From Ochotona princeps (Eukaryota), in assembly GCF_030435755.1 (NCBI RefSeq), contig NC_080843.1, forward strand, positions 68,734,485 through 68,798,484: a DNA stretch of 64,000 bases, written 5' to 3'. Numbering within the stretch: the first letter of the stretch is position 1; each line of letters opens with the position of its first letter. The notes beneath the pieces are model-generated. The model had not been told where the DNA came from. It saw nothing but the letters and a program-made list of their open reading frames with translations, and searched no databases. Below are positions 1-64,000 of this stretch, one piece after another. A program made the translations under genes and the position numbers.

Positions 1-96
1 CCCCAGCCCTAGCCCCAGCCCCAGCCCAGCCCTAGCCCCAGCCCCAGCCCTAGCCCCAGCCCCAGCCCAGCCCCAGCCCCAGCCCCTCTGGGAACT
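1..96. repeat. Degenerate hexamer simple repeat (CCCCAG/CCCTAG/CCCAG)n
   Basis: It starts as ccccagccctagccccagccccagcccagccctagcccca... It is not canonical telomeric CCCTAA. A short echo lies at 1590-1625 (gcccagcccagcccagcctaggcccagc). It lies within MPHOSPH8 intron 1. Confidence 0.8.
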
Positions 97-1699
97 GAAG
101 CATGGGGTGAAACATTGGGCTCTCCCTCTCTGTAACTCTACCTTTCATCAAACATGTAAATCTTGAAACAAACTCTGTATATATTAGCTCATTTAATCTT
201 CACAACCACCCTGTGAAGCCAATACCATGGCCCATCTTGAAGACCAGGACCTTGAAGCTCCTGGATTAAATCCTTAATCTGAGACCACACAGCTGCGCAG
301 TTCACGTGAAATTCAAGGCCAGAGCCTTGCGCAGGGCCTGGACTCTTCACCTGCTCCTACATAAACGCAAAGGCAGCACATGGTGGAGAATTCCCAAGAG
401 GAAAGGCTGCCAAGAGAAGCCAAGAAGCTTTTCTTAAAAACACCATCTCTCCGCCCTACTTCTGCCTCTTAGTCTGCAAGGCCTAATAGATGCACCACTC
501 AGTCATTTACCAGAAGCCTGCCAGCGCCTGCGCGGTCCCCATCTACTCACAGAGACACTCTGTTCCTGCTGTCAGCACTGTTATTCAAGTTCACGTGGAA
601 TTACAAGAGGCCCTGGGCAGTGAAAAACCACCTTGAACAGAACAAAATCAGCAGGTGTCAGCAGTGTGCAGCAATGGGTTAAGCCGCTGCCTTAAAACAA
701 TGGCAGCAGCACATGTGAGCAGGGGTTCAAGTCTCAGCTGTTCCGCTTAAAGACAAAATTTTTATCTGAAAGGCAGAGCTACAGAGATAGAAAAGGAGAA
801 ACGCACCTTTCATCCATTGGTTCACTCCTCACACAGCCACAGCAGCCGGAGGGCCAGCCCAAAGGGAGGAGTCGGGAGCTTCAGTCTGGTTCCCCCTTTG
901 GGTGCACTTGAGCCACGTGGCACTCGACTGGAATTGGAGCAGCTGGGGCTCCAACTGGTACCCACAGGAGATGCCAGCAAACAAGCATGGGATTGGCCCC
1001 AGCTGGTCCACTGCTGATCTAATTCCATGGCCCAAGGTACATGGGTCCCTGTCACTCACACAGGAGGCGGGGAGGCTCCTGGCTGTGGCCCAGCCCCGCC
1101 TGGCCACGGCAGCCACTTGGGAAGTGAACCAGTGCTTGGCTGATCACTTTTTCTGTACGTCTACCTTTCAAACAAACAAACAAACAAAATCTTAAATAAT
1201 TAGAAGTTGGAAGAAGTCATACTTCCCCTTTAAAAGTGTGCTACAAGGCTGCAACTCAACAAAGTGGTGGCAGACCTAGAGGTGATAGAGATAAACCCAT
1301 ACTACGCAGGACCAACTGATATGACGAGCAACCAAGTTCAACCAATAAGGGAGAGCACCCAATGACTCAAACAGATTCCCACACCAGAAACAATGAGGTT
1401 GGACCCTAACCTCACATCATTTTTTCAAAAATTAACTCCCTGGTGGCAGGCATTTTTCTTGGCAGTTGAGGTGCCTGTCCTCATCAGAGGACCTGAGTTC
1501 AGCTTCCGGCTAACGCAGACCAGGGAGACAGTGACGACACGGTGAGACGCCCTACCACTGACATGGGAGGCTTGGATTGAGTTTCTGGGTCCCAGCTTCT
1601 GCCCAGCCCAGCCCAGCCTAGGCCCAGCTGTTGCAGGTATGGGGGAGAGGGCGTGAGCCGACAGGTGGGAGCTCTCCATCTCTGTATGCCTTTCTCTTT

Positions 1700-2038
1700 C
1701 TTTTTTTTTTAAAGATTTTCATTATTATTATTGGAAAGTTGGATATACAGAGAGGAGGAGAGACAGAGAGGAAGATCTTCCATCCGATGGTTCACTCCCC
1801 AAGTGAGCCGCAACGGGTCGGTACACGCCGATCCGAAGCCGGGAACCAGGAACCTCTTCCAGGTCTCCCACGCGGGTGCAGGGTCCCAAAGCTTTGGGCC
1901 GTCCTCGACTGCTTTCCCAGGCCACAAGCAGGGAGCTGGATGGGAAGTGGAGCTGCTGGGATTAGAACCGGCGCCCATATGGGATCGCGGGGCTTTCAAG
2001 GCGAGGACTTTAGCCGCTAGGCCACGCCGCCGGGCCCC
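1700..2038 (-). mobile_element. C-repeat SINE (tRNA-derived, lagomorph), antisense
   Basis: A poly-T run and aaagattt..cagatatacagagaggaggagagacagagaggaagatcttcc at the left, ...ggccacgccgccgggccc at the right. This is the reverse complement of the GGGCCCGGCGGCGTGGCC..A-rich consensus seen about 40 times in the window. Confidence 0.85.
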
Positions 2039-3295
2039 AATGTATGCCTTTCTCTTAAATAAATATAAAAATAAGCTAAAATCATAAAACTCAGGAGTAG
2101 GTAATTTTCTTTCCCAGCAAATCAAAAAATACAAAAAAGTGTACTCAGTATAATTTTACGATCTGGCTACATAACCGGCTAGCGAGAAGTGATTATATAA
2201 ACTGAAAACATGTATATTTTACAAAAAACAGTATAGAAAGAAAACTACAATTTTTAAAGTTTCTACAACAGTGTGTTAAAATCAAATAAACAAATGTGAG
2301 TGAGCAATGCTGTTTAAGAAGCCTACGTGACTGGGGAAAGTAACCTTAGTGGTAACCTTAGTGGTACATCTGATGAGTTATCACAGAGAATGTGTTAACT
2401 ATATCAATTACAGGTTAGGAAACAGATGACCTTTGAGTGTGGCCATAAAAACGGGGAGGAGCCAGCACTGTGGCACATCTTATCACACTGTTGCTTCAAG
2501 TCGCAGCTGCTGTGCTTCCGATGCAGCTCCCCGCCAATGTGCCTGGGAAGGCAGCGCAAGATGGCCAGGCAGTCAGGCCCCAGCCACCCACGTGGGCAAC
2601 GAGGAAGGCGGCTTTGGCTCCTGGCTTCAGCATGCCCCAGACCTGCTCATGACTTGGCCATTTGTGAAACAACAGGTCTATGATTTTCTCTCTGTCTTCT
2701 TCCCCTCCCACACCTTCCAATAAATCAACAAGTCTTAAATGTCTTATTCTTTTTTTAAAGATCCATTCATTTTCATTGTAAAATCAGACCCACAGAGAAG
2801 GAAAGACAGATTTGCCATCTGCTGCTTCACTCCCCACGTGGCCGCAATGCCCAGAGCTGAACCAATCCAAAGCTAGGAGCCAGGAGTCTCCCCCAGGGGT
2901 GCAGGGTCCCAAGGCCATCTTATACTGCTTTCCTAAGTCACAAGCAGAGAGCTGGAAGGGAAGTGGAGCAGCTGGGACACAAACCAACGTCATATGGGAT
3001 ATCCTGGCACATGGCTACTGTGCTGGGCACAACAAATCTTTTTTTTTTTAAATATCTTCATAATTAGGGCCAGTGCTGTGGCGCAGTTTATTAGGCTGTC
3101 GTTTATGATGGTAGTTTAATTCCCAGCTCCTTGCTAATGCACGTGCCTGGAAAAGCTCCCATGGGAGACAAAGATGGAGTTGCAGCCCTGGCTGGTGCAG
3201 CCGTTTAGGGAATGAAACAGCAAATGAAAAACATCTCTCCCCCCTTCAAATACACAAACCTTTAAAAAACAAATTCTTCAAAATAAATAAATACA

Positions 3296-3615
3296 GGGCC
3301 CAGCGGCGTGGCCTAGCGGCTAAAGTCCTCGCCTTGAACGCACCAGGATCCCATATGGGCGCCGGTTCTGATCCCAGCAGCTCCACTTCCCATCCAGATC
3401 CCTGCTTGTGGCCTGGGAAAGCAGTCGAGGACGGCCCAAAGCTTTGGGACCCTGCACCCGCGTGGAAGACTCGGAAGAGGTTCCTGGTCCCGGCATCGGA
3501 TTGGCACGTACCAGCCCGTTGCAGCTCACTTGGGGAGTGAACCATCGGATGGAAGATCTTCCTCTGTCTCTCCTCCTCTCTGTATATCCGGCTTTCCAAT
3601 AATAATAATAAAACC
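3296..3615 (+). mobile_element. C-repeat SINE, sense, near full length
   Basis: Starts gggcccagcggcgtggcctagcggctaaagtcctcgccttgaacg (tRNA-like A-box region) and ends ctctgtatatccggctttccaataataataataaaacc. Confidence 0.9.
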
Positions 3616-5159
3616 TTTAAATAAATAAATAAATAAATAAATACAGTGTTAAGTCTGTTATCCAATGAAAATACATATTTATTTATTTGTATGCATTCAT
3701 GAAAAATACAAACCAGGGAGGGCAGACCTAGCAGTTGAAATAGTGGTTACAATAACCCTTCCCCATAGGTGCCCGTGTCTGAGCCAGGCACGGTTCCTGT
3801 CTCTGGTGATGCCGACCCTGCAAGCAGTTCTGCCTTCCACACCGCAGGTGCAGAATGAAGGCCTGGCCCAGCTCCAGCCATTGCTGGCATTTAAGGAGTG
3901 AACTACCAAGCCAGAGCTTGCTCACTTTCTTTGTCTTTCTTTAATTTGTCTCTCCTCCTCTCTGTATATCTGACTTTCCGGCAAAAATAAATCTTTAAAA
4001 AAAAAATCAGTACACTCACTTTCAGAAACAATTTCCACATGTTAAAGAGAAAACATATCACAATATAATCCCACTATTGCACTGTGAGTATGGAACCAGT
4101 CTATTTCTTCCAAGGGTAGCAGGGGTCCAAGCACTGGACTATTTTCTGCTGTCTTCTCGGGCACACTAGCAGGGAGCTCTTCCGTAAACAAAATAGCCAC
4201 GACTCAACTGGTGTCACAAGCAGCGGCTTCATCCACAGAACTTACATGTTAGCAAACAATTTTGAGCTTTAACAAAACAATGGCATGCGCCGAACACAAC
4301 ACATTTGCAGCTCAATGAAATGCCCGTTTTGGATTGCTGGTCAGCGTAGCTGATTCTTGCGAAGGCCAGTCCGTACAGCGGCTTCCCTCACTCCTGACCC
4401 TCCCTCTGGCCAAGCTCACAGGGGACACCCACACAACTGAAAACCTCTCCCCACCTCTTTGCATGTGTATGCTAGCACTGAATTCTTCCGTATCTTTCTC
4501 AGAGAGAAATCTCGTTCAAATCAACCAATCAATCTTTTAAACAAGATATCATTCTCCTAATTAAATACTCCCTGTTTTCTAAATAACTTACACGTTAGCG
4601 CTTAGTTTAGTTAAACAGAGGCAACAGAAAACAAGCAAAGATTGGTTCCTGGGCCCAATGGTTTAGGACAATGCCTGTAATGCTGGCATCCCATTTTGGA
4701 GCCCCAGCTACTTTGCGGCGGATCCAGCTCCCTGCCTGGGAAAAGCAGCGGAGGATGGTCCCGGTACTGTGAACCAGTGGGTGGAAGACGCTCTGAGTCG
4801 CTCTGACTTTTCAAAACATTCATTAATAAACCTTTTTTAAAAAATGACATACAGACTGCCCACCTGGGCCACCTCCCCCCTTAAGTACAGAAGCCTTTGC
4901 CGCGGTTCACGCTGCCCCTTCCCTCCTCCCTCCGCTGCAGCTCACCCGTTCAATAAGCTGATCCACACTAAGCAATCACCATGCCAAGCACTGGAAGAAA
5001 TACCAGGGATGCGAGGATCGATTTAGAGAGTCAGACAGACACACCGCAGAGACTAAAGGCGTCCACAGTCTAGCAGAACATAAACAAGGCTGAAGCCCTC
5101 CACAGAGGTCTACACCAATAACAAGGGTGGCGGAGAGCAAGCGCCTCCCTCGGCGCTGA

Positions 5160-6290
5160 CTTCACCAAAGGGCAAGGACGACCAAGGCAGCTGTGAGGTG
5201 CAACTCAGGCTGGCACACAGGACACTGGGCGAGTCCTGCAATGCCCTCGGGGCTGAGAGCGGGCTGAGTGGGAGTTCCATCACGGCTTAGGAGCACGAAC
5301 GCCGGGCCAGCAAGGGACCAGGCGGAGCAGCGCCGTGTGCCTGCGCCCAGCACGAGCCCTTCTGCAGCCGCCTGCAGCCTCGCGGTGCCCGCTGCACGGC
5401 CCTGGCTGCACAGCCGCGGAGCTGCAGCGCGCCCCGGGACCCGCCCGCACGTACCCCCTCGGTCTTCATGTCCAGGATCTTCTCCACTTCGAAAACATCC
5501 TCTCCGTCCTCCTCGCTGTCTACCAATGTCTCCGCTCCTCCCGGGAGTCCGTCCCTCTCCGCGCCCGCCAAGCCAACTCCTTCCCCTCCCCGAAACTCCA
5601 CGTTGCTGGAGGCATCTGCCGCGGCAGCTGCGCTCAGGTCTGCGCCTTCTGCAGCCGGCGCCGCGGCCGCCATGGCCGGAGCCCCGCAAACCGCCGAGGA
5701 AAACCGACTGCGACACACACCGCGGGGCCGGCGCGAACTCCGCGCTGGGCCACAAGCCACTTGGGCGCCGTCACAGGGCCGTGAGGCAAGTAACCAATGG
5801 CGAGCTCGAGAACTTGGAGTGACACGCACGCGAGCCAATCACATAAAGGCGGGTGCAGCGGAGTCGCGCAGCGCCTTCGGGAAACGGGACGCCCGGAGCG
5901 GAAGGACGCGGTGTGGGGGAGGGAGTGAGGGCTGGCTCCTGGAGCGCTCCCGGCTCGTTCCCCGCTTTCTGACTCGGCGGGCCGGACCGGTGGCCGGAGC
6001 GTCGGGGACCGGACCTGGGGAGCTGAGGGAGAGGAACGATGGTGGGAGCTGGGGTTCCGGTGCCCGGAGCGTGGAGGACCGGAAAGAGAGGAACGAGCCT
6101 GGAAGCTGGCGTTCCGGTGCCCGGAGCGTGGGGGACCGGAAGGAGAGGAACGAGCCTGGGGAGCTGGGGGAGTGGCCCCGGAAAGGGACCCCGTCAGCTG
6201 GTGAAATGGGTGCCCAGGAATCCTTGACTGTTGCTTGGTTCACTGGTGTGGATGATCCGATCATGTAGAAGTCATCTGGCAGCTCCATTT
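5160..6290 (-). promoter_or_regulatory. MPHOSPH8: CpG island: MPHOSPH8 promoter, 5' UTR, exon 1 and start of intron 1
   Basis: Very high GC and CpG density (runs of ccgcgg, gcgcgc, cgccg) contrast with AT/SINE-rich flanks and surround the recognised start codon. It includes a GC-rich tandem repeat of about 57 bp at roughly 5990-6190. The TSS is not determinable from sequence alone, probably 5.75-5.95 kb. Confidence 0.6.
5455..5673 (-). CDS. MPHOSPH8: MPHOSPH8 (M-phase phosphoprotein 8 / MPP8) coding part of exon 1: initiator Met to first residues of the chromodomain, 73 codons, phase 0 at the donor
   Basis: The minus-strand ATG (plus 5673-5671) sits in Kozak context gccATGG. It translates to MAAAAPAAEGADLSAAAAADASSNVEFRGGEGVGLAGAERDGLPGGAETLVDSEEDGEDVFEVEKILDMKTEG. 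The tail EDGEDVFEVEKILDMKTEG matches the opening of the MPP8 chromodomain as I recall it; the next residues GKVLYKVRWKGY would be in exon 2, outside the window. The exon ends at a consensus donor GGG|GTACGT. It lies inside a CpG island. Confidence 0.8.
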
Positions 6291-6629
6291 TAATGAGATT
6301 TTTTAAAAATTAATTTACTTATTTTTATTATTTTATGCTACAGTTCCGGAGGCCCTGGGATTTCCCTTATCTCCTCGCCAATTCCCTCCTCCCTCACCGA
6401 GTTCCCCTATATCATTACCAAGCTAGGGTTTCCCCATACACAGTCATATGTCCATCATTGTGTGCATGGACAATGGGAGAGCCCAACATCCTATTGTCAA
6501 GATGTAATAAACAGCTTCATAGAATCTCAACTGAATTTGAACTGTGGTAATGCAACAAGGTGGAGGAGTCCACCATGGGGGGAAGGGGAGGGGAATCCCA
6601 GTGCCTATAAAACTGTCACACATCATGCA

Positions 6630-6918
6630 ATGTAATCAATAAAAAATAAATAAATAAGTAAACAACTTCATTTGGAGTCCATCTTTGGAAGTAGAGGTGC
6701 ATACTGCATTGTATCCTCACATCTGGATATGATAGTCTCCATTACACAGTTACTATACATCTCCTTAAATCAAAACCCACAAAACATAATCAACAACAGG
6801 AAGAAAAATAAGAAATTAACACCACCATGAAGTTAAATAACATACTACTGAATGACTAACATGTTGCTGAAGAAATGAAAAAGACATCAAGAACCTTCTT
6901 GAAGAAAGTGATGCTGTT
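6630..6918 (+). mobile_element. LINE-1 (ORF2) fragment, sense, interrupted on its right by the composite SINE at 6919
   Basis: Its translation includes ..TTMKLNNILLNDXHVAEEMKKTSRTF.., which resembles the ..KLNNLLLNDYWV.EEIK.. segment of L1 ORF2 as I recall it. Sequence homologous to the L1 continues after the SINE at about 7663-7740. Confidence 0.4.
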
Positions 6919-6985
6919 GGGCCCTGCGCCGTGGCCTAGTGGCTAAAGTCCTCACCTTGAACGCCCTGGGATCCCATATGGGCGC

Positions 6986-7024
<39 letters not shown>

Positions 7025-7640
7025 TTTATTCATTTTATTACAGCCAGATATACACAGAGGAGGAGAGACAGAGAGGAAGATCTTCCGTCCGATGGTTCAC
7101 TCCCCAAGTGAGCCACAAAGGGCCGATGCGCGCCGATCCGAAGCCGGGAACCTGGAACCTCCTCCGGGTCTCCCACGCGGGTGCAGGGTCCCAATGCATT
7201 GGGCCGTCCTCAACTGCTTTCCCAGGCCACAAGCAGGGAGGTGGATGGGAAGTGGAGCTGCCGGGATTAGAACTGGCGCCCATATGGGATCCCGGTGCGT
7301 TCAAGGCGAGGACTTTAGCTGCTAGGCCACGCCGCCGGGCCCTGGGCGCCGGTTCTAATCCCAGCAGCTCCACTTCCATCCAGCTTCCCATCCAGCTTCC
7401 CATCCAGCTCCCTGCTTGTGGCCTGGGAAAGCAGTTGAGGACGGCCCAAAGCTTTGGGACCCTGCACCCGTGTGGGAGACCTGGAAGAGGCTCCTGGTTC
7501 CCGGCATCGGATCGGCGCCTATCGGCCCGTTGCGGCTCACTTGGGGAGTGAATCATCGGATGGAAGATCTTCCTCTCTGTCTCTCCTCCTCCTCTCTGTA
7601 TATCTGACTTTGTAATAAAAATAAAATCTTCCAAAAAAAA
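6919..7640 (+). mobile_element. Sense C-repeat SINE (6919-6991 + 7344-7640) split by an antisense C-repeat nested inside it (6992-7343); composite flanked by a 15-bp TSD
   Basis: The outer copy starts gggccctgcgccgtggcctagtggctaaag.. and resumes tgggcgccggttctaatccc.. after the insert. The inner copy has its own TSD, tgggcgcc(a/g)gttc, on both sides. The outer TSD gaaagtgatgctgtt is at 6904-6918 and 7648-7662. The arrangement forms an inverted repeat of about 270 bp with a spacer of about 63 bp. Confidence 0.8.
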
Positions 7641-8718
7641 AAAAAAGAAAGTGATGCTGTTATATGATCTGTGAATCATTGAAGAATGTAATAAGAAGAA
7701 AGTGTTTTGAAGAGGTGAAACGAACAAAAAAGATCAAAATCCATTTGATACACTTTCCGTGGATGGGGAGCTGTGTCTACTATAGGCAACAAATAGATGA
7801 TACAGTTCCAGAGGCCCTGGTTTTGTTTTTTAATCCAGTCTACTAATCATGATATTTGATTGATGAGTTTAAGCTGTTTACATTCAGGGTTAATACAAAT
7901 AGGTGGTAATTTGGTCCTGTCATTTTAGCAACGGGTTGTTCATTGGTTTAGTCTTCTGTTTTACTGAGATGTTCTTCACATTTGCCTTTGATTTAACTTT
8001 TCTTTACTGTGGAAAATTTTATTTCATTTTCAAAGACAAAGGAAAGCTTTGCTGGATATGTTATCCTGGACTGACAATTTTTTGCTTTTAGAATCTGGAA
8101 TATGTCACTCTATTCTATTCTGGCCTGTAGAGTTTCCTGTGTGAGGTCTCCTGTGAGTTTAATTGGCGTTCCTTTATATGTCAGTTGATTTTTTTCACGT
8201 GCACATTTAAGGATCTTTTCCTTATGTTCGATTGAAGAGAGCCTAACGATCATGTGTCGTGGTGAAGATTGCTTTTGGTCAAGCCTGTTGGGAGTTCTGT
8301 GCCCCTACTGGATATTGTTTCCCAATTCTTTCTCTAGAGTAGGGAAATTTTCCCTTATTATTTCATTAAATACACCTTTAATCCCAGCTTCTCTTACTGC
8401 ACCTTCTGGGAGTCCCATAACTCTTGTATTTGGCCTTTTAATGGTGTCTTTCAGTTCTTGAATACTTTTTTTTGGCCTGAACCAGCTCTGCTTCCAGCTT
8501 TTTCTTTCCCGCTGGTGACAGGAAATATCTTCTAATTCTGAGATTTTTTTCTTCTGCTTGCTTCATTCTGTTTTGGAGACTCTCCACTGTACTTTTAATT
8601 TGCTCCACTGCAGTCTTCATTTCTGATAGAACTGCTTTCATTTGATTCATTTCCAGTGTGACATATTCCTTCAATTCCTTGAATTCCTGCTTTACGTGCT
8701 TCTCATTGTTGATAAGTA

Positions 8719-9056
8719 GTTTTTTTTTTTTTTAAGATTTATTTTTATTACAAAGTCAGATATACAGAGAGAGGAGGAGAGACAGAGAGGAAGATCTTCC
8801 GTCCGATGATTCACTCCCCAAGTGAGCCACAACGGGCCGGTACACGCCAATCCGATGCCAGGAACCAGGAGCCTCTTCCAGGTCTCCCACGCGGGTGCAG
8901 GGTCCCAATGCATTGGGCCATCCTCAACTGCTTTCCCAGGCCACAAGCAGGGAGCTGGATGGGAAGTGGAGCTGCTGGGATTAGAACCGGCGCCCATATG
9001 GGATCCCAGGCCGTTCAAGGTGAGGAATTTAGCCGCTAGGCCACGCCGCCGGGCCC
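8719..9056 (-). mobile_element. C-repeat SINE, antisense, inserted into the L1 with a 13-14 bp TSD
   Basis: A T-run plus aagatttatttttattacaaagtcagatatacagag.. through ..gccacgccgccgggccc. It is flanked by gataagtagtttt on both sides. Confidence 0.85.
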
Positions 9057-9369
9057 GATAAGTAGTTTTATAACATTTGTTTTGAATTCTGTATCCCCCA
9101 TTTCCTCAATGTTTTCCTCAGTTAACTCTGAGACTGGTAAAGGCTTTTGCTCCTTCGCAGGGGAGTCTTCAGTAATATTCACTGTGCCTCTGCCTCTTCT
9201 TTTGCTCTTGGTCATTGTACTTCTGGTTAGCAGAGTCTTCTCCTTGGGGCAGGTTTCTAAGCTGTGTCACCCACAGGTTTACAGTTTGATTTTACTTAAT
9301 GCAGTTGGTACACAGCTTTTTGTTTGCAGTTAGTTGTGCCACTCCCTCCAGTGAACTCCAGGTCTGGGT

Positions 9370-9693
9370 TTTTTTTTTTTTTAAGATTTATTTTATTTGT
9401 ATTGCAAAGTCAGATATCCAGAGAGGAGGAGAGACAGAGAGGAAGATCTTCCATCTGCTGATTCACTCCCCAAGTGACCACAACAGCCAGTGCTGCACCA
9501 ATCCAAAGCCAAGAGCCAGGAACTTCTCCAGGTCACCCACCAGGGTGCAGGGTCCCAAGTGGGTGCTTTCCCAGGCCACAAGCAGGGAGGTGGATGGAAA
9601 GTGGAGCTACCGGGATTAGAACCAGTACCCATAAGGGATCCTGGCACGTTTTCAAGGCAAGGACTTCAGCCACTAGGGCACTGTAACAGGCCC
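9370..9693 (-). mobile_element. C-repeat SINE (diverged copy), antisense, TSD ccaggtctgggtt
   Basis: A T-run plus aagatttattttatttgtattgcaaagtcagatatccagagaggaggagag.. The TSD ccaggtctgggtt is present at both ends. Confidence 0.75.
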
Positions 9694-11399
9694 CAGGTCT
9701 GGGTTCTTATGTTAGATTTCCACCATGGTTTCTCTAGCCTCAGCTCCTGGCTCACCAGTCTCCCCCTCCTGTGATACCATGCTGAGGCTGCACCGTTGTC
9801 TGTACAACCTTTCTCCCACTTCTGGTTGGAGTAGGGAGACACCAGGTGTCCTGTATAGCTAGATTTTGTTGGTGGTGCTGATCTTGCCGGAACTTGTTGA
9901 CCGTTAGGTTTGAGGGCTACACGGATCTGTTTTTACCCAAACAATGCCATAGTCGGTATTATTTTCCTGTGGAACCAGTGCAATACAATGAGCTGGGTGA
10001 GTTCTCGCTGAGCTCAGAACATGCACAGCTCACTATTGTGTCCTGCAGTCTTAAATTCTTTGCCACACTGCCAGAAATTGTGCCTGATGTGCCACTACTA
10101 CTGTTCTTGATCTGCTGGCCATCAGATCTGAGGGCTACCCAGACCTGTCTTGGGTGGAACCTGTAGGGTGCCACATTATTGCAGTTTACTGAGCCAGAAA
10201 TGACTTCATTCCCATCTCAGCTTGTGCTCAGTCCTTTCCCTTGCCTTTGCCTCCTTAAGCAAAATGGTGCCCAATAGGTTCTAGTGGGTGGACTGGACTG
10301 TGAAATCCACCCTGTTCCCGTTCCTGCAATGTCCATCTGGATCTGCCACTCTTTCTCTGTGGAGGTGAGGGCACTGGAGGTGAGGGGCTGGATCTGCTCC
10401 AGACCCAGTATGACTCCCAGGCTTTAGTCTGGAACGGGAGGGGCTGCAGGAAACAGTTAAGTCACCAGCCTGGTGGGATTCCAGCTGACCAATGGCACAC
10501 CTGAACGGACATTCCTTACATAATTTGGGCATAGACAGCTCCTTTGCCAGCCCACGTGTCTAGAGGAGTATAAAACTCCCGGACACATATCTCAGCTGCG
10601 CTTTTCGCCCCCATCTTCCTTTCACTCTGCCCGAAGGCCCAGGAGTGGATTTTGCAATAAATCTTCTGTTACAACTATGAATAACTTGCTGATATTATTC
10701 CACCAGCGGGCGGGCGGTCAGCGGTCATCATCTAACACTCTGCTCCTGGTCAAATCAAACAGACCAGCAGGATGGGCAGTTCTTTGCCTGGGTTCACCTC
10801 CGGAGCTCCTGGTAAATGTCCCTTCCCACCTGGTTGCTGGTGGCATTCTGGCTACTAGTGGAATTCAGATCACTGTTTGCTGAATGCTGCTGGGGTATCA
10901 GTCACTGCAACACCACACCATTGTGTCCGCTGCTTTCCTGTGTCTGTCAGCCTTCAGGTACCCCTCTGCTGTTGTTCTGTCCTCTCCTATTTCCTGGAAT
11001 GTGCCCTGTCTGCTTTACATTGTCTAATATTTCTCCGTCTGTTTAAAAGTGTCCTCACCCTATTCTGCCATCTTGATTCTCCAATGAGATCTTTATAAGA
11101 TTAGGACACCCATTGGACTGATAAAATGTTTCTGTCCCAAGGACGTGATAAACGGTTTTGTTCAATGTTAGCGGAGTGCTGCTAGGAAAACCCACTCAGG
11201 AGAGAATTTTTCTTCGTTTTCAATTTCAGACTTGCAACTAAGATCTTACGTGCCTGGAAATCTTTAAGGCAGTGAACTTGTCATTTCTGTGTTTTTGCAT
11301 GTGGATTTAATGGGCCTCTCAGTTCTGTCACAAGCTATTCCCTTCTGATGCATAAACTGCTGGAGTTGCCAAAGGCTGACTAAAGGTGGACTGGTTATG

Positions 11400-13200
11400 G
11401 AAAGGGGTGTACCAGGCAGGGCTGAGCAAACCTTAACTCACAAGCAAGAACAGAAATCAGGATGGAGCGCAGGTCATGCCGAGCTAGGCTCTTACATTGG
11501 CTGGTTTGCATGAGCCAGGGAGGCCAGGACACAGTATCTAAGGCAAAAGCCAAGACAGGTGAGGGGCTGTGCCAAAATGGGTCAGAGCAACCACTAGCAC
11601 GCACACGATCAGTGGCTGGGAGGAGGCCCGGTTTGGGAGCTAAGAGAATACCCTGGCTGGGTTGGGATTCCCACTGGTGAGTGCGGGGGCCGGAGTGGGG
11701 GCTGCAATTGGGTCTGGATATGGCTGCAGTGACCCTAGGCACAATTGTGGACAGGGGCTGGGGGCTCCAAGTTGGGCTAGACCCCAGCACCATCTGGTGC
11801 TCTGGAGGACCAGGGTAGATGTAGAACAGACTAGGCTAGGTCTCTGCCTCTACTGAGCCATGTGTGAGCAGTGTGTGGTTTGGACGAGCCTTGGCTGGGC
11901 TGAAACATCCAATAGTAAGGACCGGAATGGGTTGAAGGCCAATCAGGACAGGAGGTGGACTAACTAGGGCTGGCCCATGAACCCACCGGCATGTGCAAGA
12001 TCTGGCATTGGGAGAGGTTCTGATGGAGGAGCCTGGGCAACTCCTGTGGCAGGACACAGTCCCTGCAGGTGAGAGCAAAAACCACAATAGGGAGCAGCCC
12101 AGACGAGGCCAGGGAAAGGTACCCACCAGCATACATTTGGCACAGGTCGGGGACAGATGAGGCTGAACTAGTTCACATCACCTGCTGGTGAATCCAAACA
12201 CCAGAACAGAGTGTGGGCCGGGCCATGTTCGAATGCAGCACAAACCAGTACACATTAGGGCTAGGACGGGGTGCTGGCTGGGCTGGGCTGGGTTGTAGCT
12301 CCAACCAGCAAGAGCTGGAATTGATAGTGGGCTGGGCCAAGCTACAGCTCCCACTGGCAAATGCTGAGGTGAGGGGGGCCAAGTCAGACTAGACTGCAGT
12401 GCCCAACCAGCACATGTGAGAACCAGTGGAGGAGGGGGCTAAGCCGGTAGGGGGAATGTGGAGGGCTCCCCTGCTGGACAGCCACTCCCACTAGAGAGTG
12501 TGAGTTGGGATGGGGGCAGACCAGACCAGTCAGGGCTACAACACCTGTGGGCCTCATGTGAGCTAGATCAGGGAAAAGCCAGGCTAGGCTTACTGCTCCG
12601 ACTGGTATATGCATAAGTTAGAGAGAGGGCAGGTTGGTTGGGCTTTGCCGCAACATCAGCTGGCAGATGCTAGCACTGAGGGCTAATTCTCTCATGTTAT
12701 TACCACAGAATCACCTGCGGAGAGCATGATCTGGAAGTGGGAGTGGCCCAGTAGGGAAAAAATGGGCACCTCCCTCTTGGGTTATCACTCCCACTGAAGA
12801 GCATGAAAACCAGGATAGGGGCAGGCGTGTATAGACAGAACAGCACTCACCAGCATGTGTGTGGGCTGGATAGTAGGGCTGGTTGGGTTGAACTAGGCTT
12901 CAATGCCCACTGACATGTATAACAAGTGAATGGGATGTGGAACAGACTGAACAAGTCTGCTGTACATACTGGCAAGCATGGGAACCAGGGGGCAGGTCAG
13001 CTGCGGGTTATTGGGAGTCACCCTGACTAGGCTGCAGCTCCCACTGGTTTGCGAGAAGGCCAAGTGTGTGCTGGGCAGTATCAGGCTTGACTGCAACATC
13101 CATCGGTTTGTTGGAAGACAGGGCTAGAAACAGAACTGACCCAGCAATTGCAATGACCAGCATATGCATAAGCTGATTGGGGCGATGGACTGTATTGGCA
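11400..13200. repeat. Degenerate tandem array, about 57-62 bp units, about 25-30 units
   Basis: Successive units share the frame c(c/a)c..c(t/c)gg..atgtg....gggctgg...ctgggct..(c/t)tgcag. Examples are ctcccactggcaaatgctgaggtgaggggggccaagtcagactagactgcag, ctcccactggtttgcgagaaggccaagtgtgtgctgggcagtatcaggcttgactgcaacat, and cccactgacatgtataacaagtgaatgggatgtggaacagactgaacaagtctgctgtacat. Confidence 0.6.
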
Positions 13201-13600
13201 AACTCACACAAGAATCAGGTCTGGGATCACTTAGACAAAGTTTCTTTGGGGATCCCTCCAACTGAACTGCTGATCTCAGAACCCCAACCAGGAAGAGACT
13301 ATGTCAGCCAGTGGATTCTGAAGAGATTTCATTGCGCTTGGAATGGCAAGATTGGCAGCAACTCAGAACTGTTGAACTATCAAAACTGCTTGAGCAGGAC
13401 CCTCGGAGCGTGCCCCACGTTGAGGACCTGGGATGGGTGGGAGGCTAGTTGGGGCTTCTCTCTCTGTCTATCCCCTGCCCCCAGATCCGGAAAATAATAA
13501 TAATATTAATGTGAAAACAATGGTCTTACCCACTTTCCTGTATCCCTTGACCCTTTGTGCCGTAATCAACTATGTAAAGATTATCAAAATGAAATAATTT

Positions 13601-13922
13601 GGGCCCGGTGTGGTGGCCTAGGGGCTAAAGTCCTCGCCTTGAACGTGCCGGGATCCCACATGGGCACTGGTTCTAATCCCAGCGGCTCCACTTTCCATCC
13701 AGCTCCCTGCCTGTGGCTTGGGAAAGCAGTGGAGGACGGCACAAAGCCTTGGGTTCCTGCACCCGCGTGGGAGCTCAGAAGAGCTCCTGGTGCAGTACCG
13801 GCTGTTGCAGTCACTTGCGGAGTGAATCACTGGACTGAAGATGTTCTCCTACTCTCTGTATATCTGACTTTGCAATAAAAATAAATAGATCTTTAAAAAA
13901 GAAAAGAATTTAAAAAAAAAAA
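13601..13922 (+). mobile_element. C-repeat SINE, sense (first of four head-to-tail sense copies at 13.6-15.3 kb)
   Basis: Starts gggcccggtgtggtggcctaggggctaaagtcctcgccttgaacg and ends ..ctgactttgcaataaaaataaatag plus an A-run. Confidence 0.85.
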
Positions 13923-13932
13923 AAACTGCTGG

Positions 13933-14260
13933 GGGGCCCGGCGGCATGGCCTAGTGGCTAAAGTCCTCTTGCCTTGAACGCCCCAGGACCCCATATGGGC
14001 TCCAGTTCTAATCCCGGCAGCTCCACTTCCCACCCAGCTCCCTGCTTGTGGCCTGGGAAAGCAGTGGAGGACGGCCCAAAGCCTTGGGACCCTGCACCTG
14101 CATGGGGACCCGGAAGAATTTTCTGACTCTTGGCTTCAGATCAGCTCAGCTCCAGCTGTTGGAGCCACCTGGGGAATGAACCTTGACTGAAGATCTTCTT
14201 ATCTCTTCTCTCTGTACATCTAACTTTCTAATAAAAATAAAATAAATCTTAAAAAAAAGA
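13933..14260 (+). mobile_element. C-repeat SINE, sense
   Basis: Starts gggcccggcggcatggcctagtggctaaagtcctcttgccttgaacgcc and ends ..taactttctaataaaaataaaataaatcttaaaaaaaa. Confidence 0.85.
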
Positions 14261-14268
14261 GCCCTTTA

Positions 14269-14595
14269 GGGCCCGGCGGCGTGGCGTAGCGCCTAAAGTC
14301 CTCGCCTTGAAAGCCCCGGGATCCCATATGGGCGCCGGTTCTAATCCCGCCAGCTCCACTTCCCATCCAGCTCCCTGCTTGTGGCCTGGGAAAGCAGTGG
14401 AGGACGACCAAATGCATTGGGACACTGCATCCACGTGGGAGACCCGGAAGAGGTTCCTGGTCCCGGCATGGGATTGGCACGTATCGGCCCGTTGCGGCTC
14501 ACTTGGGGAGTGAATCATCGGACGGAAGATCTTCCTCTCTGTCTCTCCTCCTCTCTGTATATCTGGCTGTAATAAAATGAATAAATCTTTATATA
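14269..14595 (+). mobile_element. C-repeat SINE, sense
   Basis: Starts gggcccggcggcgtggcgtagcgcctaaagtcctcgccttgaaagcc and ends ..tatatctggctgtaataaaatgaataaatc. Confidence 0.85.
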
Positions 14596-14931
14596 CATAT
14601 ATATAAAATGTCATATTCCTTACAGCCTCATTCCAAACGCTGTGGTTCCGCTGAGGAATCGTGATCCCACAGTGCGTCTGTACAGTGCCTAGTGACCAGG
14701 ATGCCACGAGCCACAGGGCACTCTACCTGCTGGGCATTCTGCTTACACACACCGATTCCAACAACACTCAACATTTCCTTTTTAAAAGATGTATTTCTTT
14801 TCATTGCAAAGGCAAATTTATGAGAGGAGAGAAAGATTCTGAGGAGTGACTGAAGCTTTGGCCCTGAAGGCCCCTGTGATTTTGGACTCAGTACCCCTTC
14901 AAGTATCTGCTTCCTTAAGATTTGCATGCTC

Positions 14932-15273
14932 TGGGCCTAGCGGCATGGCCTAGCGGCTAGAGTCCTCGCCTTGGAAGCCCCGGGATCCCATATGGGTGCC
15001 GGTTCTAATCCCGCCAGCTCCACTTCCCATCCAGCTCCCTGCCTGTGGCCTGGGAAAGCAGTCGAGGACGGCCCAATGCATTGGGACCCTGCACCCGCGT
15101 GGGAGACCCGGAGGAGGTTCCTGGTTCCCGGCTTCGGATCGGCACGCACCGGCCCGTTGTGGCTCACTTGGGGAGTGAATCATCGGACGGAAGATCTTCC
15201 TCTCTGTCTCTCCTTCTCTCTGTATATCTGGCTGTAATAAAATGAATAAATCTTAAAAAAAAAAAAAAAAAAA
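14932..15273 (+). mobile_element. C-repeat SINE, sense, with a 15-bp TSD aagatttgcatgctc
   Basis: Starts tgggcctagcggcatggcctagcggctagagtcctcgcc.. and ends ..aaaatgaataaatcttaaaaaaaaaaaaaaaaaa. The TSD is present at 14917-14931 and 15274-15288. Confidence 0.85.
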
Positions 15274-15539
15274 GATTTGCATGCTCCACTCTCTTCCTTG
15301 GGGAAGGGAGGCTCAGTGGGCTTCCAGGACCTCCCTATCCTAGAGGTTACACTTTTTGACCCACTGGGTGCCTATAGCCAGGCAGCCCCTGTGCCAAAGG
15401 TGCTGGGCTAAGTCCCTCGGGCTGCCTGGGGATGCACCCTCCCGATTAATGGGTCTTGATTTACAAGGGAATGATGGGATCGCACAAGTGGCAGTGGTGA
15501 GCTGTGGTTTTTATGGCCAGGTTAGAGATTCCAGCTGAG

Positions 15540-16460
15540 GGACTTCCATCGGTAAGTTTGGAGGGGAGAACAAGAGTGAGAAAAGTGGGTCTGATAGCAG
15601 AATCGGGAGGAGGGAGCAATGTGGGCTTATCCTTGTGGAACTGCAATCTCTGCTTGCTAGCCCAAGAACTTGGATGGGGTCAGGCCTTGCGGGGGAGCTT
15701 AAGGGTCACCCCAGCTGAGTTGGGGTTTCCATTGCTGAGAATGAGAGTAGGGTTGAGTGCAGCAGGCTACAGTTTGAATGTATATGGCTACAGACCGCTC
15801 TGATGTGTGTGTGCACTGGGATGGTGGAGCAACAGATTGGTCTTGATTTCAGCCCCCACTGGTACTTGTGAGAGCCAATTTGGGTGTAGAACAGGCCAGA
15901 CTAGGTCTGGACTCCTGCTGAACTATGTGAAAGCTGTGTCTGGGCGCAGACCAGGCAGCATTGGGCTTCAACAACCAACAACAAGAACCAGAATGGGTGT
16001 GGTCAGTTGAGTAAGGTCACTGTTCTCACCAGGATAGGAAATGGACAAAGTCAACCTGGGCCAACGGCCCATTGGTGTGAGCCAGAACTGCCACTGGGAG
16101 GAGACTCAATGGAGGAGCTTGGGAAACTCCTTAACTGGGATGCAGCCCGTGCAGGAGAGCGCAAGAAGCAAGGCAAGGAGCAGTCCGGACCATGCCAGCT
16201 TACATTACCTACTAACAAATACATGTGGGTAGGTCTGGGGACAGACCCGTCTAGACCAGCACATAACATCCACTGGCAGACCTGAGAAGCAGGGCAGAGT
16301 GCGGGAGGAGCCAGGTTGGGCAGCAACCTCAGCCAGCTCACATAAGGATTAGGACAGCAAGGAGGCTGGGCTGGAATAGGCTGCAGTGACAACCAACAGG
16401 AGCTGGAACAGGGGTCAGACTAGACCAGGCCAAGCTGCACAATAAGACTGTGGACGCTGA
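15540..16460. repeat. Second block of the degenerate 60-bp tandem-repeat family seen at 11.4-13.2 kb
   Basis: The same unit architecture (..ccactgg..gtg.ga...gggc..gg..ctgg...ctgcag), for example gcagtgacaaccaacaggagctggaacaggggtcagactagaccaggccaagctgcacaat. Together with 11.4-13.2 kb it may be one array split by SINE insertions. Confidence 0.5.
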
Positions 16461-16469
16461 GGGTGAGGC

Positions 16470-16900
16470 AAATCATGTCAGCCTGGGCCCAGACGGGTAC
16501 ATGAATCCCAGGGACAGGGGATCTGACAGAGCTTGGGTAGCTTGGCTCAGGTCATGCATGGGGCCCACATGTGTGGTGGGGATGGGTTCCTGAGTCCCAG
16601 GGATAGGGAAACTGGTGGGGTGTGGGTAGCTTGACCCAGATCCTGGGACTCACCTTCTAGGTGGGTGTTGGGTTCATGAGCCCCAGGGGTGGGGATCTGG
16701 CAGGGCTCAGGTCACCTGGCCTGGGTCCTAGGGCCTAACTGCAAGGTGAGGGCAGGTTTATGAGCCCCAAGGGTAGGGGATCTGGCAGGGCTTGGGTCTC
16801 CTGTCCCATGCCCTGGGCCCACCTACTAGGTAGATGTTGAGTCTGTGAGCCCCAGGGGACAGGGATTCAGTAATACTTGGGACACCTGGCCCAGCCACTT
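16470..16900. repeat. Tandem repeat, about 85-bp unit x about 5
   Basis: Successive units run catgaatcccagggacaggggatctgacagagcttgggtagcttggctcaggtcatgcatggggcccacatgtgtggtggggatgggtt / cctgagtcccagggatagggaaactggtggggtgtgggtagcttgacccagatcctgggactcaccttctaggtgggtgttgggtt / catgagccccaggggtggggatctggcagggctcaggtcacctggcctgggtcctagggcctaactgcaaggtgagggcaggttt / atgagccccaagggtaggggatctggcagggcttgggtctcctgtcccatgccctgggcccacctactaggtagatgttgagtct / gtgagccccaggggacagggattcag... Confidence 0.8.
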
Positions 16901-17354
16901 GGACTTGCCTGCAAGAATATGCCCTAATAAATAAAACGGTGGAGCAGTGGACACAGGCCCTGTTGTAAAAAGAGAATATGGCAGCACATTTGGTGCTGTA
17001 GCAGAAGAACAGAACTAACTGGACAACTACCTCAAACAAATGATGGCAGCAAAAAATCTTGGTGAATGGAACCAATGGACATTGGGAGATATCCTTGGAT
17101 TGGTGAAATTGGCAGCATTCCAGAGCTATCCAAGCCACTTGGACAGAACCCCCAGCATATGCACACATTAAGACTCTGGGTTGATATGAGGTGGCAGTTC
17201 CTCATCGTTGAGTCCTGGGACGTGTGGGAAGTCGTGAGAGGTTTTCTCCTTTGTTTCTCCCCTTTCTCCAGGAACAACAAGAAGCAATGGCAAGTTTGGA
17301 AGCAATGAATTTTCCCTAAACCTTGATCCTTCCCACCCTGATCAACCATGTAAT

Positions 17355-17465
17355 CATTGTTAGATACATATATATATATATGTATATATGTATATATGTA
17401 TATATATGTATATATGTATATATGTGTGTATATATATACATATATATATGTATGTATGTATATTT
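17355..17465. repeat. (TA)n/(TG)n compound microsatellite; a second copy of the same type at 24595-24730
   Basis: The run tatatatatatgtatatatgtatatatgtatatatatgtatatatgtatatatgtgtgtatatatatacatatatatatgtatgtatgtatat. It generates the low-complexity YIYVYIY ORFs in the track. Confidence 0.9.
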
Positions 17466-17479
17466 GTGTGCTCTTTAGT

Positions 17480-17840
17480 TTCAAATTTAGTTGGCAGCCA
17501 ATCTGCTGTAACTTCATAACCTTGTTCCCACCAATCCACTGTAATCTCATGGCACCATATCTGACTGCCACATCCACCAATCCCTCACGACCCCTAACGC
17601 CCACCCCCGGCCACAGAAAGGCGTACTCCTGCATGTGTGCTGTCCTTACCCACCCTCCTTCGACTTGCTCCCCATTTCCCTTGGAGCCCCCTCAGTCCAC
17701 TATGGCAGGAGACATCTCTCTTCCTCTCTCCCTCTCTCTGCCTCTATTCCTGTTCTGTGGCCCTCATCCCTATTGGAATAAAACCTCCTGCGTGATCCGC
17801 TGCATCTGGTGTTTGGGCTCATGGCAGCAAGCCAAAAAGA
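17480..17840 (+). mobile_element. LTR-like element copy A (U3/R region with CCAAT-like boxes, AATAAA, then ..tctggtgtttgggctcatgg)
   Basis: The sequence ..ttcccaccaatccactg..ccaccaatccctcac..ctctcttcctctctccctctctctgcctctattcctgttctgtggccctcatccctattggaataaaacctcctgcgtgatccgctgcatctggtgtttgggctcatggcag. It is homologous in architecture and sequence to copy B at 25.7-26.07 kb. Confidence 0.45.
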
Positions 17841-18062
17841 GCTAAGCTGAGAAGAACTAACAGATTGTGTCTGTGACAGCCCAGGCAATAGAAAATGGTG
17901 GACATAAGACTGGAACGCTTCTGGGACATGTCCATTGCTTGACCTTTGCCATAACCTTGAGTTCTTGGAAAGTCCTGAAAGAGTACTGAGAGTGTGTATC
18001 TCATTCCAGGTTGAGATCTTGCCTTTCATTTACAGCTCAGGCAGAAAACTGATTGACCTAAT

Positions 18063-19066
18063 TTTTTTTTAAAGATTTATTTATTTTATTACAAAGTCAG
18101 ATATACAGAGAGGAGTGCCGGAGTCCAGCTCCAGCCTGGGTTCGGAACTCGCGAAGGGTGCGTGGTAGAGGCGCAGAAAGAATAAAGAAAGAGACGGACC
18201 ACCAGAATTCTTTGATGATAGTGGACCATGCAATATTGCTGTCCGCTTTATTTAAGCAGAATCACTCAAACTCTGGCTCAGACTTTCCAAGTCATGGTCA
18301 AGTGGGTGTTTCTAAGGACAACCCTGCCACCTGCTTTACCCAAAAACAATAGAAGTTCCTGCTACAATTCTTATTCTACAACCTAATCTTGTATCACAAA
18401 GAAAAGGAGAACCTGAAGATTAAGGAAAGAATGAAACCCTAAATACAGGTCCCTTGATTAGCATAAGGTCAATGGGGACAGCCAAGACAGTAGGAACAAT
18501 AGAAGGCCCTTTTGTAAGACATTATTATTGACATTAACCTCCAAGCTTACATTGTGTAAAAAGCCAGTCTCACAGTAGCAAAAATGCCTGGACGGATTAG
18601 AATTCTTCCACAGGGTGGTCCGGTGTCCATGCAAAGGAAGGTGGAGCTGCATCCAGGTGGCTGTAGATATCCCCAGGGCCCTGCCTCAGTGGGAAGCTCC
18701 TTGTGTCCCTGCCTACAATGGAACAATGTCTTCACACCCTCGTGTCCCCCCCCCCATCCACTGCACGGACCCCAACAGAGGAGGAGAGACAGAGAGGAAG
18801 ATCTTCCGTCCGATGATTCACTCCCCAAGTGAGCCACAACGGCTGGTGCTGCGCTGATCTGAAGCCGAAAACCAGGAACCTCTTCCCGGTATCTCATGTG
18901 GGTGCATGGTCCCAAAGCCTTGGGCCGTCCTCGACTGCTTTCCCAGGCCACATGCAGAGAGCTGGATGGGAAGTGGAGCTGCCGGGATTAGAACTGGCGC
19001 CCATATGGGGTCCCGGGGCATTCAAGGCGAGAGGACTTTAGCCACTAGGCCACGCCGCAGGGCCCG
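18063..19066 (-). mobile_element. Antisense C-repeat SINE (18063-18115 + 18776-19066) split by a 660-bp insertion (18116-18774) that looks like a solo LTR
   Basis: The SINE sequence breaks after ..cagatatacagagaggag and resumes cagaggaggagagacagagaggaagatc.. The insert starts TGccggag and ends ..ggaccccaaCA. A direct duplication of about 6 bp (gaggag) flanks it. The insert carries AATAAA (aataaagaaagagacgg). Confidence 0.55.
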
Positions 19067-19879
19067 ACCTAAATTATTTTGCAAATAGAATTGGAAGCTC
19101 CTATTTGCCTAGTTCTGCCATTCGCTACTAGGCGGGAAGTGACTCTTACTGATTGAATAAAGTGCATGATGCTTAAACTGGGTATCTGTGTTCCACTACA
19201 GTTGATTGGATCATTTGTGTTGTGCACTGATGTAAGCTTGGTTGATTGAACAATTCACATCATGTGCAGTGCCTTCTTAGTTGGTAGGATATTAGCAGCT
19301 TAAGCACCTCTAAACACAGCTGACCAGAGCTTCTCCCCTTTTCCACATGTGGTGGGATGGACAGTTCACTGGTTGGTGCTGGTGAGTGAATAAAGACTCC
19401 CAAGCTTCTAAGAATCTGCCTCTGACTCATTTCTGGAATAGATTTGGTCAACTCGCAACATCTCTACACAAATTTGCCTTTCAGATAGACAACAATAAAC
19501 ATTTAAGAGAAAAGAGAAAGATCTTGGGGGTCATTTCAATTAAGGGAAAGATGGCTGAGGAACTGAATGTTGAGTGGTCACAATGTCACCACAGAGTACA
19601 GGCTGTTGGGGGAGTACCGTCTTCACAATCAAAGCCCACCCATCACTGCTGTCCTACCAAAAGTAACGCAACCCGACTGTGGGCCTCCTGTTGACAAAAA
19701 TGTTGGTGCTGAATCTATGCCCTTCCGATCTAATGTCCCTTTGTAAAGACACAGAGAACAGAGAAAAGGGAAACAGATCTAGAATGTAGGAAATTCTGCA
19801 CAACAGTTGAGCCTACCGCTGCTGTAGGCAACTTGCCGTGTATCTAGGCAAATGTTACGCTACTGGGAGAAAACCAGCC

Positions 19880-20740
19880 AGCAGCTGGCAGGCATTCTGG
19901 GCCTGGTTGATGCCAAATTTGTGTTAACTATAGCAGTATGCCAGCTTAGTTGCTTATTCTACGTTTTTCAAAAGGTAAGTTGGGAAGGCAGGGAACTCCC
20001 AGCTGGAACACACCATGCCAACCCTACTTGGCATGGTCTGCCCTTCGTCCCAGCCTTTCCATGTGCCAACAGATGTCCAGCCTTCTCCAAGCCCCAGTTC
20101 CCACAAGTGTCATATTGGTTCCTGTCAGTTCTGTGCTCCAGCCTGACTTGCCTATCCCCACCCCCATTCTCCGCATAAACAGGTGGGTGCTGCAGTCCCA
20201 CAGAGGCAAGCCCACAATTCTCATACAGGATCTGCCCCCCAGATCCAGTTCTGTCATGTTCTGGTGCGTGCTGCAGCCCAACCTGACACTTACCGACAGG
20301 TACTGCAGCCTAGCTCAGACAGACATGTCCCCAAGTCCAGTTTTCAGATGTGCCAGCAGGTGGTGAAGGCTGTTTAGCCCAGCCTAGGTCTCTCGTGTGG
20401 GTGGGTGTCTTGGGCTGACCTCTGGGTTTTCCCCCTTTAAACCATTCTGCCTCGGCTCCCTCACCTACCTGTGGAAGACCCCCAGAAGTCATTCCTCCCC
20501 TTTTAAACATGCTCTCAGACCCTCCTATTCCAGCATGTGCCCAGAGCCCCTAATCCCATATGCTCCTCAGGGGATCTGTAACCCACCCGCCTACTCCAGG
20601 GTTGGGATGGTGTGTTCCAGTTGGGAGTTCCCTGCCTTCCCTACTTACCTTTTAAAACACGTAGAATAAGCAATCAAGCTGGCATACTGCTATAGTTAAC
20701 ACAAATGTGGCATTAACCAAGCCCAGGGCGCAAAACCCAG
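19880..20740. repeat. Large imperfect inverted repeat: arms of about 150 bp (19880-20030 and 20590-20740), about 90% identical, spacer about 560 bp
   Basis: The left arm reads ..ctgggcctggttgatgccaaatttgtgttaactatagcagtatgccagcttagttgcttattctacgtttttcaaaaggtaagttgggaaggcagggaactcccagctggaacacaccatgccaaccct. The reverse complement of the right arm reads ..ctgggcttggttaatgccacatttgtgttaactatagcagtatgccagcttgattgcttattctacgtgttttaaaaggtaagtagggaaggcagggaactcccaactggaacacaccatcccaaccct. Confidence 0.85.
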
Positions 20741-21584
20741 AGCTGGGAATGGGGCTGGTAGGGGAACTCTGGAGATTCCCCTGCTGGGTTCCAGTTCCCA
20801 CTGGCAAAAGCAACAACCACAGCTGTGGGCAGTGAGGTTTCCTGGAGGACCTTCCCAACTGGACTGCTGGACTAGGACCCCGGCCACTGGGAAAATCATA
20901 GAACGTGTGGTCCAACCTTGGAGTGCATGTGTCAGGACTGGGCCTCCTCAGTTGCTGATGCCTGTGCAGTGGACGCCGTGTCCAGATGCACACGGCAGAA
21001 ATGTCAGCCAGCTCAGCTAGGCCGGCAGGGCATGTCAACTCCCTTGTCAGAGAATGGACAGCAGAACAGGTTGGACCATTCTAGCCAAGCTTTGTGGCAC
21101 ATCTCTGTCTGTGGATGCACTAAGGTGGACTTTGTCACCCAATAGGCCTTGCAAAGATTTTTCTCAACCCTGTAGCAATAAAGCCAGCAACTTCCCAGAA
21201 CTATCATAACCACTGAAGTGGCACCCTCAGAACACTGCTCCCCACATTGGGGCTCTCAAAGGCATCATCGAAAAACCATCCCCACCCCTGGGTGCTGATG
21301 AAGTCTGACAGCATGGAGCCCCTCCGGTTTCCACAGGAGGGAAAAAAAAATGAGAACATTTGCCCCACCCACCTTCCTCCCACCCACACCCACATGGGCA
21401 TGCATCCCTGTCTGCTATGTAAGCCAGATTTTTAAAAATAATAATTTAAAAAAACAGAACCATTGAATATGTTTCAAGTCCAAAGAGGGAAAAGAAGATG
21501 TCTCTAAATTCGTAAGAACTCAGAGTATGATAATGTGTTTCAAACATTTGCATTTTATTTATTTGTGTATTTATCTGTACTTGA

Positions 21585-21870
21585 AAGAATTACAGAGGGA
21601 GAAGAGACAGAAAGATCTTTTACCCTCTGGCTCACTTCTCAAATGGCCACAACAGCCCGGGTTGGGCCAGGAGCCAGAAACTTCCTCTAGGTTTTCCACT
21701 TTAGTGCAGGAACTTAAGGCCTTGGGTCATCCCCCTGTGCTTTCCCAGGACATCAGCAGAGAACTGAATGGAAAGTGGAGCAGTTGGGACAGAAAACAGC
21801 AGTCTACAGGATACCAGCACCTCAGGTAGATGATTAGCTTGCTGTGCCACCACAATGGCTCCTATTTAGT
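21585..21870 (-). mobile_element. tRNA-derived SINE, second (diverged) subfamily, antisense
   Basis: The sequence ..gaattacagagggagaagagacagaaagatcttttaccctctggctcacttctcaaatggccacaacagcccgggttgggccaggagccagaaacttcc.. Other copies of this subfamily include 2455-2720 (+), 4640-4830 (+), 22090-22365 (-), 29640-29878 (+), 31790-32440 (-, two units), 38118-38300 (+), 41270-41575 (-), 44170-44495 (+), 48335-48595 (+), 50660-50900 (+), 56345-56690 (+), 59035-59360 (+), 61803-62020 (-), 62870-63115 (-). Confidence 0.5.
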
Positions 21871-23613
21871 TATTTTGTAAAGTTTATTTAAAAGAAGAAA
21901 TCACAGACACACATTCAGGTATAGAGTGGGCAGAGAGCATAAGAGTGAGAGGGAGGTGTTTCTGTTTTCATCTTGTGAGGACACTGCTGCCTGTTTCCTG
22001 GCTTCCTGTGAGCCTGGGAGAGGAGTGGTGACGTGATACCACCCTCCAGTCCCACCTGGGGAAGAATCCTTGTTTATTTTTTTTTTAAGATTTATTCATT
22101 TATTTATTTTATTGGAAAAGTCAGATTTACAGAGAGAAGGAGAGACAGATCTTCCATCTGCTTGGTTCACTCTCCAAGTGGCAGCAAAGATCGGAGCTGA
22201 GCCGACTCAAAGCCAGGAGCCAGGAGCCAAGAGCCTCTTCTGGAACTCCAGCATGGGTGCAGCGTCCCAAGGCTTTGGGCCGTCCTCCACTGCTTTCCCA
22301 GGCCACAAGCAGGGAGCTGGATGGGAAGTGGAGCAGCCTGGACAGAAATGGCACATGGAAGGGCTCTTTTGATTGACAAGTAGGCAGACATAGGGCAGGG
22401 GAGGTATGGCTTCCAATCAATGTGTGAATTTAACATTGCTACCTCCCTGTCTCATTTCATCCCCTCTTGAGATTTCCAACCCCAGTTCTGAAGGGTTGCT
22501 TAAGAATGTAGTTTCAAGTCATCTTCTGTAACTGTTTCTTGATGACTAGAGGTATGGGTCTTGCATGTCCCAGATTCGGAAATCTCATTCTATCTCATTA
22601 GCCAGAGAAGGTATAGCTGGTGCCATGACTGCTCCCCCATCTCATCCGCAGCATCCCAGGAAGTGTCTGGCTTCTTCCTGCCTTTTTGAGTTTGAGTTTG
22701 AGTTTGTTCACTCGTCCTTCATGTGCCCTGGGCATCTGGGCAGGACCCTCTCCCCTGCACAGGAGTCAGCACGCGGGCAGGACACACACCACGGTCTCTA
22801 CCTCCGAGGCTAAAGATCCTTTTGCATCTGGGACTGACAAGACATGAAAGCCTGTGGTTCTTGGTGACCCCAAAGGCCATCACTGGGGAGTCCTCCCGAG
22901 GACCCTGGCCTGGCACAGCTGTGACTACCAAGAACCCAATAGCTCCCTGTTTATCCTACACCAGTACAGTGTTACACAGCAAACAAGGGCTGCCCAGACT
23001 TCATCAAGTGTCTGGTCTGCCAGAGGCTATCAGTGGTTCCTGACCTCCCGCAGGACTCCAGCGTCAAGCTTCTGGCCAAGCTCAGTAGTGCACAGTGAGT
23101 GTGGCCTGTTCAGTGTTAGGCCCCCAGCCTGCCCACTCCCAGATTGGCCCCGTGGGAGTCACCTGCCTATCACCCATGAGGCCTCTGATCTGCCTGTTCC
23201 TACATCATCGCTTTGGCTCTCCACTGATCTGGCTTGCCTAGGCTCCCAGCTTCAGGCCCTCTTTCAGCCACTCACAAGGTGGCATGGTAGTAAGCTGCAG
23301 GCGCAGCCAGCCCAGTACTCCTGGCTTGCCTCTTCTTGATGGATATCTATTCTGAGGACTGTCCGTTGTTCATGACTCCTTTAGTTAGCATGGCAACAGA
23401 CTTGGGCACTTGCTGAATAAGTGGGACTTAATTGTAGGCCAATCACCCAAAGCCACAGTCCAGGTTCTAAGATTGGCTTCACGTGGCATCCCGACATCCG
23501 ACAGCAGCTCCAGGGAGGAGCTGATTTGGCAAAGAAGACGTTGGTAAACCTGTTTGCTTCAAAGTGCCACAGCCTTAATATGGAGAAAGCAAAGGCTCTA
23601 CTTATTTATTGGC

Positions 23614-23945
23614 ATTTTTTAAAAAGATTTTATGATTATTGGAATGCCGGATATACAGAGAGGAGGAGAGACAGAGAGGAAGATCTTCCGTCCGATGTTT
23701 CACACCCCAAGTGAGCCGCAACCGGCTGGTGCGCGCCAATCCAAAGCCGGGAACCAGGAACCTCTACCGGGTCTCCCACGCGGGTGCAGGGTCCTAAAGC
23801 TTTGGGCCGTCCTCCACTGCTTTCCCAGGCCACAGGCAGGGAGCTGGATGGGAAGTGGAGCTGCCGGGATTAGAACCGGCGCCCATAGGGGATCCCGGTG
23901 TGTTTAAACCGAGGACTTTAGCCGCTAGGCCACGCCGCCGGGCCC
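23614..23945 (-). mobile_element. C-repeat SINE, antisense, 15-bp TSD atttattggcatttt
   Basis: The run ttttttaaaaagattttatgattattggaatgccggatatacagagaggaggagag.. through ..gccacgccgccgggccc. The TSD is on both sides. Confidence 0.85.
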
Positions 23946-24273
23946 ATTTATTGGCATTTTGAGGTATTTCTGGTTTGCTGGAAAAGGCAGGCTTATCATT
24001 TATATGTACCTATTCCCACTTGGGGTGTCTCCAACCCCAGGTGCCCTCGCTGCCTGGCAGGACAACCACCTCAGCCTGTGTGGCTCTAGCCTGAGAACAT
24101 GGCTCAGGATCTCTAGGCTGTCTCCCAGGGGAAGGCAAGGAAGAATGAAGATGCAAATATTTGCATTTGAAGTTTTACTGGTTAATTATACGAATTTTTG
24201 CTTTTATGTATTTTTGAAATAAAAAGCATCACATATACTCAAGGCAAAAATTTCTCCATTCCAAAGTACTTAA

Positions 24274-24602
24274 GGGCCCAGCATGATAGTCTAGTGGCTA
24301 AATCCTTGCCTTGAATGTGCCAGGATCCCATATGGGTGCCAGTTCTAATCCCGGCTGCTCCACTTCCCATCCAGTTCCCTGCTTGTGGCCTGGGAAAGCA
24401 GTCGAGGACGGCCCAATGCATTGGGACCCTGCACCTGTGTGGGAGACCTGGAAGAGGTTCCTGGTCCCGGCTTTGGATTGGCACAGCACCGGCCGTTGCG
24501 GCTCACTTGGGGAGTGAATCATCGGATGGAAGATCTTCCTCTCTGTCTCTCCTCCTCTCTGTATATCTGACTTTGTAATAAAATAAATAAATCTTAAAAA
24601 AA
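24274..24602 (+). mobile_element. C-repeat SINE, sense
   Basis: Starts gggcccagcatgatagtctagtggctaaatccttgccttgaatg and ends ..ctgactttgtaataaaataaataaatcttaaaaaaaaa. Confidence 0.85.
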
Positions 24603-25679
24603 AAGAAATGTGAATATAAATATATAATATATATAATATAGTTTATATATACACATATATATGCATATATACATATATGTATACATATATATGTATATGT
24701 GTATATGTATGTATACATATATATATATGAAGTGGCCCAGAGAAGAGGTATCCCCACAGTAAGGAGCTTTTGTAAAACACAACTTTACCAACTAGGAGTT
24801 GTAGGAAGGTACTTGTAAACATTTGTGAAAAGCTGAGACTAAAAACAGAAATTCGGAGCAAAGCTCGGTTGTGAGGCTGACACCCCACACTGAAGTGAGG
24901 ATTCCAGTCCAGCTCACTGCCAATGCATCCTGGGAGGAGCTGAAGATGGTTCAGGTCGCTGGCACTGTGTTTTGTGGGCTAAGGAGTTAATTAGCGCTCG
25001 TTAAGCTGAGCAGTAACAGGAAATGGGCTTGCCGCTAAAAGCACCTGGTCTAATGGGACTCATTGGCATCCTGTTGTTTGGTTAAAGGGTTTGGGGGAAA
25101 GAGTGTAAAAGGAGTAATAAAGGGAGACTTCGGGAGACTTCCACCATCACTGGTCATTCCCACACCCTCTCCGCGTCCATGTTACTGGCTCTGCTAGCCG
25201 GAGCAGCTGTGGGGGAGACAGATGGAGTTTGGAGCTCCTGGTTGCTGATTCTTGCTGTCACTTGGCGGGGGAGTGAACCAGAATATGGAAAATCTGTCTC
25301 TATCTCTGTTGCTCAGCCTTTCAAGAGTTTATAAGCTCTAAGAAGTCAAATAAGCAAGCAGTAAGAAATACATTTTGTTAGAAAATTGTGAACATTCCCA
25401 CACAGTTCATTTCATAACGTTCATTTTTCATGAATCTTTGAAGATGCCTTGTGCACGTAGGGCTTTGTGAGTTGCTCTACCAGAATGATTGAACCTAAGG
25501 GAGTGCGGGCCCCTGAGTTACTGTGGGTGAAGCGGGCTGGGGCCCGCAGCTGGCATCCAAAGGGGTCAGGGCAGGCTGATCCTGGAGCCTGAGCCCTCCA
25601 CCTCAGGGTCTGACACTGGTTCCTGGTGGAACTGTAAGGAGTTATTCCAATATCCTTCCCTGGACCCAGCGCGCCATTC

Positions 25680-26070
25680 CTTCTTCCTCACAGCTCATGA
25701 AATTCCCGCCGGCCTAGCTATCCACCAATCAGATGTAACCTGGCATTCCACCTGAGAATCCCACCCCAATCTTCCAGCCCCTTCCCCAACTCTGCCCACT
25801 CACCAATCATCCATAGGCATTCACCTGCAGGCACCAATCCCCTGGGGGTCTGGCTTCAATCCCTCCCAATCCCCACCCCTTATACCTGGCAGACAAAAGC
25901 CTCCCCCCCCCCCCCCAGGTGCGGCTCTCCCCTCTCTCTTCTCTCCCCCTCTTCTCTCTCTTGCCCTTCTTTCCTGATCTTCACCACCCCTACCCTGTTT
26001 CTGCTCTGTTGGAATAAACCTCCTAAGATACCTCCTTGCGTCTGGTGATTTTGGCTCACGGTAAAGAACC
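25680..26070 (+). mobile_element. LTR-like element copy B (may extend upstream to about 25.14 kb)
   Basis: The sequence ..ctatccaccaatcag..ctcaccaatcatcc..cttatacctggcagacaaaagcc..ctgttggaataaacctcctaagatacctccttgcgtctggtgattttggctcacggtaaagaacc. It has the same motif order as copy A: CCAAT-like boxes, a CT-rich tract, ttggaataaa(a)cctcct, gcgt..tctggtg.ttt.ggctca.gg. Confidence 0.45.
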
Positions 26071-26257
26071 AGGTTGCAGGAATTAGCTGCGCATAACAAT
26101 ATTGTAATATCCTATGAACTAGAACTCTAATCTTTTTAAATAACTAACAGGAACAGTACCACGTAGAGGAGGCCTGGCTGGGGTTTGCTGTGGTCAATCT
26201 TGCACCTTGCACGAGAGTACACGTCTGAATTTGGAACTGTCTCTACTCCCATAACTT

Positions 26258-26601
26258 CTTTTTTTTTTTTTTTAAAGATTTATTCATTTTTATTACAGCC
26301 AGATATACAGAGAGGAGGAGAGACAGAGAGGAAGATCTTCCGTCCGATGATTCACTCCCCAAGTGAGCCGCAACGGGCCGATGCGCGCCGATCGGAAGCC
26401 AGGAACCTCTTCCGGGTCTCCCACGCGGGTGCAGAGTCCCAATACATTGGGCCGTCCTCGACTGCTTTCCCAGGCCACAAGCAGGGAGCTGGATGGGAAG
26501 TGGAGCTGCTGGGATTAGAACCGGCACCCATATGGGATCCCGGGGCGTTGAAGGCGAGGACTTTAGCTGCTAGGCCACCTTGCCGGGCCCTATTCCCATA
26601 A

Positions 26602-26634
<33 letters not shown>

Positions 26635-26774
26635 TTTATTTTATTTTTATTACAAAGTCAGATATAGTGAGAGGAGGAGAGACAGAGAGGAAGTGGAGCT
26701 GCCGGGACCAGAACCAGCAGCCATATGGGATCAAGGCAAGGACCTTAGCCACTAGGCCACGCTGCCGAGCCCTC
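26258..26774 (-). mobile_element. Two adjacent antisense C-repeat SINEs (26258-26589 full; 26596-26774 internally deleted); the flank tcccataactt occurs three times
   Basis: Each copy has a T-run plus aaagatttatt..cagatata(c/g)(a/t)gagaggaggagagacagagaggaag.. through ..g(c/t)cg(g/a)gccc. The motif tcccataactt lies at 26245-26257, 26590-26603 and 26775-26787. Confidence 0.8.
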
Positions 26775-27570
26775 CCATAACTTTTGAATAGTCTAGTTGG
26801 GTGGCCAGCCACAATCAGGATGACAATTGGAGCAAATCTGCCTCAGACACCAAGCACAGCACCATTTTTGCATCATCAAGCCCTTCCTCTTGGGCCGACA
26901 GATGGCACCTGGGTGGGAGCTGGTGATCCTTTTCAAGGGGCCGACCCCCTGTTTTAACACGCAGGCGCTGCAGGTGGAATTAGACATGCTGAGGGCACAC
27001 ACCTTCCCTACTGCCCGGCAAGGCAGAAGCAGTTTCCTCTTTCTTGGTTTCTTGTTCTTCAAGGTTATGAGAATACAATCAGGGGGCGAGCAGGGACACA
27101 GGGTACTCTCCGAGATGTCTGCGCTCCTGCTTCCTGCTAGCGCGCACGCTGGGACACGGCAGTGGAGCTCTGGATTGAGATACAAGCTTCTGGCTTTGTC
27201 AGGCTGTTGCAGGCATTTCAAGACTGAACTAGCACCTGTGGCTCTCTCTGTTTTTCCCTTCCAACTACATAAAATTAATAATAATATAAAATCAAAAAGG
27301 AGCCCCTGCAGGGCCTCGGTCTCCCAAGGGTTAACTCCACAGCTTGGCTTGTTTTTAAGGGGTAACAGGATGGGCAGTGTTGGCCTGATACATTTAGCTC
27401 CTGGCTTGACCACAAGTTCCCTCTTCCCTGTTTCCCCTTTTTTAAGATGCCCTCGGGGGAGCTTAGGAGTTGCTTGAGCATTGGGAAAATACTGGGAAGA
27501 ACTAGGCAGACTATAAAAGAGGCAGGCCAACTTCGAGTAAATGGCATTCTCTTTACAAGAGTGACCCAGT

Positions 27571-27909
27571 GGGCCCGGCGGCGTGGCCTAGCGGCTAAAG
27601 TCTTCGCCTTGAAAGCCCCGGGATCCCATATGGGCGCCGGTTCTAATCCTGGCAGCTCCACTTCCCATCCAGCTCCCTGCTTGTGGCCTGGGAAAGCAGT
27701 TGAGGACAGTCCAATGCATTGGGACACTGCACCCATGTGGGAGACCCGGAAGAGGTTCCAGGTTCCTGGCTTTGGATCTGTGTGAATCGGCCCATTGCGG
27801 CTCACTTGGGGAGTGAATCATCGGACGGAAGATCTTCCTCTGTGTCTCTCCTCCTCTCTGTATATCTGGCTGTAATAAAATAAATAAATCTTATAAAAAA
27901 AAAAAAACA
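27571..27909 (+). mobile_element. C-repeat SINE, sense, 15-bp TSD caagagtgacccagt
   Basis: Starts gggcccggcggcgtggcctagcggctaaagtcttcgccttgaaagcc and ends ..ggctgtaataaaataaataaatcttataaaaaaaaaaaaa. The TSD is on both sides. Confidence 0.9.
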
Positions 27910-28664
27910 AGAGTGACCCAGTACGTGTTGTCTTTTTTGTAACCCTAGTCCCTCTGCTCCGCTTGTGGTACACGGTACACGGTGACATGGGTGTTGCCGA
28001 CAAGTCCCGTTATTGCATTTATTTTTTCTGTAAGACCCAAGCAGAAGTCTCTTAGGCTATTTTTTCCTGTGTCTATTTATTCAAAGGAAAATTTCCAACT
28101 ACAGGTCAAAGCTCTGCCCTTGTTTCAGGTTCGTTGGGCATACTTTGAACACTACAAACAGAACTTGAAAAAGGCGACTGATGACAGCTGGAAGCTGGGA
28201 CAGGCACGGACAGGATGGTGGGGGGCGCTAAAGCTGCAGGGAGTACAAGAGGAAGCCAGGGTTTTCCGCAGAGGTGGGCTAAGGGTCTGTAAGGAGTCGG
28301 ATTGGGGGAAGACACAGTGATCTCACACCTTCCACATAATGAACCCCCAAGCAGTTCACAGACTTCAAGTGCGAAATGAGAAAACTTCTGGAAGATGATC
28401 GCAGAACCTATAGGTAGCCCTGGATCTGGTGACAAGATGTATTAGCAAAAGCCAGACTGAGACGGTTGCCTGGGACCCCCAGCTTCTTTAAGTAGCAGGA
28501 AGTATATGAAGGGATGTGAAGGGTTAGGTTAGGGTTAGATCCATAGAGTATTAGTCACTTCCTTCCCGCCTGATCCATCAGTCTGGCTAGGTCTGTCTCC
28601 ATGAGCCTCCAGGACCCGGGCAGGAATCGAGCCCAGCATTACCCACATTTATTTCCTAATAAAG

Positions 28665-28990
28665 GGCAGTCAGGCGTGGTGGCCTAGTGGTTATTTCCTT
28701 GCCATGGGCACCAGTTTGTGTCCCGGCGACCCAGCTTCCCATCCAGCTCCCTGCTTGTGGCCTGGGAAAGCAGTGGAGGGCGGCCCAAAGCCTTGGGACC
28801 CTGCATCCATGTGGGAGACTCAGAAGAGGCTCCTGGTTCCCGGCCTCAGACTGGCTCAGCTGCAGCTATAGCAGCTGCTTGAGGAATGAATCAACAGACA
28901 GAAGGTCTTCCGTTTTGTCTCTCCTCCTATGAGTATCTGACTTTCCAATAAAAATAAGTTAATCTCAAAAACAAAACAAACAAAAAAACC
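28665..28990 (+). mobile_element. C-repeat SINE, sense (diverged 5' end)
   Basis: The sequence cagtcaggcgtggtggcctagtggttatttccttgccatgggcaccagtttgtgtcccggcgacccagcttcccatccagctccctgcttgtggcctgggaaagcagtggag.. through an A-rich tail at about 28990. It ends about 40 bp before the PARP4 poly(A) signals. Confidence 0.75.
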
Positions 28991-29029
28991 AAAAAACAAA
29001 ATACCAGACACAGAGGGAAAAAGAAGCTG

Positions 29030-29199
29030 ATATAGCATTTTTTTTTCATTTTATTCTTTCTTGCTAATTTATTCAAATGATCCATTCTGGTTGCTATACT
29101 GAATAAAATCATGTAAGACTAATTATAAGTTCTCAATTGTATATGGTTATTTTGTATACAGAAGCATGGAAAAAGAATGAAAATACAGCTTCACTGGCT
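29030..29199 (-). other. PARP4: PARP4 3' UTR with two AATAAA polyadenylation signals (minus strand; plus-strand tttatt at 29068-29073 and 29050-29055)
   Basis: Hexamer signals lie 130-150 nt downstream of the stop codon. The cleavage site is inferred, not observed. Confidence 0.45.
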
Positions 29200-29398
29200 T
29201 CAGCCTTGACTTTGGCTAAGAGCTCTATGGAGAGGAGAGGCTGGGTCACCTGGCTCAATTCCCAGGAGCTGCTTGGTGGCCGAGTCCCAGTCTTTGCCCA
29301 GTTCAAGCCGCTGGCAGATGGACGAATATTGCCCTTCCATTCTTTTCACCCATTCATTTGCTTTCTTTATTTTCTCAGTGTATTGCAAAGGAATTTTC
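29200..29398 (-). CDS. PARP4: PARP4 terminal coding exon, 1 nt + 65 codons + stop (TGA at 29202-29200)
   Basis: Acceptor catttttttttttttcaactag|G. Translation KIPLQYTEKIKKANEWVKRMEGQYSSICQRLELGKDWDSATKQLLGIEPGDPASPLHRALSQSQG*; recalled human C-terminus ..AIKQASEWVRRTEGQYPSICPRLELGNDWDSATKQLLGLQPISTVSPLHRVLHYSQG*. Confidence 0.8.
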
Positions 29399-31448
29399 CT
29401 AGTTGAAAAAAAAAAAATGTCCATCAATTTCATAGGATGACTCTATGTGAAATGTTATGTGCTACCAAATCTACTACATTTTATTAGGCAACATAATTTT
29501 GTCAAAAATTGACACACACACACACACACGGGTGACCCATTGTAGGCTCCTGACTGCTGGGTTTGACCGTGGCTTAGCTTCAGCCTCTCTACCATTTGAG
29601 TAGTAAACCAGTGGGTGCAAGATCTCTTCCTCCTTGAAAAAAGGTAGGACCTGGCTGCTCCACTCGGAGGCCAACTCCCTGCTCAGACGTTTGGGAAATC
29701 AGCAGAAGATAAACCGGGTGTTTGGGCTCATGGCCCCCCACATAGGAGGCCCAGATGAAGCTCCCGGCTCCTGACGTTGGCCTAGCCCAGCTATGGCCAT
29801 TGTGGCCATTTGCGGAGTAAATCAGCAAATGGGAGAGTGCCTCTCTCTGTAATTTTGATTTCTGACTTTCAAATAAATTCAATGCATAAACATACATCTT
29901 TGAAGAAAAACCGGCAAAACATCATCCATTACAAGGAACCTATCTACTAGCCTTGCCCCTTCCGTCATAATCTCTCCCTCTATCAACAGGTAATGTTTTT
30001 CTGTTAGTTTTCTCCTTACCAGGTCTTTAAAAGAACATTAGCAAATTACATACAAACAAGTGGGTATAAGTGTTTTGAAGAATCGTGTGTGGGTGTGTGG
30101 GTGTGGCTGAAGGGGAAATTCATCTTGCCATGGGGTCAGAGTCTGCAGGGAAAAGAGAATGCGCCCCCATAGAGCCCTTAAAAAAGGCTCTCAAATAGTC
30201 CATAGCCTCCCTGGTGACCTTGGGCTCCCTGGCTTGTCCTCCTGAGTTTGAACTGGGCTAACACATCCCTGGGTCTGCAGGGTAACCCAATGTGTGGCGT
30301 ATGTACGTGGGCACTCCAAGATCGCCAGTGGTCAAACAAGGGTTCAGTTTGATCCTGGCGCCCGCAGGCGACTATGAGGTTGCAGTTGTCGCAAGAGAGC
30401 GGACCCATTTTACTTCGTAGTTTGCTAGTCTGCTTGATAACTGCCAAATACTCAGACCTACGGAATGTGGGTTGCCCCCGGCCCCGTTCATATTGAGGAT
30501 CTCTCCAAGGCGTGTAGGATTAACACACTGTTATGCAGAGGTGCTAACCAGGAGCCGGGAGACTGGGGCTACAGTGCCAGACACGGGGAAACTCTCGGAA
30601 CCCGTTTCCTTCGTGGCCTATGGCAAGAAAACTGGGTCAGTCCTGCCTGCAGCAGGAGACTGGGTAAGCTGCTCCCCGTCAGCCAAATTCCCTTTACAAG
30701 GCTTATCGACAAAATGCTGACAGGTGAGGTGCTTCTTGGTATAACAAAAGCTACCTGGAGACGGAAGATGCGTCCAATGTCATCCATGACTTGACAACGA
30801 TTCCCTCTTGTTCCAACTTGGTGCGAAGAAACTGCAGGACCAACAATGTGGCAATCAGGTTCAGGAGGCTTTCTCTTCCACTGACACCTGAAAGGCAACA
30901 AATTCATCAAGGCTTCTGGAAACTCCACATCTCAAATGGTGCCCATGTGCACAATGGCCGTCAAAGAACATGCTATTGGCCAGATCCTAACATCTGTAAC
31001 ACACTTCAAGGTTCCTAATTAGCTTCCTATTCAATTTAAATTACCTCATTGAAGTTACTAGTTAAAGTTAAAAATGAGGATGATGGAGCTGTGCCTATCA
31101 TAGTCTCATGTCTGAGTATCCCTTCTCTGCCAAAATCCCTTCCACTCTGTATTGTATATTGCATCATATAGCAACCAGACACCCTGGATTTGCCATCCTA
31201 GTCTGAGGAGCCTCCACTTTTGTCCTGCGAGAAGCTTTTTGCTTTGTCAGGGTAGGCCTATTTTGGCATCTCCTTTTGTCCTGTGGAGTAGTTCCTGTTC
31301 ATTTATTTCTTTTGTGTGGTGTAGTTCTTGCTCAAGGAGTACTGCCATAGACAGCAGGCCCTTGGGTCTCTGCCGTCCATACAGGACACCTGCACTGAGT
31401 CCCAGATCCAGTTTTCAGCCTAACCTAGCCCTGGCTTGTTATAGTCAC

Positions 31449-31617
31449 CTGGGGAGTAAACTAGCAGCTAGAAGCTTTCTGTCTTTCAAATGCATAAAAA
31501 TAGATCTTCTAAAAAGGAGAGAAACGGTCTTCGTGATCTTTTCAAGAGTGCAGAAACAAGTCCAAGACAGCGTGTCTAGGTTGCTGTAACTTGAAGGCCC
31601 AGCTCTGGGCTTCCCAG
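31449..31617 (-). CDS. PARP4: PARP4 penultimate coding exon, 2 nt + 55 codons + 2 nt; donor firm, acceptor position uncertain
   Basis: Donor CCCCAG|GTGACT. The frame gives (A)GKPRAGPSSYSNLDTLSWTCFCTLEKITKTVSLLFRRSIFMHLKDRKLLAASLLP(R). Phase 1 in and phase 2 out link both neighbouring exons; the exit reads ..SLLPR|KIPLQY versus recalled human ..SISRN|IPWAF. The chosen acceptor (agaaagaacag|CT at 31617) has an unusually purine-rich upstream tract. Alternative in-phase AGs lie up to 39 nt upstream. Confidence 0.55.
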
Positions 31618-32948
31618 CTGTTCTTTCTCTCCGGCTTCCTTCCATCACAGCCTGCGAATGTGTGGATTAAGGACAGAGACAGTCCAGGAGCTGAGGGAGC
31701 GTGGGGGTAGATTCAGGTACATTTCACAGCTCCCTGCACTATCGCCTTCTCCTTTTAAGGCTTTTTCTTCCTCCAGATTTATTTATCTAAAGGCAGCATG
31801 ACAGAAACAGAGGGGAGCTCTTCCATCTGCTGGCTTACTCTTCCCAAATGCCCATGAAAGCCAGGGCTGGGCCAGGCTGAAACCAGGAGCTGGGCACTCC
31901 ATCTGAAAAACTCAGTCTTGATTTGGGTATTTGACACAGCGGTTAGGCTGCTGCGTGGAATGCTCCCACCCCACATCAGAGTGCCCGACTTTGAGTCTTT
32001 GCCTCTGCTTCCAGCTTCCTGCTGTTGCTCACCCTGCAGGCTGCAGGTGGTAACTCAAGTACTTGGGTTCCACCCACCTGGGAGACAGACTGAGTGCTGG
32101 GCTGCTGGCCAGGCCCAGGCTGTGGCAGGTATTTAGGCAGTGAGCCAGGAGGACGCAGGGGCTCTAGCACTGGCTGGTTCTCCATTGACCTCAGCACGGA
32201 GCTGGATTGCAAGAGGAACAGCCAAGACTTAACTGGCCCCAATATGGAAGTCCAGTGTTGCAGGTGGAGGGTTAACCTCTTACACCACCAGGTCAGCTCT
32301 ACCACGGGCTGGTTTAAGATGCCTGGGATTTCTGCATTCCACCCCTCTGTGGTCCTGACACACAGAACTGTTCCAGCAGAGGCTGGATCTTTGCTCATCA
32401 AAGCTCTTCTCTCTTCCTGGGCACAAAACTGGAGAAAGTGAATTAATTTCTTATCTTCTTCCTTTTTTGGTAGGGCTCCGTGACTGGTTCCTGCCACGTT
32501 TTCTTCCTGTTGTCTAGTCTGTGGATGATGTCAGTGGAATCTTCTTGCTTGCTTGCTTTCGCCAGGCTAAATTGCAAGCCACATGATGTGTGTGGCAGAG
32601 CCACAGTGTGGAAGGCGCCTGGGTTTCTACACGAGGACAGGGAGAGGAACCTCCCTGCTGACCAGTATTTGATCCGGCAGGTCATGTTGGATGGCATGGA
32701 GTTACTAAGCCTCGTGTGTTGTTTTTACAGCAGTTAGTACTGCTAGTGTCAGTAATCTAACATGTATGACACCAGAATTAGTGGGGAAGATAGGACTGGC
32801 AACTAGTCTCCTGTCTCCATTGATATTTAACTAATATAATCCCACTCGTATACAACATTTTTAATTGCTCTGTTAATTCACTAGTTTTTAGGAACATACC
32901 CATGAGTGAATGGAAGATAGAACGACTATTTTAACATCAGTGAATGGA

Positions 32949-33287
32949 GGGCCCAGCGGCGTGGTCTAGTGGCTAAAGTCCTCGCCTTCAACACACCGGG
33001 ATCCCATACGGGTGCCGGTTCTAATCCCGGCAGCTCCACTTCCCATCCAGCTCCCTGCTTGTGGCCTGGGAAAGCAGGAGAGGACGGCCCAAAGCTTTGG
33101 GACACTGAACACGCGTGGGAGACCTGGAAAGAAGTTCCTGGTTCCTGGCTTCGGATCGGCACAGCACCGGCCGTTGTGGTCACTTGGGGAGTGAATCAAT
33201 GGACGGAAGATCTTCCTCTCTGCCTCTCCTCCTCTCTGTATATCTGACTTTATAATAAAAAAAATAAAGAAATCTTAAAAAAAAATC
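32949..33287 (+). mobile_element. C-repeat SINE, sense, TSD atca(g/c)tgaatgga; its tail lies 27 bp downstream of the PARP4 exon donor at 33314
   Basis: Starts gggcccagcggcgtggtctagtggctaaagtcctcgccttcaacac and ends ..ctgactttataataaaaaaaataaagaaatcttaaaaaaaa. The TSD is on both sides. Confidence 0.9.
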
Positions 33288-33313
33288 ACTGAATGGAAAA
33301 AAATGAGACTTAC

Positions 33314-33413
33314 CTAATGAACCAATGCCTTTTTGCTCAAGGAAGCTGCATAAAGCATTCACATTAACGTTTAACATAAATCCTAGCTCAGGTGTAAGTG
33401 TCCAGAAGCCATC
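33314..33413 (-). CDS. PARP4: PARP4 exon, 33 codons + 1 nt, phase 0 in / 1 out
   Basis: Acceptor tttgtttcttaatttcttag|GAT and consensus donor TTAG|GTAAGT. Translation DGFWTLTPELGFMLNVNVNALCSFLEQKGIGSL(G); recalled human EDGFWKLTPELGLILNLNTNGLHSFLKQKGIQSLG. Confidence 0.75.
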
Positions 33414-34934
33414 CTAAGAAATTAAGAAACAAATTGAAGTCCCATCACGGAAAGGTTGTGGTAGAAGAGGTGAAGTGGTACGCAAGCTTCCATTTATCTT
33501 AATTTCAATCATTACGAGCTTTGTAAATGTTTTAGTACCTAGGTAGCAAAGACCCCATACAGCAGCACTAAAGTCTTATCTGGAATCTCAGTGTCACAGA
33601 CACTAAGTGGCAGCATGTACAAGTCTAGAGACAGCCTCAGGCATAGATTCAGGAAAAACATTCTAAATCTCTCACAATGTTTTTCAAACTTCTAAATGGC
33701 ATGATTTCTTCCTTTAAAGGCTTCTTTTCTGAGGTATGACTGACACAGAAACCTGTTGTGTTTCGACATGTTTATAGCTGTGAACCACACCATGACTGCA
33801 ACCAATACCGTGCACTTATCTGTCACTTCTAGAAATTTCCTCCTGGTTTCTTAGCACTGGACACAAAGCCCGCTGCCTGAATTTTTAAGTGCATGAAGCA
33901 GTACTGTTAAGGAGTTACCCTAAAGCTGCTCTTCCAACTTCCCTGTGCCCACCTTGCCTACTTTGTGCTGGGCATCTGAGAATGCAGAGTCTGGGCATGG
34001 CCCAGATCCTAACCTTGAAGGAGACAGACCCTAGGCTCTGCTGGAACACAGGGAGGAGTGACATCTGCCGACGAGGACAGACAGACAGGGAGAGGAGGAG
34101 CGACTTGGTCACAGAGCACAGGTGGTCGAAGCAGGCCTTAGGTCCCCGCAGCTTAGTGGCAGGGTCTGCCCTCTCTGCCAGGGGCACAGCTACTCTGTGG
34201 CTTTCCTCCCCAGGCTCGCACAGGACAGCTGGGCGGTTAAGACCCTCCTGCTTCAATCTGCAAACCCTTCTGCGAGACAGACGCCACCGTTCTCCCCATC
34301 ACGTGGAAGAGGAAACAGACTCAGGTCACCATGGAGTGCCGGGGCTGGGAACCCAGGGCTCACCCTTACGCTCTTAGGCTCAGTGCAGTCCTTTCTACTT
34401 CATTAAACCAAGTTCCACCAGAGCAGTTACAGGGGCAAGATGGGCTCCCATGATGTTTCTTAATCGGACAATGGAATGATAAGCTCTATGCTGATATTAC
34501 CGGGGAAATAGCAGCTCTATTCCCAACAGCTTGGGACAACATGCCCAGAGAACCCTTTCAGCGTGCAGGTTTTACTTCCCACCAGAAAATGCATACGAAT
34601 TGCAGTTCCATCAATTTTAGCAACTACGATGTGAAGGTTATACCCTGTGACCTGTTCAGGACCACTGTGGACTGAGGAATATTAAAATGCACCAAAACAA
34701 GGTGCTGGTTGCATGTCAAACACATCGCTTCCATCAGCTAGCTGCTTTGGGTTTTGGTATTTGTGGCGAGGAAGATTTTCTTGAGGAAGACTGCCTTGTG
34801 CCTCAGCACCTGGTACACGTCCCTTACGTTAGTACTGACTGGTACTGATAGTTCCGATGACCAGCTAAGGTGAGCGGTGGGCACATTTCAGCCAAGGGGC
34901 AAAGAGACCATGCATTTACAGAGAAGACAGGTAC

Positions 34935-36092
34935 CTGGGTTTGTAGGCTGAAGAGCTTCCTGCAGGTCACAGCACTCATCCAGCTTTGATGACTGGCCAC
35001 GGCCTGTCCTCCTCCTACTGCCTCCAAGACTTGAATTTTCTTTTTGCTTCCTTTGGTTGCACTGTATGGAGCCACTGACATCTTACTGTCTTTGACAGCT
35101 GTATCCAGCTGCATTAACATTACGTTTGGAAGCTGATCACTTGGATGGAAACTGTCTACTTCGACGGCACCCTCAAAATTCAAGGCAGGACGACGTTTGA
35201 CTTGCAAGGCAGCATGACGTTTGACTGGCAAGGCAGAACCAAATCTGACATTTCTGGCAGGAGCATTGTCAAGGGTATGCCTGAGAGATTGCCTTTCAAA
35301 AAAGCCGCTTGAACTCAAGCTCTCATTAGCCATGGAATCATGGGATTGGGAGGCTATGCTGCGACCAGTGTTAGAGAATCTGGGGGGAGACAGGGAGAGA
35401 CCCTTTTGAAAAGCGACACCAGCAGAGCTAAAGCTCAACCTTGGCTGGGGTGCAGGTAGAGCTGAGACTACAGCCCCAAGCCCGTCCCAAGAGGGCCCTG
35501 CTGTGACGACCTGGGGCAGCTGGCTGGGATGAGAACCCCTCTCTTGGTCGTTGCTAGCAAGGCTTAATTTTGTTGGGCGAGAAGCATGAGAACTAAGGAC
35601 CTCAGGTAGTGATGGGGAAAGAGACATGAAAGCTGGGCAAGGGAGTGGAGCAGGGAAGGCAGGAAAAGCAGAGGAATGAATGCCCCCAGGTAGTGGTGCG
35701 GGAGGAGGGAGGGACGCTGCGCTAAGGAGTGGAGCAGGGAAGGTGGGAGAAGCAGAGGAATGAATGCCCCCAGGTAGTGGTGCGGGAGGAGGGATGGGTG
35801 CTGCACTAGGGGGTGGAGCAGGGAAGGTGAGGGAGATGGCGGCTCCGGCACCGGCAGGCAGAGGAAAGCTGTTGGCAGTCTCTTCTGGTGGTGGCGTGGC
35901 TTCTCCTAAGCAGTTTCTCATCCAGTACCCTTCAGGAGAGAAACTCCTGTCTCTTAAATCCAATGGCATTTCCGCGTCTTCACATTCATCACATGTGAGA
36001 AGCTCTTCCTCTAGCTCATAGGCACCAAGACCAAACAGAGCAGAATGTTCCACCTGCACTGCGTCCCCTGCAGGGGATGCCGAAGGAAGATG
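34935..36092 (-). CDS. PARP4: PARP4 large proline-rich exon, 386 codons, phase 0/0; contains an in-frame 28-codon tandem repeat
   Basis: Acceptor tgttgtttttatctgcag|CAT with an in-frame TGA 12 codons upstream; donor CAG|GTACCT. The open frame overlaps the listed 411-aa ORF. It begins HLPSASPAGDAVQVEHSALFGLGAYELEEELLTCDECED... and ends ...QSWMSAVTCRKLFSLQTQ. The next exon starts in phase 0 with DGFW, which reproduces the human junction ..LLSLQT|EDGFWKLTPELG as I recall it. The ORF-track stop at 34824 lies in the intron. Confidence 0.75.
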
Positions 36093-36540
36093 CTGCAGAT
36101 AAAAACAACATAATGAAGATCAACATTGCTCCCAAGAGAGGGCTCAGTCCCAGAGTCCTCACCTGCATGCGAGGACGGGGGCACTGAGAAAAGCACCCAA
36201 CACGAGGCAGGGAAGGTTGCTCAGCCCTGGAAGGAAGTGCCAGCAACCATCACCTCTAGAGACCGGGCTATGGTCTCCCCTCAGAGCCACGTGCACCCCC
36301 ACTTCACAGGGAGAAAGTGAGGACACAGAGGTGACCCGTCCCAGAGGTGACGCTGAATAGAATCACGGTGTGTAAATGAGCCTGAAAATGAGCTGGTCAT
36401 TCAAAAGAAATGCTGCCAGTCTTTTCTACTGTTTTCTGGAAATATTAAAAAAGGAAAGCAAAGGAAACTTCCAAAGATTGAAAGCAAATGAAGATTTTTG
36501 CACCAGAGAATGAGAATCACGTATTGCCTGAATGTTCTGT

Positions 36541-36800
36541 GGGGCCCGACGGCGTGGCCTAGCGGCTAAAGTCCTCGCCTTGAATGCCCCAGGATCCCAT
36601 ATGGGCGCCGGTTCTAATCCCGGCAGCTCCACTTCCCATCCAGCTCCCTGCTTGTGGCCTGGGAAAGCAGTCGAGGACAGCACTGGCCATTACACTCACT
36701 TGGGGAGTGAATCATCGGACGGAAGATCTTCCTCTCTGTCTCTCCTCCTCTCTATATGTCTGCCTTTCCAAGAAAAAAAAAAAAAATCTTAAAAAAAAAA
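36541..36800 (+). mobile_element. C-repeat SINE, sense, with an internal deletion of about 70 bp
   Basis: Starts ggggcccgacggcgtggcctagcggctaaagtcctcgccttgaatgcc, then ..gcagtcgaggacagcactggccattacactcacttggggagtgaatcatcgg.., with the middle of the consensus missing. Confidence 0.8.
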
Positions 36801-39143
36801 CAAAACAATGTTCCTGGGAAAAGAGCATCCAAGCTAAATCCAGTTTGATACTGACAGCAGGTCTCTGAGATAGTGTGGAAATAATTAGCCTCAAATTTTA
36901 GCTACAAGAGCTGTTTTCAGAAGAGGAGTAGGGACAAGCACTGGGCACAGTGGTTAAAATGCTCCCTGAGAAGCCTGCGTTTGGCCCTTGCTCCGCTTCC
37001 AATCCAGCTTCCTGCCGTGTGAGGGGTCGGAGGGTGGGAGGCAGTTAGGGTCTCTGGCCCTTGGCGAAGTTAGCTTTTAAAATAAAATTGTTCTAAATAA
37101 AAAGTTAACAAATAAATAAAATAAAACCGTGAGGCTCCCTGTTTCTTCCCCTTCCAAGGGCACCTTCTGCCCTCGAAGAGAGAACGAAGGGCCAGAACGG
37201 ACACATCAATGCCCCTTTCTAAGCTTTATCAGCGTGGGAGGAGGAAGCCACCAGTCCTACCCTTCCCATGGCCTCTGGTTCAGCACAAGGTGCCACATTG
37301 CTGCCCAGTATTAATGAGCTTTGCTCTTTTTTTTTTTTTTTTTCCTTTGAGTGACTCTCCGAGACGGTACAAGACATTACCTTCTACCATTTCCTCGGGT
37401 CTTTTTCTCCCTTGGAGCTGAGACCATCCAGGTCTGCTGAAATCTTGGCCACACCTTCAAGTGGGTGGCACAAGCATTGCCCACCCATTTCCTCACTGGT
37501 TAAGAGACCACCAATGGGGGAACCTTTTACCTCTAGATTCATGGCCAATAGGGAGGGGTCAGGGAACCCTTTAAATCCCAAGACCCTTCCTCAGCCCCTG
37601 GTGTCTGTCTCTCCTTCTCTCCTCGCCCATGGCACCCTAGCTCCTGGCTCTCTCTCAGGAGGTGCTTCCCTCTTCCCTCTTCTTTCCATGTACCTGGTCC
37701 CTTCACAAATCCAACTTCTCTGTCTGCAGCCAGTTCTGGCTTCTTATTTCTATATTAAGCCGAGGAAAGAACCCCCCGAGCTTTTCTGGTAACAGGCACC
37801 CTCTTTCATCCTTCGCTAAATAAATCTTGCCCTGCATACTAGAGTTGTATGCATGAAAATTCTTTCATGTAAGGCAAGAAATGAGGTTGCTCTGTGTTTC
37901 ATGTCGAATTCCCCACAACACTGGGAAACCACAGATGGGTCCTGCAGCACTCGGGTCCCTGTCACCCCAAGGGAGTCCTTAGTGAACGGAGCACCAGGCG
38001 TTAGTCTGGTCCAGCCCAACTTTTGCATTCATTTGGGTTGTAATCCACAGGTTGGGAGATGGTCTTTCTGCTCTTCAAACTCAATTTAAAAAATGAATTT
38101 TTCAAAGGAGTAGTTTCAGGGCCGGTGAACTGGTATATCAGATTAAGCTTCTGCCTTGGATCACTGGCATTCAATGTGGGCACCAGTTTGGGTCCTGGCT
38201 GCTGCACTTCCAATCCTGCTCCCTGCTAATGGCCTGGGAAAGCAGCAGAAGATGGATCAAGTGTTTACCAGAGAGGAGTCAGGTGCGATAATAGGCAATT
38301 AAGGCCTCTCTGGTCCATGGTAAAATTAACCATTTAAAGATGTAACACTGTAGGCCCAGCGCGGTAGCCTAGTGGCTAAAGTCCTCACTTTGCATGTAGC
38401 AGGATTCCATATGGATGCCAGTTTTTATCCCAGCCGTTGAGGCTACTTGGGGAGTGAACCAGCAGATGGAAGATCTTTCTCTCTGTCTGTCCTCCTCTCC
38501 CTGGAAATTTGACTTTCTAACAAAAATAAAAATCTTAAAAAAAATGTATTTATTTGAAAGAATTACAGAGAAACCGAGAAATTTTCATCTGATGATTCAT
38601 TCCTCAAATGGCTGTAATGACCAGGGCTGGGCTAGGCAAAGCCAGGAGCCAAGAGTTTTCTGGGTCCTCCAGTGGGTGCAGGGTAAAAAAAATAATGCAA
38701 AACAAAATAAAGTCTTAGTTACATAACATATCCAATGACTGGCACAGCACTGTGGCTAGGGGGATTAAATGCAGCTTGTGACAGCACGCCATATCAGGAG
38801 TGTGTGGTAGACTTCTGGACATTCTATTTCTGATCTGGCTCTCTGCTAAAGTTCTTTGGAAAGCATCAAAAGATGGCCCTAAAGCAAAGGCCTCTGCCAC
38901 CTGCGTGGGAGACCCCTTGGCTCCTGACTTTACTCTGGTCCAGACCTTTTAGAAAGCGAACCAGTGGATGGAGGATTCTTTTTCCTCTCTGTTGTTCTGT
39001 CCCTCAAATAAAATAAATAGTAGGAAGATCTGTGTGAGAAGAGGAGACAACATTAAAATACACATGGAAATTGGGAACTATTTTCATAACTCATAAGGGA
39101 CTCATTTTTCCATGTCAAACTTTTCTAAAACAAATATGGAATG

Positions 39144-39478
39144 GGGCCCGGCGGCATAGCCTAGCGGCTAAAGTCCTCGCCTTGAATGCCCCAGGATCCC
39201 ATATGGGTGCTGGTTCTAATCCCGGCAGCTCCACTTCCCATCCAGCTCCCTGCTTGTGGCCTGGGAAAGCAGTTGAGGACGGCCCAAAGCTTTGGGACCC
39301 TGCACCCACGTGGGAGACCCGGAAGAGGTTCCTGGTTCCCAGCTTTGGATTGGTGCAGTACTGACCATTGCGGCTCACGTGGGGAGTCAATCATCGGACG
39401 GAAGATCTTCCTCTCTGTCTCTCCTCTTTGTATATCCGACTTTATAATAAAAATAAAATAAATCTTTAAAAAAAAACC
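39144..39478 (+). mobile_element. C-repeat SINE, sense, TSD c(a/c)aatatggaatg
   Basis: Starts gggcccggcggcatagcctagcggctaaagtcctcgccttgaatgcc and ends ..ccgactttataataaaaataaaataaatctttaaaaaaaa. Confidence 0.9.
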
Positions 39479-39719
39479 CAATATGGAATGTAGGAAGACA
39501 AGAGAGGACATCGGGAAGCTTTGCCGATGTAGAGCTGTAGGTGCAATCTAGTGGAGAACCTCTGGGATCAGCTGATATGGGAATTCACAGGCCTGAAATT
39601 CCCTAAACCTCAAGCATAGATGCTTCAGGTGGAGGGGTGGGAACTCTCATAGTCTCAAGTCAATTCCCCCTAGTTGTTGATATGTAAATTACATTCTGTG
39701 TTTTATGCCACTCACATGG

Positions 39720-39835
39720 GAGACCAGGCTCCAGGCTCCAGGCTCCAGTGTCCAGACTCCAGACTCCAGGTTCCTGGCTCCAGGCTCCTGGCTCCAGGCT
39801 CCTGGCTCCAGGCTCCTGGCTCTTGGCTCTGGATG
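39720..39835. repeat. Minisatellite (GGCTCCAG / CTCCAGG)n of about 13 units, in a PARP4 intron
   Basis: The run ggctccaggctccaggctccagtgtccagactccagactccaggttcctggctccaggctcctggctccaggctcctggctccaggctcctggctcttggctct. Confidence 0.9.
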
Positions 39836-41851
39836 AGTACCTTAGTAGGCAGCTGAGAGGAGAACTCTCTACTTCTATCTCTCAAATTTACAAAGGTTCT
39901 TTTCAGCGTTTATCTTTTATTTAATTTGAAAAGCAGCGAGACCTTTCATGACTTGGTTCACTCCCCAACTACCTGCCCCATCTCGGGCTGAGCCACGCCG
40001 AAGTCAGGGGTCCCAGAACTCAGTGTGAGTCTCTCACGTGGGGCACAAGGATCCAAGCACTTGCGTCATTGCCTGTTGTCTCTCAGGTGCATATTAGCAG
40101 GAAGCTAGACAGGAAGCAAAGCTGAGTCAACCTCTGGCCTCTGATCTGGCCTGTAGGCATCCCTAGTAGTGAAATAACTGACACGTCACATGCCCGTCCC
40201 CAACCCCTCCAAGAAAAAAAAAAATCCAAATTATACAATGGGGTAAACAGAGGACAGAGCAGCAGCCTCTCTTTTAAAAATATTTATTTACTCATTTTCA
40301 CTTTATTTAAATGGGGAGAGAGAGAGAGAGAAATTTAAGAAATCTTTCAAATGCTGGTTCATGTACCAATTGCATGCAATAGCCAGGGCTGGGACAGGCC
40401 GAAGTCAGGGACCCAGAATCCAATCCAGATCTATTATATGGGTGGCAGGGACCTGAGCCCAGTGCCATCAGCTACTGCCTCACACAGTGCACTTGAGCAG
40501 GAAGGGCCAGGAGTTGAGCCAAGGCTGCAGTAGGAGGCATGGGCAGCCGGAGGGATGGGCACTGCACTGACACCTGCCCCGACAGCCTCTCTTGTTATGT
40601 TGCTGCTGTCTGTCACTATGATCTGATACAAGGCAGTACGGCCAGAGCTCATTAAAATTGTCAAGACAAATTTAAGTGTAATTAGCATCCAATCAATCAC
40701 ATGAAATGTGCAAGGGCACTTTAAAAAGTTTATGGAGGGCTTGGCAGTGTGGCCTAGTGGCTAAGGTCCTTGCCTTGATCCCATATGGCCGCTGGTTCTA
40801 ATCCCGGCAGCTCCACTTCTTCTCTATCTCTCCTCCTCTAAGTATATCTGACTTTGTAATAAAAATAAAATAAATCTTTAAAAAAAAAAAGTCATCTTTA
40901 AAAAAAAAAAGTTTATGGAAAACAGAATCAAAAGATTATTTTGGTGCAAATGATTTTGAAATCCATGTACAGAAGAGGTTTGCAAAAAGTTCCTATAGAA
41001 TGTACATTATGAAACACTGTGTGGATTGCAAAATGGTTTGCATAGAAATAAGCTTCAATTCCATTTAAAAGTGTTTATTTTTATTGAAAAAGCAGAGATA
41101 TAGAGAGAAGGAGATATATAGAGAAAGATCTTCTACTGCTGGTTCACTCCCCATTGGCTACAATGGTTGGGTGCAAGGCAAGGACTTTAGCCACTAGGCT
41201 ATTGTGCCAGGCCGTTAAATTTCACTTTCCATAAACTTTAAAGAATTGTTATTTACTCATACATTAATTCATTTGGAAGACTGAGAACACAGAGGGAGGG
41301 AGACAGACAAGCAGAGACAGAGAAATATTTTTCCAGCCCACTGGCTTATTCTCCAAATGCCTGCAACAACAGCTTGGGCAAAGTCGGAACCCAAAATGCA
41401 GAACTCAGTCTGGTTCTCCCAAGAACCTCAGCCATCACCTGCTACCTGTCCGGATGTTCATCAGGAAGAAGTCTGGGAGATTGGGAGTGGAGCTAGGCTG
41501 CAACACAGACCCTCTGACAATGGGCTGTGGGCATCCGGACTGGTGTCTTAGCCGCTGCACCAAACCCCAAGCCCTAAACTTCTGGAAATACTCTCCTGTT
41601 ATCTGATTAACTAGTTACCTGTATGGCAGCATATCATTCCACGATCAAAGCATCACTGCATTTGCTCTATTGCCATGCTTTGTAGCTACACTGATGTGCA
41701 GTGGCTGCCCAGGAATGCAGCAACGTTTTTACAAAGCTGCATTCTCCACTATAAGGGGAGCAACCGGCAGGTGCAGGAGACAGCACACTGTTGTAACCGT
41801 GGGATGGGAATATGCAAGCTCATGTCTCCTGATGGGGTGACAAGGGCTTAC

Positions 41852-41974
41852 CTGTGTTGCCCTGGGACTTGGCTGCTTCTCCTGCCAGCTCATGTAAGGC
41901 AGGAAGTCGACATCTTCTTCGGCAATGAGTGTTGAGATGTTTGGTATATTGGGAAAAGCTGCCTCATCACCATC
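41852..41974 (-). CDS. PARP4: PARP4 exon, 41 codons, phase 0/0
   Basis: Acceptor attttgacgcaatgtag|GAT and donor CAG|GTAAGC. Translation DGDEAAFPNIPNISTLIAEEDVDFLPYMSWQEKQPSPRATQ; recalled human DENESPFPDIPKVSELIAKEDVDFLPYMSWQGEPQEAVRNQ. Confidence 0.7.
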
Positions 41975-42514
41975 CTACATTGCGTCAAAATTAGGTTACA
42001 ATCAAAAAAGACATTCGCAAATTAGCAATTATCACACGTTCTACAGCCTTGTGGGTGTTGGATTGGCATTGCGTCTCTCTGTAAGCTTGGGTCTTGGGTC
42101 CCGGGCCATGAGTTCAAGCAAAGGTGCACAGACAAGCCTCCTTGGTTGAGGGGTGCTGCCGAGAGCTGTGCTAAGTGCTTTCCACGGATTTTTCTGTGAA
42201 GTAAGGAAGGGAAGAGGGCCTCTGGGAAGGGAAGGGGAACCAGGCTTGATCTATTTTTTGAGGGTGTTGGATTAACGAAAGGTGGGAAGTGCCAAAAATG
42301 TAACCAAAGGATAGAATATTTTAAATTTACATCTGCAGCTATTCATAACATTAAAAACAATATACACTTTTAGGGAGGTTATCAGAAATCTTGGTGCAGA
42401 CCACCATGGATGGGAGACCCTTCTGAGGCCATCTGGCCTTCCCCCAGTGCAGCCCTTTAAAAGACAGAGCGAGAGTAGCTTTCATAACATAGAAACATGA
42501 ATAAGCACACATAC

Positions 42515-42610
42515 CCTTTTCTCAACTGCCACAAAGCTGGTAAACTGTGTTATAAGAGAGTTTTCTTTGCTGAGCTTAATGATGACAGATTTCAAAGTTT
42601 GCTTCTTCAT
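42515..42610 (-). CDS. PARP4: PARP4 exon, 32 codons, phase 0/0
   Basis: Acceptor tttctttttttccttctgtag|ATG and donor AGG|GTATGT. Translation MKKQTLKSVIIKLSKENSLITQFTSFVAVEKR; recalled human MKKQTLKSLIIKLSKENSLITQFTSFVAVEKR. Confidence 0.75.
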
Positions 42611-43555
42611 CTACAGAAGGAAAAAAAGAAAGTATGACCTGTTTTATTGGTATCTATTAGTTGTGTACGCTCAGAGGATCATTAAATGACATAAACAGGT
42701 GTTTTCCTGACTTATAATAAGCATTTCAATCTGAATTCCAGGTCCAGGGTCCTGTCCAGGCATCTCAGGTAGGTGCCTGCAACACAGGGTCAGCTGACTT
42801 GGCTCTGCCACAGGAAGAGGAGTTCCTGGACTTTACAAAGAGTGTCCACCAGTGGCCAGAGTCCTCGGTCCACGGAGGAACTCGAGGGGGCTGGCTGGCT
42901 GTTGAGGATGGTCCTAGGCTGGACCTGGTCAGTTGCCTTCAGAGATCAAAGGACTGTGATCAGAGAACACAAGGATGTGATCCAAGGATGCTCAGGGGAT
43001 TAGAGAGAGCATCTACCATGCCTGTTAGGGCCCCTGGCCATCCCTGGTATCTGGCACCATCTCGGGATTGCATGGAATACCAACACGCTCACTTCATTCA
43101 CACGAACAGTCTCTGGGTGACCAGCTGGACAGTCAGGCTGGGCTAGATGGCTGGGCTAGACCTTCGGCCAGGGCCCTTCATAGCGAGGAGAGAGTGCTGA
43201 GTGCCTCGGGCAGGTCTTCCACAGCCCTGTTCTCGCCTTCACACTACTAGGCTGGGAATACCAACAACACAACACAGGAGCCAAGATGACCTCCCAAGCA
43301 GGCACTTGCTGCGTAGTCTCTGAGCCCCATGTCACCCCTCTCTGCAGGGTAAACCATCTCAGAGTTCCCGGGAAAACACCAGGGGTCCCTGGGCACCCAC
43401 ACTCCCTGCCCGGATGTCTCAGATGCAGTGCTACAAGCTCCCTGGCCCCTGGTTCTGTTCTCCATGCAACTGTCCTTACCTTCCACTTCCTTGGGTAAAC
43501 AAATTAAGACTGAGCAAGAACAAGGCATACTGGTTTCTACAAGGAAAACACCGAA

Positions 43556-43636
43556 CCTCATGATGTGTCTCGTTTTCATGGAGAATGCCGTCTTCATAGT
43601 CTCTGATCAGAGCCCGTGCTGTCAGCTTGTGAATCA
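43556..43636 (-). CDS. PARP4: PARP4 exon, 27 codons, phase 0/0
   Basis: Acceptor tctcctttgctgctgaaacacag|ATG and donor GAG|GTTCGG. Translation MIHKLTARALIRDYEDGILHENETHHE; recalled human MIHKLAARALIRDYEDGILHENETSHE. Confidence 0.75.
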
Positions 43637-45765
43637 TCTGTGTTTCAGCAGCAAAGGAGAAAAGAGATTCAGATGGCTTCTTATCCAAGACTTACAATCC
43701 TCTTTTAAAAACAGCGGGAGTTGACATGTGGCGGCACGCAATATGATGCGTTTTCATGCAAGTTTTCAGCCATATGGCCACTACCGAAATGAAGATATAG
43801 AATCTCCCTTCACCCTCAAAGCTTCCCTCGAGCGCCTTGCAGTCAGCCTATAGACACAACCCTGTTTTCTCAGCTGCATGTTTTCTGTTGCCTGAGGTTT
43901 GCTTTTTCTATCAAAGGCCATTTGCCACTCTAATTCACTTTGGCAATTCAAAACCGCTGTTCCACAATAGGAGAAGCCAGGCTGGGACTGGGGTGTGCAG
44001 CCAGGAACGGGGACTGCAGCCCCTGTAGGTGAAGACTAGGGTGAGGAACTGATCTCCAACGGCAACAGCAGTTTTCAATAATCCCATCCCTCCACAGGGG
44101 AAGGTTGACTTTCAAGACTGTGATTTTACGGAGAACAATCTGTTTCCAGGTAAAAAATTTTTTTATCTGAGTCCAGCACTTTAGCTTAGCAAGTTGAGCT
44201 TCTGCCTGCGGCCACCATCCCATGACTGCTGTGTGGAGTACTGGCTGCTCCACTTCAGATCCAGGTCCCTGCTAACAGCCCAGGGAGGCAGCAGAGGATG
44301 GCTCAAGGCCTTGGGCCCCTGCACCCATGTCAGGGACCTGGAAGAAGCTCCTGGCTCCTGGCTTTGGACCAGCTCAATTCCAGCCATTGTGGCCAGCTGG
44401 GGAGCAAATCAGCAGAGTGAACCTCTCTCTCTCTGTCTCTCCTCTCTCTGCAACTCTGCCTTTCAAATAGATAAAAAAAATTTAAATCCTTTCAATTCTT
44501 TACCCCTTAGCTTCAATTTTTGAAGCAATATCGATATTTCGCTAAATTCCATGCATTAAGCCATTGGCAAATATTGTCAATTATACTGATCCACTGTCAA
44601 AAAGTAAGCTGTATATCTCACCTTAGAAACACAGTAATAACTGGGATATGATTTGCTTGGTTATGCAAGTAGTCCCATGACTAGCAAATTAGATACATGG
44701 AATACACAGCTCAGTGTTTTCAAGGTCAAACCGGAGCGTGTGCAGTAGGTCCCAAAGCTCCTTCAGGGACTCCCAAGGCCACGTTTGTTACTCCCTTCCG
44801 ATTGTGCCCATGTGCATGTTAGCTTGGATGAGGTCAGGTCTGCCTGTGGTTGGAGGGGCTTTCAGCCTCGGCCTCCTGGCACAGTCAGTCACCAGTGGTC
44901 AGTGAGCCCAGGAGCCTCCTGCTTGATGACAACTGCGGGAAACCTGACCAATGGACCCAGTGAGCCCTGGGCCATCCCTGCTCTGGCTGTCTCTCTGTGT
45001 GTTTATATCATGCTTGGTGACATAAAGATGGGGAGGAAGAGGATTCCTGGGTTCTATGAGCTGTAAGAGCAAATGACTGGGCCTGGTCAGACTGGGGGAT
45101 GCCCCAGTGCATGACATGAGGCCTACGAGTGTCCTAGGGGGCTGCGTCCTCCCCTCCTGAAAGCAAATGACCGGGCCCGGACAGGCTGTGGGATGCCCCA
45201 GTACACCACCCAGGTCCTGCAAGTGTCCTGGGGGGCTGAGCCCTCCCCTCCTGGGACACACGCACACTCCGGAAAGTGAAGACTCAGACGTAGTATACAG
45301 AGTGGGGTCAAAGCACTGGTCAGTGTGGGCAAAGTCCACGTATATGGAGACCACAGGAGCCTGGAGATTTTCATTTCATAATTAATTTACTTTTCATTTA
45401 AAAATGGAAAAATACATCTTCAACATAGCATGTAGTTGACCCTGACGCAGTAATGCTGTGATGAACATTTATAAATAGTGTGGCTATTGCCATGCCAATG
45501 AGCCTTCATTGAGTCATGAGCATCTTTGTGATCCTTCACACACAAAACGCTGACTCGAAGGGTGATTATTTGTACCGGTGCCCATGGGGTCATTCAGACA
45601 TGAGGCTCCCGGGCTGTGAGTCAGCTGTGTACTTGGTACCATCTTTGTATGTACACATGACCAAACTGCATCACGTACATCAAAGGAAGAATGCGAAACA
45701 CTGTGCCCACACACGGACACACACAATCAAGACTTTTGGCCCAAAGTTTAAGTATGGAATCTCAC

Positions 45766-45846
45766 AGTTCCCGTGGTCTTCTGAAGCTCAGTAGTCGACA
45801 CCAGGGCCTGGAATTCCTTCTCCTCAATCAGCGCACACAGAGTTGC
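45766..45846 (-). CDS. PARP4: PARP4 exon, 27 codons, phase 0/0
   Basis: Acceptor tttcccattgcag|GCA and donor ACT|GTGAGA. Translation ATLCALIEEKEFQALVSTTELQKTTGT; recalled human ATLCALIQEKEFCTMVSTTELQKTTGT. Confidence 0.75.
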
Positions 45847-46093
45847 CTGCAATGGGAAAGACACGAACTCCTCCTTAGGTTTCCATTCCAACTTCTGCTG
45901 AGTCCACAGTGGTTCTTTCAACGATGTCTCCTCCTTCTCACTGGCAGCCAGAAGCCTCGTGAGCCCAGGCTAACACCCAGCTGTGTCCCTACAAGGGGGA
46001 AAATCTGCTACCCAGGAAGGGAAGGAAGAAAAAAAAAAAAAACTTAGCAAAATGGATTGCTCTTCCCATAGCATGACTTGTGCACCTGCCTAC

Positions 46094-46264
46094 CTGTGTA
46101 CAATGGGGAATGAATCCATAGACGAGCAGCCGGTCGTTGTGAAACAAGGAGGGCACCTGGGCAGGGGCCTGCAGGGGCTCAGGGGCGTCCAAGTTGAGCT
46201 GCTGCCATTTGACAGAGACAGAGTGGCAACTCGGAGAATGCAGCCTGGCCATTTGCTCTTCTAT
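46094..46264 (-). CDS. PARP4: PARP4 exon, 57 codons, phase 0/0
   Basis: Acceptor ttttattaacag|ATA and donor CAG|GTAGGC. Translation IEEQMARLHSPSCHSVSVKWQQLNLDAPEPLQAPAQVPSLFHNDRLLVYGFIPHCTQ is contiguous with the previous exon (SWKKQ|IEEQ). It closely matches the recalled human CSPSCHSVSVKWQQLNPDAPEALQAPAQVPSLFRNDRLLVYGFIPHCTQ. Confidence 0.8.
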
Positions 46265-46337
46265 CTGTTAATAAAACAGCAATTATTTCTTGTTCAAGGT
46301 GATACACACGTTTTTGTTTTATTTTGCTTTTGTTTAT

Positions 46338-46668
46338 TTGATTGCTTTAGGATTTATTTATTTCTATTGGCAAGGCAGATTTACAGAGAGGAGAGACAGA
46401 GAGAAAGATATTCTGTCTGCTGGTTCACTCCCCAAGTGGCCCCAGTTGCCGAAGCTGAGCCGACCTGAAGCCAGGAACCAGGAGCTTCTTCCGGGACTCC
46501 AGCATGGGTGCAGGGTCCCAAAGCTTTGGGCCGTTCTTGACTGCTTTCCCAGGCCACAAGCAGGGAGCTGGATGAGAAATGCAGCAGCTAGACACAAGCC
46601 AGTGCCATCTGGGATGATGGTCCTTTCAAAGGGAAAGATTTAGCCACGGAGCCATCATGCTGGGCCCA
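46338..46668 (-). mobile_element. C-repeat-related SINE, antisense, about 70 bp upstream of the PARP4 exon acceptor at 46264
   Basis: The sequence ..tattggcaaggcagatttacagagaggagagacagagagaaagatattctgtctgctggttcactccccaagtggcc.. through ..gccatcatgctgggccc. Confidence 0.75.
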
Positions 46669-47265
46669 TGATACGCATGTTCACATTATTCGTTTTAGGA
46701 TTTTTACAGATTCCTTTTTTTTCCCTCCTTCCTGATAATGGCTCTTTTCCAAAAAGAGCTAGATAAAATGTTAAACAACGTCACTATCACATGACTTAAA
46801 CTTACAAAGCATCCTGGGTCTATGCCATTAGCCAATAGATTCTTTTTTTTTTTAATTCTTTTATTTTATTTTTTTTAACTAGGCCTTTGATTGCTGAAGC
46901 CTGTGCAGTGGATCATATGCCAAGATGCACACGGCAGACATGACAGATCGTGGAAGCCTGCCCATAGAGGGCAGAACAAGTTGGACAACACTCCTAGCTG
47001 AGCTTCGACAGCAGGTGTCTGGGCAAGTCTGGAGGGATCACCTCAACTGTGGAACAATGCAATCAACAGCATCTCAGAACTACTGAAACCACCAAAGCAG
47101 TACCCTCGCAACACGCTCCACCTCAGGGACCTCAGGACGACACTGCCAGGCCATCCCACAGCCTCAGCTACAGCTGTGGTTAGGCTGCTGGCTGTGGCCT
47201 TCTCTTCCTCTCTCTTCGTCCCCCAGAAACAGGAAGAATAGAAAGGAAGATTAGAAACAGTTATA

Positions 47266-47598
47266 GGGCCCGGCGTCGTGGCCTAGTGGCTAAAGTCCTC
47301 GCCTTGAACGCCCTGGGATCCCATATGAGCGCCGGTTCTAATCCTGGCAGCTCCACTTCCCATCCAGCTCCCTGCTTGTGGCCTGGGAAAGCAGTCGAGG
47401 ACGGCCCAATGCATTGGGATCCTGCACCCGCGTGGGAGACCTGGAGGACGTTCCTGGCTCCTGGCTTCGGATTGGTGTGCACCGGCTGTTGCGGCTCACT
47501 TGGGGAGTGAATCATCGGATGGAAGATCTTCCTCTCTGTCTCTCCTCCTCTCTGTATATCTGACTTTGTAATAAAATAAAAAATAAATCTTTTAAAAA
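47266..47598 (+). mobile_element. C-repeat SINE, sense, TSD agaaacagtt; followed by a second sense copy at 47612-47930 and an antisense copy at 47962-48283
   Basis: Starts gggcccggcgtcgtggcctagtggctaaagtcctcgccttgaacgcc and ends ..ctgactttgtaataaaataaaaaataaatcttttaaaaaag. The TSD is on both sides. Confidence 0.9.
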
Positions 47599-49666
47599 AG
47601 AAACAGTTGTCTGGGCCTGGTGGCGTAGCCTAGTGGTTAAAGTCCTTGCCTTGCACGTGCCCAGATTCCATATGGGTGCTGATTCATGTCCCGGCTGCCC
47701 TGCTTCTCATCCAGCTCCCTGCTTGTAGCCTGGGAAATTAGTTGAAGACGGCCCAAAGCTTTGGGACCCTGCATCCCCGTGGGAGACCTGGAAGAGGCTC
47801 CTAGCTTTGGATCTGTTCAGCCCTGGCTGTTGTGGCCACTCGGAGAATGAATAAGATGAAAGGCTTTTCTCTGTCTCTCCTTCTCTCTGCATATCTGACT
47901 TTCTAATAAAAATACATATCTTTTTTTTAAAAAAGGTATAGACCAAATGTGTGTGTTTTTTAATGTATTTTATTTTTATTGCAATTGCAGATATACAGAG
48001 AGGAGGAGAGACAGAGAGGAAGATCTTCTGTTCGATGATTCACTCCCCAAGTGGCTGTAATGGCCGGTGCTGTGCCAATCTGAAGCCAGGAGCCCCGAGC
48101 CTCTTCTGCATCTCCCATATGGGTGCAGGGTCCCAAGGCTTTGGGCCATCCTCGATTTCTTTCCCAGGCCACAAGCAGGGAGCTGGATGGGAAGTGGGCC
48201 ACTGGGATTAGTACGGGTGCCCATATGGGATTCCGGTATGTGCAAGGTGAGGACTTCAGCCACTAGGCTACCACTCCGGGCCCTCAACAAATACATCTTA
48301 AAAAAAAAAAAAAAAAAAAGAATGTGCTGTACTTGAGATGCCCACATCCCACACCGGAGAACCAGTTCAGGTCCATGCGACTCCCCTTCTGATTCAGCTT
48401 CCTGCTGGAAGAAGTAAATGATGGCTCAAGTACTTGGGCATCTGAGCCCATATGGGAGAACTTGAAAAAGCCCTTGGCTCCTGGCTCCTGCCTGGCCACA
48501 ATGTAGGCATCTATGGCGTGACCTAGCAGATGGAAGATCTCCCTGGCTCTCCTTGCTCTTCATTTAACTCTGGCTTTCAAATAAATAAGCACCTTTCAAA
48601 AACAGCCAGCCAGCACCAAGAGTCAATAGAGAAATGTGAACAGAAGTCATGATGATATGTAACTTTACATCCATTTAGGATGGCTGCTATTAAAGAGACA
48701 AAAATGAAAAAAAAAAGGAACAGTGCCGATGTGTGGCTAGTGGAAATACGCAATGGTGCAGCCGCTGAGGAAGACAGCATGGCAGCCCTCAGCCACCCAC
48801 GGGGTTACCTCAGGATTCACCAGTGTCACTTCTTAGCTGCCCAGAAACGAATGCTGAGTTCAGACAGATCCCTGCATGCCAACCTTCACACCAGCATCAT
48901 TCACAACCACCAAAGGGTAGAAGCAACCCAAGGGTCCATCCTCCGATGACCAGGTGCTCAACACGTGGGCATGGACCATTATTCAGCCTGAAAGTCAAGG
49001 AAATTCTGGCGCACAAGCTGAGCCTTGAATACATTATGGTAAGTGAAATAAATCAGTCACCCAAGGGACTTATGTTTACAGGGTGCACCTGGAACAGGAA
49101 GGCTGCGAGAGCCCTGAAGCACATGACAGGTGCCAAGGCACAAGGGAGAAGAGGGACTGGGAGCTACTGTGTAAAGGGCATGCGGTTTCTGTTCGGGAAG
49201 ATGAAAAGGTTCTGCACAGGACACGACTACAACATCATTGGATGTCAGCTGCCATGCGCCAGCTCCAGCCCCGTGGCGTGCCAGGGCCACAAGCACGCTA
49301 CTGTGTACGCCGTACCCATGCTATAGAGCTGTGCACTGCACAGCCATTACACATCGGAACATTCTGTGTCTCATTCACCACAATAAAAATCCCAGCAAAA
49401 CACACATCGTATCTCACCTCCAAAAATCAACACACGACACTTCGTAAAACAGAAATTGAACTGTTAGCTGGGCAAGTGGCCAGATTCCACAGGGATGGTG
49501 CTCTTGCCAGCGGAGCAGCACAAGGGCAGGAGCCCACGTGTCTGCAGGTCTGGTCTGTCCACAGCACCCGTTTCCAGCCCAGCAAACACGCTGGTTCTCA
49601 TCATTTAGACGTGTGACGCTCATCTTCCGCATAAAAGCACAAAATGATTGTGAGTTAACCACGTAC

Positions 49667-49766
49667 CTGTTTCTTCCAACTATGTTTGGAGTTTGAGTTA
49701 AAATATTCAAACACTCCAGCACCATACTGGGACAAAGTTCTCAAGATGTGACGATTCGCAGTAGCA
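49667..49766 (-). CDS. PARP4: PARP4 exon, 1 nt + 33 codons, phase 2 in / 0 out
   Basis: Acceptor gtgatattttttcag|TGCT and donor CAG|GTACGT. It joins the previous exon in frame as CGIG|ATANRHILRTLSQYGAGVFEYFNSNSKHSWKKQ. This matches my recollection of human PARP4 (..ANRHVLRILSQCGAGVFEYFNAKSKHSWRKQ..). Confidence 0.75.
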
Positions 49767-50177
49767 CTGAAAAAATATCACATTTTAAGGTTCAAAACAT
49801 TCTAGACACATTTTTGAAGAATATGTGAACAACATTGACAGAGCTCAAACCTCATGGAAGGCGACAATCTGACAGGAGACAGCTGACGTGGAAGAAAGAA
49901 ACCGAGACCAGGGGAAAACATCTGGCTAGTTCCTGCAAGTTTTGATATCAAAAACTTCCTTGTTTCAGGGAACTTCTATTGATCTTTCCCAACCTCAAAA
50001 CAGAAAAATTTTTTGACTTTCAGTTATAGAAGGGAGGTGTAGATGATTCTAAAACCCCCCAAAATCATCAGAATGTGGTTAAGACGTCAACCAACCAAGT
50101 TTCAACAAATGGCAGTGTTGCCTGGATCTGATACTAAAAGCCAAAAACTGGCAAAAAAAAAGTTAATAAAATTTCTT

Positions 50178-50515
50178 TTTTTTTTTCTTCCTGAAGATTT
50201 TATTTTTTTATTGGGAAGGCAGATATACAGAGGGAAGCAAAGACAGAGAGAAAAATCTTCCGTCTACTGGTTCACTCCCCAAGTGGCTGCAAGGGCCTGA
50301 GCTAATCCAAGCTGAAGCCAGGAGCCAGGAGCTTCCTCCAGTTCTCCCATATGGGTGTAGGGCCCAAGGCTTTGGGCCGTCCTTGAGTGCTTTCTCAGGC
50401 CACAAGCAGGGAGCTGGACGGGAAGTGGAGCAGACAGGACACAAACTGGTGCCCATATGGGATCCTGACACATGCATGGCAAGGATTTAATCAGTAGGCT
50501 ATCTCACTGGGCCCA
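50178..50515 (-). mobile_element. C-repeat-related SINE, antisense
   Basis: A T-run then ..gggaaggcagatatacagagggaagcaaagacagagagaaaaatcttccgtctactggttcactccccaagtggc.. through ..atctcactgggccc. Confidence 0.8.
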
Positions 50516-50924
50516 ATAATATTTATGTCTTCAAACTGGATACACACCTAAATGCAAGAAGTATAAAGAAATGATGTTCACTCAAGCAAAGAGAATTTTT
50601 GCTATGTAAAAGGCATCTGTCCTATTAGGTTTCTTTTGATAACATTTTACAATACTAAGAACTAATTTCTGGTTCTCATGTAGTAGCAGAGCAGGTTAAG
50701 GCACTGTCTGAGACAGTGAACACGGAATTTGAGTCCCAGCTGCTCCACTTCCGATCCAGCTCCCTGAAAACAAGCCTGGGAAAGCAGTGGAGGCTGGCCC
50801 AGATGTTTGGGCCCCTGCCCCCATAGGAGAGATCCTGGCTTCAGGTCAGCTCAGCTCCAGCTGTTGGGGCCATCTGGGGAGTGAATAAGCAGATGGAAGA
50901 TCCTTCCGGGTGGTCAGGACTTAC

Positions 50925-51112
50925 CCAATCCCACAGGTGAACAGCCTGGTATGGCGGACACTCCTTTGCACGAGCTGCAGGGTCAGGCTCTCATTCTGGA
51001 GGTGCCCGTCAGATATCAGGAGAATGTTCCGTAACCCTTGAGCAGGGTACAGTAAACTTAAGTACCGTAGGGTTTTCCAGAAGTCTGTGTTCCCCATGGT
51101 AGGTGTGGCTGA
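50925..51112 (-). CDS. PARP4: PARP4 exon (VWA domain), 62 codons + 2 nt, phase 0 in / 2 out
   Basis: Acceptor ttttgttttgtctcttccag|TCA and donor GG|GTAAGT. Translation SATPTMGNTDFWKTLRYLSLLYPAQGLRNILLISDGHLQNESLTLQLVQRSVRHTRLFTCGIG(G) shows the VWA hallmarks (ilLiSDG.., ..CGIG). Confidence 0.8.
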
Positions 51113-52094
51113 CTGGAAGAGACAAAACAAAAGCGTACTCACTCCTGTTTGGGTGAATCCACCATCAACTGTAACCATTTCCTGAAGTGCGTCTTTTAAT
51201 GAGGGCTTAGAGATGTGCCATCATTGCAGTACCTATATCCTTTCTGTTTATTACGTATCTTCATCACTTGCCACTTGCTTGCTTACGGTTGTTACATACA
51301 TGGGAGAAACAGCCCTCAAACCACCCCTGGGCTCAACAGCCTGGACTTGGTGGGTGCCTGGCCGTTCTTAGCCTGCTCCATTGGGAGAGAAAGTAAACAC
51401 AGAGCCAAGTAAATTGTTCCAGGGGCTGGAGCTGGGGCATGGCACGTGACGCTCCTGCTTGTGGCCCCGGCATTCCATGGTGGTGCCAATCAGAGTCCCA
51501 AATACGTGTGATTAGCTTCCTGTTCATGTACTTGGGAGAGCAGTAGAGGATGCCTCAAGTGCCTGCGCCCCTGCACCCAACTAGGAGACCTGGATGGAAT
51601 TCTAACAGGTGAACTATTTCCATCTCTTCCTTTCAAATTATTACTGTTATTATTTTTAGCAAAATGACTGTCTAAAATCATTCATATCAGTTACATACAG
51701 ACTGGTGATTTGTTTCTACTCTTTCATGTTCAATTTTTCTGTAACAGATTCATATACCATTATTAGTGAGATAAAGAACCTGCCCTTAGAGGGAATGGGT
51801 CCTAATTTAACCCATTGGACCACTAACTTTTTTTTTTTTTACTTAAACCCCACCTTTCCCCCAACCCCCAGACCACTAACTCTTGATAGGGGAAGACTCA
51901 GAGAATGGAGAAAACTTTGACACTCACCAAAATGAACTCCGTCAGCACTTTTTGACTTGTGATGCTCTTAGGATATGAAAATAACTCCTTGTAACCTAAG
52001 CAATAACATTACATGAGATGTTCCCATGAAACATTCAATTGATCACCAAGACGCAAGAATGATAACTTTGCCGCTATCATACAGAAGATGTAAG

Positions 52095-52427
52095 GGCTGG
52101 TGCAATGGCTCAGCTGGCTAACCCCTGACCTCCAAGCAGCAGGATCCCATAGGGGCGCTGCTTCCTGTGCTAAGCTCTCCTACTTCCCATCCAGCTCCCT
52201 GCCTGTGGCCTGAGAAAGCAGTCGAGGACGGCCCAAAACCTTGGGACTCTGCACCTGTGTGGGAGACAAAGAAGAAGCTCCTGTCTCCTGGCCCTGGATT
52301 GGCTCAGCTCTGGCTGTTATTGTGGGCTGAACCAGTGGATGGAAGATATTTCTTTGTGTCTTTTCTCCTTCTCTCTATAAATCTGCCTTTCCAATGAAAA
52401 TCATTTTTTTAAAAAAAGGAAATTTTT
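52095..52427 (+). mobile_element. C-repeat-related SINE, sense (diverged 5' part); further copies at 52626-52950 (+) and 53030-53336 (-)
   Basis: The sequence ..ctacttcccatccagctccctgcctgtggcctgagaaagcagtcgaggacggcccaaaaccttgggactctgcacctgtgtgggagac.., with an A-rich tail. Confidence 0.75.
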
Positions 52428-53978
52428 ATTAATGGGCATACCTTCCTTTTTAGAAAACCATGCTTGATCATTTTAATGTTTAAAAATATTCATTATATAT
52501 CTATACATTCTATAGCATTCCAATCCTGTACTTTACTATGCATGATGTTCTGGGTCAGATCTATGTAGTTACACGGTTTGAGTCAGTTCAGCTGCTCTGT
52601 AGATCATTTGTGCAAAGTGAGCCATGGGGCCTAGTGTGGTGGCCTAGCGGCTCAAGTCCTCACCTTGAACATGCCAGGATCCCATATGGGCGCCGGTTCT
52701 AATCCCAGCAGCTCCACCTCCCATCCAGCTCCCTACTTGTGGCCTGGGAGAGCAGTGGAGGACGGCCCACATTCTTGGAACCCTGCACCTGCGTGGGAGA
52801 CCTGGAGGAGGTTCCTGGCTCCTGGCTTTGGATTGGCACAGCTTTGCGCTCACTAGGGGAGTGAATCAGTCGACGGAAGATCTTCCTCTCTGTCTCTCAT
52901 CCTCTCTGTATATCTGCCTTTGTAATTAAAAATAAATAAATCTTTAAAAAGAAAAGGGAGCCTAGGCGGGTAGCAATGGCAGGAGCAGCTTGGACCTACA
53001 AGGGCTGGCATTTAAAATTTTCTTCCAAGTTTTATTAATTTTGTTGGAAAGGTAGATTGTATGGAGAGGACAGAAACATCTTCCATTGACTGATTCACTC
53101 ACCAAGTGGACACAAAGGGGACGGAGCTAAGCTGATCTGAAGCCAGGAATTTCCTCTGGGTCTCCCACGTGGGTGCAGGGTCCCAAGAATGTGGGCCATC
53201 CTCCACTGCTTTCCCAGGCCACAAGCAGGGAGCTGGATGGGAAGTGGAGCAGCTGGATCATAAACTGGTGCTCCTTTGGGATCCTGGTGCTTGCAGGGTC
53301 AAAGACTAGCCAATGGAGCCATGGCGCTGGGCCCTAGGGCCAGCCTTCACGCATGCCCTTTGCAGTCCCTGTCTGTTGGACTCATGTCCCGCTCCATCAT
53401 AGTGGCTTCAGGCCGCCTACTGGATGGCCCGGAAGATGAAAATAACGAGGATAAGATGCCGTGGACTCCTCTCCACTGAAGTGACCCCTGCTGCTGGCAG
53501 AGATGTGTCTGGACATTGGCCTGCAGGACAGCACTGCCTTCTTCCAACAGTGACCTGATGCTGAGACGAGACAATGCTTCACAGTGTTCTACGACTGTGC
53601 TGATCGCAAATGACCCATTCTTATTTTGGGGACACCCTGTGAATCAGACCGAGGGTCTTGTGTTTGGCTCAGCTAGCAATAACACTAACCATTGCTATAC
53701 CACTTCTAGACTAGAACAGCCCCGATTTTAAACCCTTTACAGGGTTTAAATCAGCTTACTGCACATGGTAGTACCAGGAAGTAGAGACAGCCGCAGACGA
53801 CAGATGAGGACACTCAGGCACCCAAACTCGAAGCACTTGCTCAAGGCAACACACGGAGCTTGAGCGTGACAGAGCTGGGCTCGGGCCCAACTTCCTCTGT
53901 GCCAGGCCCTTGCTTCTCCGACAGGGTGCGGTCCCAGCAAGGAGGAAGACTTACGGGATGGGGCTCAGGCATGCTCAC

Positions 53979-54174
53979 CTGTGCCGAACTGGACAATGTT
54001 CACTTTCTGCTTCTTGCCCAGCAGCGACAACGCGTGCAAGGCAATCTTTCGGGCGTTTGTGAATGTCACCCCCTCCATGGAATTGGAACAGTCAAGACAA
54101 ATGATCACCTCGTTCCCGTCGGCCACGTCTGGGAGGGTGGCAGTGAGGCAGGGTTGAAAGACAAGCATGCACGC
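53979..54174 (-). CDS. PARP4: PARP4 exon (VWA domain with MIDAS motif), 65 codons + 1 nt, phase 0 in / 1 out
   Basis: Acceptor tcttttag|GCG and donor ACAG|GTGAGC. Translation ACMLVFQPCLTATLPDVADGNEVIICLDCSNSMEGVTFTNARKIALHALSLLGKKQKVNIVQFGTG contains the VWA DxSxS motif (LDCSNSM) and the ..fgtg.. strand. Confidence 0.8.
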
Positions 54175-54560
54175 CTAAAAGACAAGACATGGCAGCATGG
54201 CCTACTGGGACTTCAAACAGCAGGATGTTAGAGCTGGCATTTACAGTGTATAGGGCATAAATCTGAGAGCTCCAGAACCAATGCCAGTGAAGTTACGCGG
54301 TATCAACATTGGAAAACGCATAGATGCCTCTGTCTCTACTGCACGCACACAGCCAAAGTTCAAGGCCTTGCCCCCCTCAACACACAGCTGTGGGTGGTCA
54401 AGCTGGGCTCTGGCTCCTTGTCTGGAAGTCTCAGGCAGGTTCTTTGCAGACTCTTTAGGACGCATTCATTTTCGGTCAGTGATTTCCTATGGAAATAACC
54501 TGTTTCTTCCCACATGCTTTTCCGATCATAGGTCTTAATTCTAAGTAAGGAAGACTGTAC

Positions 54561-54698
54561 CTCACTTTCTTTTTCTGGATGTTTCTCCACCCACATCCTT
54601 GGGAGGTATGGATCACACAGACCGACGTGAAGGGAGAAGCCGTCGCTCTGCAAGGAGCTGCCTTCCATGGTGCTGATGACCGCCTTGCAGTCCGTGCT
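54561..54698 (-). CDS. PARP4: PARP4 exon (linker before VWA domain), 46 codons, phase 0/0
   Basis: Acceptor gcttgctttgcag|AGC and donor GAG|GTACAG. Translation STDCKAVISTMEGSSLQSDGFSLHVGLCDPYLPRMWVEKHPEKESE joins in frame to the VWA exon that follows. Confidence 0.65.
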
Positions 54699-55226
54699 CT
54701 GCAAAGCAAGCAGCCCCACAGCACAGTGACCCACAAGCCACAGGCATGCCACCAGTGTGCAAGAAGTAAACTCCGTTGCTTGGTTCACATAACTGTGAGG
54801 AGCCAGTCATGTAGGAATAAACCCCAATTGCATGAAATGTAGGTTTTAGGTGTCTGAACAGTTTCATCCATTCCCCTCCCCCCCCCTTGAAACACTAAGG
54901 TTGATTTACACAGTCAAGTTTAGGTAAGTCTCAGGATGGTCTCAACCCTGGGTTCCATGCAGAGACGTGTGTACTCAGCAACGCATATGGCAGAGAACAC
55001 ACTAGATAGATCAGGACCTAAACCAGAAGTAGAGAACAGTCCACAGATATCTTAAAGTTATGCCTTATTTCTAGATTATATCTTCATAAATGTCAGGAAG
55101 CTTTTGAAATGCATTTAAGTGTCCAAACAGCAATGACCATGGGGTGGCTCCCAAGGTCTCTCTGCTCCTATAATCCTGTCCCTTTGCAATGTGACCTTGG
55201 AGCTCCTCCCATCAAGACGTGGTGCC

Positions 55227-55565
55227 CGGGCCCAGCGGCGTGGCCTAGCGGCTAAAGTCCTCGCCTTGAAAGCCCCGGGATCCCATATGGGCGCCGGTTC
55301 TAATCCCGGCAGCTCCACTTCCCATCCAGCTCCCTGCTTGTGGCCTGGGAAAGCAGTTGAGGACGGCCCAATGCATTGGGACACTGCACCCGCGTGGGAG
55401 ACCCGGAAGAGGTTCCAGGTTCCCGGCTTCGGATCGGCGTGCACCAGCCCATTGCGGCTCACTTGGGGAGTGAATCATGAGACGGAAGATCTTCCTCTCT
55501 GTCTCTCCTCCTCTGTGTATATCTGGCTGTAATAAAATGAAAAAATCTTTAAAAAAAAAAAAAAA
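55227..55565 (+). mobile_element. C-repeat SINE, sense, 13-bp TSD aagacgtggtgcc
   Basis: Starts gggcccagcggcgtggcctagcggctaaagtcctcgccttgaaagcc and ends ..ggctgtaataaaatgaaaaaatctttaaaaaaaaaaaaaaaa. The TSD is on both sides. Confidence 0.9.
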
Positions 55566-57123
55566 AGACGTGGTGCCTATTTCACCGCTCTTGAATTGGC
55601 CATTGGAGGCGGCAATATGAGTTGCTTTGCCCAGTGGCATACTGGCAGATGTGTTATAAGCAGGGACTTGTGGAATGCCACCAGTTTTCCCTTGATGCCC
55701 CTCTGTTGAATGAATGGCCTTCGTTCAACCTGCTGGATGGCGGAAGACACAGCTGCTGCCCCCGCTGACACCAGGCCAGCAGCTGGGTATCATGACGCCC
55801 TGTTAGACCATCCGGTTCCTCCAAGCCCCAGGGCTGCCAGGCCAATCCACAGAATTGTGAGAATAACTGGCACTTGCTGCTTTAAGTCCCAGGCCTTGGC
55901 AACTTTTGTTGCCCAAAGTTAACTGGGGTGGTGGCCTTGGCACCCAGGGTGGATCAAACACATGCGCTTATCTGTACTGTAGAGCAAAGTGCTAAGTTTC
56001 CAAACAGTGGAAAGGAAACCTTAAAAAGTTTTAGCTTATACAAGAGATTCAGAACAGGGATAAAAATCAAAGCCAATGGGAGACATCTACAACGTTTAAG
56101 AAGCTAGAAAGCTGAAGCAGACAGGGCTGAAGTACAGGCAGCTACTGCCCCAGCGCCCATAGAGGGGGGAGGAAGGGGAAGGCTCAGAGACAGAGGCACA
56201 GTTCCTGTAGAAACACGGTCCTAGCCAAGAGCTCACGAGCCAAGCTCTCAGGTTCCAGGCTCTTCCCCACTCGGAGTTGTTAAGCACTAGTGCCATGTAT
56301 CACCTGTTTTCTCACTAAAGGAGATAGAGGCTCAACAATTAGAGAATTTCAACCGGGGTGGGTGCTGTGGCATAGCATATTAAGCTACCTCCTGGGGTCT
56401 CATATCAGAGTGCTGGTTCAATTCCCGGTTGCTATGCTTCCAATGCAGCTCTCTGCCTGGTAAAGCAGCTGAACATGATCCAAGTGCTTGGCTCCTTGCC
56501 ACCCATATGAGACCCCAATGGAGTTCCTGGCTCTTAGCTTCAGCCCAGTCTAGCCCTGGCTGCTGTGGCCATTTGGGAAGTGGACCAAAATATGCAAGAT
56601 CATCTGTCCCTCCTTCGCTTCCTCTCTCTCTTTCTTATTACTCTGCCTTTCAAATAAATAAATCTTTCAAAAAAATTTTCAATCCAATAGCACCCAGACT
56701 AGGAAACGCTGGCACAATGGCACAGAACAGTATAGGGCTATTCCCCACGGGGAAGGAAAGCGAGCTGGCATCCTAACATGTGAGCCACACAGGTGCCCTT
56801 CCCCAGTCACACTTTCTGACCATCCAGAAGGTTCAAATCAATGTTCTTGTGTCTCAGTTCTGACAACAAAAACAGGAAGGGTCACCGAGACACACAAGGA
56901 AAGCCTCTACCATGAAGAATATAGACACAAAAAAGTCCAGAAGAGAAAAGTAGAACTGAAAATGAGAAAACAGGAAAAAAAAATATGTATTATGAATGTT
57001 TTCCAAGAAACAAAAGAAAACAGTTCTCCCATGAAACATACAAAGGTGCTATTAAAAAGGAATATTCAAAGGACAGAAAAGAGCTCTGAGAACTAAAATA
57101 CATGAGAATCAAAACCACACATT

Positions 57124-57461
57124 GGGCCCAGCGAGATGGCTTAGTGAGCAAGTCCTTGCCTTGAATGCGCCGGGATTCCATATGGGCGCCGGTTCTAATC
57201 CCAGCAGCTCCACTTCCCATCCAGCTCCCTGCTTGTGGCCTGGGAAAGCAGTTGAGGACGGCCCAAAGCCTTGGGACCCTGCACCCGTGTGGGAAGTTCC
57301 TGGCTCCTGGCTGCGGATTGGCTCAGCTCCAGCCATTGCAGTCACTTGGGGAGTCAATCATCGGATGGAAGATCTTCCTCTCTGTCTCTCCTCCTTTCTG
57401 TATATCTGACTTTGCAAAAAAAAAAAACAAAAAAACCCAAATCTTTAAAAAAACCACACAT
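57124..57461 (+). mobile_element. C-repeat SINE, sense (with an internal deletion of about 40 bp), TSD aaaccacacatt
   Basis: Starts gggcccagcgagatggcttagtgagcaagtccttgccttgaatgcgcc and ends ..ctgactttgcaaaaaaaaaaaacaaaaaaacccaaatctttaaaaaa. Confidence 0.85.
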
Positions 57462-57914
57462 TTTGTAGAGCGAGGACAATTTAAAATTGGACAGGAAACT
57501 TTCCTAGGAAATAGAACAAAAAGGCAATTGATTGGACAGGAGGAGAGGAACTCCAGACAGCTGGGACACCTGATTGGAAGGTGCTACAGCAAGGAAGGAG
57601 AGGAAGCAGCGACTCATTTTTAAAACTAAGAATTTCCCAGGACTAGGCATCATGAATTACATACAATGAACTAATGTCATGTTTAGGAAACTTCAGGATC
57701 CTAGGGATAATTCTTGTAGAATCCTCAAAAACAGAGCTAAACAGACCACAAAGGACAGGGAACACAAATAATTGCACTTCTCAGAAGTAACCCTGGGAGC
57801 CACACCTGCCTGGACAAGGGAGGGTGTTTCTACACCCTCCCCATAGGCATTCTCAGGAAGTATGTGGAGGTTGTGCCCTGCCAGCCTGGAGGAAGAAAAT
57901 AAGAAGCATGGAAG

Positions 57915-58050
57915 AAAAAAACAAAACCAACTAACCAACCAACCAACCAACCAATCAACCAACCAACCAACCAATCAACCAACCAATCAACCAACCAATC
58001 AACCAACCAACCAACCAACCAACCAACCAACAAACAAACAAAACAGCAAA
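57915..58050. repeat. (CCAA)n microsatellite with periodic TCAA interruptions
   Basis: The run ccaaccaaccaaccaaccaatcaaccaaccaaccaaccaatcaaccaaccaatcaaccaaccaatcaaccaaccaaccaaccaaccaaccaaccaacaaacaaacaaaac. It is the source of the QPTNQ repeat ORF 57862-58185. Confidence 0.9.
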
Positions 58051-58642
58051 AGGAAGGCTAGTTCAGGGAAGCCTAGATTGGTTGGCCCAGTGATAATCCA
58101 ACCAGACCATAGCAGGAGCCAGAGGAAGAGGGGAAGGCAGGGAAATGGGCCATCAGGCACCAACAGTGTGAAAAACAGCGTGTAGAGAGGTTAGCTTCAA
58201 CGTGCCAGATATAGTCCTTGGAAACAAGCTAATGGAAACAGCAACTTTTACAAAAGAATGTCATCATAATACATTTCTTGGTTCAATGGTAAGCATTGTC
58301 ATTAACAATAACTTAAAATTTTAGTCATTTGTTTTCACCTCATTTGAAAGACACAAAGAGAGGTATGTTTCACTTCCTGGTTTACTCCACACCTGCTCAC
58401 AACAGCCAGGGCTGAGCCAAGCTAAACCCAGGAGCCAGGAACTCCATCCAGGTCTTCCATGCGGGTGGGAGGAACCCCCATATTTGGACCATCATTTGCT
58501 GCCTCCTTTTAATGTGCCAAATAAACTTGTATCTTTTGGAAAATTTTTATTTGAGAGGCAAAGAGACAGAGCTTTGAGCTCTCCAACCAGAAGTTAAAAG
58601 CTCTTTCTCTGTCTCTCAAATAAATAAATTAGTGGTGAACTT

Positions 58643-58993
58643 TATTTTTATTTATTTATTTATTTTTTTTAAAGATTTATTCATTTTATTACAGCCAGAT
58701 ATACACAGAGGAGGAGAGACAGAGAGGAAGATCTTCCGTCCGATGATTCACTCCCCAAGTGAGCCGCAACGGGCCGATGCGCGCCGATCCGCAGCCAGGA
58801 ACCAGGAACCTCTTCCGGGTCTCCCACACGGGTGCAGTGTCCCAAAGCTTTGGGCCGTCCTCCACTGCTTTCCCAGGCCACAAGCAGGGAGCTGGATGGG
58901 AAGTGGAGCTGCCGGGATTAGAACCGGCGCCCATATGAGATTCCGGGGCTTTCAAGGCGAGGACTTTGGCCGCTAGGCCACGCCGCCGGGCCC
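58643..58993 (-). mobile_element. C-repeat SINE, antisense, TSD agtggtgaa
   Basis: The run tttttttaaagatttattcattttattacagccagatatacacagaggaggagagacagagaggaagatcttccg.. through ..gccacgccgccgggccc. The TSD is on both sides. Confidence 0.85.
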
Positions 58994-59616
58994 AGTGGTG
59001 AATTTTAAAACTTCACTGCTCTGAATGGAAATCCAAGGGACGCGCTTTTGGCTCAGCGGTGAAGATGCCTTGGGCAGCTGCACCTGCCCATCTCATAGTG
59101 CCCGGGTTTGAGTCTCCTTTCTGTTTCTAACCCAGTTTCCTGCTAACGCACTGAGGTCTCAGTGCTTGGGCCCCTGCCATCTACATAAGCAACACAGGTA
59201 AGTTCCTGGCTCTTTGCTTTGGCATGGTCCTTCCCAGGCTGTGGTGGACATTTGGGATCTGGGGAGTGAACCAGTAAGTGGATGCTTGCTCTCTGTCTCT
59301 GTGTCCATGTCCAAATCTATGTCTACACCCATGTGTAGCACTGCCTGACAATAAATATTTTTTTTTTAAAAAAAGAAAGAAAACATTCACTGACCTTTTG
59401 CTTTAGTTCATGTGTGTCACTGGAAATGAACTTGATCACATATGGCATCTCGATAGACATAGTCAAAGAGAAGCTACCAAAAGTGAAGACGTTGCTTTAG
59501 TCTCTCATACCTTTAGTTCTGCCAAGTTGTTTCACATCATTTTAAATGAAAATGTAAGCCACAAAACTAATTGTAAATCAGACAATGGACGGGTTTTTAA
59601 TATTTTAGGTGCTTAC

Positions 59617-59663
59617 CTTTGTTGTGTTCCTATTTCCTTCACGCAAATCTTCTCTACTGTATC
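59617..59663 (-). CDS. PARP4: Candidate short PARP4 exon (47 nt; DTVEKICVKEIGTQQ + 2 nt), supported by splice signals only
   Basis: Strong acceptor tgtgtttttctttaaacag|GAT and strong donor AAAG|GTAAGC enclose a stop-free 47-nt segment in phase 0. I have no protein-level confirmation. The phase-2 exit does not connect directly to the next resolved exon, so at least one more exon must intervene. Confidence 0.35.
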
Positions 59664-60259
59664 CTGTTTAAAGAAAAACACAGGTGTCTGAGTGTCCTGT
59701 CAGAGTTCCCAGTGGAACCCTGAACTGACGGCAGCACCACACAGGTGGGCCTGAGACAAGGAGCATTGTTCTTGGAGTGACAGTCCCTTCCAAGGCGCAC
59801 CTGACAGCAGGAATCACATATGACCATTATGTACACACACACACTATATGTGTTTGCATTGTGTAAATACACACATCACTCTGCATGCCTATATTCATAT
59901 ACACATTTACACAAATACATGCACACACTTATGTAAGTTCATACAACATTAATCAGCAGCTTTCTCTGGGTAACAGAATCAGGATGATCTTAATTCTCTT
60001 CTTTCAGCTTACTTGAGTTCTTCATGCTCATCCACTCTTTGTGACAAAGCGCACACACTGAACATGAGTGATGGAGTAGTAAAATCAAACTATGCCCATT
60101 GAACAGATCTGTCTTCATGTTGATTCATTTCACAGACAGGACACATGTCTAAACACCTAAATGTCAGGAAAATTGACTTTATGCTAAAATAGATGGCTTC
60201 AGACGTTTTTCCTTCCCCATGAATATAGCTGCCTCAAATCTAATTTTAGGCGTACCAAC

Positions 60260-60424
60260 CTGAAGGTTTTCATTCAAGGCCTTGTCCTGTTGCCAGGGAG
60301 CCACAGTGGCTGGCATGAAGAAGACAGCCACGGGGCCCTGCAGGGTCAGTTCTGTGATGTAGGTGATTTTGATAAGAACCTTAGCTGCAGGGGGCAGGTT
60401 GCCAACACTCACAGTAAAAACATC
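60260..60424 (-). CDS. PARP4: PARP4 exon (VIT domain), 55 codons, phase 0/0
   Basis: Acceptor tctattttag|GAT and donor CAG|GTTGGT. Translation DVFTVSVGNLPPAAKVLIKITYITELTLQGPVAVFFMPATVAPWQQDKALNENLQ carries the VIT motif FTVSVgnl.p...v.i.i.Y.eeL. Confidence 0.75.
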
Positions 60425-61715
60425 CTAAAATAGAATCAGATGCAGTGGTTTGCAACTCACACAGGAGTCCAGATCCAGCAGTTTCAACTTGCCTCCCCTC
60501 CTGTCCCTACCCTGCTAGAATAAAGGACCTCCTAAGTGCCCTGCTGTGTCTGGTATTTTCGTTTATTGCGGCAAACTTCTCCCAAAAAGAAGACCTGGGT
60601 GTCAGAACAACACTGACAGTGAAGGCCACGTCACATCTTCAGGACACAGTAACGGGTGAGGGGAGAGAAGATTCCTGTTAGCTACTGAGATGAATCTCTA
60701 CTTCTCTCTGTAAAATCTACCTTGCCAATAAAAATAAATCTATCTTTAAAAAAAAGCAGCATCAGTGTAAAAGCCTGGGGTTCATTTCAGAGAGCACCAC
60801 TGAACTGTGTGGGTTACATTGCCTTTTCTGAGTAGGACACACACAGATGCAAGATGATGCTCATTCTAATATTACCAGATAATCTGTAAATTCATAACAT
60901 GCTTGGAACTTATCAGCCAAGACAGCGGAATTCCAAAGACTTGCCCTCTGAGGACATAGGGGACAACAGAAACTGTACAGATTCCTACAGATCCTGGGCT
61001 TGGCTGACTATGAGTGCCTGATCCAAGAGAACCTAGAACAAATAACTGCAGGCTGTCCGCCACCGTTTGCTGTGGAGTCCATCAGATAGACTGGCATGGG
61101 GCTGCAGACGGAAGAAAGCTCCTTTCTGCAGAGCAGGTGTATGGGAGGCAGACAGCTGGCAGCGTGGGGTGTGGAAGGTGGCCAGGTGGACAGATGTGTG
61201 GAAAGCAGCTGGCTGCTGCTGGGCCTGGGCCACTCGTCTGCACCTTCTCCTCTTAGGAAGTAAAACCTATTAGCTGTCACTTCCAGGTCTGCTGGGAAAG
61301 GAACAGAAACACAATAGGGAACAAAACCTTCCCTATGATCATAGCAACCAGGTACAGCTCCCCTGCTTCAGAGAAGGATGAAGCCAAAACTACCTCCCCA
61401 GAGGAAGGGGGTACCACCCTCCTGCGCTCAGGGCCCTACACAAAGCACAGGCATCAGAACAAATAACTGCAGGGCAGGCAGGAAACTCCCTGACACAGTA
61501 CTTCCCAGGGAGGGGCCAAGGAGGGAGGCCCCACGTATGGCCAATGAGAACAGGTCCTGCTTAAGAGTGAGGCTGGTGAGCAAGCGGAACTCGGGGGTCT
61601 GAAACAGCACCAATGATCTGGTCTCTAGCATGGGCTTCACATTTCAAAACCTTCTCCCACTTTTCTCCCACTTTCTCACGACCAGGCTAGCTACTGGAAG
61701 GGTGTGAAGTCATAC

Positions 61716-61802
61716 CGGAGCATCCTGGTCCATCAGGTAAGCGCCATGGCCTTGGCTGATGGCCTCTCGGTATTCACGCTGGGCTTCTTCCTTCTCTTTT
61801 AT
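61716..61802 (-). CDS. PARP4: PARP4 exon (VIT domain), 29 codons, phase 0/0
   Basis: Acceptor gtcttccag|ATA and donor CCG|GTATGA. Translation IKEKEEAQREYREAISQGHGAYLMDQDAP continues the previous exon in frame as ..IVGE|IKEKEEA.., which is the VIT consensus ..GeVKEKE.AkkqYe.AvsqGk.. An antisense SINE abuts the acceptor. Confidence 0.7.
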
Positions 61803-62473
61803 CTGGAAGACATTTATTATTATTTGCTTATTTATTTGAAATGCAGAGAGACAGAGACAAACAGTACCCCATCTGCTGGACGTGGGCCAAGGTGAATACA
61901 GGAACCAGGAACTCAGGGCAGAAGGACCCAACTACCTGAGCCATCATTGCTGTCTCAGGCAGGAGTGGAGCTGGACCGGAATCAGGCACTGATATGGGAT
62001 ACAAGTGTTCCATATTAGGTGTTATGTTAATTGCTGCCAATTGGCTGTCTCTAAAGGTTATTTTAAATTTCATCATTTTTATTGCTTCTGACTGTGTGCT
62101 AATCCTTAAAGAACAAATCGACTGTTAACTCCTTTGGTATGCTTTTTTGTTAGAAATTTTCCAAAAGAGCTCTCATTTCAGTTTGACTGTTTCTCTTTAA
62201 TATTTTTTATATTAATTTTGCTTATTTGAAAGAGAGAACTAGCGTCTGCTGGTTCATTCCTCAGTTGCCTGTGACCGGTTGACGGTAGATCAGGTGTAAG
62301 CTGGGAGCTGAGGACTCCACTCGGTCTCTCCTGTGTGGCAGGACCCACCACCACCTGCTGTGTCTGACCCATCAATCACCACCTGCTGCCTCCCAGGGGC
62401 ACAGCAGCAGCAAGCTGGAAGGGCAGTGAGAACAAGGCACACTCCAAATGGAATGGAGGAGTCCTACATGGCC

Positions 62474-62805
62474 TTTTTAAAGGAATTGTTTATTTTTATT
62501 GGAAATACAGATTTACACAGAGAAGGAGAGACAGAGAGAAAGATCTTCTGTCCACTGGTTCACTCTCCAAGTGACCGTAACAGCCGGAGCTGAGCTGATT
62601 TGAAGCCATGAGCCAGGAGCATCTTCCAGGTCTCCCATGGAGATACAGGGTCCCAAGGCATTGGGCCATCCTCAACTGCTTTCCCAGGCCACAAGCAGGG
62701 AGCTGGATGGGAAGTGGAACAGCTGGGATAAAAACAGGTGCCCATATGGGATCCTGGCATATGCAAGGTGAGGATTTTAGCCACTAGTCTATTGTGCCAG
62801 GCCCC
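62474..62805 (-). mobile_element. C-repeat-related SINE, antisense
   Basis: The sequence ..ttattggaaatacagatttacacagagaaggagagacagagagaaagatcttctgtccactggttcactctccaagtgacc.. through ..ctattgtgccaggccc. Confidence 0.8.
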
Positions 62806-63510
62806 CAAGGTGACATTTTAATAGCTGTACCACATGTCTGCCCTGGTTTCACCTTTTTAATTTTAAGATTGATTTATTGTTTCTTTTAAAGGCAGAGTTA
62901 CAGAGAGAAAAGAGACATTACATCCACTGGGTCATTCCCCAAATGGCAGCAATGGCCAGGGCTGTCAGGCTAAGCCAGGAGACAGGATTCCATTTTGTTG
63001 TCTCCCATGACTGGCAGGAGTCCCAGTATTTGGCCATCCTCTGTTGCTTTCCCAGGTGCATCAGCAAGGAACTGGACCACAAGTGGAGCACCCATGACTC
63101 GAACTGGCGGTCACCTGTGGTGCTGGCACTGAAGGAGGCAGCTTAATGTGCTATGTCAGAATGTTGCCCTCTACACCCAGCTTGACTTTCATAGCAAGGA
63201 GTGGCGATAACAAATTTTTTTTTCCCCTAGAAATGTATAAGGGGTTTACCAATTTTGCAATGTGCCTGTTTCAAACTTCTGATGGAAATCATCTTATTCG
63301 GAAGTGCCTAGGCACAGAATTTGCATGACCCTGACAGCTAAGGCTGGACGGGAAGCAGCGGAGCAGGGAGGCATGCTGCAGTACACGCTGACCGTGTCCT
63401 GGCTCTGTCTCATGCCAACCCAGCCTCACAGCCAGAGGACTTGAATGAAGATCTGGATGGATGGGAGACTGGAAGCAAGGGTCAGCCCTGAAGAGCTTGT
63501 TCCCCCTTAC

Positions 63511-63642
63511 CTCTCCTACTATGTGCTTCCCATTGATGAATGCTTCAAAGCCACACACAGCTGCCTTGTCATCCAAAGGAAAGATGTATTTTGCCTCAAT
63601 GGGCACATGACTTTGATTTGTGTATGTCTGGAAAAGAACCAC
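63511..63642 (-). CDS. PARP4: PARP4 exon (start of VIT domain), 44 codons, phase 0/0
   Basis: Acceptor ttttctcttcggcag|GTG and donor GAG|GTAAGG. Translation VVLFQTYTNQSHVPIEAKYIFPLDDKAAVCGFEAFINGKHIVGE is the typical VIT-domain opening (YIFPLD..AAVcgF.a.ingk.ivGe). Confidence 0.7.
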
Positions 63643-64000
63643 CTGCCGAAGAGAAAACCCACATGCTGGATGAGTCTACACGCATGACACAAACATGATT
63701 ATACATATTTGTTTTAAATGCCTTCAGTTTTTATTACGTCCCTTAACTTCCTGGGCCTGGCTTCAACAGCCACACATGACACAGTGGCAGGGCTGCCTCC
63801 ATGCCCTGTGACCCAGTGCGCTGGCTGCATATTCAGAGCTCCGTGCACACCTGATGGAGACCATGGGAACTCCCACCAACACTGCACACAGCCCCATGTG
63901 TGCGGTGAGCCTCGTTCCCCTAAGTGTCAGGTGGCCTGGCAGCTGTTAAGATGTCCCCCATTTACCCTGGGGTCATGTCTCACCACCAGGGGTGGGGACT

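Follow-up and report, generated by a model that had tools for sequence, protein, structure and literature searches.

A long inverted repeat between PARP4 and MPHOSPH8 of Ochotona princeps as the probable scar of a 572-bp inversion with inverted duplication of the adjoining 129 bp

We interpret the long inverted repeat found in a 64-kb stretch of Ochotona princeps DNA (the whole stretch analysed, hereafter the window) as what remains of a single inversion event, in which 572 bp were turned around and the adjoining 129 bp were duplicated in inverted orientation. On the sequence comparisons presented below we give this reading a probability of roughly 0.78. An ancestral order A-B-C-D would have become A-B-C'-B'-D in a lagomorph lineage, where A is the left flank up to 19896, B a block of 129 bp, C a block of 572 bp amounting to about one unit of a local array, and D the next unit. 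C would have been inverted, and a second, inverted B left at the far breakpoint. A local inverted duplication was among the explanations offered in a preliminary description of this DNA; our comparisons support it and allow it to be made more specific, as a duplication coupled with inversion of the intervening 572 bp.

A repeat search of the window places the left arm at 19897-20025 (plus strand) and the right arm at 20598-20726 (minus strand), 129 nt each, with 572 nt in between, and the whole unit measures 830 bp. The arms are 92.2% complementary, with 10 mismatches and no indels. When the region was compared with the window by blastn, the arm pair was recovered at E = 9e-50, well outside the range of chance, together with no other significant match, which confirms the large inverted repeat that the preliminary description had located within 19880-20740. 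Its estimate of about 90% identity is borne out as well, whereas its arms of about 150 bp proved too long (129 nt) and its spacer of about 560 bp slightly too short (572 nt). In a gapped local alignment with wider flanks the similarity ends abruptly at both the outer and the inner arm ends. No further copy of the arms or the spacer at such identity was detected within the 64-kb window by blastn, nhmmer or an Rfam scan, which within this window speaks against the arms being oppositely oriented copies of a common dispersed repeat, the alternative that the preliminary description had named as its refutation, and a protein search with the left-arm ORF for further copies gave no match. The mirror-image peptides reported on opposite strands, FVLTIAVCQL(S/D)CLFYVF, are indeed present in the ORFs 19852-20178 (plus) and 20652-21038 (minus), for which we found no Pfam match and no database homologue; they are a trivial by-product, since the arms are inverted copies. 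The region is also predicted to fold, as had been proposed, into one long hairpin with a 129-bp stem (-400 kcal/mol, z = -18). This fold is due to the inverted repeat itself and merely restates it. A splice-donor-like AAAAG/GTAAGT occurs in both arms, at 19972-19982 (plus) and 20641-20651 (minus), facing the spacer; it may go back to an exon-intron boundary in the source of the mir-1949-like block described below.

By its gene neighbours, the inverted repeat falls into the intergenic space that separates PARP4 from MPHOSPH8. It lies past the PARP4 stop (~29.2k), at a distance of some 8.5 kb, and upstream of exon 1 of MPHOSPH8 (~5.5k), at a distance of some 14 kb. The window has a CpG observed/expected ratio of 0.33 and is mammalian nuclear DNA. 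A full-length PARP4 protein maps collinearly to the minus strand from 63,645 to 29,218 (residues 638-1781 of 1786), Pfam places its VIT domain at 63.3-63.7k, and the homologues are named PARP4 in databases. Positions 29203-63645 (minus) hold the 3' two-thirds of this gene, with VIT, vWA and a Pro-rich exon at 34.8-36.1k, and the terminal exon ends at about 29203; an 84-bp tandem repeat of 2.3 copies (35640-35829) is present in the large exon. At the other side, the ORF 5290-5838 (minus) contains the MPP8 chromodomain N-terminus and matches PDB 9H77 and 3QO2 (E = 4e-5). MPHOSPH8 exon 1 (minus) lies in a GC-rich segment, 5290-6265, that resembles a CpG-island promoter, and a 57-bp tandem repeat of 2.5 copies (6029-6169) is found just upstream of the exon. 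K/E-rich coiled-coil ORF fragments at 8113-8731 (minus), for example '...KQEFKELKEYVTLEMNQMKAVLSEMK...', resemble a LINE-1 ORF1 remnant and may represent one.

As outgroup we used one locus of 86.5 kb from the chromosome-scale NCBI assembly GCA_020740605.1, located via full-length PARP4. It is a primate locus because Alu-type 7SL SINEs are present, and we take the species to be Lemur catta. Its PARP4-MPHOSPH8 gap spans 9.9 kb. Window positions 19532-19820, a conserved ancestral intergenic element that forms part of flank A, are orthologous to 84744-85030 of the primate locus (nhmmer E = 5e-20; blastn 74.7% over 87 nt), where the counterpart sits about 1.4 kb upstream of MPHOSPH8 exon 1. Two further segments are anchored in the same way, 11167-11309 to 85445-85573 and 24180-24224 to 84319-84363. 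Between the anchors at 24.2k and 19.8k the primate has about 470 bp, mostly Alu, versus 4.4 kb here. The mir-1949-like sequence discussed below, the arm, the spacer, its array and the repeat T were found nowhere in the 86.5-kb primate locus, and the material involved is therefore lineage-specific. The primate locus confirms that the flank is ancestral and polarises nothing about the inversion itself. A search with the PARP4 last-exon ORF recovered one 903-bp Logan contig, too short to span to the repeat.

The left outer end of the repeat is informative about the ancestral order. In E-value mode, the Rfam model of mir-1949 (RF03854) aligns to 19884-19952 (plus) over model positions 1-70 of 70, with 62.7 bits and E ~1e-13. 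The match starts in flank A, 13 nt short of the left arm, and continues for 56 nt inside the arm; of the 13 outer nt, 11 equal the consensus. At curated thresholds Rfam gave no match: the gathering threshold of the family is 100 bits, and both the left copy and a truncated copy in the right arm (20675-20726, 28.3 bits) fall below it. These two are the only mir-1949 matches in the window. In the right copy the 5' stem of the model is gone exactly at the arm end, and the hairpin no longer folds. Since the homology crosses the left outer arm end, this end is a breakpoint in pre-existing sequence and not the terminus of an element; for the same reason, the model spanning 19896/19897, we regard the A/B junction as ancestral and the left arm, contiguous with flank A, as the parental copy of B. 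Block B carries the 3' three-quarters of a diverged mir-1949-like hairpin, and its duplication would have given the truncated second copy.

The left copy resembles the mir-1949 family in that it aligns at all 70 model positions and has the family's hairpin, and differs from it in its score (62.7 versus 100 bits), its locus, its diverged miRNA region and the truncation of its second copy. The mouse gene, Mir1949, is located close to Matr3 on chromosome 18. For cattle, a published table places bta-mir-1949 in one interval of BTA7 together with CTNNA1, SIL1, MATR3, SNORA74 and PAIP2 (PMC11460123). The copy described here is flanked by PARP4 and MPHOSPH8 and is not at the MATR3/SNORA74 locus. The mature-miRNA region of the left copy departs from the family consensus at several places, the presumed seed position among them. 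By sequence and position, this copy is a diverged paralogue and not the family orthologue. A MATR3 retrocopy was considered and rejected: tblastn with a MATR3 sequence found nothing in the window. A degenerate pattern of the mir-1949 core had 0 matches in collections of metagenomes, prokaryotic genomes and viral contigs, with no mammalian copy there. Beyond the cattle table, the literature offered nothing usable on where mir-1949 lies in the mouse genome or on a possible derivation from a transposon.

By nhmmer, the spacer (20026-20597, our inverted segment C') belongs to a local tandem array, of which it makes up a short stretch. The array is highly degenerate, its units follow one another at intervals of 450-600 bp, and it also occurs at 11.6-13.3k and 15.6-16.5k. 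Tandem Repeats Finder detected nothing in the spacer, the array being too degenerate and visible to nhmmer only. The first paralogous array (11591-13280, plus) was used to infer the ancestral order, and the second (15650-16487, plus) is an old duplicate of 11591-12393 (nhmmer E = 5e-69; blastn ~64% identity). Within the spacer, 20026-20411 is array-like by nhmmer and 20412-20597 is without paralogue in the window. Of the paralogous matches found at other places of the window, those to the spacer fall without exception on the minus strand (7/7) and those to the right flank without exception on the plus strand (9/9), so that the spacer lies upside-down relative to its own right flank. This flank, the array unit D at 20727-20920 (plus), has plus-strand nhmmer matches at 11594-11680, 11976-12097, 12716-12807 and 13195-13288, among others. 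The remaining array units of the window all run in a single direction.

We then reconstructed the proposed ancestor by joining the reverse complement of the spacer to position 20727 onwards, with the right arm removed, and compared it by nhmmer with the paralogues of the window. This join, rc(S)+D with S for the spacer, produced four junction-spanning collinear alignments, to the units 12836-13276 (E = 7e-8), 12383-12805 (E = 2e-7), 15843-16188 (E = 1e-4) and 11780-12097 (E = 3e-4), which are weak (about 55-65% identity) and amount to independent support from about three units, given that the 11.8k and 15.8k units duplicate each other. Seven control joins (S+D, D+S, D+rc(S), A+S, A+rc(S), A+D and A+B+rc(S)) gave no junction-spanning alignment. 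In a multiple alignment the paralogues pass the restored junction column gap-free, and the right-arm copy B' is absent at the C/D position from every paralogous unit. Because the paralogues span the restored junction, we consider C/D ancestral, on an order inferred from diverged paralogues of the same window and not from an un-inverted orthologue; the right arm, between the old end of C and D, would be the derived inverted copy. Contiguity of B and C (the present junction 20597/20598) is assumed by parsimony, the adjoining 20412-20597 being the part of the spacer without paralogue in the window.

The array is regularly accompanied by another repeat, which we call T. The array unit next to the inverted repeat is followed by T at 20920-21460 (plus), which matches 46873-47188 (E = 1e-18) and 13296-13598 (E = 6e-8) by nhmmer. 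T has five plus-strand copies in the window (13.3-13.6k, 16.9-17.35k, 20.9-21.45k, 26.6-26.9k and 46.8-47.2k), contains an AATAAA-like motif and is missing from the 86.5-kb primate PARP4 locus. Each array is followed by it, and the composite of degenerate array and T occurs three times (11.6-13.6k, 15.65-17.35k and 20.0-21.45k), about 4.1-4.4 kb apart, in one orientation and on both sides of the ancestral element 19532-19820. Together with SINEs, these composites give a PARP4-MPHOSPH8 gap of about 23 kb, versus about 10 kb in the primate. The composite may be a transposable element, perhaps an LTR whose U3 is repeated, or may have arisen by segmental duplication at this locus.

Other repeats are abundant. 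The window contains about 40 copies of a tRNA-derived SINE that matches the rabbit C-repeat consensus, as expected for DNA of a lagomorph or a near relative. A tail-to-tail pair of these SINEs at 47600-48283, with arms of up to 105 nt that are 78-89% complementary, draws hairpin-like matches from several unrelated miRNA families, most of them of plants, when Rfam is run permissively; here the arms are true oppositely oriented copies of a dispersed repeat, unlike those of the inverted repeat at 19897-20726. A tRNA-Glu(CTC) called by ARAGORN at 52625-52718 coincides with the head of the C-repeat SINE copy 52625-52926, and we read it as the tRNA-derived SINE promoter region and not as a tRNA gene. 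The (AT/ATGT)n microsatellites at 17364-17463 and 24614-24728 cause spurious sub-threshold Rfam matches to mir-297, mir-3149, mir-1277 and mir-568. Simple repeats are found at 1-86 ((CCCCAG)n), 39724-39822 ((CCAGGCT)14) and 57925-58039 ((AACC)29).

One rival explanation is a foldback or MITE-like element, which the preliminary description listed among its options: a non-autonomous DNA transposon would have inserted here, and the 129-bp arms would be its terminal inverted repeats. Like MITEs and foldback transposons, the locus has long inverted termini, which end sharply, around a short non-coding interior, its size is compact (830 bp), and the region is lineage-specific, missing from the orthologous primate interval. 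We nevertheless regard a transposon as highly improbable. The target site duplications that were to be sought at the ends are lacking: allowing 8 nt of slop at each end, there is no direct repeat of at least 5 bp, only trivial 4-mers that cut into the arms. The arms are a single pair in a 64-kb window that holds about 40 SINE copies, and other arm copies with the same ends were found neither there nor in the 86.5-kb primate locus. The mir-1949 homology extends 13 nt past the left 'terminus', and the interior is native sequence, a piece of the local array: once flipped, it lines up with the right flank outside, as the cargo of a transposon would not. It would be only marginally easier to accept that two oppositely oriented insertions of a dispersed repeat took place independently. 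The window is repeat-rich, inverted SINE pairs do occur in it (as at 47.6-48.3k), and the mir-1949-like sequence, being paralogous to a locus elsewhere in the genome, must have been copied at least once. However, both copies would need exactly the same inner end, and the truncation of the right copy would have to coincide exactly with the point at which it meets the sequence that once followed the flipped spacer. Complementarity of the arm-adjoining sequences is the signature of one event, and no further copy exists in the window or the 86.5-kb primate locus. We thus judge two insertions to be very unlikely.

Equally doubtful is a history in which only an inverted B was inserted, the spacer having kept its ancestral orientation and never been inverted. 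Such a history saves one event at the DNA level, and array units of mixed orientation are conceivable. Against it stand the result of the flip, with 0 junction-spanning alignments for S+D versus four for rc(S)+D, and the single orientation shared by all other array units in the window. Finally, inverted duplications are a known artefact class of long-read assemblies, for example through chimeric foldback reads, which are expected to give 100%-identical or near-identical palindromes without spacer. With arms that are 8% diverged and 572 nt of unique, correctly structured local sequence between them, an artefact of this kind is the least credible of all the explanations considered and can practically be set aside. 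The reading that we prefer remains the inversion of C with inverted duplication of B.

How such an inversion came about can be addressed from its junctions. Both novel junctions, J2 (20025/20026) and J4 (20726/20727), are blunt, with at most 1-2 nt of microhomology to their reconstructed partners. Most likely, as we infer, the inversion took the staggered-break route. The two strands would have been cut 129 nt apart on the B side, with a flush break at C/D, and the ends would have been filled in and then sealed by non-homologous end joining; this model agrees best with the blunt junctions. It is the account given by Ranz et al. (2007, PLoS Biol) for Drosophila, where 17 of 29 inversions carry ancestrally unique sequence duplicated in inverted orientation at their breakpoints, the duplications measuring 46 bp-1.9 kb and often affecting one breakpoint region only (PMC1885836). 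Our locus is alike in that a block which was ancestrally single-copy and bordered one breakpoint now sits, in inverted orientation, at both ends of the inverted segment, that the duplication is confined to one breakpoint region, a situation found in 12 of their inversions, that 129 bp falls within their range, and that the junctions are blunt with no mediating repeat. It differs in that 572 bp are inverted instead of chromosomal segments, in that it concerns a mammal and a degenerate tandem array with breakpoints at equivalent unit positions, and in that the ancestral state is taken from paralogues and not from sister species.

Two other routes would lead to the same product. An inverted B could have been inserted, followed by recombination between the B copies, or the replication machinery could have switched template twice. 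Template switching (FoSTeS/MMBIR, serial replication slippage) produces small alleles with inversion and inverted duplication in human disease genes, and the A-B-C'-B'-D arrangement and sub-kilobase size seen here are typical of two switches at one fork. The junctions of template switches usually show 2-5 nt of microhomology, however, compared with at most 1-2 nt here, and a nearby 10-mer is wrongly oriented to prime a switch. This 10-mer, ACCATGCCAA, ends up 4 nt before the B/C breakpoint and 2 nt before the C/D breakpoint in the reconstructed ancestor, so the two copies would have been direct repeats 574 bp apart before the inversion. After it, they form a 10-bp perfect mini-palindrome ACCATGCCAA/TTGGCATGGT with a 6-nt loop over J2 (ACCATGCCAA-CCCTAC-TTGGCATGGT, 20012-20037). 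Since the 10-mers were direct beforehand, they could not have primed a strand switch, and we rejected fold-back priming at the J2 mini-palindrome on this ground and because its sides are unrelated beyond the 10 bp.

None of the three routes accounts for a shared 10-mer at both inner breakpoints. Over its inner ~41 nt the left arm shows homology to the last part of an array unit (this stretch aligns to the end of C), and the breakpoints lie at equivalent positions of adjacent units, which implies that almost exactly one array unit was flipped. The 10-mer may be a breakage-prone motif, or a coincidence of the array periodicity. That breakage was directed by sequence, through a cleavage preference of a nuclease, a topoisomerase or a transposase-like enzyme or through a structure-prone motif, seems to us very unlikely, if slightly less so than the rival explanations weighed above. 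If true, sequence-directed breakage would lead to unit-precise inversions in tandem arrays, which might recur in this repeat family.

The divergence between the arms is 7.75% (Jukes-Cantor 0.082), comparable to that of the youngest SINE pairs of the window (93-94% identical). If neutral change proceeds at 2.2-4e-9 per site per year, as we assume, the duplication would be roughly 10-19 million years old, an age which is a minimum if gene conversion has acted between the arms.

Another question regards the function of the locus, if any. It could now work as a hairpin-RNA or miRNA gene, a hairpin RNA precursor having been the third option of the preliminary description. It would then either yield small RNAs from a long hairpin or act as a functional extra copy of mir-1949. 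The very stable predicted 129-bp stem (z = -18) and the full-length mir-1949-like hairpin retained by the left copy speak for such a role. Yet the Rfam score of 62.7 bits is well under the family threshold of 100, the mature-miRNA region is diverged from the consensus, and the sequence is not at the canonical mir-1949 site. The left hairpin (-23.4 kcal/mol, z = -1.4) shows no gain in stability over shuffled sequence, and in the right copy the hairpin is broken. Moreover, the 10 differences between the arms include 4 transversions, with no pattern of pair-preserving change. A gene of this kind is thus scarcely to be expected, and the structure most likely has no function. Were the locus transcribed, it would yield a long double-stranded hairpin RNA with the 129-bp stem, and as DNA the arms could mediate re-inversion of the spacer.

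The type of rearrangement is already known from staggered-break inversions, and the locus is a further example of it. What we describe looks like a neutral structural scar in intergenic, repeat-rich, lineage-specific DNA, with little bearing on biology in general. It is of some use as a clean small mammalian inversion that carries its own polarity marker in the form of an inverted breakpoint duplication, an architecture best documented for large Drosophila inversions. In addition, it shows a miRNA-like hairpin that would have been partly duplicated as a by-product of an inversion, and it cautions that a long, sharp-ended inverted repeat is insufficient to call a transposon.

Follow-up and report, generated by a model that had tools for sequence, protein, structure and literature searches.

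Known variability of the largest PARP4 exon

The largest exon of PARP4 encodes about 360 aa and is almost entirely disordered, and this exon alone bears the strong positive-selection signal of PARP4 (Daugherty, Young, Kerns and Malik 2014, PMC4038475). It was described with the words "sequence and length ... highly variable among vertebrates", and the positive selection, acting on point substitutions, was reported for primates and bats (PMC4038475). In the human protein, the MVPID (designated as MVP-ID below) corresponds to residues 1570-1724, and the segment preceding it is intrinsically disordered (Suskiewicz et al. 2023, PMC10450202). Cryo-EM indicated that long disordered regions bridge the folded domains of PARP4 within the lumen of the human vault (PMC12280208).

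A tandem array was analyzed in an exon of the window, that is, the whole stretch of DNA under analysis, 64,000 nt in length. The exon agrees with human exon 30 (PMC4038475) in belonging to the same gene, in being its largest exon, in its predicted disorder, in its poor conservation between conserved flanks, and in its variable length. The published description states that the length is variable, and the term "tandem repeat" has no occurrence in it; the window shows one concrete source of this length variation. In the literature searched, no paper was found that joins PARP4 and "tandem repeat" for the large exon. The hypervariability of the exon in sequence and length is already known, and the array is a further example of it, via tandem duplication. 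The array is interpreted, with considerable confidence, as a lineage-specific tandem triplication, in frame, of a segment of 28 codons in the disordered linker that PARP4's largest exon encodes.

The Pro-rich repeats of murids (LFGGTHLPPPP type, in the loci L002 and L003 listed below and in the Mus pahari record P0131) are found in the same exon and in the same Pro-rich neighborhood, are likewise tandem and in frame, and include a PLPGG(I/T)H-like kernel. Their units are 10-12 codons long and are present in 5-6 copies, whereas the units in the window are 28 codons long and are present in 3 copies. The murid arrays contain indels (7-13%), whereas the array in the window has none. The VNTRs in the central exons of mucins (PMC6269512) are also in frame, with units of tens of bp, and are located in a low-complexity, unstructured Pro/Ser-rich region. 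However, mucin VNTRs are composed of many near-identical copies with documented copy-number polymorphism, while the window includes three diverged copies in one sequence.

Gene identity and exon model

The gene was identified from database matches as PARP4, the vault poly/mono-ADP-ribosyltransferase. The upstream exons (63654-45763) showed similarity to the Pfam families VIT (E = 1.6e-35), VWA_3 (4.8e-14), and VWA (6.6e-13), and in a search of 5.8 billion proteins, their best matches carried the name PARP4, such as that of Pongo at 83% identity. The C-terminal exons are similar to residues 1564-1724 of human PARP4 as found in the PDB entries 11jf (chain 11jf_P), 9bw6, and 9bw7 (E = 1.8e-63, phmmer), and the name in the PDB record is "Protein mono-ADP-ribosyltransferase PARP4". 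A human PARP4 sequence was also used as a query for tblastn. Residues 635-1212 of this query were colinear on the minus strand from 63654 to 41882, residues ~1583-1719 were found from 33413 to 29218, and the overall identity was 66-97%. This query was treated as a lead only, and the gene identity rests on the database matches.

PF26156 was not matched in the Pfam copy used, either by the composite C-terminal protein or by MVP-ID alone, and therefore, the assignment of MVP-ID rests on the PDB match. The orthologue proteins carry a precomputed PF26156 label. The first matched exon corresponds to about human residue 635, and the N-terminal exons for the BRCT, WGR/HD, and ART catalytic parts are located beyond position 64000. 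About 40 copies of a SINE, presumably the lagomorph C repeat, are present within the window.

The C-terminal part of the gene was modeled with five exons:

41852..41974, minus strand: PARP4 exon before the large one (...EDVDFLPYMSWQEKQPSPRATQ), in which the conserved ITIH-like part ends; AG/GT sites, 83% nucleotide identity to the locus L001 of the closest relative in the sample
34935..36092, minus strand: large PARP4 exon in which the array is located, 1158 nt or 386 codons long, with phase 0 at either end; acceptor tttttatctgcag/CAT, donor CAG/gtacct
33314..33413, minus strand: next PARP4 exon (DGFWTLTPELG...), the first exon entirely composed of MVP-ID; AG/GT sites, C-terminal alignment to human PARP4
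30755..30887, minus strand: MVP-ID exon (VSGRESLLNLIATLLVLQFLRTKLEQEG...); AG/GT sites, C-terminal alignment to human PARP4
29200..29398, minus strand: last PARP4 coding exon segment, ending at the TGA stop codon (29200-29202); splice model and alignment to human PARP4

In this model, AG/GT is present at every junction, and the exons constitute one continuous frame that closes with the TGA. The array is included in an open frame of 411 codons on the minus strand, 386 of which correspond to the exon. In all orthologues compared, one long exon is present at the same place. As the exon is the largest one, is single, is located just before MVP-ID, and has ends homologous to those of the orthologues, 34935..36092 is regarded as corresponding to human exon 30, the largest PARP4 exon, and its inclusion in the transcript is predicted.

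Structure of the tandem array

The original prediction described an 84-bp periodicity, in frame on the coding minus strand, inside the large proline-rich exon of PARP4. The strand, the gene, the frame, and the Pro/Ser/Ala-rich nature of the exon were all supported, and the periodicity was confirmed. The repeats in the exon are as follows:

35580..35831, minus strand: in-frame tandem array, 84 nt (28 codons) x 3, head to tail, with 0 indels; Tandem Repeats Finder (TRF) and self-comparison
35748..35831, minus strand: unit U1, peptide LTFPAPPPSAAPIPPPAPLPGGIHSSAS, set in codon register; 8/84 nt differ from U2
35664..35747, minus strand: unit U2, peptide PTFPAPLLSAASLPPPAPLPGGIHSSAF, set in codon register; a 45-nt identical block is common with U1
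35580..35663, minus strand: unit U3, the degenerate and oldest copy, peptide PAFPAPLPCPAFMSLSPSLPEVLSSHAS; 23-24/84 nt differ from U1 or U2
35181..35252, minus strand: a second, independent in-frame tandem repeat of 24 nt (8 codons) x 3, RFGSALPV/KRHAALQV/KRRPALNF; identities 88% and 71%

Tandem Repeats Finder detected the array at 35640-35829 with a period of 84, 2.3 copies, 90% matches, 0% indels, and a score of 317. A repeat search recognized in-register 84-nt copies at 35579-35662, 35663-35746, and 35747-35830, and the latter two are 73% and 71% identical, respectively, to the copy at 35579-35662. The copy number had been given as about 2.3 in the prediction; this has to be revised to three full copies, U1, U2, and U3 in codon register, one of which is decayed.

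A self dot-plot of the exon had been proposed as a check, and the self-comparison with 84-nt windows revealed peaks at the offsets of 84 (77/84 identical) and 168 (61/84), against the highest value of 46/84 in 200 shuffles. The next peak, 51/84 at the offset of 24, corresponds to the 24-nt repeat. Compared with the differences among the three units, unrelated 84-nt blocks from the same exon differ at 53-67/84 as background. The motif AGKGGAGCAGGGAAGG is present at 35644, 35728, and 35812, with one mismatch in the third copy. The spacing of exactly 84 bp is as predicted, while the positions of the motif are each one base lower than those predicted. The expected number of matches to this motif by chance is 0.03, and none of 100 shuffles gave three. 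The two peptides presented in the prediction as repeat units occur unchanged in the translation of the minus strand.

The reading frame is open throughout the array, 84 nt being 28 codons, and the coding strand of the array is 75% pyrimidine (C+T). The array fits the form of a coding minisatellite, with head-to-tail units, a period of 84, 3 units, 0 indels, and the frame kept. A candidate for a partial fourth copy at 35832..35864 (minus strand), where PLPAGAGAAIS is compared with PLPGGIHSSAS, was not accepted, the DNA match being 15/33 nt. The protein diagonal at the offset of 28 runs on into this segment.

Location in a predicted disordered linker

The start of MVP-ID (human 1564/1570) corresponds to the final ~20 codons in the large exon, which are aligned to human 1564-1583, and the end of the array is ~235 codons upstream of MVP-ID. 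The original prediction had located the array within the MVP/vault-interacting part of PARP4. Based on the alignment, the array is instead in the disordered linker that extends from the ITIH-like (VIT-vWA) region to MVP-ID, outside the vault-docking domain.

The Pfam search with the large exon detected no family. The PDB sequence search with the large exon gave no match, even though full-length human PARP4 is deposited, which indicates that the exon is strongly diverged. In the AF2 model, built with a 21-sequence alignment, the large exon shows pLDDT <50 and no secondary structure, where a low pLDDT is a weak sign of disorder if the region is poorly aligned. In the same chain, MVP-ID is helical with pLDDT of 73-95. 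Ser, Pro, Ala, and Leu account for ~50% of the residues encoded by the large exon. The large exon is predicted to be intrinsically disordered and domain-free, and the best explanation is that the array is neither a folded repeat domain nor part of the vault-docking surface.

Comparison with orthologues

Seven orthologues, in the form of C-terminal PARP4 fragments with the large exon, were compared. They are listed here with their loci and the tandem arrays in their large exons:

P0001: orang-utan
P0127, locus L005: another primate; no tandem arrays found in the large exon
P0004, locus L002: Mus-like transcript, close to the Mus pahari record P0131; array of about 30-36 bp x5-6
P0016, locus L003: another murid; array of 36 bp x5.3, with super-units of 78 and 114 bp x1.9
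P0132, locus L004: mammal; array of about 37 bp x3.4
P0008: bird
P0044/P0122, locus L001: the closest relative in the sample; arrays of 108 bp x1.8 and 21 bp x2.7

The MVP-ID coding exons of L001 are 83% identical to those of the window, and those of the others are 73-75% identical. The flanking exons show 66-97% identity, whereas the protein identity of the large exon to the orthologues is 20-31%, with the length ranging from 356 to 445 aa (386 aa here). Between the window and L001, blastn similarity in the large exon is confined to its last ~90 nt, compared with 83-96% identity in the flanking exons.

Internal repeats in the proteins were scanned along the diagonals. The window scored 177 at the offset of 28, with a shuffle maximum of 56. 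Nothing above the shuffles was detected in the two primates and the bird. The remaining orthologues gave significant diagonals with different offsets, the murids at 22 and 12, P0122 at 36, and P0132 at 25. The period of 28 residues was observed in none of the seven orthologues, and no orthologue in this sample has the same two or three copies. This agrees with the lineage-specific reading in the original prediction; within the sampled orthologues, the 84-bp array is lineage-specific as judged from these comparisons. At the DNA level, tandem arrays were found in the large exon of five of the six sequences, including the window, and their units differ by lineage.

MAFFT aligns U1 and U2 with both of the 108-bp units of L001. 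As a caveat, there may have been an ancestral duplication shared with L001, followed by concerted evolution or homogenisation and by the remodeling of units. When the unit of the window was aligned as DNA to the repetitive regions in L001, L002, and L003, the result was not significant in comparison with shuffles, and therefore, no unit-for-unit homology is claimed for the arrays.

Homology searches were also performed beyond these orthologues. The word-indexed protein search with the large exon gave no match at E <= 0.001 among the 8000 candidates compared, a number probably filled by Pro-rich words. The exhaustive HMMER search against 1.84 billion representative proteins gave one marginal match only, P0121 (E = 4.5e-4, 29% identity, 58 residues), which was taken as low-complexity noise. 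When the non-repetitive half of the exon was searched as protein together with MVP-ID, none of the matches belonged to the same species, and the best match over the exon sequence was 52% identical. The 37-nt core of the unit had 0 matches in the metagenome contigs scanned, and no record exactly matched the 411-aa genomic ORF.

Divergence and age of the units

The K2P distance is 0.10 between U1 and U2 and 0.35-0.37 between these units and U3, and the divergence is 9.5% and ~28%, respectively. With the Nei-Gojobori method, dS is 0.083 and dN is 0.11 between U1 and U2 (2 synonymous and 6 nonsynonymous differences), and between U3 and U1 or U2, dS is 0.16-0.18 and dN is 0.43-0.45. The resulting dN/dS ratios, 1.3 (1.33) for U1 and U2 and 2.4-2.7 for the comparison with U3, were calculated from 8 and 24 differences, respectively, and their deviation from 1 is not significant. 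The ratios at or above 1 between units fit the published relaxed or diversifying regime of the exon, with small counts.

The neutral rate in mammals was assumed to be ~2e-9 per site per year. Under this assumed rate, the dS values suggest ages of the order of 20 and 40 million years for the duplications, with a very wide error. As dS is about 0.08 and 0.17 between units, recent expansion, considered in the original prediction, is disfavored; the divergence of the copies argues against it and points to an old array formed by old duplications.

The differences between U1 and U2 are confined to codons 1-13 and codon 28, and seven of the eight are in the first half of the unit. The 45-nt block identical in U1 and U2 encodes (L/I)PPPAPLPGGIHSSA, and the probability of such a difference-free run was estimated as P = 0.012 by simulation. 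Constraint on the motif, gene conversion, and chance are all possible reasons for this identical block.

Origin of the array and alternative explanations

If the array is a lineage-specific tandem triplication, it would have been generated by two successive duplications, through slippage during replication or through unequal exchange, within a coding tract rich in pyrimidines. The older duplication would have split U3 from the ancestor of U1 and U2, and the later one would have given U1 and U2. Both would have been kept because an insertion in a multiple of three within a disordered tether leaves folding undisturbed; the frame is preserved and the region has no predicted fold, and such duplications would therefore be tolerated. 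The exon is known to evolve under diversifying, not purifying, selection. At the protein level, the tether that joins the enzyme body to the vault-wall anchor would be ~56 residues longer, and the Pro-rich motif PPPAPLPGGIHSSA (PLPGGIH type) would be doubled, with two perfect copies and one decayed copy. The array may act as variation in linker length and in motif copies within a putative pathogen- or cargo-facing tether.

It is possible but unlikely that the array is a polymorphic coding minisatellite, or a true VNTR, in which the copy number varies among individuals and the window represents one allele. The head-to-tail structure without indels is consistent with a VNTR, and the 45-nt identity between U1 and U2, with its low probability in the simulation, could aid misalignment or gene conversion. 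The differing arrays in the same exon of other species also indicate that the region is prone to slippage. However, the array has just three units, which have diverged from each other to the extent described above, and diverged arrays of few copies are usually stable.

Selected multivalency, in which copies of PPPxPLPGG(I/T)H raise the avidity for a host SH3/WW-type protein or a pathogen protein and were amplified independently in murids, is considered quite improbable. Positive selection on the exon, a putative interface with pathogens, has been reported (PMC4038475), which is compatible with such a role. The murid orthologues repeat LFGGTHLPPPP / PLPGGIHLPP 5-6 times, and primates have a single PPLPGG or FPGG. 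The concentration of the U1-U2 differences in the first half of the unit, leaving the second half with PPPAPLPGGIHSSA identical, is also in line with selection on the motif, but this identical block is equally explained by gene conversion or chance, and the motif is lost in U3. Moreover, the similarity of the kernel is not significant in comparison with composition-matched shuffles, either for protein, where it is within or near the shuffle range, or for DNA, and Pro-rich low-complexity sequences readily converge. The homology of the PLPGG kernel with the murid and primate sequences is suggestive only. We know of no binding partner for the PPPxPLPGG(I/T)H motif.

A wider version of this idea is as speculative: the PARP4 tether would have repeatedly and independently amplified PPLPGG(I/T)H, as 28-codon units in the lagomorph-like lineage of the window, as 10-12-codon units in murids, and as other units in other mammals. 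Motif copy number and tether length would then be targets of the arms race between host and pathogen proposed for the exon, and the array might be polymorphic in copy number within the species.

An artefact of assembly or annotation, in which the extra units are mis-assembled or the repeat is non-coding (intronic or in a pseudogene), is highly improbable: assembly errors are typical of tandem repeats, but the 8 and 23-24 differences between units let reads be placed unambiguously, the 386-codon open frame has canonical AG/GT sites in phase 0/0 within a five-exon model that reaches the conserved C-terminus and the stop codon, and every orthologue compared has its one long exon here.

Implications for PARP4

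The lineage-specific in-frame triplication is the preferred reading of the array. A three-copy diverged repeat in a linker known to be hypervariable is unsurprising by itself. The largest PARP4 exon is among the clearest disordered regions under recurrent positive selection. Selection tests that align the large PARP4 exon should mask or model tandem arrays. If the motif copy number matters, natural variants of the array would be useful reagents. In-frame tandem duplications, which differ among lineages, supply part of the published length variability of this exon.

Tandem Repeats in the Large Exon of PARP4

The large PARP4 exon (34935-36092, minus strand), the counterpart of human exon 30, contains a second tandem repeat, which is independent of the 84-bp array.

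35181-35252, minus strand: in-frame 24-nt (8-codon) tandem repeat, three copies

The product, RFGSALPV/KRHAALQV/KRRPALNF, is a basic motif rich in Lys and Arg. The later copies are 88% and 71% identical to the first, and self-comparison of the exon shows a peak at offset 24, matching this repeat.

In the 84-bp array, all eight differences between two of the units, U1 and U2 (35664-35831), are found in codons 1-13 and 28. Over a 45-nt stretch that codes for (L/I)PPPAPLPGGIHSSA, the two units do not differ at all (p = 0.012). The identity of this block could be due to constraint on the motif or to gene conversion.

Tandem arrays were also recognized in the homologous exon of four of the five other mammalian PARP4 transcripts compared, each with its own array: L001, the closest available to the window, the murid transcripts L002 and L003, and the mammalian transcript L004. 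In the primate transcript L005, no tandem array was found in this exon.

L001, 1741-1938 and 2262-2323: arrays of 108 and 21 bp
L002, 1580-1771: array of about 30-36 bp
L003, 1720-1944: arrays of 36, 78 and 114 bp
L004, 571-700: array of about 37 bp

Other Features of the Window

Copies of a tRNA-like SINE of ~270 bp with an A-rich tail are dispersed across the window; 76 blastn HSPs correspond to roughly 40 copies. The element is presumably similar to the lagomorph C repeat.

36535-36810, plus about 40 further sites in 1-64000, both strands: tRNA-like SINE (blastn)

In the last coding exon (about 29360-29398), the C-terminal MVP-interaction domain reads SRKIPLQYTEKIKK, while the sequence at this site is SR(N)IPWAFExIKK in human PARP4 and in the majority of orthologues. 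Leu occupies the position of an otherwise conserved Trp.

Exons Missing from a Transcript and a Gene Model

The vWA-encoding exon found at 50924-51139 of the window is absent from L001 (Logan run ERR11779097), where it is skipped around position 747 of the transcript. Because this exon is skipped, the reading frame of L001 is broken and split into two called genes. L001 may represent an exon-skipped isoform, or it may be an assembly artefact.

No human or rhesus ESTs skipping exon 30 were found by Daugherty et al. (PMC4038475). The large exon is wholly absent from P0053, a deposited PARP4 model of Camelus dromedarius, in which ...PYMSWQEEPRKASTSQGSISYQ is joined straight to DGFWKLTPELG. This structure could correspond to an annotation gap or to an isoform that skips the large exon.
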